From Candidatus Saccharimonadota bacterium (GTDB lineage: Archaea; Nanobdellota; Nanobdellia; Pacearchaeales; GW2011-AR1): a stretch of 32,000 nt of DNA. Numbering within the stretch: the stretch's first letter is position 1; each line of letters begins with the position of its first letter. Positions 1 through 32,000 of this stretch are shown in pieces. The DNA lies in NCBI GenBank assembly GCA_017609205.1, contig JAFCEL010000001.1:60001-92000 (forward strand), in the 5' to 3' direction. A model generated the notes under the pieces. The model was not told the origin of the DNA, searched no databases, and saw only the letters and a list, made by a program, of their open reading frames with translations. Both the position numbers and the translations under genes were made by a program.

Positions 1-396
1 ACAACTGACTTGGTTTTGAAAAAGAAAATAAATTTTGTCCATTCAAAGGGAGGGGAATTTGCCCTTAAAGTTTCTATATTGGTTAATGCGAGGAGATATT
101 TAGAGAATGTTAATGTTGTTGACAAGCTCCCTCTGTTGGTAAAAATTCATCCAAGGTTTGGAGGGGATATTCCTACAAGAGCCGACGAGAAAAAACGAAG
201 AGTCGAATGGAATTTTGAAAAACTTGAGGCAGGTGAGAGAAGAATCATCTCATATATAATCTATTCAAAAATTGGTGTTCTTGGAAAATTCGCACTTCCT
301 CCAACAACTGCGATTTATGAAAAAGACGGCAAGATTAAGGAGACTGAATCAAACAAAGCGTTTTTTATTGCTGAGGAAAGAAAGAAGGAAGAGTGA
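1..396 (+). CDS. 3' part of a gene for a beta-sandwich (CARDB/DUF11-like) surface-domain protein, cut by the window edge
   Basis: The frame is open from base 1 (ACA ACT GAC precede the TTG at 10) and ends at TGA 394-396. The sequence (..VEWNFEKLEAGERRIISYIIY..) has the alternating beta-strand look of archaeal surface repeat domains. No specific family recognised. Confidence 0.45.
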   Translation, partial: TTDLVLKKKINFVHSKGGEFALKVSILVNARRYLENVNVVDKLPLLVKIHPRFGGDIPTRADEKKRRVEWNFEKLEAGERRIISYIIYSKIGVLGKFALPPTTAIYEKDGKIKETESNKAFFIAEERKKEE

Positions 397-435
397 TACT
401 AAATTTTAAAAATGGATAATCTTTATTATAATAAT

Positions 436-584
436 CCCTCCGTAGCTCAGTGGTTAGAGCGCCTGGCTGTAGAATAGGGTGGATATTCCATTATATTCAT
501 GGAAATTAAATGAAACCTGAGAAGTCAGTCCCAATACTGAATGCAGTACCCGGGAGATCCCCAGTTCGAATCTGGGCGGGGGGA
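436..584 (+). tRNA. tRNA-Tyr (anticodon GTA) with a ~76-nt intron (473-548) after nt 37
   Basis: Acceptor CCCTCCG/CGGGGGG with C1-G72 (archaeal/eukaryal Tyr identity pair). D arm GCTC-AGTGGTTA-GAGC. Anticodon stem CCTGG(462-466)/CCGGG(550-554). Loop CT-GTA-G..C. T arm CCCAG-TTCGAAT-CTGGG. Discriminator A584. CUGUA(467-471) pairs with UGCAG(542-546), leaving a 3-nt bulge UAC(547-549) next to the anticodon stem. No encoded CCA. TTTTAAAAAT box at 405-414. Confidence 0.85.
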
Positions 585-648
585 CTTTCATAATTTCTTT
601 AAAATTCATCACAACAAAAATTAAATAATCAAAGAAAATAGTTCATTT

Positions 649-1053
649 ATGACAGGACTCATAGAGCAAATATTAATGTCTTTGAGAAAAGGGAGAGTTG
701 TTACACTTCATGGAGATTCAGGAATAGGTAAATCAGAGACAATGAGACTTCTAAAATGCCTTCTAGAACAAGATGGAAAAAGATCAGTCTATCTTGATAT
801 GAGATATATAAGAGGCATCCCTCAATTACACCAAGAGATTTCAAAACAACTTGGAGTATATAATAAAAGAATTTATTCTGAGTTACAGAAAGGGGATGTT
901 GCGCTTTTATTAGATGAATACTGGGCAGGAGCAGGTATTGCTAATTCATTGATTCAATTTGCCCATAAACAAAAAAACAATATAGTAACAGTTGCAGGAA
1001 ATCCTATTGGAGTAAAACTCGATGAATATATACTTAGTCCGCGGTCTACTTAA
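649..1053 (+). CDS. small P-loop NTPase (archaeal AAA-ATPase-like N-domain)
   Basis: Walker A-like GDSGIGKS and Walker B-like ALLLDE in a 134-aa ORF. No further domain. Confidence 0.55.
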   Translation: MTGLIEQILMSLRKGRVVTLHGDSGIGKSETMRLLKCLLEQDGKRSVYLDMRYIRGIPQLHQEISKQLGVYNKRIYSELQKGDVALLLDEYWAGAGIANSLIQFAHKQKNNIVTVAGNPIGVKLDEYILSPRST

Positions 1054-1206
1054 GCAAGGTTATTTTATATTAACAAAATATTTAAAAACCCAATAAATCT
1101 TAAAGATAAAACTTCAAGGAAGTTAAAAGAGGAAAATGGAGGACGAATTTGAATCCGAAAACGAAGACAATTTTTCTGAAGCCATCGACGATTTTGACCT
1201 TGATGA

Positions 1207-2166
1207 CTAATCAATATTTTTTAATTCTATTTCATTATTTTTTTTATCCAATTCTTCGTCAGGATAATTTAGAATGAATCTCAATTTGTTTATATTTAAG
1301 TCAGATGTTTGGATATTTGTAAGTTCTATTGAGATTCCATAACCTGGAGCAAGTTCTCTCACCTCAAAACTTTTGACATATTCATCATCAACATAGAATT
1401 CAACAGAACTTTTCTTTGCATTGATTAATCCATTATTTCTTATGCTTAAATTCGCATCAACGTATCTCCCATGAACTAACGCTGATACATTCTCCAAAAC
1501 AAGATCAGGTCTGCTTGGAATTGAATATAAAACATTTAGTAAGTTGATAGTATCCTCTCCTATTTCCTGTTGGCAGTTGCTTATATTATACATAATATTC
1601 CGAGGATTAGGGGAATGCTCGAATCCAAGAGCATGAAGTAGTTCATGGATTGCAATATTCGGTGTTTTGCATTCTGAATCTCTCAACAAGAGAATTTTAC
1701 CTTTAGAAATCAAATTAAAATTTCCTGATTTTGTGATGTTTGTGGGACCACCTTCACCAGCGATAAACAAACCCCCATCAAGTTTAACATGGCTATCGCA
1801 AGTCACAGAGATTTCTTCATTTTTATCTACAGAATAGAACTCAAGAGGAGTTTTATTTTCTAAAATCTCAAAAGCAAACTTAATATCATTTTCTTTTTGT
1901 AGAGGACAATCCTCAATTTTATAAGAGATTCTTGAGTCAGCATACCTCATGTTCTCATAAAATTGCATTCTCGTGGTAAGATTGCTTGGATTAAAATTTG
2001 AATTTCCCTTAGATCCAAAATTCGTCTTATTAAATATGCCAAACCAATAAATAAAAAGAATTCCTAGGAAAAAACCAATCAATAGAAAATTTAATATTAA
2101 TTTCCATAAGATTCTTTTATTCCCAGTTTCATATTCCCCTCTTTTGTGCATGAGAGAAATATTCAA
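1207..2166 (-). CDS. membrane-anchored metzincin (M10/matrixin-like) zinc metalloprotease with C-terminal CARDB-like domain
   Basis: HELLHALGFEHS matches HExxHxxGxxH, followed by a Met-turn candidate (RNIMY). N-terminal TM helix (ILWKLILNFLLIGFFLGILFIYWF). C-terminal beta-sandwich-like 90 aa. Stop TAG 1207-1209. Confidence 0.8.
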   Translation of the reverse strand: MNISLMHKRGEYETGNKRILWKLILNFLLIGFFLGILFIYWFGIFNKTNFGSKGNSNFNPSNLTTRMQFYENMRYADSRISYKIEDCPLQKENDIKFAFEILENKTPLEFYSVDKNEEISVTCDSHVKLDGGLFIAGEGGPTNITKSGNFNLISKGKILLLRDSECKTPNIAIHELLHALGFEHSPNPRNIMYNISNCQQEIGEDTINLLNVLYSIPSRPDLVLENVSALVHGRYVDANLSIRNNGLINAKKSSVEFYVDDEYVKSFEVRELAPGYGISIELTNIQTSDLNINKLRFILNYPDEELDKKNNEIELKNID

Positions 2167-2220
2167 AGATATATTTAAATGTTCTTAAAATAAAAGAAAA
2201 AAAGAAATATTAATTAAGAT

Positions 2221-2523
2221 TTATTCTGCTGTGTTTTCAGCAGGTGTGTCTTCTGGCTTTTCAGAAGATTCTGCTTGCTCAACATTACTTTCTTGTTCTG
2301 CATCAACAGATTCTGTTGTTTCTGATGTTGCTTCTGAACTAGCAGAAGACTCTTTTGGAACTTCTGTTGCTTCTGAACTAGCAGAAGACTCTTTTGGAAC
2401 TTCTGTTGCTTCTTCTGTCTCGTTAGAGACTTCAGAAGGCGATTCTTCTGGGCTACTTTGCTCAGAAGTTTCCTCTGTTTCTTGAGGAGCTGAAGTTTCT
2501 TGTTGTGTATTTTCTTCTGTCAT
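2221..2523 (-). CDS. highly acidic Ser/Glu/Thr-rich low-complexity protein
   Basis: 100-aa ORF with ATG and an A/T box upstream. Contains a perfect 13-aa duplication (EATEVPKESSASS). Coding status rests on ORF length only. Confidence 0.45.
   Translation of the reverse strand: MTEENTQQETSAPQETEETSEQSSPEESPSEVSNETEEATEVPKESSASSEATEVPKESSASSEATSETTESVDAEQESNVEQAESSEKPEDTPAENTAE
2328..2405. repeat. perfect 39-bp tandem duplication (2 copies) inside the acidic-protein ORF
   Basis: ttgcttctgaactagcagaagactcttttggaacttctg occurs at 2328-2366 and again at 2367-2405. A partial third start follows. Confidence 0.9.
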
Positions 2524-2649
2524 CTTTAAAACAAATAATTTAATTATAACTCAAAATCAAAATTCATTTTTAAAGTTTTGTATTTCCTATTTATGCTAGA
2601 AGAAGTTACAACAAAATCTTTAAAAATAAATTAAACAATCCTATTGTAA

Positions 2650-2721
2650 GCCTACGTTGTCCAATGGCTAAGACACCTGCCTGTCGCGCAGGAGACCCGG
2701 GTTCGATTCCCGGCGTGGGCG
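2650..2721 (+). tRNA. tRNA-Asp (anticodon GTC)
   Basis: Acceptor GCCTACG/CGTGGGC. Anticodon arm CCTGC-CTGTCGC-GCAGG. T arm CCGGG-TTCGATT-CCCGG. Discriminator G2721. TTTAAAAATA box at 2619-2628. No intron and no encoded CCA. Confidence 0.9.
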
Positions 2722-2731
2722 TCTGAAGCAC

Positions 2732-3931
2732 TTAAGAATTCTTAACATCTTTATTTAATGTATCAAGAAGTTCAAAAAATTCTTCTTTGCTTATTGTCTT
2801 GTCGCTTTCAGATAAACCAATTCTTTCTGCAAGCTTCCCTTTTTTCTTTAATGCTTGGATTGTTGGCAATTGCTCGTCATCCCAACCAGAATACTTTCCT
2901 TCCTTAATTCCTTTTGTAATTTCAGTTGAAGACAATCTCATTCCTTTAATATGCCATCTTCCTAAAAATCCTGTCCAAGGAACTCTTTTCCCTAAAACTT
3001 TGTAAATCATCTCTTGTCTTTTTGCATTGTCTCTATGGTCCTTTCCACGAATTATATGTGTCATCTTCATTTCAATATCGTCGACAGTTACAGCGAGATT
3101 CATTAGTGGCCAAACACGATATTTCTTCTTTTGTAGTGGATGGGGTGTCTCATTTATTCTTGCAAGAGGAAAATCCCTCATTGCAGGATTTTTATGATTC
3201 ATATCAGATTTAAATCTTAAAACAGCCTCGCCAGCCTCATAACCTCCTTTGTCCAACATCTTCTTCCATCTCTTTAAATTCTCTTTAATATCCAAATCCC
3301 TACAAGGACAATTTTTTCTTTCAGTGATAAATTTCTTAAATTTTTCAGTAGAACAAGTGCAAACATATGCTGAGTCTTTTTGAATTAACTTTGTAGCATA
3401 ATTATAATAAAGTTTCATCCTTTCTGACTGAATCACAATCTTTGCTTTCTTATTAAAAAGCCATTCAGAATCTTCTTTAATTAAATCATAAGCAGGAGGA
3501 TAAATATTCTCGGGATTTGTATCTTCTATTCTAACATAAAATTTTCCACCATATTTCTCAACATATAGAAAGGATATGGTTGAAGTTAATGCATGTCCAA
3601 TGTGAAAACCTCCTGACGGCGACGGAGCAATTCTCATAACAACACCTTTTTTAGAGACATTTGGAAGTTCAGGAAGACCTTCACGAACTTTTCTCTCAGA
3701 GGTCTTATCTTTTAGCTTTTCGAATTCTTTTTTCTGCTGTTCAATTGAAAGAGAATTTACTTCCCTTATGATTTTATTAATATCTTTTATGTATTTTTTG
3801 ATGTCCTCTCTTTTTAACCCTTCGTGGAATAATGAAGAAATAACACTTCCTATTTGAGCTTTACCGTCATGAGCAATTGCATTTTTCAAAGCATATGCTT
3901 TTGTTTTTTGCTTTAAATATCTCATAAACAA
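2732..3931 (-). CDS. gltX: archaeal-type glutamyl-tRNA synthetase catalytic core, lacking the C-terminal anticodon-binding domain
   Basis: Class I HIGH motif (APSPSGGFHIGHA). N-terminal YqeY/GatB-like ~95 aa (YALKNAIAHDGKAQIGSVIS), as in archaeal GluRS. Also RIEDTNPE, HIIRGKDH, an LSST loop and SGWDD. The ORF ends ~35 aa after SGWDD at TAA 2732-2734, only 10 bp from the tRNA-Asp 3' end. Confidence 0.85.
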   Translation of the reverse strand: MFMRYLKQKTKAYALKNAIAHDGKAQIGSVISSLFHEGLKREDIKKYIKDINKIIREVNSLSIEQQKKEFEKLKDKTSERKVREGLPELPNVSKKGVVMRIAPSPSGGFHIGHALTSTISFLYVEKYGGKFYVRIEDTNPENIYPPAYDLIKEDSEWLFNKKAKIVIQSERMKLYYNYATKLIQKDSAYVCTCSTEKFKKFITERKNCPCRDLDIKENLKRWKKMLDKGGYEAGEAVLRFKSDMNHKNPAMRDFPLARINETPHPLQKKKYRVWPLMNLAVTVDDIEMKMTHIIRGKDHRDNAKRQEMIYKVLGKRVPWTGFLGRWHIKGMRLSSTEITKGIKEGKYSGWDDEQLPTIQALKKKGKLAERIGLSESDKTISKEEFFELLDTLNKDVKNS

Positions 3932-3958
3932 AGAAGAAAGAGTAGTTAATAAATTTTC

Positions 3959-4285
3959 TCAAAACCGGTTTATGTCTGCTTTTCTTTCTAATAATTCAAC
4001 TCGTTGCTGAAGACGATAAATCTGATTTGAAAGATCCTCGAGCCTATTTGTTATGTCCATTAATCTTTTTGCAAGTCTTCTCCTTCTTTCATCACTACTC
4101 TCTGAAACATCAGAAGAGTCTTTTTGAGAAGAGGCAGTATTTGCAATAGCACTGAAAAAACCAAATCCACTAGTATTTTTCTCAGATGGTGAATTCTCAA
4201 CTTCTATTTCCTGTTCTTTTCTTGGAGTTGGATATCTCTCTGTTAAGTCAAGTATATCGCTCTTCTTTCTCCTGAAAATCCCCAT
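3959..4285 (-). CDS. small coiled-coil protein (109 aa from MGIFRRKK)
   Basis: The internal ATG at 4285 is preferred because the longer ORF (to 4378) would overlap the divergent gene start at 4361. Layout: N-terminal amphipathic basic segment, Ser/Asp-rich linker, C-terminal heptad-like helix (RLEDLSNQIYRLQQRVELLERK). Confidence 0.5.
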   Translation of the reverse strand: MGIFRRKKSDILDLTERYPTPRKEQEIEVENSPSEKNTSGFGFFSAIANTASSQKDSSDVSESSDERRRRLAKRLMDITNRLEDLSNQIYRLQQRVELLERKADINRF

Positions 4286-4360
4286 AGATATTAAATAATT
4301 AAATCTTTTTAAGATTTTGTAATCAGAATATTTTTTAAATATCAAATTGTTACCCTTATT

Positions 4361-5830
4361 ATGGCAACTGTCTCCCAAATCATTGCAACGATTAATCCTG
4401 ATTTGTATTATGCCGCATCAGGCGATGAAGAAGAGGCTGCTAAAAATCTAAAAGAGTTCAAGAAATTAATAGAAAAAAAAGGGTTTCAAGCAGCTTCTGA
4501 AAAAGCAAAACCAAAGCCTTATTCAGAAAATATAATAAAATATGATTCTGCAGTCGATCAATTAGAACCCCTGTATTTCTGGATAATTGATTTTATCAAC
4601 GATAGATTAGGTCTTGAAATTGAAAAACTTGCAGATAATTTTGTGTCATCTCCTGGTTCAGGACATTTTTCAGAATTAGGGGGAAAAGCAACTGCAATGC
4701 AACAACAAGGAACAAAAATTCTTGCAGATATTAATACTGTTCTCAGAAGTGTCTTGAATTTAATCTATGATTTGAAAGAATTCAGAATGCGCTTGGCTCA
4801 TTATGATGGATTGAAATCAGAGGATAAAGCAACACAAAATGCCTCACGCCTTGCATTAAAACAAATATGGATGGACAAAGTTGATATGCAGAAAGGCATG
4901 GGATCTATAAATGCTCTTACGACTGGGCAGCTGGGATTTCAAACATTAAGAGATGCTTTTCTTGCAGTAAATGAAGAAAAAGACGTCGATAAGTTAGACT
5001 TAAATGAAAGAGTTAAAAGAATTCTAAAACCAAGAATCCATGATTTTAATATATGGGTTAAAGAATCTGAAAAAGAATTGAGAAAAAGATACGAACTAGA
5101 GAGAAATTATCTTAAAAGCCAAGTTAATAGTTTGAAACTTTATTCTAGATGGGCAAAACCATATCTTAAGGCAGCGTCACAATTAGAACAAAAAGAGCCA
5201 GGAAGAAATCCCTCTTTTGTAAAGATATTTAATACAATTTTATTAGAACTAACAATTCTTGCTAAAAAACCTGTAACACCTCCGGAAGAGCGTGGGATGG
5301 ATAAAAAAAGAAAACTAAAGAGAAAATATTACAAATGCGTTTTGGTTGATTTTAATTTCCGAGGAATTCCCAGAAAAATTGGAGGGCAGGGACATTACTC
5401 TTTTGGGGGAAGAACAGAAATAAGATTTCAATCATATGCTCTTAACGAGGATGAATTAAAAAAATTAGATAAAGAATTGGAAAAAAATGATGTGGGGGAT
5501 GTGCTGAAGCTAATAGAGGGAATAACCGACGAAAGTTTAAGGAAAATACAAGAAGAGATTGATTTCTTTCTCGAAGAACAAGAAAAAGAAGAGAAAGAGA
5601 AGAAAAAACCAAAAGACACTTCAAACCCTTTCTTAGCTTTATTTGGTTTTTACAATAAGAAGGATGAAAAGAAAAAAGAAAGCACAAAAAAAACAGAAGA
5701 TAAAATAAGACCTGATGATTGGTTTGAAGCAAACCAGGTCAGAAAATATGCATTAGAAGAAGCAAAAGAGACTGCATTTAAGATATTTGATGTATATAAG
5801 AAAGTCCATAATATGGCAAGCTATACATAA
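4361..5830 (+). CDS. conserved-looking hypothetical protein, largely alpha-helical with a Lys/Glu-rich C-terminal insert
   Basis: 489-aa ORF with TTTTAAATAT box about 20-29 nt before the ATG (leaderless-like). No catalytic or nucleotide-binding motif recognised. Confidence 0.7.
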   Translation: MATVSQIIATINPDLYYAASGDEEEAAKNLKEFKKLIEKKGFQAASEKAKPKPYSENIIKYDSAVDQLEPLYFWIIDFINDRLGLEIEKLADNFVSSPGSGHFSELGGKATAMQQQGTKILADINTVLRSVLNLIYDLKEFRMRLAHYDGLKSEDKATQNASRLALKQIWMDKVDMQKGMGSINALTTGQLGFQTLRDAFLAVNEEKDVDKLDLNERVKRILKPRIHDFNIWVKESEKELRKRYELERNYLKSQVNSLKLYSRWAKPYLKAASQLEQKEPGRNPSFVKIFNTILLELTILAKKPVTPPEERGMDKKRKLKRKYYKCVLVDFNFRGIPRKIGGQGHYSFGGRTEIRFQSYALNEDELKKLDKELEKNDVGDVLKLIEGITDESLRKIQEEIDFFLEEQEKEEKEKKKPKDTSNPFLALFGFYNKKDEKKKESTKKTEDKIRPDDWFEANQVRKYALEEAKETAFKIFDVYKKVHNMASYT

Positions 5831-5871
5831 AAAAACTTATAAGCAGTATTTCCCTTAAATAAGCAAGGAAA

Positions 5872-6303
5872 ATGGGTGATAAATTTTCTTATGATTTAAT
5901 CAAGAGGAATATTAAGAAATTTGGAGGGAAATTAGAAAGAAAAGGGGCAGAAGCGAAATTAATTATGAAGGGAGAGGAAATCTCAATACCTGTCAGAAAT
6001 GGTTTTATTGATTTAGAAAGCATAGGTAAAGCAGCAAAATTTACGTCTGAACAAACTGGCAGAGATTATAATAGTTCTTTAAGAGAATTAATAAAAAAAC
6101 CAAATTTTTACTCAATAAGAACCCCTAATTTTATGAATGCTACTTTAGCAATTTTAATAGGGTGTGTGATCTTCTTAGGATTATCAAAAATGACTTCAAC
6201 AGCAGCTGTAATCGGTATCCCAGAATCAACAGCAAATACATGGTTAATCATAAGTGTTTTAGGAATACTTGGAATCATGATCTGCAAGTTGAGATGTAAA
6301 TAA
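5872..6303 (+). CDS. hypothetical protein, soluble N-domain plus two C-terminal TM helices
   Basis: 143-aa ORF 41 nt after the previous gene. The N-terminal ~55 aa are loosely HicA/YcfA-like in spacing (KKFGGKLERKG..ISIPVRNG), but the usual His is not seen. C-terminal hydrophobic segments are ATLAILIGCVIFLGL and WLIISVLGILGIMIC. Confidence 0.55.
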   Translation: MGDKFSYDLIKRNIKKFGGKLERKGAEAKLIMKGEEISIPVRNGFIDLESIGKAAKFTSEQTGRDYNSSLRELIKKPNFYSIRTPNFMNATLAILIGCVIFLGLSKMTSTAAVIGIPESTANTWLIISVLGILGIMICKLRCK

Positions 6304-6394
6304 GATTGATTATTATTCTATGCATTTAATTTTTTGTCTAAAACGTAAGATAATTAGAAAACTTATTAAATTAAAATCTCATTAAGAGAATAAG

Positions 6395-7615
6395 ATGCAG
6401 GAAAAAAAGAGGGGGTTGAATATATTGCTTAATAGATTAAAAAAAAGAAAATTATGCAAGAAAATCTTTTTACTAACTACTTTAGCAGTATTCTTGTCGG
6501 TTATTTCTATTACAGGGGCAGTAGTTTTAAGTAATTTATTTGATGGAGGAACCTCTAAGGCATTAACATTTTCTCAAGCAGGAAATCAAACAAGCTATAT
6601 TAAGCTTCCAGAAAATGCCAATGTTACAAATTCGGAATTTAAGTTAAGAGGTTTGATTTATGAGGTAGCATCACTTTTTCAAACAATTACTCAATCTGAT
6701 TTTAATGAGGGAACATATAATGATACATTCTATAATGCAACTGAGAATTATGTCCAGATTAATCTATCTTATAACTCGGGAAATTATACAAGCAAAATAT
6801 TAGATACAGGATGGAACTCTTCTTATCAGAACTTAAGTTGGAATGAACAACGAATTCAATGCCCAGAGGGTATGGCTTATATCAATAAATTGAATGGTTT
6901 TTGTATTGATAAATATGAAGCTACCTGCCAGTATCCTAATGGAACTTATTGTGTCTCAAACAGTGCTGTTGAAACTGACAATTTGTTAAGCAACAATGCC
7001 AGAGCAGCTTCTGCTTTGAACAAAACTGTCTGGGTTTATATTGATCAGGCAGAAGCAAGAACTGCATGCAGTAATGCGGGAAAACACCTATGCACAGACG
7101 AGGAATGGCTTGCAGCTGCTAATATACAAGGAAATTTTTATGACTTGGCTGCTGATCTTGCTGCAGACCCTTATGGTTGTGTAACTGGATCAAGCACTTA
7201 TTGTTTAGATAATAGCCCAGGAAATGGAGAAGCATGCCAGACAGGCTGTAATGTGAATGGATGTCCTTCTGGATGCCATTCAGCAGAAGGGGTTTATGAT
7301 ATGGTGGGAAATGTATGGGAATGGACAAATGAATCCGTAGACGTAATAAATCCGCAAGGTAATGAAACAATAGGAACAGGTGTTGCTGGATATTATTTTC
7401 CGAATAGTACACAAGGTTGGCAGACTTCAACAAGCACTGCAACAGAAAGATATGGGAATGATGCAGTCTTTTTTCCTACTACTTCAACAGATAAAGGAGT
7501 AATACGCGGGGGTGTTTGGAATACAGAATCCAAAGCTGGACCTTTTTGTGCAACTCTCTCAAATTCCCCTGGATCTATAGTAAGTGCTTTTGGCTTTCGT
7601 TGCTGTATTAGTTAA
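6395..7615 (+). CDS. signal-anchored FGE-sulfatase (SUMF1/DUF323) domain protein
   Basis: N-terminal TM (IFLLTTLAVFLSVISITGAVVL). C-terminal hallmark GVYDMVGNVWEWTNE, plus IRGGVW and GFRCC. Many N-x-S/T sequons. Confidence 0.8.
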   Translation: MQEKKRGLNILLNRLKKRKLCKKIFLLTTLAVFLSVISITGAVVLSNLFDGGTSKALTFSQAGNQTSYIKLPENANVTNSEFKLRGLIYEVASLFQTITQSDFNEGTYNDTFYNATENYVQINLSYNSGNYTSKILDTGWNSSYQNLSWNEQRIQCPEGMAYINKLNGFCIDKYEATCQYPNGTYCVSNSAVETDNLLSNNARAASALNKTVWVYIDQAEARTACSNAGKHLCTDEEWLAAANIQGNFYDLAADLAADPYGCVTGSSTYCLDNSPGNGEACQTGCNVNGCPSGCHSAEGVYDMVGNVWEWTNESVDVINPQGNETIGTGVAGYYFPNSTQGWQTSTSTATERYGNDAVFFPTTSTDKGVIRGGVWNTESKAGPFCATLSNSPGSIVSAFGFRCCIS

Positions 7616-7622
7616 ACAGAAA

Positions 7623-10600
7623 ATGTCATATAAATTACCTCAAATAATAGAAATATTTTTTTTAGTTCTTATTATCTACACGTCTCTAATACTGAGTATA
7701 GAAATTATTACTGCGGTGGATTATGGAACTGCTTATGATTCTGTAGAAGACTTATACGGCATCTTGGGAGACGGGACAAACAAAACAGGTGCTTATAATA
7801 TCACATTTCAAGTAAGAAGTTGTGCACAATCAGATTGTTCAGATGGAGCATGGTCATCTATTTATACCAATGCAACCTATAATGATATTTCTTCTCTGAA
7901 TAATAACCAATATTTCCAATATAGAGCTCTCTTTTATACAGAGGACCAAAATTACACCCCCATGCTCTTTAATGTTACAATTGGCTACACAAAAAATGTT
8001 TATCCCACGAACGTAACTTTAAACATAGGGAATGATTCTGACAGAGAGTGGAACCAAACAGGTGTTTTTGATTATCAAGCTACGATAAACGATACAAACA
8101 CCACTCCAACTCTTACTTCTGAACTAAATGAAATCTTAGCAGGAGAGTGCTCCTGTTCGGGATGTTATCTTAATTTAACAGACAGAACATGTAAAATACC
8201 ATTTATTTTAAGCTCAGCAACGCAGGGAAAGCTTAACCTATCAGACATAAACATTACCTATGACTTAATGAGTTTAAACATAACAGTTATTGATCAAGAC
8301 CTTAGTCCAATAGAAAATGCTTATGTTGAAATCTTCACGCCAACAGGGAACTCTACTGCATGGAAATCAGCCTATACTGATAGCAATGGAAAAGCATCTT
8401 TTACAACAATTACTGGAAAAACATACGATATAAAATCAAGTAAAACAGGTTATTCATCAAATACAGAAAATACCAATGTCGCTCCAGATGGGAGCTACAA
8501 TTTATCCATGAATGCTTTGATAGATTATATTAAGATATATTTATATGATAACAACAATACTCCTATCTCTGGAAAAACAATTAATCTTTATTTAGCTGAT
8601 AATTCTACAGTCTATCAAACAAATACAACAGATTCGAATGGTTATGTGGAATTCTTTGCAGATATTCAAAATTATGATTTGAAAATAGACCCTAGTGGAT
8701 GGAATAGAATTTATGAAGATATTTCCCCGCCTTATACAAAAAGATTATACGAACTCATAGTTAATGTAACAGACCAGAATGACCAAGCAATTAATGACTC
8801 TTTAGTCTGGGTTTATGAAGCAGGTACAACAACGTCTTACAATGGCAATACAAATTCTTCAGGTGTTGTTACTTTTGGTTTAGAGAATCAGAGCTATGAC
8901 ATCTTAACATTCAAACAAGGAAGTTTCAGCAGATTATTAAGAGTAAGTGCTCCAGACATAATCAATGTAGAATTAGATTTAACAGTAATAGATTATTTAG
9001 ATGAAATCAATTCTTCAATATCAAAGACATTAACAGAACATATTAATGCAACAACAGAGGCTATTAATTCAACTGTAGCACAAATTTTATTAGAAGTCGA
9101 TAATTTAGAGGAATTACATCAATGTAGTGTTTCCCCTAATTCAACAATATGCACTTTACTTAATAGACTTCGTAATAATACAGAGAGCATTTATAATCTG
9201 TCTTCAACAATTAATCAAACAATCTCAAGTTTAGACTTATTCAGAATATCTGCTCTGGTAGCTGGTTCTCCTCGTTATGCAAATGAAGAATCTTTAATAG
9301 AAGCAACATTTGTTGGACAGAATGGCTCTTCTGTTGAGCCCGATATTATTAACGTAACAATCTATGACCCTAATGATAATACTTGGACGACTGCCACAAA
9401 AGCACAATTTACAAAAGGAGATGATAATATATGGCATTATGCAAAATCAATAAGTTCAAATCCTCAGACAGGAATGTATACTGTTCATATGACAGCAGAA
9501 TATGAGGATGTTGAGGCTTCTAAATCAACGCAATTCAGAATAGCTACAGGAGGACCTTATAAAGTTTATTTAGAATGTCCTACTACAAGTTATATTGGGC
9601 AAGAATTATTTTGCTCTGTAATTTTAAAAGATGAGGGTGAGTCTCCAACAGAATCAACTTCAACAGTCTGGGTTGATACAAACAACAATGGGGTATGGGA
9701 TGCTGGTGAGCCTGTAACTTCTTTTAGCAAAGAGACTGTTCCATTACAAAATATTACTGAATCAGTTTCAATAAATGTCCCGTCGACACATCCGACTGGA
9801 TTGTATGTCGTAAGAGTGGATACTTCTTATGCTAATTCTGCACAGCCGAATTCTGGGGCAAGTGATTCTGTAATGTTTAGCATCGCATCTACGAGAGCAG
9901 AGTCCGGTGGGAGTGCAGGAAGTGGATCTGTAATAAATGCACGAGAAACACAAGAATCCCCTAATACCTCCCCCACTATAAAAGTCAAGGAAAAAGAAGG
10001 AAAAATACAGATTGCAGAATTTCCAAAAGAAATTGAAATAAAAAAATCAGAATCCTTAGAGAAAATCATAAAAATAGAGAATACCGGAGAATCTGCTTTG
10101 CATAATGTTAAACTGTTCATATTAGGATTGCCTTCAGAAGATTACTCAATAACACCTCACGACGACATTAATCTTGAGCCAGGAGAAACTCAGGCATTTA
10201 CTATAAATCTCAAAGAAAGTATTGAAGCAAAAGAATACCAAATTAAAGTCTTACTTATCTCTGACGAGGGAACTGAAGAAAAGGATCTAATACTAAGGGT
10301 TAAGGAAACAAGAGAGAATGTTCCTAAGAAAATTCTGCTAATTATCTTAGGGTTTTTTATATTCTACTTAATGATAAAAAAGAAAGAATTTATTAAAAAA
10401 AAGGTAAAGGGATATCGTGATTTATTAAACACAAAGAACACTGCTATCTCTATTCTAATTGGTATCATACTGATTTCAATAATCTTTGATGTTTCAATTA
10501 GAGAAATACCCTTAAAAATGTCTAATAGCATTCTAACTCTCATAAATCTATTCTCTATAAAACTAAATCTCTTTTTTATTATAGGAAGTTTAATAGCATT

Positions 10601-10973
10601 AGTTTTAAGCGGGATATTTATTGTTCTTATATTAATTCTCAAAGAGATCAGAAGACACAATGAATTTTACAATATTAGAACTGTCAAACCCCATAAAATA
10701 TCTATTAAAAAACTAACATCTCTACATTCAAATGCAAAGAAGCTGCATGATTCTAAAATCAAACCAGAAGAAAGGAAAATATCAGGAAGCGATAGAAAAT
10801 CAAATAAGCTAAGTCCAGAGGAAATAAAAGAAAATGTCTACAAGATGCTGAGAGAACACGGGATTGATGTGGGTAACTCTTCAGAATCAAAAAAGAACCC
10901 TTTACAAAAGAACAGGGAAGATCAAAAAAGAAGACAGAACATGCTTAACCAATTGAAAAGAATCTCTGAATGA
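7623..10973 (+). CDS. giant (~1,116 aa) N-glycosylation-sequon-rich surface protein with CarboxypepD_reg-like repeats, a CARDB-like domain, C-terminal TM helices and a charged tail
   Basis: ATG 7623 (MSYKLPQIIEIFFLVLIIY.. signal/TM) lies 7 nt after the FGE gene stop. There are three similar ~80-aa repeats (..VIDQDLSPIENAYVEIF..DSNGKASF.., ..YLYDNNNTPISGKTINLY..DSNGYVEF.., ..VTDQNDQAINDSLVWVY..NSSGVVTF..). A CARDB-like segment follows (IENTGESALHNVKLFI..EPGETQAF), then 3-4 hydrophobic helices and a K/R/E-rich tail. Dozens of N-x-S/T sites. Confidence 0.8.
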   Translation: MSYKLPQIIEIFFLVLIIYTSLILSIEIITAVDYGTAYDSVEDLYGILGDGTNKTGAYNITFQVRSCAQSDCSDGAWSSIYTNATYNDISSLNNNQYFQYRALFYTEDQNYTPMLFNVTIGYTKNVYPTNVTLNIGNDSDREWNQTGVFDYQATINDTNTTPTLTSELNEILAGECSCSGCYLNLTDRTCKIPFILSSATQGKLNLSDINITYDLMSLNITVIDQDLSPIENAYVEIFTPTGNSTAWKSAYTDSNGKASFTTITGKTYDIKSSKTGYSSNTENTNVAPDGSYNLSMNALIDYIKIYLYDNNNTPISGKTINLYLADNSTVYQTNTTDSNGYVEFFADIQNYDLKIDPSGWNRIYEDISPPYTKRLYELIVNVTDQNDQAINDSLVWVYEAGTTTSYNGNTNSSGVVTFGLENQSYDILTFKQGSFSRLLRVSAPDIINVELDLTVIDYLDEINSSISKTLTEHINATTEAINSTVAQILLEVDNLEELHQCSVSPNSTICTLLNRLRNNTESIYNLSSTINQTISSLDLFRISALVAGSPRYANEESLIEATFVGQNGSSVEPDIINVTIYDPNDNTWTTATKAQFTKGDDNIWHYAKSISSNPQTGMYTVHMTAEYEDVEASKSTQFRIATGGPYKVYLECPTTSYIGQELFCSVILKDEGESPTESTSTVWVDTNNNGVWDAGEPVTSFSKETVPLQNITESVSINVPSTHPTGLYVVRVDTSYANSAQPNSGASDSVMFSIASTRAESGGSAGSGSVINARETQESPNTSPTIKVKEKEGKIQIAEFPKEIEIKKSESLEKIIKIENTGESALHNVKLFILGLPSEDYSITPHDDINLEPGETQAFTINLKESIEAKEYQIKVLLISDEGTEEKDLILRVKETRENVPKKILLIILGFFIFYLMIKKKEFIKKKVKGYRDLLNTKNTAISILIGIILISIIFDVSIREIPLKMSNSILTLINLFSIKLNLFFIIGSLIALVLSGIFIVLILILKEIRRHNEFYNIRTVKPHKISIKKLTSLHSNAKKLHDSKIKPEERKISGSDRKSNKLSPEEIKENVYKMLREHGIDVGNSSESKKNPLQKNREDQKRRQNMLNQLKRISE

Positions 10974-10980
10974 AGAATAT

Positions 10981-11304
10981 TTACTCTATAAATTTCCTCA
11001 ATCTTGATTCTAATTCTTCTTCAGAAAGAGCACCAATAAAATTCTCGACAGGTTTTCCGTCTTTAAATATTATAAAATTAGGGATTGAGCTAACATTAAA
11101 TTTTCTTGCGAGACTTTCATTCTCTCCTACATTAACTTTTCCAAATTTTATTTTTCCCTCAAATTTTTCACTAAGATCCTCAATAATAGGTGCCATCATC
11201 ATACAAGGCATACACCATTCTGCAAAGAAATCAATCAGTGCAACACCTTCTTGAACAAAGCCTTCAAAATCACCTTCATTTAGTTCAGCAACTTTCTCTC
11301 CCAT
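10981..11304 (-). CDS. trxA: thioredoxin with atypical CMPC active site
   Basis: 107 aa with a thioredoxin-fold pattern: FFAEWCMPCMMMAPIIEDL..KFGKVNV..SIPNFIIFKDGKPV. Confidence 0.85.
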   Translation of the reverse strand: MGEKVAELNEGDFEGFVQEGVALIDFFAEWCMPCMMMAPIIEDLSEKFEGKIKFGKVNVGENESLARKFNVSSIPNFIIFKDGKPVENFIGALSEEELESRLRKFIE

Positions 11305-11334
11305 AACATTAAGAATACACCAAGTTTATAAAAT

Positions 11335-12561
11335 TTATTGAAGGAGAAATAATTTTTCTAATTCTTTCCTATACTCACTTAGATCAAGATTTTTTCTTGC
11401 AACACCTGATTCAATCGCTGATTTAGCTACTGAAAATGATACTTCTAATGCAACTTTTTTATCAAAAGGCGAAGGAATTATTTTTTCCCGAGTAAGATTC
11501 TCTCCTACAACCTTAGCAAGTGTCTTTGCAGCAGCAATCTTCATTTCTTCATTTATTTCTTTTGCTCTAACATCAAGAGCCCCCCTGAAAACAAATGGAA
11601 AAGCAAGAACGTTATTAACCTGGTTTGGATAATCACTTCTTCCTGTAGCAATGATAACATCTTTTCTTGTTTTTTTGGCAACCTCTGGTTTTATTTCTGG
11701 ATCAGGATTTGCCATTGCAAAGATAATAGGATTCTTATTCATTGATAAGAGCATATCAGGTGTGAAGACGTCTTTAACAGAAACGCCGACAAAGACATCT
11801 GAATTTACAATCGCTTCCTCGAGAGTCCTCAATTCTGTTTCAACTGCAAACTCTGCCTTGTATTTGTTTATATTCTCCCTTCCCTTATATATAACCCCTT
11901 TGCTGTCACACATAATAAGGTTGTTTCTTTTGACACCCAAATCACGAAACAATCTCGCACATGCAATTCCAGCAGCACCGGCTCCTAAAAAGACAACTTT
12001 AACATCCCCTATTTTTTTATCAGCAATCTTTAAGGCATTAATAAATCCAGCAGCAGAAACAATTGCAGTTCCATGCTGGTCGTCGTGGAAAACAGGAATA
12101 TCCAGAATTTTCTTCAACTTCTCTTCAATTTCAAAACACTCAGGAGCTTTTATGTCCTCTAAATTAATTCCCCCATAAGTAGGAGAGATTAATTTTACAA
12201 CATCCACAACTTTTTCAACGTCCTGTGAATCAATCAAAACATCAACTGCATCGATATCTCCGAATTTTTTAAATAAAACAGCTTTCCCCTCCATTACTGG
12301 CTTTCCTGCTAATACACCAATATTTCCCAAACCCAAAACAGCAGTTCCATTAGTAACAACAGCAACAGAGTTTCCTTTGTTAGTATAATCATATACTTTA
12401 TCAGGGTTTTCTTTTATAGCCAAACACGGTTCAGCAACTCCAGGAGTATAAGCCAGTGAAAGATGCTCTGCATTCTCGCATGGCTTTGTTATTATAGTTC
12501 CAATCTTACCAGGTCTTGAATTTTCCTGCTTACTATGATAATCCAATGCTTTCTTTTTCAT
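11335..12561 (-). CDS. NAD(P)-dependent malic enzyme (oxaloacetate-decarboxylating malate dehydrogenase), short form
   Basis: [39 protein letters not shown] and Rossmann [12 protein letters not shown]. The ATG overlaps the nrdG stop (ATGA at 12558-12561). Confidence 0.9.
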
Positions 12562-13256
12562 CTTATTCCAACATTTTCAAAATAATCTAATGCAATATGC
12601 ATCAGCCTTCTGAGATATTCTTCAGAGATATCTCTTTTAAATTTATAACTATTATCTATAAATTTTTGATTATTCTTAAATCCTTGCAAAAAGTATTTTG
12701 AAGGTTTTCTTCCACAAAGATTATTTAACCATTCCCCAATCTTCTTGATTTCCTCTTCATCATGGAACCCCTCGACAATTGTTGTTCTAAATTCATATGC
12801 TCCAAAATCACAAATTAATTTGATACTTTTCTCGATTTTGTCAATATCTATATTTTTTCCAACAACTCTCTCATAGTTATCTTTTCCTGATTTTATATCC
12901 ATAGCAATGTAATTAACTAGATTTTCTTCAACTAATTCCTTAATTGCATCAGGAAAACAGCCATTTGTATCTATCTTGATGTCATAACCGAATTCTTTTA
13001 TTTTTCTAAGGAAAGTCTTATCAATATCCAAGAGGGGTTCTCCTCCTGTTATGCAGACTCCGTCGAGATATTTCTTTCTATCTTTAAGAAAATCTAAAAC
13101 TTCTTTTTCAGAATATATTCTTCCAAGAGGCTCGATTACAAGCTCTGGGTTATGGCAAAAGCCACATCTTAAGTTACAACCATAAAAAAATAGAGTGCAA
13201 GCTAATTTACCTGGATAATCTATTAAAGTAAGTTTTTGTATTCCTGCTATTTTCAT
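12558..13256 (-). CDS. nrdG: anaerobic ribonucleotide reductase activating protein (radical SAM)
   Basis: CNLRCGFCHN radical-SAM cluster motif. MKIAGIQKLTLIDYPGK N-terminus is typical of NrdG. Alternative TTG start at 13268 overlaps the TGA of the upstream 51-aa ORF. Confidence 0.9.
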   Translation of the reverse strand: MKIAGIQKLTLIDYPGKLACTLFFYGCNLRCGFCHNPELVIEPLGRIYSEKEVLDFLKDRKKYLDGVCITGGEPLLDIDKTFLRKIKEFGYDIKIDTNGCFPDAIKELVEENLVNYIAMDIKSGKDNYERVVGKNIDIDKIEKSIKLICDFGAYEFRTTIVEGFHDEEEIKKIGEWLNNLCGRKPSKYFLQGFKNNQKFIDNSYKFKRDISEEYLRRLMHIALDYFENVGIR

Positions 13257-13264
13257 TTGAAAAA

Positions 13265-13420
13265 TCAATTAATATTGCCAACTTCAAAAACCTTTCTTTG
13301 TTCAAATTCTGCTTGTTTTCCTTCATTCCATCCTTTTGTTGGTCTTATATAACCAACGACTCTTGAAAAAATTTCACATTCGGTTCTTTTTGGGCTGTTT
13401 TCTCCTTTCTCTTCAATCAT
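13265..13420 (-). CDS. 51-aa ORF encoding the NrdD C-terminal glycyl-radical domain (separate from the NrdD body)
   Basis: Not in the ORF track (<60 aa). GGAGGT (13424-13429) sits 3 nt upstream of ATG 13420. Translation: MIEEKGENSPKRTECEIFSRVVGYIRPTKGWNEGKQAEFEQRKVFEVGNIN. It contains the class III RNR RVxGY glycyl-radical loop and a WNxGKxxE tail. In frame with nrdD, 9 nt after its TAG. Confidence 0.75.
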   Translation of the reverse strand: MIEEKGENSPKRTECEIFSRVVGYIRPTKGWNEGKQAEFEQRKVFEVGNIN

Positions 13421-13429
13421 TTTTACCTC

Positions 13430-15469
13430 CTAATTTTTTATTTCAGCAGGATTAAGTAATCCGCGCTCAATCAATTCTGCATCACACTTAGGACAATATC
13501 TATGTTCTCCTGCAAGATATCCATGTTTTGGGCAGACTGAGAAAGTTGGGGTTATTGTAAAATAAGGAAGATTAAATCTTTCTGCAATTTTCTTTATAAG
13601 AAGTTTGATATTTTCCTTTGGCAGTCTTTCTCCAATGAAAGAATGAAATACTGTTCCTCCAGTATATTTAATCTGTAAGTGGTCCTGCAATTCAAGTGCC
13701 TCAAAGAGATCGTCTGTGTAATCAACAGGGAGTTGGGTTGAATTTGTATAAAAAGGCTTTGCATTCTTATCTCTTATTGCCTTTTCATTAGCTGCAATTA
13801 TTCTTCCTAATCTTTGTTTATCTATTCTTGCGAATCTATAAGAAGTCCCCTCACCAGGTGTTGCTTCAAGATTGTAAATATTACCTGTTTCGTTCTGGAA
13901 CTCCTCGAGTTTCTTCCTCATAAAGTCTAAAACCTTCTCAGCAAATGCTCTCCCTCTTGGAGTGGCTATATTTTCTCCAGGCATGAAATTCATTATTGCT
14001 TCATTCATTCCAAGCAAACCAATCGTAGCAAAATGATTTTTCCAATATTCTCCGAATCTCTGATGAACTTTTCTAAGATAAAATTTTGAGTAAGGATAAA
14101 GACCAATCTCAGTGAATTTCTCAATTGTTTTTCTTTTTATTTCTAAACTCTCTTTTGCAAGCTCCATAAGATTATTAAGTTTCTCAAAGAAATTTTGTTC
14201 GTCAGTTGATGTGAAACCTAAGCGAGGCATATTTATTGTTACGACCCCTATTGAACCTGTTTGAGGATTTGCACCGAATAATCCTCCCCCCCTTTTTCTG
14301 AGCTGTGTTTGGTCCAGCCTTAATCTGCAACACATACTTCTTGCATCTTCTGGTTTCATATCAGAATTAATAAAATTTGAAAAATAAGGAATTCCATATT
14401 TTGCAGTCATTTCCCAAATAGCATCATAGTTTGGGCTATCCCAGTCAAAGTCTCTTGTGATATTATATGTTGGAATAGGGAATGTGAAAACCCTTCCATT
14501 AGCATCGCCTTCCATCATAACTTCTGCAAATGCTCTATTAAAGACATCCATCTCATTCTGAAACTCCTTGTAAGTTTCTTTCTGGGGTTTTCCTCCTATA
14601 ATAACGGGCTCATTCTTCATATAATCAGGGACCTTTAAATCCATTGTCACATTTGTGAAAGGGGTTTGAAACCCTACCCTCGTCGGAACAGCCATATTAA
14701 ACATAAATTCCTGAATTGCTTGTTTGACTTCTTTATAGGAGAGATCATCATATCTTATGAAAGGTGCTAAGAGCGAATCAAAATTGGAAAATGCCTGAGC
14801 ACCTGCTGTCTCACCCTGAAGAGTATAAAAGAAATTGACAATCTGCCCTAATGCAGAACGAAAATGTTTTGGAGGAGCACAAACAATTTTCTCAGGAGCC
14901 CCGCGGAATCCTGTTATTAGTAAATCCTTTAAATCCCACCCAACACAATAAGCTCCAAGAGTATCTAAGTCATGAATATGCAAATCTCCACTTTCATGAA
15001 CTTTTCTTACTGCTTCTGGATAAATTCTTCTCCTCCAATAATTTGAAATAATCCTCGTCGCTATATAGTTATTTAATCCTTGCAAAGAGAAACTTTTATT
15101 TGAATTTTCCTTGACTCTCCAATCATTTCCTCCAATATAATCTTCAATAGCTTCAATAGTATCAAACATTCCCTTAACATCTCTTAACTCCTGCCTACTT
15201 TTTCTATAAAGAATATATGACTTTGCAACTTTTGCGTGTCCTTCTTCAATAAGTGTTTTTTCTACTAAATCCTGAACTTCTTCAACTTCTGGAATTCCTT
15301 TATCACCATATTTTTTCTCAAGTTGCTCAACAACAAGTTCAGATAATCTCCCTGCACGCTCCCGGTTTGTTCCTCCAACAGATTTAACTGCCTTCCAGAT
15401 TGCCTCTGTAATCTTCTCTTTATCAAATAAGACAACATTTCCATCTCGTTTTCGAATTTTTGTTACCAT
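13430..15469 (-). CDS. nrdD: anaerobic (class III) ribonucleoside-triphosphate reductase, large body without glycyl-radical loop
   Basis: N-terminal ATP-cone (VTKIRKRDGNVVLFDKEKI). Core motifs ..SMCCRLRLD.., GSIGVVTINMPR, NLEATPGEG and C-terminal Zn site CPKH..CPKC. Ends at TAG 13430-13432 before any RVxGY motif. Confidence 0.9.
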   Translation of the reverse strand: MVTKIRKRDGNVVLFDKEKITEAIWKAVKSVGGTNRERAGRLSELVVEQLEKKYGDKGIPEVEEVQDLVEKTLIEEGHAKVAKSYILYRKSRQELRDVKGMFDTIEAIEDYIGGNDWRVKENSNKSFSLQGLNNYIATRIISNYWRRRIYPEAVRKVHESGDLHIHDLDTLGAYCVGWDLKDLLITGFRGAPEKIVCAPPKHFRSALGQIVNFFYTLQGETAGAQAFSNFDSLLAPFIRYDDLSYKEVKQAIQEFMFNMAVPTRVGFQTPFTNVTMDLKVPDYMKNEPVIIGGKPQKETYKEFQNEMDVFNRAFAEVMMEGDANGRVFTFPIPTYNITRDFDWDSPNYDAIWEMTAKYGIPYFSNFINSDMKPEDARSMCCRLRLDQTQLRKRGGGLFGANPQTGSIGVVTINMPRLGFTSTDEQNFFEKLNNLMELAKESLEIKRKTIEKFTEIGLYPYSKFYLRKVHQRFGEYWKNHFATIGLLGMNEAIMNFMPGENIATPRGRAFAEKVLDFMRKKLEEFQNETGNIYNLEATPGEGTSYRFARIDKQRLGRIIAANEKAIRDKNAKPFYTNSTQLPVDYTDDLFEALELQDHLQIKYTGGTVFHSFIGERLPKENIKLLIKKIAERFNLPYFTITPTFSVCPKHGYLAGEHRYCPKCDAELIERGLLNPAEIKN

Positions 15470-15910
15470 TTACCTTAAACCTCTTAGTTCTTTTCTAAAA
15501 TCTTTTACATCTTGAAAATCGCGATAAACAGATGCGAAGCGAATATAAGCAACATTATCCAGCTTCTTTATTTTTTTCATAACAATCTCTCCTATTACAG
15601 AGCTTTTTATCTCTTTTTTTCCTTTTTTTCTCAGTTGTTCTTCTACTTCGTCTACCATTTTATTAATTTTATCTTTTGGAACAGGCCTCTTTTCAAATGC
15701 CTTTTCAACCCCCCTTACTAATTTCTCCTTATCAAATTTTTCACGTCTTTTATCTTTTTTTATAATCCAAAGGTTATTTTGAGACAACCTCTCATAGGTT
15801 GTAAATCTTTTTTTGCACTTTAAACATTCCCTCCTTCGCCTTATCCCTTCAGGAGAATTTCTTTTATCAGTCACTCTTGATTTCTGACTTGAACAATAAG
15901 GACATTTCAT
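15470..15910 (-). CDS. nrdR: NrdR transcriptional repressor (zinc ribbon + ATP-cone)
   Basis: MKCPYCSSQKSRVTDKR..CLKCKKRFTTYE zinc ribbon followed by an ATP-cone (KKDKRREKFDKEKLVRGVEKA..). ATG at 15910 preferred over 15931. The stop abuts the nrdD start (15469/15470). Confidence 0.9.
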   Translation of the reverse strand: MKCPYCSSQKSRVTDKRNSPEGIRRRRECLKCKKRFTTYERLSQNNLWIIKKDKRREKFDKEKLVRGVEKAFEKRPVPKDKINKMVDEVEEQLRKKGKKEIKSSVIGEIVMKKIKKLDNVAYIRFASVYRDFQDVKDFRKELRGLR

Positions 15911-15925
15911 CTTAAAAATAATAAC

Positions 15926-15973
15926 ATACAATATATTGTAGGTTACCTCTAATTTTATTTTTATAAATTGTAG
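15926..15973 (-). promoter_or_regulatory. NrdR-box pair overlapping the nrdR-nrdD promoter
   Basis: Perfect 14-bp palindrome TACAATATATTGTA (15927-15940). The 16-mer matches the known NrdR-box consensus acaCwAtATaTwGtgt at 13/16. A degenerate second box shares the ATTGTAG half-site exactly 32 bp away (15935-15941 vs 15967-15973). On the minus strand, TTTATAAAAA (15957-15966) sits between them. Confidence 0.6.
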
Positions 15974-16094
15974 ATGTTATCTAATAAAGCGATTTCTATT
16001 TAAACATTTATAACTATCAAAAGAAGGTGACATAATGGGGTTAAATTTTTAAAGAAAAATTTCTTCTAAGGGTTAATTAAATTGAGGTGTTAAA

Positions 16095-16385
16095 TTGCTT
16101 GAAAATTATTTTTCAAATCTTGCTTCGGGTTTAGGGATTACTGAAACAACTCTTTTTATAAGCCTAGTTGTTTGGGATCTTGCTTGGAGAAGTGCAGGTG
16201 TTTGGAAATCAACAAAGAACAACCAGCCTGTTTGGTCTGTTTTGTTTGTATTATTCCAGACAATAGGAATTCTGCCAATACTATATATTTTTGTTTTCTC
16301 TAGGATGAGAAAAACAAATTTTTATACAAGACCAATCAAGATTAAACGACCTGAAAGAAAAAAGAGAGTAACAAAAAAGAAATAA
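16095..16385 (+). CDS. small two-TM membrane protein (DUF5652-like)
   Basis: TTG start 5 nt after GAGGTG (16084-16089). Two hydrophobic helices and a basic tail (RPERKKRVTKKK). Confidence 0.5.
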   Translation: MLENYFSNLASGLGITETTLFISLVVWDLAWRSAGVWKSTKNNQPVWSVLFVLFQTIGILPILYIFVFSRMRKTNFYTRPIKIKRPERKKRVTKKK

Positions 16386-17195
16386 CTATTCCATTAATCT
16401 GCATTTTTTACAGATTTTATTTCTTGCTGGTTCTCCACATCTTTCGCAATAGTTAATCTTGGTTTTTTTTATTTTTATTTTCTTAAAAAGCTTTTCAAAA
16501 TTTTTGATTGCATTTATTTTTACTTCTGAAGATAATTTTTCAGTGAACTTTCTTACTTGAATTCGGTAAGAATCGGGAGCGCAGGGACACTTTTCATAAA
16601 CTACTGGGAGTTTTTTCTGTTTGGAAAATTTCTTTATATCTTTTTCTGCAACATAAAATAAAGGTTTAATTCTTGGTATGAATTTCTTATCAGAAACATT
16701 CTTTGTAAGAACTCCAATGTTCCTACTTAGTTCAGGGCTTCCCTTAAGAATGTTCATCAAGAATGTTTGGACTTCATCGTCAAGGTTATGTCCTGTCGCA
16801 ATTTTGTCTGCCTTTAATTCTCTTGCTTTTTTATTTAAAATCCATTTTTTTATCACACCACAAACAGCACAATTTTTCAATCTCTTTTTTCCTGGCTTAG
16901 ATTGAATCGCAGTTCTTAAATAACACATGCCAGAGCCCATCTCTTTTTTCATATCATAAACATGAAGAGTTATTTTTAGTCTCCTGCAAAGTTCCTCAAC
17001 AGCGTTTCTGCATCTTTCACTATAACTTCCAATTTTCAAATCAATATGAAATCCCTCGATATTGTATCCAAATTTCTTCAAGAAATAGGCAGTAACAGTT
17101 GAGTCCTTTCCTCCTGACAGGGCTATAAAAATCTTTTCACGTTTTGATAATTTAATCTTAGACAAAGTCTTTTTAACTTGATTCTCAATATCCAT
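16386..17195 (-). CDS. PP-loop tRNA thiolation enzyme (TtuA/NcsA/TtcA family)
   Basis: SGGKDS PP-loop. Internal CAVCG and GHNLDDE. C-terminal zinc ribbon CERCG..CKKC. Confidence 0.8.
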   Translation of the reverse strand: MDIENQVKKTLSKIKLSKREKIFIALSGGKDSTVTAYFLKKFGYNIEGFHIDLKIGSYSERCRNAVEELCRRLKITLHVYDMKKEMGSGMCYLRTAIQSKPGKKRLKNCAVCGVIKKWILNKKARELKADKIATGHNLDDEVQTFLMNILKGSPELSRNIGVLTKNVSDKKFIPRIKPLFYVAEKDIKKFSKQKKLPVVYEKCPCAPDSYRIQVRKFTEKLSSEVKINAIKNFEKLFKKIKIKKTKINYCERCGEPARNKICKKCRLME

Positions 17196-17261
17196 AAAAA
17201 AAGAAATAAAGAGATTTTATAAATTTTCTAATAAAGCTGTTTGATGGAGGGGTTGTCTTCA

Positions 17262-17471
17262 TTAACGACAACCACAGCTTTCCCCATAAACAGCCCTACA
17301 ATCTGCTAAACCGCAATTGCTTTGTGATGTGCAGGAATTATCATAATCTGAAGAGCAACTAACTAAATTTTCCCTTCTGGATTCTGCATCAACATTGGTT
17401 ATAGTTGCTGCGACAATCCCTATAAACACAAATAAACCTGCAATAATTCCTGCAATTATCCATAAGTTCAT
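17262..17471 (-). CDS. small membrane-anchored Cys-rich protein (69 aa)
   Basis: GAGGT lies 5 nt before the ATG. N-terminal TM (LWIIAGIIAGLFVFIGIVAA), then a 31-aa tail with 7 Cys (SCSSDYDNSCTSQSNCGLADCRAVYGESCGCR). Confidence 0.5.
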   Translation of the reverse strand: MNLWIIAGIIAGLFVFIGIVAATITNVDAESRRENLVSCSSDYDNSCTSQSNCGLADCRAVYGESCGCR

Positions 17472-17530
17472 TTTAACCTCGTTAATTTAATTAGAGATAA
17501 TAGTAACTAAGATATTATATTCTCTTTGGC

Positions 17531-17542
17531 GAAACTAGTTTC
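17531..17542. promoter_or_regulatory. perfect 12-bp palindrome GAAACTAGTTTC upstream of the Cys-rich peptide gene
   Basis: Read directly from the sequence. It lies between the wHTH gene stop (17566) and the A/T-rich promoter region of the 17471 gene. Candidate operator, function inferred only. Confidence 0.3.
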
Positions 17543-17565
17543 ACGTTTCTTTTATTCTTATAATA

Positions 17566-18048
17566 TTAAAAATTAGAATATTTTAAAACAACAATATTGT
17601 TCATTCCTCGACGTTTTCTTTCGATAAATTGTTTTGCTTCTAGCTTATCAAGCATCCTAGTTGTCTTTACTTTTCCTATTCCAAATTTTTCCATAAGAGT
17701 CTTTTGAAAAACAGCACCATTTTCCTCTTGTAAGAATTTAATTACATCCTTCTCCTCCTTGCTTAGCCCTTCGGTATTAAGTCTCTTTTTTCTCTCCTTT
17801 ATTTTCCTTATAACAACCTTCTCTTTAGGCTTTGTAAACATTATAACTAAACCTATAATAAAGATAATAGAAGTTATACTTAAACTAATCCCTGTTTGAA
17901 TATTCAAACCAGTATACATTCTACAACTTGATCCGTGAGAACAACTAAGTCCTAGTGAATCCCTCAGAACAGAATTAAAAAGGAGAACTATAATTACCAT
18001 TACAATTGAAATTCCAATAATCAACAATCCAACATTTTTATTTTCCAT
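17566..18048 (-). CDS. membrane-tethered winged-helix transcription regulator
   Basis: Two TM helices bracket an extracytoplasmic CSHGSSC motif. The C-terminal part is MarR/TrmB-like wHTH (EEKDVIKFLQEENGAVFQKTLMEKFGIGKVKTTRMLDKLEAKQFIERK). Confidence 0.7.
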   Translation of the reverse strand: MENKNVGLLIIGISIVMVIIVLLFNSVLRDSLGLSCSHGSSCRMYTGLNIQTGISLSITSIIFIIGLVIMFTKPKEKVVIRKIKERKKRLNTEGLSKEEKDVIKFLQEENGAVFQKTLMEKFGIGKVKTTRMLDKLEAKQFIERKRRGMNNIVVLKYSNF

Positions 18049-18049
18049 T

Positions 18050-18484
18050 CTAGTGGCAGTGTCTTACTCCCTTTTTAATCATAAAATAATTCACAGGATA
18101 TGATGCTATAAATCCTCCAGCCAATGCCAGCAACATTCCTATCCAAAAAATTGGTCGGCTTAAACCCGAGGACATTACTCCTGGCGTGAAAACTTCTATT
18201 AACACCTCTGCTGTTTCCATCACAGCTATTGATACAAACCCGGCTATAAATATTATCTTAAATGATTGTTTAAATGTTCTTCCTCTCTTTAGTAGTGGAA
18301 TAACCCCTAAAGAAAATCCAAAAATAAATCCCATAAAAACACCAATTACCAATGAAATCCAACTTACCAAACCCAATGCAACACCAATTATTACTCCGAC
18401 AACTTCTCCTAATCCACAACCAAGTGAGCAATGAGCTGTTGTCCAGAATGCCAACTTGCCTGTAGATTCATGTTTAGACTTCAT
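18050..18484 (-). CDS. DUF4396-family integral membrane protein
   Basis: WTTAHCSLGCGLGEVVG motif and 4 TM helices. Start placed at an internal ATG (MKSKHE) to limit overlap with iscU. Longer starts up to 18535 are possible. Confidence 0.65.
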   Translation of the reverse strand: MKSKHESTGKLAFWTTAHCSLGCGLGEVVGVIIGVALGLVSWISLVIGVFMGFIFGFSLGVIPLLKRGRTFKQSFKIIFIAGFVSIAVMETAEVLIEVFTPGVMSSGLSRPIFWIGMLLALAGGFIASYPVNYFMIKKGVRHCH

Positions 18485-18866
18485 TTTTCTTTTTTTCATA
18501 ATCTTCAATTGCTTTTTTAAGAGCATCACTTGCAAGATTTGAGCAATGCATTTTTATTGAGGGCAATCCCTTAAGTGAATCAAAAATATCGTTTCTTGTT
18601 ATTTTCTTGGCATCTTTTAATTTTTTTCCTTTAGCCAATTGAGTTATCATTGACGAAGTTGCAATCGCAGCAGCACATCCAAATGTTTTAAATTTAATGT
18701 CTTTTATTATTTCTTCTTTGTTTTTATTTTTTCCAACTTTAATATAAATCCACATAACATCTCCACAAATAGGGTTTCCAATCTTTCCAACTCCATCAGG
18801 ATTTTTTATTTCTCCCATATTTTTCGGATATAGAAATTCTTGCATTACTTTTTTTGAGTACTTCAT
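18474..18866 (-). CDS. iscU: IscU/NifU-N-type Fe-S cluster scaffold
   Basis: Three conserved scaffold cysteines in context: GNPICGD, FGCAAAIA, HCSNLA. 4-nt overlap with the upstream gene. Confidence 0.85.
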   Translation of the reverse strand: MKYSKKVMQEFLYPKNMGEIKNPDGVGKIGNPICGDVMWIYIKVGKNKNKEEIIKDIKFKTFGCAAAIATSSMITQLAKGKKLKDAKKITRNDIFDSLKGLPSIKMHCSNLASDALKKAIEDYEKKKNEV

Positions 18867-19216
18867 TTTAAAGATTTACTAAAGTCCTCCCCATATTTCT
18901 TTTTTGCTCTTTCCAATAATTCGTCATCTCTTCTTTCTATATCTCTCCAGCATACTTCTCCAGCTGCCGCAAAAAATAATAAGAAAATTATTGCTACTAA
19001 ATTTCCTTCGCCTCCTTTAAGATAATCTACGATTAAATAACTAGAGATAAATAAAAATAAGAGAGATATCATTTTAGAGATTAATTGAGGCCGAAATAAA
19101 ATCTCCCTAATAAGTAAAGGTCTTCTTTCTTTTGAATTTCTGTATTGTTTTATCTTGTAAATCCTCTCTCTTAATTTATCTTCTTTTTTATCTAAAATTT
19201 TTCCAATAAATTTCAT
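18863..19216 (-). CDS. two-TM hypothetical membrane protein inside the Fe-S operon
   Basis: 117-aa ORF with 4-nt overlaps on both sides (19213-19216 and 18863-18866), which argues for translation. No family recognised. Confidence 0.5.
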   Translation of the reverse strand: MKFIGKILDKKEDKLRERIYKIKQYRNSKERRPLLIREILFRPQLISKMISLLFLFISSYLIVDYLKGGEGNLVAIIFLLFFAAAGEVCWRDIERRDDELLERAKKKYGEDFSKSLK

Positions 19217-19410
19217 TTTCTATTCAACTTCTTAACCAATTCATCAATTTCTTTGTCAGACATTCCATGTGCTTTGCATCCGTCTTCGAGAATTTCCTGC
19301 TGTGCCATCGGACATCCACAACACCCCATTCCAGCACTAAATAAAATTTCAGCTGCTTCTGGATTTTTCTTTAAGATTTCTGACATTCTGGATTTTTTTG
19401 TTATTTTCAT
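19213..19410 (-). CDS. DUF1858 / hybrid-cluster-protein-associated redox disulfide domain protein
   Basis: AGGAGGT lies 4 nt before ATG 19410 (MKITKK..). Motif SAGMGCCGCPMAQQE..LEDGCKAHG. Confidence 0.7.
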   Translation of the reverse strand: MKITKKSRMSEILKKNPEAAEILFSAGMGCCGCPMAQQEILEDGCKAHGMSDKEIDELVKKLNRK

Positions 19411-19441
19411 TTTACCTCCTGACATGATTTATGATTATTGC

Positions 19442-20587
19442 TTAACTCAGCGGACTCAATCTTCTTAACTTTTTAACAATACCAGGGAGTGTCTTTAAGA
19501 AATAATCGACTTCTTCATCTGTCGTGAATTTGCTTATTGAGATTCTTATTGAAGAATTTGACTGAATAGGTGAAAGTCTGATTGCTTTGAGAACATGACT
19601 TGATTCAAGAGAGTGTGATGCACATGCAGAGCCTGTTGAGGTCATGATTCCTCTTTGTTCTAAATAGCCCCCAATCGCCTCTCCTTCTATATTATTAAAA
19701 CTAACATTAATATTGTTGCATAATCTTTTATTCCCCATTGGTCCATTCAATCTTACATTTTCAATTTTTAGAATACCATCAATTAATTTATCTCTTAAAA
19801 TCTTCATTTTTTCTATATCTTTTTTGTTCGCAACATCTACTGCTTTTCCAAATCCTACAATACCAGTAATATTTTCTGTGCCGCTTCTCATTTTTCTCTC
19901 ATGTCCTCCTCCATGAAAAAAGGGCGTTATTCTAATTCCTTCTCTAATATAAATAGCTCCAACACCCTTTGGTCCATGAATTTTATGGGCATTCAATGTA
20001 ACTAAATCTAAATTTTGCTTTTTCACGTCAATAGGAACTTTTGTAAAACTCTGGCATGCATCTGTATGAAGCAAAACATTTTTTTCTCTGCAGATTTTTC
20101 CAATTGCTTCTAAATCCTGGATTGTTCCAATTTCATTATTTCCATGTATTACTGAAACAATAATTGTTTTTTCTGTAATTGAATTTTTTAATTGCTCTAA
20201 ATTTACAAAACCCTCTTCATCAACATCAAGATAAGTTACTTCTGCTCCTTGTGTCTCCAACCATTTACAGGTATTTAAAACACAATCATGGTCTACCTTT
20301 GTAGTTATAATATGATTCTTTTCAGGATAATTCTCAAAAAATAAACCTTTTAATGCCCAATTATTGCTCTCTGTCCCACCTGATGTAAAATAAATTTCAG
20401 ATTTCTTAGCATTAATTGACTTTGCAATAATCTTTCTTGCTTTTTCCATGGCCTCTCTTGCCTCACGTCCTTTTTCATGAACCGACGATGCATTTCCGAA
20501 TTTCTCATTGAAATAAGAAAGCATCTCTTTCAAGACTCTTTCATCGATTTTTGTCGTTGCTGCATTGTCAAAATATATCTGTTTCAT
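19442..20587 (-). CDS. iscS: cysteine desulfurase (NifS/IscS class V aminotransferase)
   Basis: IYFDNAATT, PLP-lysine context LNAHKIHGPKGVG and catalytic-Cys loop STGSACAS. ATG 20587 overlaps the arsR TGA (ATGA). The longer start at 20602 is less likely. Confidence 0.9.
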   Translation of the reverse strand: MKQIYFDNAATTKIDERVLKEMLSYFNEKFGNASSVHEKGREAREAMEKARKIIAKSINAKKSEIYFTSGGTESNNWALKGLFFENYPEKNHIITTKVDHDCVLNTCKWLETQGAEVTYLDVDEEGFVNLEQLKNSITEKTIIVSVIHGNNEIGTIQDLEAIGKICREKNVLLHTDACQSFTKVPIDVKKQNLDLVTLNAHKIHGPKGVGAIYIREGIRITPFFHGGGHERKMRSGTENITGIVGFGKAVDVANKKDIEKMKILRDKLIDGILKIENVRLNGPMGNKRLCNNINVSFNNIEGEAIGGYLEQRGIMTSTGSACASHSLESSHVLKAIRLSPIQSNSSIRISISKFTTDEEVDYFLKTLPGIVKKLRRLSPLS

Positions 20588-20904
20588 TTTCTTTTTTTGC
20601 ATGTTTTACTCGCGCAACATTTGCATTCACAAAAGTTTTTTGCATGCTTATCAATTAAACTCAGTAAAGGGACGATTGTCTTCTTATTCAAGAAATAAAT
20701 TCTTTCTTTTCCTTTTTGTTTTGCCTCTACAATCCTACAATCTCTAAGACTTTTTAGAGCATGAGAAACCTTACTCTGCTCAACTTTTAATTCCTTCACA
20801 AGCTCTGTAACATTCTTTTCCTTTTCCTTCAGGGAAGTTATAATCGAAATCCTTAATGGATTAGAAAGATTGCTAAAAAAAATGTGGTATGTATTTGATT
20901 TCAT
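20584..20904 (-). CDS. ArsR/SmtB-family transcription regulator with Cys-rich C-terminus
   Basis: wHTH (NVTELVKELKVEQSKVSHALKSLRDCRIVEAKQKGKERIY) and tail CECKCCASKTC. First gene of the Fe-S operon. Confidence 0.8.
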   Translation of the reverse strand: MKSNTYHIFFSNLSNPLRISIITSLKEKEKNVTELVKELKVEQSKVSHALKSLRDCRIVEAKQKGKERIYFLNKKTIVPLLSLIDKHAKNFCECKCCASKTCKKRK

Positions 20905-20934
20905 ATGAAAAGTAATTCATATGACTATTTAAAT
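20901..20934 (-). promoter_or_regulatory. leaderless-type promoter with two TCATATGA palindromes (candidate ArsR operator)
   Basis: TCATATGA occurs at 20901-20908 (containing the ATG) and at 20917-20924, centres 16 bp apart. The minus-strand TTTAAATA box (20927-20934) lies 23-30 nt before the ATG. Confidence 0.4.
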
Positions 20935-20990
20935 GTTACCTTTTTTATTCTAAAGGAATTTCCGTTGTTTCTGGTTCTTTCTTTTAAAAT

Positions 20991-21218
20991 TCAATCAAGA
21001 AGATTTCCAAAAAGATGCGAAGCCAACCAAGTTAATTGATTTTCTCTATAAGATTTATATTCTACAGCAGCTACAATAAGAATAAAACAAAATAAACCAT
21101 AATAAGCCCAATAACCAATTTCTGTTTTTGCTAAACCAAAAAAGAATGGAACAAAAACTTGCCGAATTAAAATTCCTACTAGGATTCCTTCTATTGTTGA
21201 GATTATTTCTTTAATCAT
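20991..21218 (-). CDS. small two-TM membrane protein
   Basis: 75-aa hydrophobic ORF with an 8-nt overlap with the upstream small ORF. No family recognised. Confidence 0.4.
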   Translation of the reverse strand: MIKEIISTIEGILVGILIRQVFVPFFFGLAKTEIGYWAYYGLFCFILIVAAVEYKSYRENQLTWLASHLFGNLLD

Positions 21219-21417
21219 TTTTATCTTTTAAGATCCACCCCCAAACCTGAAAGAATGCTAAAAATAAAAAAAGAATCATAATCCAAAAAAATAATTTTTT
21301 ATCAGGTAAAGATAGATATAACCCCAAAGAAGTTAATGTTAACCCAACTAAATTTAAAGCATTCATAATTTCTTTGTCTATATTAAAAGATTTCATTTTA
21401 AACTCCACAATAACCAC
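21211..21417 (-). CDS. small two-TM membrane protein
   Basis: 68-aa hydrophobic ORF, co-directional with and overlapping the next. No family recognised. Confidence 0.4.
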   Translation of the reverse strand: MVIVEFKMKSFNIDKEIMNALNLVGLTLTSLGLYLSLPDKKLFFWIMILFLFLAFFQVWGWILKDKND

Positions 21418-21530
21418 ATCTTGCAGTATAAATAAAAATAGAGAAACTGATATAAAAAACTATCTCAAAATCTCTGATTTTGACTAAATGTGCGAAGCAC
21501 TAAGGCGACTCATTTATTTTTACAGAACAA

Positions 21531-21601
21531 TGGGCGCGGAGGGAATCGAACCCCCTTCTGGCGGGCTGGAGCCGCCCGTAATACCAGTATACTACGCACC
21601 C
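21531..21601 (-). tRNA. tRNA-Trp (anticodon CCA), no intron
   Basis: Reverse complement: acceptor GGGTGCG/CGCGCCC, anticodon arm GGCGG-CTCCAGC-CCGCC, T arm GGGGG-TTCGATT-CCCTC, discriminator A. Confidence 0.85.
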
Positions 21602-21735
21602 CTTATTATCTATATAATTCTTATTAAAAAGTTTATCCTATCAGAATTGGCATTCATTGTTTGTAATTTTTGAGCAAAATATTTAAAAAGATAGAATCTT
21701 TAGAAGAGATATAAAAATAAAAGGAGGAAAAAAAC

Positions 21736-21996
21736 ATGAAGAACAAAAAAGGGTTGTCTGGCATCATAACAACAATTATGATTATTGGTATTGCTTTAGT
21801 AGCTGTTGGTGTTGTCTGGTATACTCTTAATGTTGTCGTAGGAGAACAAAAAGAGAATGTGGAAAATGCCTCTGGTGAGTTTTTCAAGACATGCTCTGAA
21901 GCAGGATATACCAAAATGAACAGTTCATCCCAAACTTGTGATGGTGCAATAAAGTACATTGGCGGAGAAATGTGTTGCACAGGAACTGTCAGTTAA
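21736..21996 (+). CDS. archaeal type IV pilin-like protein (class III signal peptide)
   Basis: AAGGAGG lies 9 nt before the ATG. N-terminus MKNKKG/LSGIITTIMIIGIALVAVGVVWY is the archaeal prepilin/archaellin-type signal. Cys-containing C-terminal domain. Confidence 0.7.
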   Translation: MKNKKGLSGIITTIMIIGIALVAVGVVWYTLNVVVGEQKENVENASGEFFKTCSEAGYTKMNSSSQTCDGAIKYIGGEMCCTGTVS

Positions 21997-22022
21997 ATTA
22001 ATTGATTTTTATTATCTTAGAA

Positions 22023-22511
22023 ATGAAAAATAAAGAAGAGGTAAAGCAATCTTTAAATTTTTTAATTTGTGAAAAAAAAGGTATTTCAGGGATTATAACA
22101 GTATTATTAATTCTTGCAATTACAATAATTTCTGCAGGAGTTGTCTGGTATACTATTCAAAATGTTTTAAGCTCCCAAACAAGTGAATTACAAACTTCTT
22201 CAAATTGTTTAGGCATCACTCTTGACATAGTTTCTGTTGGAGCATGCCCTGCTGGATCAACTTCCTGTAATGTGACTGTTGAAAGACGAGCTGGAGGAGG
22301 AGATATAAATGGGGTAAGAGTAATAATTACTGACGGCTCAAGTACTTTAATCGGAGATGGAAATGCAATGAGTGCATTAGAGATGGCCACTATAACTGCC
22401 ACAGGTTCTGCATTGGGCTCTGATGCTACAAAAGCAAAAGTAGCAGCATTAATTGCTGATAGCTCTGGAGAAAATTATGTTTGTGAAATAGTCGACGAGT
22501 ATTTATACTAA
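22023..22511 (+). CDS. archaeal type IV pilin-like protein (class III signal peptide)
   Basis: ..EKKG/ISGIITVLLILAITIISAGVVWY, followed by a beta-rich domain. Start taken at the first ATG (22023). The pre-sequence is unusually long (about 23 aa). Confidence 0.65.
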   Translation: MKNKEEVKQSLNFLICEKKGISGIITVLLILAITIISAGVVWYTIQNVLSSQTSELQTSSNCLGITLDIVSVGACPAGSTSCNVTVERRAGGGDINGVRVIITDGSSTLIGDGNAMSALEMATITATGSALGSDATKAKVAALIADSSGENYVCEIVDEYLY

Positions 22512-22674
22512 AATTAATTCTGAAGAATTTTATAGACCATTAAATTTAAAAAATATACATATTTAATTCTGATATGGAAATTAAACTAAGCAATTATCGG
22601 CATCATTAGAAGTCATCGGCTTAGTTTGGATTCTAAAAAATCTTTTAAAGTTAATTATATGAGTTAGATATAAT

Positions 22675-22747
22675 GGCGAATGTGGTCTAATGGCTATGAC
22701 GTACGGTTGTGGTCCGTGAGAAGAGGGTTCGATTCCCTCCTTTCGCC
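22675..22747 (+). tRNA. tRNA-His (anticodon GTG) with genomically encoded G-1
   Basis: G-1 (22675) lies opposite discriminator C22747. Acceptor GCGAATG/CTTTCGC (one U-U mismatch). Anticodon arm TACGG-TTGTGGT-CCGTG. T arm GAGGG-TTCGATT-CCCTC. Confidence 0.85.
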
Positions 22748-22750
22748 CTT

Positions 22751-23584
22751 TTATTTTGTTCTTCTTTTTCGATAGATTATAATTCCTGCAATAGTGCTAA
22801 TACCTAATATAAATATTATAATTAATATGCTTCCTGTTGTTCCTAAAGTACCAATAACTGCACCAGTAATTCCTGAAAAGAAACCTTGTGGAGGCTCTTC
22901 CTCTTCTCCTTCTTTAAAAGACAGAGCCTCAAAACAATCTGCAGGACAATTTTCAGGTGTTTCTCCTATACTGGCATCACATACACCATCTCCACAAGAA
23001 CTCAGATTTGCCCAGCTTTTATTGTATATTGTGACTCCGCTCCCCCCTCCTCCTTTTGAATATCCGCCTGCAGAATTTATTGTAAAGGTTGGTTTGTCCT
23101 TGGATTCAAAAACATTATTTCCAATAAAGGCCTCTAACCATGACTTATAATCTCCAACAACATAATTAGTTGTATCAAGAGTGATATTATATTCAAAATG
23201 CAATTCTTTTCCTCCAAAGCCGTAGCCATATCCGTAGCCGTATCAATATCCAAAATTATATCCATATCCATAAGCACTATCGTAGCCATATCCGTAGCCG
23301 TATCCATAATGATTATTTGAGGGTATGCTAATCGGGACTATAGTTATATCATCACAGCCAGAGATAGGATTTCCCTTAATATCAAATACACAAGAAGCAG
23401 AAGCAGGGCCTTTAATGACTAAGGTTAAATTCTTTACAGGGAGGTATTTATCCATTGATTGAATATCAAGAGCAGCAGTAAATGTAATCACCTCTCCTTT
23501 TACTGGAGAATTATTATCAATTGTCAGGCCTAATATAAAAGCCTTTACAGGACCAGCAAAGATAACGAATAAGATAACACAAGT
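22751..23584 (-). pseudogene. Gly-Tyr-repeat cell-surface protein gene interrupted by one in-frame TGA and lacking a canonical start for its signal peptide
   Basis: Track ORFs 23243-23491 and 22751-23203 are in the same frame, separated only by TGA (23243-23245): ..GYNFGY*YGYGYGYGFGGKELHFEY... The frame stays open upstream to 23584 and encodes a signal-like CVILFVIFAGPVKAFILG with no ATG/GTG/TTG. The C-terminus has CGDGVCD..ETPENCPADC, a TM anchor and RKRRTK. Confidence 0.6.
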
Positions 23585-23613
23585 TTATTAAATATAAAAA
23601 GATTAATTGATAA

Positions 23614-24753
23614 ATGAAAACCGAAGCTGTTAAAGGATTTAAAGATTATACAGGAGAAGAAGCCAAGAAAAGAGCAGAGCTCAAAAAAATCCTAGTTGAA
23701 ACTTTTGAAAAATACGGGTTTGAGCCAGCTGAGACTCCTGTAATTGAGTATGAAGAATTTGTTAAAGGTGAAAATAAAAAAGATGAAGCAGTTAGTGATA
23801 TTTACAAATTAACAGACAAAGGAAAAAGAAAACTTGCCTTAAGATATGAATTTACATTTCAGTTGAAAAGATTAATGAAAAATAAAAAACTTCCTTATAA
23901 GAGATATCAGATTGGAGAGGTTTTTAGGGACGAGCCAGTTTCTTCTAATAGATTCAGGCAATTTACTCAGTGTGATATTGATATTATTGGCTCAACATTA
24001 AAAGATGATGCAGAGGTCTTAGCATTAACCTCTGAATTAATGAAAAAGATTGGCATAGAATTTACAATTTATATTAATAATAGGAAATTATTAAATGAGG
24101 TTTTAGAAGAATATAAAATAAAACGAAAAAATAGAGAACAAGTAATAAAAGAAATTGACAAATTAGACAAACTTTCTGAAAAAGAAATTGAAAAAAATCT
24201 GAAAAAGTTCAATGCTGAAGATATTTTAAAAATTTTCAAAAAACCAGAATCTTATTTTAAAAAATACAAAGCTTATTCTGAAATTGAAGAATTAAAAAAG
24301 TTTTGCAAATATTATGGTGTTGAAATAAAGTTTTCTCCTTCGTTAGCGCGCGGACTTTCATATTATACAGGCACAATCTATGAAGTTAAGACAAAAAAAT
24401 TAAAAGAAACAATTGCAGGAGGGGGGAGTTATATTTTTAATAATGCCCAATGCACTGGAATTTCTTTTGGACTAGACAGATTAACTAAAATTTCAAAAAT
24501 TAAGCCAGAAAAAGAAAAATATCTTATTGTTTCTTTAAACCAGGATAAAGAATCAATCAAACTTTGTCAAAAACTCCGACGACAAAATAAAGTTGTTTCA
24601 ATTTATTATGGCAAGCCATCTAAGGCATTACAATATGCAAATAGTTATAGGATAAATAAAGTAATTTTTGTTGGCGAAAAAGAAGTTAAGTCAAAAAAAT
24701 TTAAAGTTAAGGATATGGGAAGTGGTTGTATAAAGCCACTACCTCGTTCTTGA
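23614..24753 (+). CDS. hisS: histidyl-tRNA synthetase (class II)
   Basis: Motif 2 context YQIGEVFRDEPVSSNRFRQFTQCDIDIIG, LALRYEFT, motif 3 AGGGSYIF. C-terminal anticodon-binding-like domain (YLIVSLNQD..VIFVGEKE). Confidence 0.85.
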   Translation: MKTEAVKGFKDYTGEEAKKRAELKKILVETFEKYGFEPAETPVIEYEEFVKGENKKDEAVSDIYKLTDKGKRKLALRYEFTFQLKRLMKNKKLPYKRYQIGEVFRDEPVSSNRFRQFTQCDIDIIGSTLKDDAEVLALTSELMKKIGIEFTIYINNRKLLNEVLEEYKIKRKNREQVIKEIDKLDKLSEKEIEKNLKKFNAEDILKIFKKPESYFKKYKAYSEIEELKKFCKYYGVEIKFSPSLARGLSYYTGTIYEVKTKKLKETIAGGGSYIFNNAQCTGISFGLDRLTKISKIKPEKEKYLIVSLNQDKESIKLCQKLRRQNKVVSIYYGKPSKALQYANSYRINKVIFVGEKEVKSKKFKVKDMGSGCIKPLPRS

Positions 24754-24830
24754 TTCTGAGGCACGAGCTGAGACCTAAAGATTTCCTAATGAATTTTTTC
24801 TAAAAAAGAAGATGGGGGGTTCCGTTAAAT
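24754..24830. repeat. GC-rich intergenic repeat, short copy A
   Basis: gaggcacgagctg (24758-24770) is identical to 31828-31840. ttttttctaaaaaagaagatggggggttcc (24794-24823) matches 28936-28972 and 31941-31979. Confidence 0.7.
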
Positions 24831-24858
24831 TTATTAAATTACTTTTGCTTAAATTCTT

Positions 24859-25326
24859 ATGGGGGAAATGTTTGATGCATTAAAAGAAATAGTAACTGGA
24901 AAAGAAGTTAAAGAAGAACAAAAAACAAAAAAAGATATTGAAGGTTGGCTTGCCTTTTTTGTTTTTGGATTATATATATCCATACTAGTTATTTTATATT
25001 ATACTCTTATAATAGAATTATTGTTTTTCAAATTGTTATTTTTGATATATCTCTCTTGTTTAATTTATACCATAGTATTAATGCATAAAAGGAAAAAAAA
25101 TTTTAAAAAATTTGCAATCTTAACTTTGTGGTTTTGGGCGGGAATAATTGTAATTGAAACCGTATACTTTATATCTGTTTTAACTAAAGAACAATTTTTA
25201 GAGTGGGCAAAAATAATGTTTTATGATGGGGCCGGTTCATTATTCATTACTATAATCCTTGGAGTGTTATGGACAAATTATTTATTAAAATCTAAAAGGG
25301 TAAAAGATACTTTCACAAAAAATTAA
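24859..25326 (+). CDS. multi-TM hypothetical membrane protein
   Basis: 155-aa ORF with 4 hydrophobic helices. No family recognised. Confidence 0.5.
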   Translation: MGEMFDALKEIVTGKEVKEEQKTKKDIEGWLAFFVFGLYISILVILYYTLIIELLFFKLLFLIYLSCLIYTIVLMHKRKKNFKKFAILTLWFWAGIIVIETVYFISVLTKEQFLEWAKIMFYDGAGSLFITIILGVLWTNYLLKSKRVKDTFTKN

Positions 25327-25327
25327 A

Positions 25328-25669
25328 ATGGATTACAAAATTATTTTAGTTTATTTATTAATCGGAATTGTTCTAATATCCTGCTTTTTCATAGTAGTGT
25401 TATTAGGTGCATTAGTTCTAAAAATTTTCAAAAAAGACCCAAAGGATAGTTATGATTATCTCAAAAACATAACTTATGGTGCTTTCGGAGGGCTTATCGC
25501 AGCAATTTTTTTAGAAGCTCGCGGAGAAACTTCAACAAGTATATTTTACTGGATTCCAAAAATTCTTTCAACATTGATTTTAATTTTAATATTTGTATTA
25601 CTTGGATTTGCTTATTTGTTTTTACTGAAATTTGTCCATAAAAAAATAATCCTAAAAGATAAAAAGTAA
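25328..25669 (+). CDS. multi-TM hypothetical membrane protein
   Basis: 113-aa ORF starting 1 nt after the previous stop, with 3 hydrophobic helices. Confidence 0.5.
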   Translation: MDYKIILVYLLIGIVLISCFFIVVLLGALVLKIFKKDPKDSYDYLKNITYGAFGGLIAAIFLEARGETSTSIFYWIPKILSTLILILIFVLLGFAYLFLLKFVHKKIILKDKK

Positions 25670-25752
25670 TTCTCGGCGAAGCCGAACTATTTATCAGAAG
25701 GATTAGGAATCCCCTATTTTTCTATTTTATTTTTTAAAAAATCTCATTAAAA

Positions 25753-26304
25753 TCACAACCTACAAAACTCTTCAATCATCTCTTTATTTCTGACTTCTGG
25801 ATGAAAAAGTACGCCATAAATCTGTTTTGATTTGTGTCTCACTGCTTGAGGAATTTTTCCGTCGGCAAATGATGTAAAAATCTCAAAATCTTTTAATTGA
25901 CAAAAATCAATATAATAATTATGCAAATGATAAACTTGTTTTTTTCCTTTTAATCCTAAAAATTCTTTTTTGAAATTTTCTTCATAAAATCCTATTTCTT
26001 GTTTTTTCTTTAATTTTCCTTTAAAGAGCAATCCAATAATTTGCATTCCTCCACAAACTCCTAATAAAGGTTTATCAGAATTTTTTATCCATTCAAATTC
26101 TTTTAAATTCTCTACAAAATCATTATCTTTTAATGATGTTCCACAGATTATTATTTTATTTGCTTTTAATAAATCTCTTTTGTTAATTTTTTTATAATGT
26201 TTGGTAAAATATTCAATTCCATCTTTTTTTAAGATGTCTTCAATAGGTTTTACAAATTCATAATAATGCAATTTTTCTTTGCAGATGTTTATTATTAGTA
26301 TCAT
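25753..26304 (-). CDS. class I glutamine amidotransferase (GuaA-N-like, stand-alone)
   Basis: Nucleophile elbow LLGVCGGMQIIG and His-Glu pair in GVLFHPE. The ATG overlaps the stop of the upstream PP-loop gene (26301-26304). Confidence 0.8.
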   Translation of the reverse strand: MILIINICKEKLHYYEFVKPIEDILKKDGIEYFTKHYKKINKRDLLKANKIIICGTSLKDNDFVENLKEFEWIKNSDKPLLGVCGGMQIIGLLFKGKLKKKQEIGFYEENFKKEFLGLKGKKQVYHLHNYYIDFCQLKDFEIFTSFADGKIPQAVRHKSKQIYGVLFHPEVRNKEMIEEFCRL

Positions 26305-26969
26305 TTTATTTCAACTTCCATACTCCAAGAATTTCCTTTTCCTATTATCTTTTTATTTTTAATTTCTAATTTTTTATTGAATAAGGGACAATCAAGAACA
26401 AAAGTTTCAAATTCTCCTCCTTCTCCTGCTGGATGTATCAGGAACTTTTTATTTAATTCTTTAATATCTTCTACAAATCGTTTGTTGATTTTTCTTCCAA
26501 GCCATGATTCATCAAAAGGATAAGCAAAAACACCTGTGATTATTACCTTAAATTTATTTTTTATTAACTCATTAAGATATTCTAATTCATCTTTTTGCCA
26601 TAATGGATTAAAACACTCTAAACCAAGTTTATTGCAAATTTTTTGAATTCTCGTCGATTGATATACACTTTCTATGGCTCCACTAACCACACCTCTGATT
26701 CTGTATTTTTGCTTTGCTTTTTTTATTGCTTTTTCTAAATCTTTTAATTCTTCTTCTTTTTTTCCTTTTGTTTTTTGAATGATTAATGGAATCCCCATAG
26801 CATCTGCTTGTTTTTTTGTCTTTTTTATAGAAGGTGTATGAAACATATAACTCTCTTCATTTGCAGAGAATACAGAAATCAAACAAGATATTTCATAACG
26901 TTTTTGTTTTGCTAAATAAGTTGCATAACAGGAATCTTTTCCTCCTGAAAAGAGAACTGCGAGTTTCAT
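26301..26969 (-). CDS. Dph6/MJ0570-family PP-loop ATPase (diphthine-ammonia ligase-like)
   Basis: N-terminal LFSGGKDS PP-loop, SGAIESVYQSTRI and C-terminal AGEGGEFETFVLDCPLF, characteristic of the DUF71/Dph6 family. Confidence 0.8.
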   Translation of the reverse strand: MKLAVLFSGGKDSCYATYLAKQKRYEISCLISVFSANEESYMFHTPSIKKTKKQADAMGIPLIIQKTKGKKEEELKDLEKAIKKAKQKYRIRGVVSGAIESVYQSTRIQKICNKLGLECFNPLWQKDELEYLNELIKNKFKVIITGVFAYPFDESWLGRKINKRFVEDIKELNKKFLIHPAGEGGEFETFVLDCPLFNKKLEIKNKKIIGKGNSWSMEVEIK

Positions 26970-27011
26970 AGATAAAAAAACAAAAGAGGTTTTTAAGATA
27001 TTTGCTATTTT

Positions 27012-27590
27012 TTAAGCAACCCTCTCTAATTGGTTTCTGATTTGCTTAGACCATTCTATGAGTAATTTTTTCATAGAGGTTCTGTAAAGATAATTATATT
27101 CTGGTTTGGACATTCGTCTTTCTTCTATTTTGATTTGTAATTGAGCGACATGGTCATGTATAATTCCAGCAATATCCCAAAAGGGATCTGAATAGTCTGG
27201 ATCATGAAATCTTGCTGCTTTGCTAATCTTTCTATAAACTGAATCTAAACTTCTTGTTCCATCAACAGGACAAACTTCTGAATTTCTCTCATTACTATTG
27301 TAAATTCGGAGCTCAGTATCAGACATAGAATTTAATCTCTCTAGATTATTGAAAATTATTTTTCCTAATCGTATATTTCTCTCTGATTTTTGAACTGATT
27401 CAATCTGCTTGTCGAGATAATCTCTAATTCTTCCCATAACTGATAATAAAAAGAGTATTATTAAAAATATTGGTAATTTAGTATATAAGTAATCCAAAAA
27501 TTTAATATAACATATTGCGACTGCTGTTATACGCTCCTGACAGGGACGAAGATTGCAAAGCAATCCAAAAAGTTGGCGAAGGGACGCCAT
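27012..27590 (-). CDS. hypothetical protein (start uncertain)
   Basis: The first ~30 codons of the 192-aa track ORF lie in a GC-rich repeat island (27505-27592) and may not be coding. Alternatives: TTG 27497 gives an N-terminal TM anchor (LPIFLIILFLLSV), ATG 27437 gives MGRIRDYL... No family recognised. Confidence 0.5.
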   Translation of the reverse strand: MASLRQLFGLLCNLRPCQERITAVAICYIKFLDYLYTKLPIFLIILFLLSVMGRIRDYLDKQIESVQKSERNIRLGKIIFNNLERLNSMSDTELRIYNSNERNSEVCPVDGTRSLDSVYRKISKAARFHDPDYSDPFWDIAGIIHDHVAQLQIKIEERRMSKPEYNYLYRTSMKKLLIEWSKQIRNQLERVA

Positions 27591-27592
27591 GC

Positions 27593-27973
27593 TTATTTTC
27601 TTTTACGTTTGGAATACCAGTTGATAAAAATTATCCAATACATGAACAGCAATGCGACAATACTAATCCAGTATGGTTTTTCAAAAACTGGTTTTGGTAG
27701 TGTATTGAGATATGCTATTACACTTATTGTTACTATTACTGAGAGCATAGCAACAACAATTTTTCGCAGTTTGTCTTTTTCCATTTTTGTTACCTCATTT
27801 GTTTTACTTTGATATAATTTGTATGCAGCCAATACGGCAAGGAAAACAATAGCCAATCCTGCAGAAATTTTTGGGTCAAGCATTGCTGAAAGCAACACGA
27901 AGAAAACTGCTAAGATGGCAATTATACCTTCTGTTTTATTACTCATACTCATTTTATATTTATAATCTTTCAT
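27593..27973 (-). CDS. four-TM hypothetical membrane protein
   Basis: 126-aa ORF overlapping the upstream methyltransferase gene by 14 nt. Basic C-terminus SKRKRK. Confidence 0.55.
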   Translation of the reverse strand: MKDYKYKMSMSNKTEGIIAILAVFFVLLSAMLDPKISAGLAIVFLAVLAAYKLYQSKTNEVTKMEKDKLRKIVVAMLSVIVTISVIAYLNTLPKPVFEKPYWISIVALLFMYWIIFINWYSKRKRK

Positions 27974-28547
27974 TTTTCACTGCATAAATTGTCAAATGTT
28001 GTTCTGGTAAAAAATTGAATTCCTTTTCCAACAAATAACCTGCCTCTCCCATTTCTTGAATGATAGTTTCCTTAGGAATATAGTGTCCAAATAATCCACG
28101 GAAAGTGAAAATTTTACCTTTTTTATACTCAATGATAGCAATTCTCCCATCAGGTTTTAAAAATCGTTTTAGTTTCTTAAAATACTCTACTCGATTTGGT
28201 ATGTGATGGGTGACATTACGCATGAATATCAAATCTAAGCTTTTTTCAGGTAAATCTAATTTATCTCGTGATACAAGCGTTGGTATAACATTATTCAATC
28301 CTTTTTCTTTGGCATTGTTTTTAAGATACTCTAAAAATTCTGGCTTTGTATCAATAGCATAAACTCTTCCTCCTTCCCCCACCATTTCGGCAAATCGCAG
28401 TGAAAAATAACCCCCTCCTGAACCAATATCTGCAATACTTTGACTAGGTTTTAATGCAATAGCTTCTATAATCTGGTCTGGCTTGTTTTTAGGGTCAGAA
28501 GCTTTTTTATTGAATATCTTAGCTTGAAAGTTTGCCATTTTCCTCAT
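27960..28547 (-). CDS. class I SAM-dependent methyltransferase
   Basis: Motif I IADIGSGGGYFSLRFA, followed by VYAIDT and DLIFMRNVTHH. Confidence 0.8.
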   Translation of the reverse strand: MRKMANFQAKIFNKKASDPKNKPDQIIEAIALKPSQSIADIGSGGGYFSLRFAEMVGEGGRVYAIDTKPEFLEYLKNNAKEKGLNNVIPTLVSRDKLDLPEKSLDLIFMRNVTHHIPNRVEYFKKLKRFLKPDGRIAIIEYKKGKIFTFRGLFGHYIPKETIIQEMGEAGYLLEKEFNFLPEQHLTIYAVKNERL

Positions 28548-28991
28548 TTCATAAATTAATTATTGTTTCTTTTAATATTTTTTTGTTTCAGGCATCCCGA
28601 AGCCGATTGCATAACATCGGGCTTAAAAGACCTGAGCATTGCGAAGGCTCGAAGTGATAAATTTTTTCCTCGAATTTGACCTTTGGAATGTAGCAAAGCG
28701 AAATGACGAGCGGAAAATTCAGAGCTGAAAAAATTTTGAACATTCGAGAGTTTTTCCGTAGGGAAAATTTGGGAAAACTCTGACTTTTCCAAAAGATAAC
28801 AAAGGAGTTTTCTTGTTAAAAGCTGTTCGCCGACCGACAAAGTCGGCACGAACTGACGCTACAGCGTCCTCGTGAATCACCGATGAGTGGATGGTGGGTT
28901 GTTTGTCTAAAACCCAATGTATTTGAGAAATCGCCTTTTTTGCTTCTTTTTTTAAAAAGAAGATGGGGTTCCACTTTTTTGATTTTTCAAA
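28548..28991. repeat. GC-rich intergenic repeat island, copy B
   Basis: Shares ordered blocks with copy D: gagcggaa, tcgagagtt, aatttgggaaaa, gctgtt, ggcacgaRctg-hairpin-cctcgtga, ggatggt and the T-rich end ttttttgcttc..taaaaagaagatgggg. Contains hairpins at 28752-28767, 28829-28847 and 28847-28874. Confidence 0.75.
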
Positions 28992-29239
28992 TTAATCCTT
29001 TCTTAGATATTCTAAACCTTTTTCAGTTATTTTTATCTGGAAATATGGTTTGCCACTTTTAGGATGTTTTTCTTTACTTTCTATTTTAAGAAAACCATAA
29101 GATTCTAATTCTTTACAATTAGACCTTATAGTATTAAAACCAGTATTAACTTTTCTCTCAAGTTGAGCCAATGTCATAGGCGAAGATTTTATTAAACCTA
29201 AAATCTTCTTTTTATATCAAATGAGCTACGCTTGGACAT
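28992..29239 (-). pseudogene. winged-helix DNA-binding protein, frameshifted at an A5 run
   Basis: The track ORF 28992-29177 starts inside helix 1. In-frame upstream codons give YKKKILGLIKSSP, preceded by TGA. A second frame starts at ATG 29239 (MSKRSSFDIKRRF*). One extra A in the run (T5 on plus strand, 29209-29213) fuses them into an 82-aa wHTH. Confidence 0.6.
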
Positions 29240-29297
29240 ACTACAATAAAAGAGTAAGTCTTAAATATCCCAACTCATAATATTATAGTAAGCTAAA

Positions 29298-30434
29298 ATG
29301 TCTCAAAAAGAAAATAAAAAATCAAGAAAGAAATTATGGTTGTGGATACTATCAATTATATTTATTGTTGGAGGAATGAGCACTTTATCAGATTCTTTTT
29401 TTGCAGGAGTCTTTGCATTTGTGGCGGGTGCAATAATTTGTCCTCCAATTATTAATATTATTAAAGAAAAATCAGAGGGTAAAGCAAAAACTTGGATATT
29501 TGTAACTGCTTTTATTGTCTTAGTGTCTTTTAGTGGAATGGCTCTTCCAAATTCAGAGAATTTTCAAAAGGATATATCCTTGCCCTCAACAATAAACATT
29601 ATCTCGGATGTTAACCTAACAATACCTGAAAATACAAAAGAAGCAATCTCTAAAACAGAAGTTTATAGATACTGGAGTAATAATATAAATGATGGACAAA
29701 AAAAATTAACTCTTCTTCATTATAATAAAGAAAGATATGGAAAATTTCTGGAATATTTAGACTCACAAAATCTTAAAGAAGATTTTAAAAGATTGTGTGG
29801 TAACGAATTAGTGCCTAAAGACATGCTTGTTTCTAATGAAAGGGGTCTCTTTCTCCATATTGGATTAGATGATGGATTTGCTGTATGTGACTTTGTTTCT
29901 GAAGAAATAACTTCTGAATTTGAAAATCAAGAAAATACAACTCAAAAACAAGCCCAACAAAAATGTATCCCTAATTGGAAATGCGGAAAATGGACAATCT
30001 GTTCTAACGAAGTTCAAACAAGAATATGCACAGATAAGAATGATTGTGGAACCATTGAAGAAAAACCTATTGAAACCCAAAATTGTAAAGATTATGATTT
30101 AGAGATGAGTATAGACGAACTATTAAATGAGTTTAGCGGATTAACAAAACTTCAGCAAGAAGAAAAAATTAAAGAATTAAAAGGTAAAAGAATAAAAACA
30201 TCAACAACGGCTTATAAAATAGACAAAGCCTCACTTTCTACACAATATGTAGTTATGGATGATGATTATCTCTATCCATCTGTAAAAGCTTTCTTTCCTG
30301 CTGAAGAAAAAGATAAACTTCTAAAAGTAAATATTGGGGATAAGATAACATTCATCGGCGAGTTTGTTACATATAAACAAGGAACATATGTGCCTAGTTA
30401 TGTTGAATTTACAAAGTCAAAATTGGTAGGTTAG
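29298..30434 (+). CDS. membrane-anchored hypothetical protein with a thrombospondin-type-1-like Cys/Trp motif
   Basis: N-terminal TM helices (LWLWILSIIFIVGG, FAGVFAFVAGAIICPPII, WIFVTAFIVLVSF). Motif CIPNWKCGKWTICSNEVQTRICTDKNDCG. Confidence 0.6.
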   Translation: MSQKENKKSRKKLWLWILSIIFIVGGMSTLSDSFFAGVFAFVAGAIICPPIINIIKEKSEGKAKTWIFVTAFIVLVSFSGMALPNSENFQKDISLPSTINIISDVNLTIPENTKEAISKTEVYRYWSNNINDGQKKLTLLHYNKERYGKFLEYLDSQNLKEDFKRLCGNELVPKDMLVSNERGLFLHIGLDDGFAVCDFVSEEITSEFENQENTTQKQAQQKCIPNWKCGKWTICSNEVQTRICTDKNDCGTIEEKPIETQNCKDYDLEMSIDELLNEFSGLTKLQQEEKIKELKGKRIKTSTTAYKIDKASLSTQYVVMDDDYLYPSVKAFFPAEEKDKLLKVNIGDKITFIGEFVTYKQGTYVPSYVEFTKSKLVG

Positions 30435-30441
30435 ATATTAA

Positions 30442-30795
30442 ATGAAATTTGGTATTTCTGAAGAAGATGAGTTAAATATCCTAAAGGATTGGAGAGATAA
30501 TTATTCTTATTCAAAAGTCCCTAAAAATCTTCAGAAAAAAGTTAAAGACCAACAGGCAGTAAATTTGTTAATGGAATTTACCAAAGATTCAGAGATTGAT
30601 TATCAAAGAATTAGTAATAGGATAAAAGAACTTGAAGATAAAATTCAAAAAGAAAATCAAAAAGAAAAAGAGCAGAGTTTTTGGTATATTCTCAAAAAAG
30701 AATTTAAAGAAAAAGCTGCAAAGGCGATTGTTTGGGTTGTTATGAGTATTATTGGATTTATTCTAGGATTTTTAGTTAGTTATTTCTTGAAATAA
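30442..30795 (+). CDS. tail-anchored coiled-coil hypothetical protein
   Basis: 117-aa ORF 7 nt after the previous gene. K/E-rich helix and C-terminal TM (AIVWVVMSIIGFILGFLVSYFL). Confidence 0.5.
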   Translation: MKFGISEEDELNILKDWRDNYSYSKVPKNLQKKVKDQQAVNLLMEFTKDSEIDYQRISNRIKELEDKIQKENQKEKEQSFWYILKKEFKEKAAKAIVWVVMSIIGFILGFLVSYFLK

Positions 30796-31140
30796 TGGAA
30801 CCCCCAAAAAGTAATATCCGAAAAATTTGCGTGAGCTTTGTGAACCTCTTAACCTTTATTATACGAAATTTTAATTTCGTGAGTTTCTCCTAGGTCGGTT
30901 AAGAGAAGTAAATCCGAAGGATTTATTTCCCGAACTTTTCCTCGTGAGTGAAGAATGAACGAACAGGGCTGAAAAGTGAGGGCGTAGCGAACTGCAAGTG
31001 AGCAGAGTTTTAATCGCTGTTAGTAGAGTTTTTTCGCAGAAAAAACCGAGCCAGAATGCAATGTCCCGAAGGGCTGGCGAAGAGTAAAAATCAATTTTCA
31101 GGGAGGAATTTATTATCTTGCGTTCGCGATAAATTAATAA
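30796..31140. repeat. GC-rich intergenic repeat island, copy C (rearranged)
   Basis: Starts with ggaaccccc (30797-30805), the reverse complement of the gggggttcc end motif of copy A. Contains cctcgtgag and gctgtt blocks in the opposite order to B/D. Many G(N)A-loop mini-hairpins. Confidence 0.65.
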
Positions 31141-31162
31141 GTAAGATTTTCATATTAAAATT

Positions 31163-31615
31163 ATGCAATTAAGAAAAGCAACAGAACAGGACAAAAAAGA
31201 GGCAATAAAAATTGCACAAGATTTGAAAGAATGGTTTAATAAAGAAGGAATTAGAAATATGAAAACCGACTTCAAATTTAACAATTTGGTCGTGATGAGA
31301 AATAAAGGCAAAGTTTCTGGATTTTTATGCTACACAACTAATTGCGGAAAAATGCAACTTATATGGATGGGTGTTGAAAAAGATATGCAACAAAAAGGAA
31401 TTGGAAAAAAACTTCTGAGATGGCTAGAAAAAGAAGCTAAAAAATATAAGTTGCATTCAATTGAAGTTGAAACTTTGCCTGATGAAGATGATTACGAACC
31501 ATACAAAAAAACTCGAGCTTTTTATTATAAAAATGGTTTCAAAAGAATATTATATAAAAAAGCGAGAGTTAAAGGGTGGGATGACCAAATTGTTCTGGAG
31601 AAAAGAATAAAGTAA
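31163..31615 (+). CDS. GNAT-family N-acetyltransferase
   Basis: Acetyl-CoA motif A: VEKDMQQKGIGKKLLRWLEKEAKK. C-terminal YYKNGF. 150 aa. Confidence 0.85.
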   Translation: MQLRKATEQDKKEAIKIAQDLKEWFNKEGIRNMKTDFKFNNLVVMRNKGKVSGFLCYTTNCGKMQLIWMGVEKDMQQKGIGKKLLRWLEKEAKKYKLHSIEVETLPDEDDYEPYKKTRAFYYKNGFKRILYKKARVKGWDDQIVLEKRIK

Positions 31616-32000
31616 GCGAGCTTTATCTTGGGTGGGCAAGAAAATTGATTTTTATTTCTACTAACATATGCGATTAAGCGACCCGTAGGGCTCGAGCGGA
31701 ACGGAGTGACCTCGAGAGTTCAAAATCTTTGATTTTGAATTTGGGAAAATTATGGCTTTTAAGAAAAAAGTGAGCGAATGCTAAAATAATTTTCCGCTTA
31801 ATCTGCTGTTGCTTGACCGAACGAAGTGAGGCACGAGCTGGGCTAAAAAAAGCCCCTCGTGAGTTTTAATTTTTCTTTTCAGGTTGGGGGAGGAGGATGG
31901 TTTCTCCGACGACAAAAAAATTAGAGAGATTGCCCGCTCGTTTTTTGCTTCTTCTTTTCTAAAAAAGAAATTTGGGCACTTTATCTTTGTTTTAGATACT
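31616..32000. repeat. GC-rich intergenic repeat island, copy D (runs to window edge)
   Basis: See copy B. Hairpin CACGAG-ct-GGGCT-a6-AGCCC-CTCGTG at 31832-31861. End motif ttttttgcttcttcttttctaaaaaagaaatttgggcac at 31941-31979. Confidence 0.75.

Follow-up and report, generated by a model that had tools for sequence, protein, structure and literature searches.

Organization of the locus

The window is the whole stretch of 32,000 nucleotides that was analysed. Its minus strand carries an operon in the order nrdR, nrdD-alpha, nrdD-beta, nrdG, malic enzyme and thioredoxin (Table 1), in which NrdD is encoded as a large chain (alpha) and a small chain (beta). The nrdG product scores 195.9 bits against TIGR02495 (NrdG2), for which the cut-off is 131. 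The position of nrdR is kept in three related loci (L002, L008 and L013), the malic enzyme gene occupies the same position in L004-L009 and L013, and the position of the thioredoxin gene is common to L004-L007. The TGA of the small ORF had been described as overlapping the start of nrdG; this holds only for the mechanically called TTG start (13268), whereas the profile and the relatives point to the ATG at 13256, 8 nt past that TGA, as the likely start.

Table 1. Features of the nrdD operon, in the order of transcription
Feature	Position	Strand	Evidence
nrdR, first gene of the operon (Zn-ribbon and ATP-cone repressor)	15470..15910	-	called gene; PF22811 and PF03477
nrdD large chain (alpha), 679 aa	13430..15469	-	PF13597, PF03477, NF006126
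Cys380-Cys381 codons in SMCCRLR, finger-loop cysteines, putative thiyl-radical site	14327..14332	-	alignment
Zinc ribbon C646-x2-H649 ... C659-x2-C662 (CPKH...CPKC)	13484..13534	-	invariant residues, alignment A1
Acidic, variable C-terminal tail of alpha, 17 aa	13433..13483	-	comparison with relatives
TAG stop of alpha	13430..13432	-	direct reading
GGAGGT, Shine-Dalgarno-like motif, 4 nt upstream of ATG	13425..13430	-	direct reading
nrdD small chain (beta), 51 aa, autonomous glycyl-radical peptide	13265..13420	-	PF13597; called gene in source record
Gly23 codon in SRVVGY, predicted radical glycine	13352..13354	-	invariant in alignment A2
nrdG, radical-SAM activase, 232 aa	12558..13256	-	TIGR02495 (NrdG2); PF04055
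NAD(P)-malic enzyme, conserved downstream neighbour	11335..12561	-	PF00390 and PF03949
Thioredoxin, conserved downstream neighbour, possible reductant	10981..11304	-	PF00085, E 2.1e-27

Features of the two chains

The large chain consists of an ATP-cone, a catalytic barrel and a Cys3His zinc ribbon, and lacks the glycyl-radical loop. It belongs to the NrdD family by three profiles, each above its curated cut-off: Pfam NRDD (PF13597; positions 1-529 of 562, E 3.9e-180, 600.7 bits, cut-off 26.2), NF006126 (2-656 of 684, 1037.7 bits, cut-off 548) and TIGR02487 (517 bits, cut-off 326). C380 and C381 of the SMCCRLR motif are invariant in 30 of 30 relatives, and C381 is aligned to the Cys of PMGCRS in the solved NrdD 9d3x. 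By transfer from established knowledge of NrdD, C381 would be the thiyl-radical cysteine. C175, C380, C381 and the zinc ligands are all invariant in the alignment of large chains; the invariance of the catalytic cysteines argues that alpha is not decaying. The region of the ribbon aligns with the CxxC region of Thermotoga maritima NrdD, and the large chain is accordingly predicted to carry a C-terminal zinc-binding ribbon. No RxxGY glycyl-radical loop was found on the large ORF, which ends 17 residues past the ribbon. The corresponding tails of 115 relatives range from 8 to 112 aa and are not alignable, and 90% of them have a net negative charge.

The sequence of the small chain is MIEEKGENSPKRTECEIFSRVVGYIRPTKGWNEGKQAEFEQRKVFEVGNIN. 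It is matched by the last part of the same profiles, namely positions 531-562 of 562 in PF13597 (E 1.9e-9, 37.2 bits, cut-off 26.2) and 641-683 of 684 in NF006126. NRDD was its sole match in a Pfam scan at E <= 1, in which no match to PF01228 was found. Gly23 is aligned to the Gly of RIVGY in T. maritima NrdD. The layout is a short basic lead followed by a minimal module, (C)E[IV][FY]SRVVGYIRP..WNEGK..E...R, and 17 residues are invariant over 12 beta homologues. Beta is held by purifying selection: over the 28-codon core the median pS is 0.88 (saturated) and the median pN 0.23, with a median dN/dS of 0.19 where dS is finite. An inter-chain zinc-binding role was considered for the conserved Cys that precedes E[VI][FY]SR. 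This residue occurs in 128 of 143 peptides and is not essential, because Thr or Pro replaces it in the other 15.

At the junction, the bases of the GGAGGT motif overlap the final base of the TAG. The nine bases that follow the TAG are GAGGTAAAA, after which an in-frame ATG at 13420 begins the small ORF. In a comparison with T. maritima NrdD (4COI), the alignment of the large ORF ends at residue 611, in the last CxxC of the zinc ribbon, and the core of the small ORF aligns to residues 613-645. The break is thus located exactly at the boundary between the zinc ribbon and the Gly loop, as the PF13597 and NF006126 alignments of both ORFs also have it. The tail and the lead at the break amount to about 32 extra residues relative to single-chain enzymes. 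The preliminary description of the locus is borne out in these points: the 679-aa NrdD ORF does end at TAG just after CPKH..CPKC, GGAGGT and the ATG do open an in-frame 51-aa ORF, and that ORF does carry the RVxGY radical-glycine motif and the WNxGKxxE tail.

Conservation among cellular relatives

The 120 closest large-subunit homologues, at 74-82% identity, come from DPANN archaea (Pacearchaeota, Woesearchaeota, Nanoarchaeota); 115 of them stop at the same point, without the loop. Judged by these sequences, the split is the norm in this archaeal clade. The small gene is present in each of the 27 independent cellular loci for which downstream DNA was available. The preliminary description had called for a search for the arrangement of stop, Shine-Dalgarno (SD) motif and ATG in relatives, and the arrangement is kept in all 27. 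The large chain ends at TAA in 14 of them, at TGA in nine and at TAG in four, and the small ORF lies in frame 0 relative to alpha in five, +1 in 14 and +2 in eight. The spacing between alpha and beta also varies, from -20 to +144 nt at most related junctions, and in L008 the two genes overlap as TAATG. The beta start is ATG in 25 loci. SD-like matches reach 5 nt or more (spacing 3-12) at 19 of the 27 junctions, and 4 nt or more at 25. The recurrence of a small ORF beside a truncated NrdD in every related locus examined is far beyond chance.

A different order, alpha, nrdG, beta, is found in the cultured Halanaerobium saccharolyticum (beta accession WP_133513801.1) and in one Bacillota MAG, with beta more than 800 nt away. 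On the H. saccharolyticum contig NZ_SNWX01000002.1 alpha has 686 aa and beta 44 aa. With nrdG between the two genes, co-linear read-through or frameshifting is impossible in those loci.

Eighty genome loci were classified as split or unsplit. L028 and L090 are unsplit and L050 reaches the contig edge; L085 and L054 were scored by ORF listing and L021 by tblastn. The DPANN clade has a bootstrap support of 100/100 in the NJ tree. At least seven split/unsplit transitions are needed in every bootstrap tree and the split forms are not monophyletic, so a single origin of the split is not claimed. The trees indicate that the split was gained or lost repeatedly; as the tree is distance-based, the counts of fissions and fusions, and their direction, are approximate. 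One natural single-chain relative, P0108, resembles a re-fusion of the tail with the beta lead; its predicted structure is poor (mean pLDDT 63, pTM 0.51), owing to a shallow alignment.

Proposed enzyme and alternative explanations

Very probably, the locus specifies a class III ribonucleotide reductase with a catalytic polypeptide that is naturally split into two gene products. Three other explanations concern the divided gene itself. In the window the small ORF follows the large one after only 9 nt and shares its frame, which would suit read-through or recoding of the TAG as a sense codon, giving a single 734-aa NrdD. At the related junctions, however, the in-frame share (5 of 27) is about the one-third expected by chance, the stops are mixed, and several junctions overlap; nrdG is interposed between both genes in Halanaerobiales, a separate SD and ATG serve the small ORF, and TAG terminates five of the 39 ORFs in the window, that is, four besides alpha. 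Since frames and stop codons vary among the 27 loci, read-through cannot be the general mechanism and the in-frame position of the TAG here is a coincidence, which leaves read-through highly unlikely. An error in sequencing or assembling a gene that is really intact, or a nonsense mutation so recent that the gene is a fresh pseudogene, might be suspected in a metagenome assembly where one stop codon parts two pieces of a known protein. Yet three contigs from two sources carry the same alpha/beta protein pair, 115 of 120 relatives are cut at the same boundary, extra tail and lead residues lie at the break, the dedicated SD and ATG are conserved, and both pieces are under strong purifying selection; the chance of an error or a fresh mutation is negligible. 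Post-translational joining into a working single chain, by a split intein or another ligation, has in its favour that inteins are common in this gene family (LAGLIDADG inteins occur in the large subunits of L004-L007, P0083 and P0106). But the large chain of the window has ATP-cone and NRDD domains only, with no intein domain, its tail is short, variable and of low complexity, and no conserved His-Asn before a nucleophile was found in the beta leads. Those leads comprise 5-15 residues before the core, at the shortest 5-6 (MEFKGTKCE, MVKTKCE), and so are too short to contain a C-intein of about 35 aa. Joining of the chains is hardly credible.

A further explanation accepts two separate proteins and makes the small one an accessory (a spare part, a regulator or a decoy for the activase), with alpha inactive or obtaining its radical otherwise. 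The peptide does occur alone in viruses, a pattern like that of the accessory proteins GrcA and T4 Y06I, which serve pyruvate formate-lyase (PMC8683613). In cells, by contrast, it is always encoded with a loop-less large chain (27 of 27 loci), the catalytic cysteines of alpha stay invariant, and there is no alternative radical generator in the operon. A glycyl radical is moreover required by every known class III RNR. We regard an accessory role as improbable. Among the options listed in the preliminary description, the genuine two-piece enzyme with re-initiation was the favoured one, and it is supported by the 27 loci, the 115 homologues and the selection on the peptide; the frames, the mixed stops and the interposed nrdG refute the read-through that it also offered, and the homologues and the purifying selection on the peptide dispose of its sequencing error or recent mutation.

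The divided reductase would function as a non-covalent alpha/beta enzyme with beta activated by NrdG. The NrdD catalytic barrel is ten-stranded and holds a finger loop, and in the T4, T. maritima and P. copri enzymes the radical domain is covalently attached and seated in this barrel. Beta would be translated independently from its own SD and ATG within the shared operon. NrdG, from what is established for NrdD and GREs, would abstract the pro-S hydrogen of Gly23 on beta, and the activated peptide would then dock non-covalently in the barrel of alpha, at the site held elsewhere by the covalently attached radical domain. The Gly23 radical would generate the Cys381 thiyl radical, which would start nucleotide reduction, with electrons probably supplied via thioredoxin. 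As a speculative benefit, the oxygen-labile, self-cleaving part might become a cheap, exchangeable 5-kDa cartridge that is easily reached by the activase.

Comparison with known systems

The canonical NrdD/NrdG systems (T4, E. coli, T. maritima 4COI, P. copri 8P23) share with the locus in the window the fold, the ATP-cone, the finger-loop cysteine, the zinc ribbon, the RxxGY motif of the Gly loop and the adjacent nrdG. In all characterised NrdD enzymes the zinc ribbon and the Gly loop are contiguous on one chain (residues 611 to 613 in T. maritima), whereas in the window they are parted by the acidic tail, the stop codon and a second start.

GrcA/YfiD of E. coli and Y06I of phage T4 are likewise small free-standing glycyl-radical-loop proteins, made for pyruvate formate-lyase (PFL). 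The window peptide is of this kind in being a small free-standing glycyl-radical domain (51 aa with its own SD and ATG; homologues of 41-149 aa). Further points of likeness are the presumed activation by the radical-SAM activase of the parent enzyme, the presumed insertion in the barrel of the large chain, and the existence of phage copies, Y06I for PFL and orphan viral NrdD-type peptides here. GrcA, however, is homologous to the PFL C-terminus (PF01228) and has a mass of about 14 kDa, whereas the window peptide matches the NrdD C-terminus only and has about 5-6 kDa. GrcA is also a spare part for a PFL that bears its own loop; here alpha is without the loop, in the window as in 115 of 120 relatives, and the peptide would be obligatory. 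The orphan viral copies may, by contrast, serve as spare parts in the manner of GrcA. The analogy with GrcA/YfiD drawn in the preliminary description is therefore apt as a working likeness but does not extend to family membership, given the lack of a PF01228 match and of a loop on alpha.

In the split class II enzyme NrdJa/NrdJb (Pseudomonas aeruginosa; Thermus phage phiYS40) two consecutive ORFs also give two polypeptides, with a C-terminal functional module on the second chain (PMC4520616; PMC9669993; PMC3653736). That class differs in being B12-dependent and in its large NrdJb, and the detached part is a cysteine-rich zinc-finger domain that shuttles reductant and does not bear the radical. 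An RNR gene in separate coding regions is likewise found in Aeromonas phage Aeh1, where nrdA-a and nrdA-b are split by mobE. Among the RNR genes of phages nrdD is the most often interrupted (PMC3653736): it holds introns or inteins in T4, Lactococcus phage 949 and Clostridium phage c-st, and is fragmented in phiAS4. The phage reports of a "split nrdD" are interruptions by an intron, an intein or a HEG, or unexplained fragmentation. The phage RNR splits stem from mobile introns, inteins and homing endonucleases, occur at different sites and are restricted to particular lineages, whereas the type of split in the window is always at the boundary between zinc ribbon and Gly loop and is conserved across phyla. 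No mobile element (HEG, intron or intein) was found at the break, where the two ORFs lie 9 nt apart in the window and, for most relatives, between -20 and +144 nt.

Implications

The radical of a GRE is thought to sit on the catalytic chain itself, and the sole exception known to us is the GrcA/Y06I repair protein for pyruvate formate-lyase. A class III RNR with its radical glycine on a peptide of about 5 kDa would be a natural example outside PFL. It has long been puzzling how the activase gains access to the loop, which normally lies buried in the barrel, and a substrate of 44-51 residues would be suited to co-crystallisation, NMR and EPR studies of activation. Repair would also be of low cost, in that oxygen would destroy the small peptide only and spare the chain of about 80 kDa, so that a new peptide suffices. 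The system is testable now, because cultured Halanaerobium species carry the split NrdD. Surveys would need correction where the annotation presents the large chain as a complete enzyme and length cut-offs discard the peptide; one survey removed sequences under 400 aa (PMC9531940). In open-access papers and bioRxiv, neither a split class III RNR nor an NrdD-type autonomous radical peptide was found described. A 2026 review gives spare-part proteins as known for formate lyases only (PMC13450708), and the existence of spare parts for other GREs was explicitly left open in 2021 (PMC8683613) and in 2026 (PMC13450708).

Free-standing peptides in databases and viruses

A profile search for the peptide returned 4,779 representative clusters at E <= 1e-3. 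The best 150 of these include 149 proteins of 41-149 aa, of which 139 start with Met; an upstream zinc ribbon is absent from 144. Among the 80 best viral loci, 61 have the Gly loop on a short ORF, in some cases with its own zinc ribbon. Neither alpha nor nrdG was found near those 61 viral ORFs, and alpha was undetectable on the whole contigs. In PHROGs no dedicated family for the peptide was found, and the weak matches were to the C-terminus of phrog_487 and to phrog_4132 (function unknown).

A large unrecognised class of NrdD-type autonomous glycyl-radical peptides, or "radical cartridges", obligatory in cells and orphan in viruses, is a tentative reading of these results, for which we put the chances at slightly short of even. 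On this reading the cellular cartridges would be an obligatory exchangeable subunit in DPANN archaea, Micrarchaeota, some Patescibacteria, Halanaerobiales and others. The viral orphans, in a minimal form of about 45 aa or a form of about 110-170 aa with a zinc ribbon, would re-arm the host large chain, or a full-length NrdD cleaved by oxygen, via the host activase, and would boost the dNTP supply in infection. Spare-part or detachable radical domains would then be known for the first time beyond pyruvate formate-lyase, and no smaller protein that carries a radical would be known. The orphan viral peptides are a candidate new class of viral auxiliary genes.

The record of the ANMV-1 virus contains a 144-aa version only (AJP62049.1). 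An HNH endonuclease gene lies directly upstream of the orphan small ORF at a single viral locus, L010. The scale of the occurrence, from a whole archaeal clade to cultured Halanaerobium and orphan copies in viruses, had not been foreseen in the preliminary description.

Organization of the locus

The class III ribonucleotide reductase (RNR) of the window is encoded in two pieces, a large NrdD chain and a small glycyl-radical peptide, within an operon of the order nrdR, nrdD-large, small ORF, nrdG, malic enzyme and thioredoxin. This order was found again in several relatives, and the thioredoxin gene follows malic enzyme in L004-L007 as well as in the window.

Features of the window and of the compared loci
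Feature	Source	Position	Strand	Remarks
tRNA, intron-containing	window	436-584	plus	149 nt; Rfam tRNA match 49.8 bits; absent from ARAGORN output
NAD(P)-malic enzyme, then thioredoxin	window	10981-12561	minus	3' of nrdG; malic enzyme also in L004-L009 and L013
nrdG	window	start 13256	minus	likely start ATG, 8 nt past small-ORF TGA; TIGR02495, 196 bits
Small ORF	window	13265-13420	minus	51 aa; ATG at 13420; same frame as large ORF
Large nrdD ORF	window	13430-15469	minus	679 aa; stop TAG
NrdR repressor, bacterial type	window	15470-15910	minus	directly 5' of nrdD; likewise in L002, L008, L013
Large chain, nrdG, small chain	Halanaerobium saccharolyticum L085, NZ_SNWX01000002.1	2986-6016		same order in L039
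144-aa ribbon-bearing protein	virus ANMV-1, KP703175.1	25525-25959		annotated as full enzyme, 'anaerobic ribonucleoside triphosphate reductase'
12-tRNA array, then HNH gene	virus-like contig L010	2525-3986		directly upstream of orphan peptide gene

The stop codon of the large ORF is followed by GAGGTAAAA and then the ATG; the GGAGGT motif begins on the final base of the stop, with 4 nt between it and the start. The Shine-Dalgarno (SD)-like motif and the in-frame ORF reported in the preliminary description were read directly. The overlap of the small-ORF TGA with nrdG described there holds for the TTG start of the mechanical ORF list, but not for the likely ATG start. A scan for consensus terminators gave no terminator-like site between the two ORFs on their coding strand. 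Pfam NRDD matches the large ORF with positions 1-529 of 562 and the small ORF with positions 531-562 (E 1.9e-9, exceeding the gathering score), and NCBIfam NF006126 divides likewise (2-656 and 641-683 of 684). On T. maritima NrdD (4COI) the large ORF can be aligned as far as residue 611, where the zinc ribbon has its final CxxC; the small-ORF core corresponds to residues 613-645, RIVGY included. In the solved structure the two segments are contiguous; in the window, therefore, tail, stop codon and lead, about 32 residues in all, come between them. These alignments confirm the proposed break between zinc ribbon and Gly loop and identify the small peptide as the NrdD C-terminus. The large chain keeps every other NrdD hallmark.

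Conservation of the split

A search with the 51-aa peptide yielded eleven further free-standing peptides of 43-77 aa, with the common motif E[IV][FY]SRVVGYIRP..WNEGK..E...R. At the cellular loci the small gene adjoins a large NrdD that is cut off after its zinc ribbon, with nrdG as the next gene. The order differs in cultured Halanaerobium saccharolyticum and in a Bacillota MAG: there nrdG is interposed and puts more than 800 nt between the large and the small gene. The H. saccharolyticum small chain is WP_133513801.1 (44 aa), and the cluster of small proteins to which it belongs comprises 79 members from several Halanaerobium species. Among the 120 closest large-chain homologues (74-82% identity), 115 lack RxxGY and end 8-112 residues past C-x2-H...C-x2-C; just five are single-chain. 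Stop, SD and ATG are kept in relatives: ATG opens the small ORF at 25 of 27 independent cellular loci, and a properly spaced SD-like match reaches 5 nt or more at 19 of the 27 and 4 nt or more at 25. The large-ORF stops at these loci are TAA (14), TGA (9) and TAG (4), the distance from stop to small ORF ranges from -20 to +144 nt, and the small ORF lies in frame 0, +1 or +2 relative to the large one (5, 14 and 8 loci).

The preliminary description had preferred a two-piece enzyme with re-initiation, and offered TAG read-through, sequencing error or a recent nonsense mutation as alternatives. Read-through accords with the in-frame TAG of the window, but this is a coincidence: stops and frames are mixed among relatives, nrdG can be interposed, and TAG is an ordinary stop in the window, where it ends four other ORFs. 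The variable frame and spacing and the distant small gene behind nrdG likewise exclude frameshifting. Error and recent nonsense mutation are refuted by the 115 homologues that end likewise and the agreement of the 27 loci. Trans-splicing is also excluded, the large chain of the window having no intein domain and small-protein leads being as short as five residues. The two-piece enzyme is supported by separate translation signals, conservation, selection and the adjacent activase gene.

Selection and evolution

The small-ORF core of 28 codons, compared across 27 loci, has a median pS of 0.88, which is saturated, and a pN of 0.23; with dS finite, median dN/dS is 0.19. The finger-loop Cys-Cys, C175 and the zinc ligands are invariant in the large chain. 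A distance tree built from 101 large-chain cores gives the DPANN clade 100/100 bootstrap support; this clade is nearly all split, with a few single-chain forms nested within. Split lineages placed elsewhere in the tree are Micrarchaeota, two unnamed archaeal lineages, Patescibacteria, Acetothermia, Halanaerobiales and a MAG labelled Gammaproteobacteria. At least 7 transitions between split and unsplit forms are required in each bootstrap tree (median 10). The single-chain P0108 looks as if a large-chain tail had been fused again to a small-ORF lead. The transitions, the nested single-chain forms and P0108 thus mark the boundary between zinc ribbon and Gly loop as a module boundary, which is repeatedly cut and probably repeatedly rejoined.

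Of the single-chain forms nested in the split DPANN clade, P0108 and P0047 keep tail-plus-lead sequence and look like re-fusions; P0096, P0116 and P0130 have a short ancestral-type linker, C-x3-CEVYSR. Large-chain tails are net negative in 90% and small-chain leads positive in 79%, a hint only that charge could aid chain association. An [AST][NRTD]R[AST]Q...IDA-like motif is present in 23 of 115 tails (P0025, P0034, P0038, P0050, P0093 and others), and 14 of 115 end in GG[DE]xxG. Some split large chains carry LAGLIDADG inteins inside the barrel region (L004-L007, 1488 aa; P0083; P0106). Three small proteins (P0133, P0138, P0178) hold the Gly-loop motif twice in tandem, which could be an assembly artefact or genuine duplication.

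Proposed mechanism

In the NrdD of T4, T. maritima and P. copri the barrel site is filled by the covalent radical domain. By analogy with established NrdD and other glycyl radical enzymes (GREs), the small peptide would sit in this site, NrdG would place the radical on its Gly23, and the Gly23 radical would generate the thiyl radical on C381 of the large chain. Cys-Cys finger loops are associated with thioredoxin-type reduction in NrdD2; the presence of this loop and the conserved thioredoxin/malic enzyme synteny suggest such reduction here, and the two enzymes may form an NADPH-to-thioredoxin supply line for the reductase. Speculatively, the split might allow cheap renewal of the oxygen-cleaved part or easier activase access.

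Relation to known systems

The analogy drawn earlier with GrcA/YfiD/Y06I holds for the way of working but not for family membership: the peptide of the window has no PF01228 match, and its parent chain lacks a loop of its own. Spare parts have been validated for pyruvate formate-lyase (PFL) only, other GREs being left open (PMC8683613, 2021; PMC13450708, June 2026 review). A class II split RNR is known as NrdJa/NrdJb (PMC4520616; PMC9669993; PMC3653736), and phage RNR genes, including nrdD, are interrupted by introns, inteins or endonucleases (PMC3653736); in neither, unlike in the window, is the radical element split off at a conserved boundary. A large RNR phylogeny dropped sequences below 400 aa (PMC9531940). 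The peptides are already in RefSeq/UniProt under automatic names (e.g., WP_133513801.1), and no paper interpreting them was found in the open-access literature. Characterised class III RNRs carry the radical loop in their catalytic chain, and this one defining feature is missing here; the enzyme is of a known kind in a widespread split form. It occurs in cultured organisms and is therefore open to experiment.

Host, family size and viral copies

Public contigs, the longest of 511 kb, carry the exact proteins of the window, and the closest homologues of these proteins bear the names Pacearchaeota, Woesearchaeota or Nanoarchaeota. A diphthamide synthase, the intron-containing tRNA and a G+C content of 32% fit a DPANN archaeon.

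A profile from the twelve peptides matched 4,779 of 1.84 billion representative proteins at E <= 1e-3 and 2,067 at E <= 1e-10. Among the best 150 of the 4,779 matches, 149 are 41-149 aa long; 139 of these open with Met and 144 lack an upstream zinc ribbon, and they are therefore not fragments of long genes. In IMG/VR the Gly loop is on a short ORF in 61 of the best 80 loci, and no large NrdD or nrdG was found within about 6 kb of these 61; a large-chain scan recovered none of the 61 orphan contigs, the same scan re-finding 7 of the 16 contigs with single-chain NrdD. Three viral loci carry the split pair. The viral small gene has terminase and portal genes next to it. Viruses commonly carry the peptide by itself, either minimal (about 45 aa) or about 110-170 aa with a zinc ribbon of its own (IMG/VR contigs L095-L174; L010-L012, L014; ANMV-1); the CxxC...CxxC ribbon is seen, for example, in the ANMV-1 protein, whose 38.5-kb record has no large NrdD or activase among its annotated genes. 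The HNH endonuclease in the virus-like contig L010 could hint at gene movement or at the origin of the split.

Follow-up and report, generated by a model that had tools for sequence, protein, structure and literature searches.

Intergenic islands among accessory genes are copies of a conserved structured element that is probably the recombination site of an integron-like cassette system

One conserved structured element is repeated in the intergenic islands that separate accessory genes in the window, the whole 32,000-nucleotide stretch of DNA analyzed here; most of these copies are decayed. This element is most likely (probability of about 0.7) the recombination site of an integron-like cassette system used by a tyrosine recombinase related to XerA and IntI. 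In many ultra-small archaea and bacteria, the folded element is found in one-directional arrays beside an integrase-like enzyme, and the islands are therefore most likely the borders between mobile gene cassettes.

The initial annotation had described five GC-rich, hairpin-bearing spacers (A, F, B, C, and D) as related to one another. This relationship was clear for islands B (28548-28991) and D (31616-31980), which were related in a local alignment (z = 6.4 against dinucleotide shuffles) and in nhmmer searches (E = 7e-10 and 7e-13). The ordered blocks attributed to both were visible in the alignment, and an apparent extension of the alignment into the neighboring genes was examined and did not represent protein homology. 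Island D had been drawn to position 32000, and its end lies at 31980 instead. The element of island D (31658-31988, plus strand) is of the long form and is the sole intact copy. It begins with a left arm and R-box, CTACTAAC (31658-31665), and a multibranched core (31662-31810), followed by a tail hairpin (31832-31861, plus strand; CACGAG-CTG-GGCT-a7-AGCC-C-CTCGTG), a G-rich block (31882-31900), a terminal hairpin (31949-31969), and the semiconserved ATTTGGGCACTTT (31970-31982). Its core folded with a z of -5.6 as DNA on either strand, and the island matched the family profile (nhmmer E = 3e-31), the covariance model (E = 0.002), and a Woesearchaeota locus, L047 (78% identity over 300 nt). Island B carries a degenerate element of the same long, D-type form (28590-28975, plus strand), with the R-box ATAAC at 28611-28615, a core match at 28734-28830, a terminal hairpin at 28943-28962, and ATGGGGTTCCAC at 28963-28974. 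The halves of its P1 stem can no longer pair, and it matched the family profile with an nhmmer E of 4e-22 and the covariance model with an E of 0.009. The tail hairpins of D and B (for B, 28847-28874, plus strand; CACGA-ACTG-GACGC-taca-GCGTC-C-TCGTG) folded as initially described, with inner stems that differ and are fully compensated. Five variants, B, D, and three from relatives, kept the outer stem while the inner stem covaried.

The remaining islands preserve less of the element. Island F (27499-27592, plus strand) is a family member, as proposed, in the form of a core-deleted site in which short tail hairpins come after AATTTAATATAAC-ATATTGCGA|CTGCTGTTATACG (27499-27533). The island and the called N-terminus of a 192-aa ORF overlap; the 50 overlapping codons showed no Pfam match, and a start at about 27440 is more likely than the called one. 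Island C (30890-31140, plus strand) is a degenerate element with a 5' P1-like GGTTAAGAGAAGT (30897-30909), a 3' P1 and R-box GTTTTAATCGCTGTTAGT (31007-31024), tail hairpins, and a promoter-type tail end GCGATAAATTAATAA (31126-31140) about 22 nt ahead of the GNAT start codon. The inverted motif reported at the start of this island, GGAACCCCC, is present at 30797-30805, but no significant similarity of C to B or D was found within the window by local alignment or nhmmer. Its membership in the family follows from the motifs and from a tail end that matches the elements of loci L092 and L099. Islands A and E represent remnants at most. Island A (24754-24825, plus strand) is a coreless tail immediately 3' of the HisRS stop codon, in which the 5' half of the tail hairpin, TGAGGCACGAGCTG (24757-24770), is followed by a terminal AT hairpin and ATGGGGGGTTCC (24794-24823). 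The word that it shares exactly with D, previously noted as a 13-mer, is this 14-mer, found at 24757 and 31827, and the terminal motif common to A, B, and D is TTTT(C/T)TAAAAAGAAG. Island A matched D and B weakly with nhmmer (E of 0.08 to 0.35) and gave no covariance-model match. Island E (25670-25752, plus strand) is a low-confidence candidate with a GCGAAGC-type minihairpin (25673-25685) and AGGATTAGG/AATCCCCT (25699-25715), which resembles P1-stem halves joined directly; it had no significant nhmmer or covariance-model match, and its copy of the inverted end motif probably belongs to a P1 hairpin that has collapsed. Bracketing of gene groups by inverted end motifs (GGGGTTCC and GGAACCCC) was also considered and rejected, with only short matches found.

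A further copy, H, lies just past the window end (34695-34855 in extended coordinates) and is chimeric, with a folding z of +0.9. D alone keeps the consensus fold in this array; degeneration, chimerism, or deletion has affected B, C, F, and H. The plus strand carries F, B, C, D, and H at intervals of 0.8 to 3 kb, closer than the roughly 4 kb used to delimit arrays of attC-type sites in integrons and CALINs, and the covariance-model matches within the window were confined to the accessory region. As a separate observation, an inverted 28-nt tail-end pair (between the end of D and the DNA to the left of H, with 14 nt matching exactly) flanks the block at 31981-34438.

The description of the islands as conspicuously GC-rich was accurate for F (0.44), B (0.38), C (0.38), and D (0.41) and inaccurate for A (0.31); the contig overall had a GC content of 0.32, the neighboring genes 0.25 to 0.33, island E 0.29, and core genes elsewhere in the window up to 0.40 to 0.44. 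The density of hairpins in the islands was enriched about 3-fold, a modest effect that is confounded by GC. The islands resemble coding DNA in GC content, and the minus strand of island B is stop-free over 97 codons, as might be seen in decayed coding sequence. This origin, which the initial annotation had itself raised against its own reading, is hardly credible. The islands gave no Pfam match even at E values up to 1, all frames were interrupted (with stops in all six frames of C and D), the indels in the B/D alignment were not multiples of three, and the variation proceeds by compensatory base pairs.

Copies beyond the window were found not only just past its end (H) but also in DPANN archaea and CPR bacteria. 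A search pattern built from D and H, GCGGAACGRAG-N(7-37)-AATTTGGGAAA, matched 33 loci in species-representative genomes, 30 of which contained the whole element, and the long-form pattern matched 32 metagenome loci. The element has an R-box pair (TAAC...GTTA) with a short, asymmetric spacer, an 11-bp stem that encloses a three-way junction in which the junction and loop bases hardly vary, and a hairpin-rich modular tail of 70 to 250 nt. The short form of the site is 83 to 98 nt long and the long form has a core of 120 to 155 nt, with a conserved tail in both. The AAC/GTT triplets were near-invariant (AU and CG pairs in 50 to 53 of 62 sequences), and the 7-mers ATATAAC and CACTAAC, with GTTATAC and GTTAAGC, fit RYYYAAC/GTTRRRY no more than loosely. 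Among 17 seed sequences, 93.7% of the cells were paired, compared with 36 to 49% when the partners were slid, and double changes occurred at 18 of 34 pairs. For 62 distinct model matches, the paired fraction was 90.8%, and 31 of the 34 pairs were compensated. The element of L043 folded with a z of -7.5. This strong covariation indicates that the structure is under selection, in agreement with the earlier suggestion of a selected RNA or DNA structure such as a recombination site. A tRNA-derived origin was discarded, as ARAGORN detected nothing in the islands, and a scan of viral contigs with the tail-hairpin pattern gave 37 matches, which were taken as chance given the expected number.

A near-invariant three-way junction with covarying helices is also the signature of functional RNAs. 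In addition, the core was far more conserved than the neighboring recombinase, which showed 30 to 66% identity between loci. The paired cells contained 105 G-T pairs versus 39 A-C pairs, a bias due largely to one conserved wobble pair, and a conserved G-U wobble with an excess of G-U on one strand would suit an RNA. The element could thus be primarily a structured noncoding RNA, cis-acting or antisense, that travels with accessory genes and whose linkage to the recombinase is secondary. However, no Rfam family was matched at gathering or E-value thresholds by the window, H, or the relatives, and copies with deleted or chimeric cores persist in the array. In the elements that show one, a promoter-like TATA lies downstream of the core, and the core is therefore not a 5' leader.

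The copies formed one-directional arrays. In 29 loci with at least two copies each (13 genome loci with 41 copies and 16 metagenome loci with about 38 copies), all 79 copies were co-oriented, typically spaced 0.6 to 1.4 kb apart within loci and reaching 6 sites in 8 kb. Non-autonomous mobile elements of the MITE, REP, or PATE-like type, self-inserting and mobilized in trans by a transposase, could also yield many dispersed, hairpin-bearing copies, some of them decayed or truncated and one interrupted by an IS, as observed here. However, co-orientation of this extent would arise by chance with a probability of about 2^-50. The islands showed neither target-site duplications nor bounding terminal inverted repeats, their two ends are unrelated, and the covarying stems offer a transposase no constant terminal repeat to bind. 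The enzyme linked to the arrays is a tyrosine recombinase, and neither Y1 nor DDE transposases recurred among the neighboring ORFs. The REP/MITE-like or Y1-transposase reading offered in the initial annotation is therefore improbable.

The alternative suggestion of cassette boundaries was borne out by these arrays and by near-identical cassettes found in differing contexts with junctions at TAAC boxes. Loci L043 and L057 have a common 1.2-kb cassette (96% identity) with (C)ATATAAC on both sides, whereas their recombinases are only 54% identical. L092 and L099 were 99.9% identical rightwards from TAAC and unrelated to its left. Both natural junctions lie at TAAC within 1 to 2 nt. In CPR loci, the first cassette pointed away from the recombinase in 8 of 11 cases; the orientation of cassette genes was mixed, and several DPANN cassettes and several in the window do not point away. 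Close homologues of the GNAT in the window were present in both domains, and the element was absent beside them in all seven contexts examined. The mixed gene orientation and these GNAT contexts weigh against the cassette model.

The proposed search for a tyrosine recombinase identified an XerA/IntI-like enzyme in 17 related loci, whereas none was found in the 41.6 kb of the source genome examined. In 12 genome loci and 5 metagenome loci, a downstream gene of the same strand encodes this protein of about 270 aa, always at the same array end. The protein contains Phage_integrase and SAM-like N-terminal domains. Its score against NF040815 (XerA_Arch) was near the cutoff, lying above it in five of the six recombinases tested, and its best solved relative was the integron integrase VchIntIA (2A3V), matched in two stretches. 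The IntI-specific insertion was absent from the linked recombinases, as TIGR02249 also matched in two stretches, with profile positions of about 179 to 236 skipped and a score below the cutoff. The recombinase gene is oriented away from the array, and in 11 of 12 loci, all of them relatives, an attI-like site (AATTGnnnATAAC|..TTATTAT) was located roughly 70 to 130 nt upstream of its start. This site resembles a dif core, with two imperfect inverted arms and a short central region (e.g., ACATATAA-CTGGT-TTATATCC). Strict co-orientation is a trait of recombination sites, as is a constant placement next to a recombinase that has an attI-like site. Context junctions also lie exactly at the R-box, and we consider it unlikely that the element is primarily a structured RNA. 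Nevertheless, a simple attC role does not explain the near-invariant junction and loop or the long conserved tail, which could have an RNA function or a protein-binding function.

The tails also carry apparent expression signals. In island C and in L079, L092, and L099, the tail ends in a TATA-like box about 22 nt ahead of a start codon, and other tails end in an AT-rich hairpin with flanking T-runs. The islands might accordingly be intergenic expression modules, each a terminator and a promoter, that were duplicated along with neighboring genes. As the primary explanation this has only a very slight chance, because it accounts neither for the conserved three-way junction and the R-boxes nor for the identity across domains, the linkage to a recombinase, or the TAAC junctions. 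It is subordinate to and compatible with the cassette model, in which each cassette would bring its own signals.

Under the cassette model, we infer a recombination reaction in which the element would fold as a single strand, with the wobble-pair bias favoring the strand called "bottom" in the integron convention. The folded element would present an R-box/L-box duplex to the recombinase, and strands would be exchanged at AA|C in the R-box, which corresponds to G|TT on the opposite strand. Through this reaction, cassettes would be inserted at the attI-like site beside the recombinase gene or excised between adjacent sites. The array in the window would span from the HisRS gene to past the window end and divide the accessory genes into cassettes. 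Because no recombinase is within reach and most of the sites are decayed, this array appears to be sedentary and is best read as an integron-like cassette array with no integrase nearby (CALIN-like).

More tentatively, and at somewhat less than even odds, CPR bacteria and DPANN archaea may share a distinct and so far undescribed class of integron-like capture, which would combine an IntI/XerA-related recombinase lacking the IntI-specific domain, a site with a conserved three-way junction, and a tail carrying expression signals. Recognition of extrahelical bases, supplied in IntI by the domain that is missing here, may be taken over by the conserved junction. Because the site core is nearly the same in both domains, such a system would be a direct route of gene exchange between these groups of ultra-small episymbionts. 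If the sites work, integron-type gene capture would be independent of the IntI-specific domain and widespread in CPR bacteria and DPANN archaea, two groups in which accessory genomes and routes of gene exchange are poorly understood. The near-identical core would make cross-domain cassette exchange directly testable, and the conserved three-way junction would be a defined biochemical target for asking whether it replaces extrahelical-base recognition. For annotation, the element accounts for long "empty" intergenic regions of compact genomes and would mark cassette boundaries.

Finally, we compared the element with known systems. REP/BIME, MITE, and IS200/IS605-derived hairpin elements are likewise short, repeated, hairpin-rich intergenic DNA, but they differ in the strict co-orientation, covarying stems, and tyrosine-recombinase linkage found here. 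The XerA-like enzyme (NF040815) and the attI-like site with its dif-like core are shared with the Xer/dif system, with the integrative elements that exploit Xer (IMEX), and with pdif modules. However, each replicon has only one dif, a double-stranded site of 28 bp, and the Xer sites on either side of a pdif module in Acinetobacter plasmids are inversely oriented, whereas the arrays here contain many directly oriented sites, each with a large folded insert.

The closest likeness is to integrons and to CALINs, which are clusters of attC sites without an integrase; archaeal integrons were described by Ghaly et al. in 2022 (PMC9668308). CALINs in Nanoarchaeota have already been reported there, including in the source MAG of L056, of which the supplement lists a different contig; the text of the supplement does not contain the older array-bearing archaeal contigs DUKY01, RFJB01, JAGVZH, JAGVWY, and JAFCEU. 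The IntI-specific domain was treated as defining in that study and was found in its archaeal IntIs. In the literature searched, we found no description of Xer-type cassette arrays in CPR or DPANN genomes, which does not by itself prove that none exists. As in integrons and CALINs, co-oriented, folded sites that appear imperfectly palindromic enclose small accessory genes, the R-boxes contain AAC/GTT triplets split by the junction at AA|C (= G|TT), and in the relatives the recombinase gene is at one array end, pointing away, with an attI-like site in front. Cassettes are common to unrelated genomes and to both domains, and integrase-free arrays are common. In contrast, the recombinase linked here lacks the IntI-specific additional domain. 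A normal attC site has a variable terminal structure, in place of which the element has a near-invariant three-way junction, and the element includes a conserved tail of 70 to 250 nt. With a core of 120 to 155 nt, the long form reaches or exceeds the usual attC length of about 57 to 141 nt. The unpaired spacer is 1 nt in canonical attC sites and 3 nt in the element, and the arm that carries its extra bases is the other one of the two. The element also resembles the VCRs, the homogeneous attC sites of sedentary Vibrio chromosomal integrons, in that one high-identity site family recurs throughout a long chromosomal array of small genes, most of them unknown. The homogeneity of VCRs is confined to one genus, whereas the core of the element described here recurs across CPR bacteria and DPANN archaea.

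The intergenic islands of the window (A, E, F, B, C, and D) are copies or, at the weakest, possible remnants of one folded element, and the main points of the initial annotation, made from sequence alone, were accurate. B and D proved homologous (z = 6.4 relative to shuffled sequences; nhmmer E values of 7e-10 and 7e-13), a terminal hairpin motif was common to A, B, and D, and the hairpins at 28847-28874 (B) and 31832-31861 (D) folded as described. Some details required correction. The exact word shared by A and D is present but is 14 nt long instead of 13 nt, F, B, C, and D were enriched in GC (0.38 to 0.44), whereas A (0.31) and E (0.29) showed no enrichment, and D, previously extended to 32000, reaches only as far as 31980, the point at which a convergent gene terminates. 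The reading of the islands as pseudogenes was rejected. An additional copy, H, was located immediately beyond the window (34695-34855, window numbering carried past 32000).

Blocks common to D and H (GCGGAACGRAG and AATTTGGGAAA) were combined into a search pattern; B keeps the second block but carries GCGGAAAATTC instead of the first and therefore does not match. When a single genome from each species was scanned, 33 loci were returned, against a chance expectation estimated at only a handful; three of these look like chance matches, and the whole element was present in the remaining 30. Their hosts include archaea (Woese-, Pace-, Nano-, and Iainarchaeota) and bacteria (Shapiro-, Falkow-, Vogel-, Uhr-, and Woesebacteria, Saccharibacteria, and Paceibacterota). 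A metagenome scan with the long-form pattern added 32 loci, and no Rfam family was found for the element.

The short form measures 83 to 98 nt and has the layout (AATTG/ATTTC)nnn-TAAC-RTY-[P1, 11 nt]-AAGTT[P2]-loop-[P2]ATTT-GGG[P3]-loop-[P3]CC-[P1']-T-GTTAWR, in which the R-box (TAAC...GTTA) encloses the P1 stem and the P2 and P3 helices of a three-way junction. B and D are of the long form, which has additional hairpins inside P1. The core is followed on its 3' side by a modular tail of GNA-triloop and other hairpins. In the D subfamily, the tail includes the hairpin noted in the initial annotation, a GGGYGGG block, and an AT-rich terminal hairpin. A second tail type, found in island C, L079, L092, and L099 (these L numbers denote related loci in other genomes and metagenomes), terminates in a TATA-like box, with a start codon following about 22 nt later. 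In L067 (~1355-1473) and L104, which have the same sequence, an insertion sequence with a DUF772-type transposase splits an element just 5' of the 3' R-box (…TGTTTAAGCCCT|CAGCCTGTCTC…).

Among 17 seed sequences, 93.7% of the cells were paired, compared with 36 to 49% when the partners were slid, and changes on both sides occurred in 18 of 34 pairs (8/11 in P1 and 6/9 in P3). The covariance model called for earlier gave 62 distinct hits with 90.8% of cells paired and 31 of 34 pairs compensated, in an alignment that was itself fitted to the model. The compensatory change proposed for the tail hairpin was also borne out, as the outer stem (CACGAG/CTCGTG) was kept around five inner-stem forms (GGGCT/AGCCC, GACGC/GCGTC, GAAAC/GTTTC, GAAAT/GTTTC, and GAGCC/GGCTC). 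The structure of the element is therefore under selection. G-T pairs exceeded A-C pairs (105 versus 39), thereby suggesting that folding is favored for the strand corresponding to the "bottom" strand in the integron convention, a bias that comes largely from one conserved wobble pair. Less probably, the element may have a primary RNA function, which could coexist with a role in recombination.

Copies of the element are arranged in arrays. L052 contained six copies, L048 five, and L072, L053, and L081 four each, with a typical spacing of 0.6 to 1.4 kb. In the 29 loci with at least two copies, all 79 copies were co-oriented within their locus. A MITE or REP was rejected because of this co-orientation and the absence of terminal inverted repeats, dif because of the many sites per locus, and pdif-type modules because the sites are direct rather than inverted. 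In 12 genome loci and 5 metagenome loci, the suggested search for tyrosine recombinases identified an enzyme of ~270 aa, encoded downstream of the copies on their strand. It carries Phage_integrase and SAM-like domains and scores around the cut-off of NCBIfam XerA_Arch (above it in five of six tested, bacterial hosts included). The integron-integrase (IntI) profile matches it in two pieces, skipping the IntI-specific insertion, and its nearest solved structure is the integron integrase VchIntIA, with XerA a close second. Roughly 70 to 130 nt upstream of the recombinase start codon, 11 of the 12 loci have AATTGnnnATAAC followed by a TTATTAT-type arm, a dif-like, attI-like site. The last element and this site are usually separated by one gene, which in the loci of CPR bacteria points away from the recombinase in 8 of 11 cases. 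Viewed from the opposite strand, the array, recombinase, and attI-like site form the canonical integron layout.

Natural junctions were found at the R-box. L043 and L057 belong to different CPR genomes, and their recombinases are only 54% identical, yet they share a 1.2-kb segment (96% identity) that comprises the element and a 298-aa gene and is limited on the left by ...TAAC and on the right by ...ACATATAAC|T, ~65 nt before the recombinase gene. Similarly, L092 and L099 are 99.9% identical rightwards from TAAC|ATCGGG and unrelated to the left. From both pairs, the exchange point maps to the R-box, which is G|TT on the other strand. Three chimeric copies, H (34695-34788), L040 (1672-1769), and L071 (365-451), combine P1 5' and 3' halves of different subtypes, and we infer that homologous recombination inside the invariant core, not R-box exchange, accounts for them best. 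In the proposed mechanism, the XerA/IntI-like recombinase would capture and excise cassettes in an integron-like manner, with the folded element and the attI-like site as substrates and strand exchange at AA|C. The invariant junction and tail may take over the recognition role of the absent IntI domain or may supply promoters and terminators carried by the cassettes.

The source genome of the window is archaeal and AT-rich (GC 0.32), and an intron-containing tRNA gene on the plus strand at 436-584 (intron of ~77 nt; Rfam tRNA model, 49.8 bits over 149 nt), for which ARAGORN made no call, fits this origin. The JGI contig L001 is identical to the window where they overlap (window position = L001 position + 25760), and the two were merged into a 41.6-kb sequence numbered in window coordinates. 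Past the window end, L001 encodes S27e, S24e, Spt4, Rpb7, and thermosome genes. The array runs HisRS, A, two genes, E, three genes, F, two genes, B, three genes, C, GNAT, D, four genes, H, NUDIX, and core genes, with all elements on the plus strand. Only D keeps a consensus-like fold (z = -5.6), and H does not (z = +0.9); the P1 halves of B are mismatched, the core of F is deleted, C has degenerated, and A and E represent remnants at best. The 41.6-kb sequence encodes no recombinase, and the covariance model had no hits in the window outside the array. These results indicate that the array is sedentary, decaying, and CALIN-like, that is, resembling a cluster of attC sites without an integrase. 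L002, a 99.5% identical contig from a second sample, lacks 20 nt of the B tail (28920-28939) and has a 45-nt in-frame deletion in a 221-aa gene (~32055-32099; L001 6295-6339).

The GNAT acetyltransferase (31163-31615) has homologues with 60 to 70% amino acid identity in CPR bacteria (Magasanikbacteria and Patescibacteria) and DPANN archaea, which suggests cross-domain transfer. A homologue in L111 (84% identical) has a direct repeat of ~22 nt, AAAAGGAATAAAAAGCTGGAAGT, on both sides (~3950-4000 and 4470-4520), a pattern that may point to another mechanism of insertion. An inverted pair, AAGAAATTTGGGCACTTTATCTTT and AAAGATAAAGTGCCTAAATAAATTTCTT (14 nt exact; 31963-31988 and 34482-34509, the latter L001 8722-8749), flanks the four-gene block at 31981-34438; it resembles a reversed tail-end module and might be left over from an inversion. 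At 21465-21510, next to tRNA-Trp, are two hairpins, TCAAAATCtctGATTTTGA and GTGCgaaGCAC, the former closely similar to the inner hairpin of D, TTCAAAATCtttGATTTTGAA. Short tandem repeats, CGTAGCCATATCCGTAGCCGTATC, are present at 23221-23308 within a minus-strand open reading frame, so part of the encoded protein should be repetitive and of low complexity.

Because archaeal integrons and CALINs are already known, including in Nanoarchaeota (PMC9668308), this kind of system is not new. Our literature search found no description of such cassette arrays from CPR and DPANN genomes, which is not proof of absence. Unlike the archaeal integrons of that report, the linked recombinase lacks the IntI domain that its authors treat as defining. 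Compared with known integrons and CALINs, a conserved three-way junction replaces the variable loop in the interior of the site, the asymmetry of the spacer runs the opposite way, the element has a long conserved tail, and CPR and DPANN genomes share the same core.
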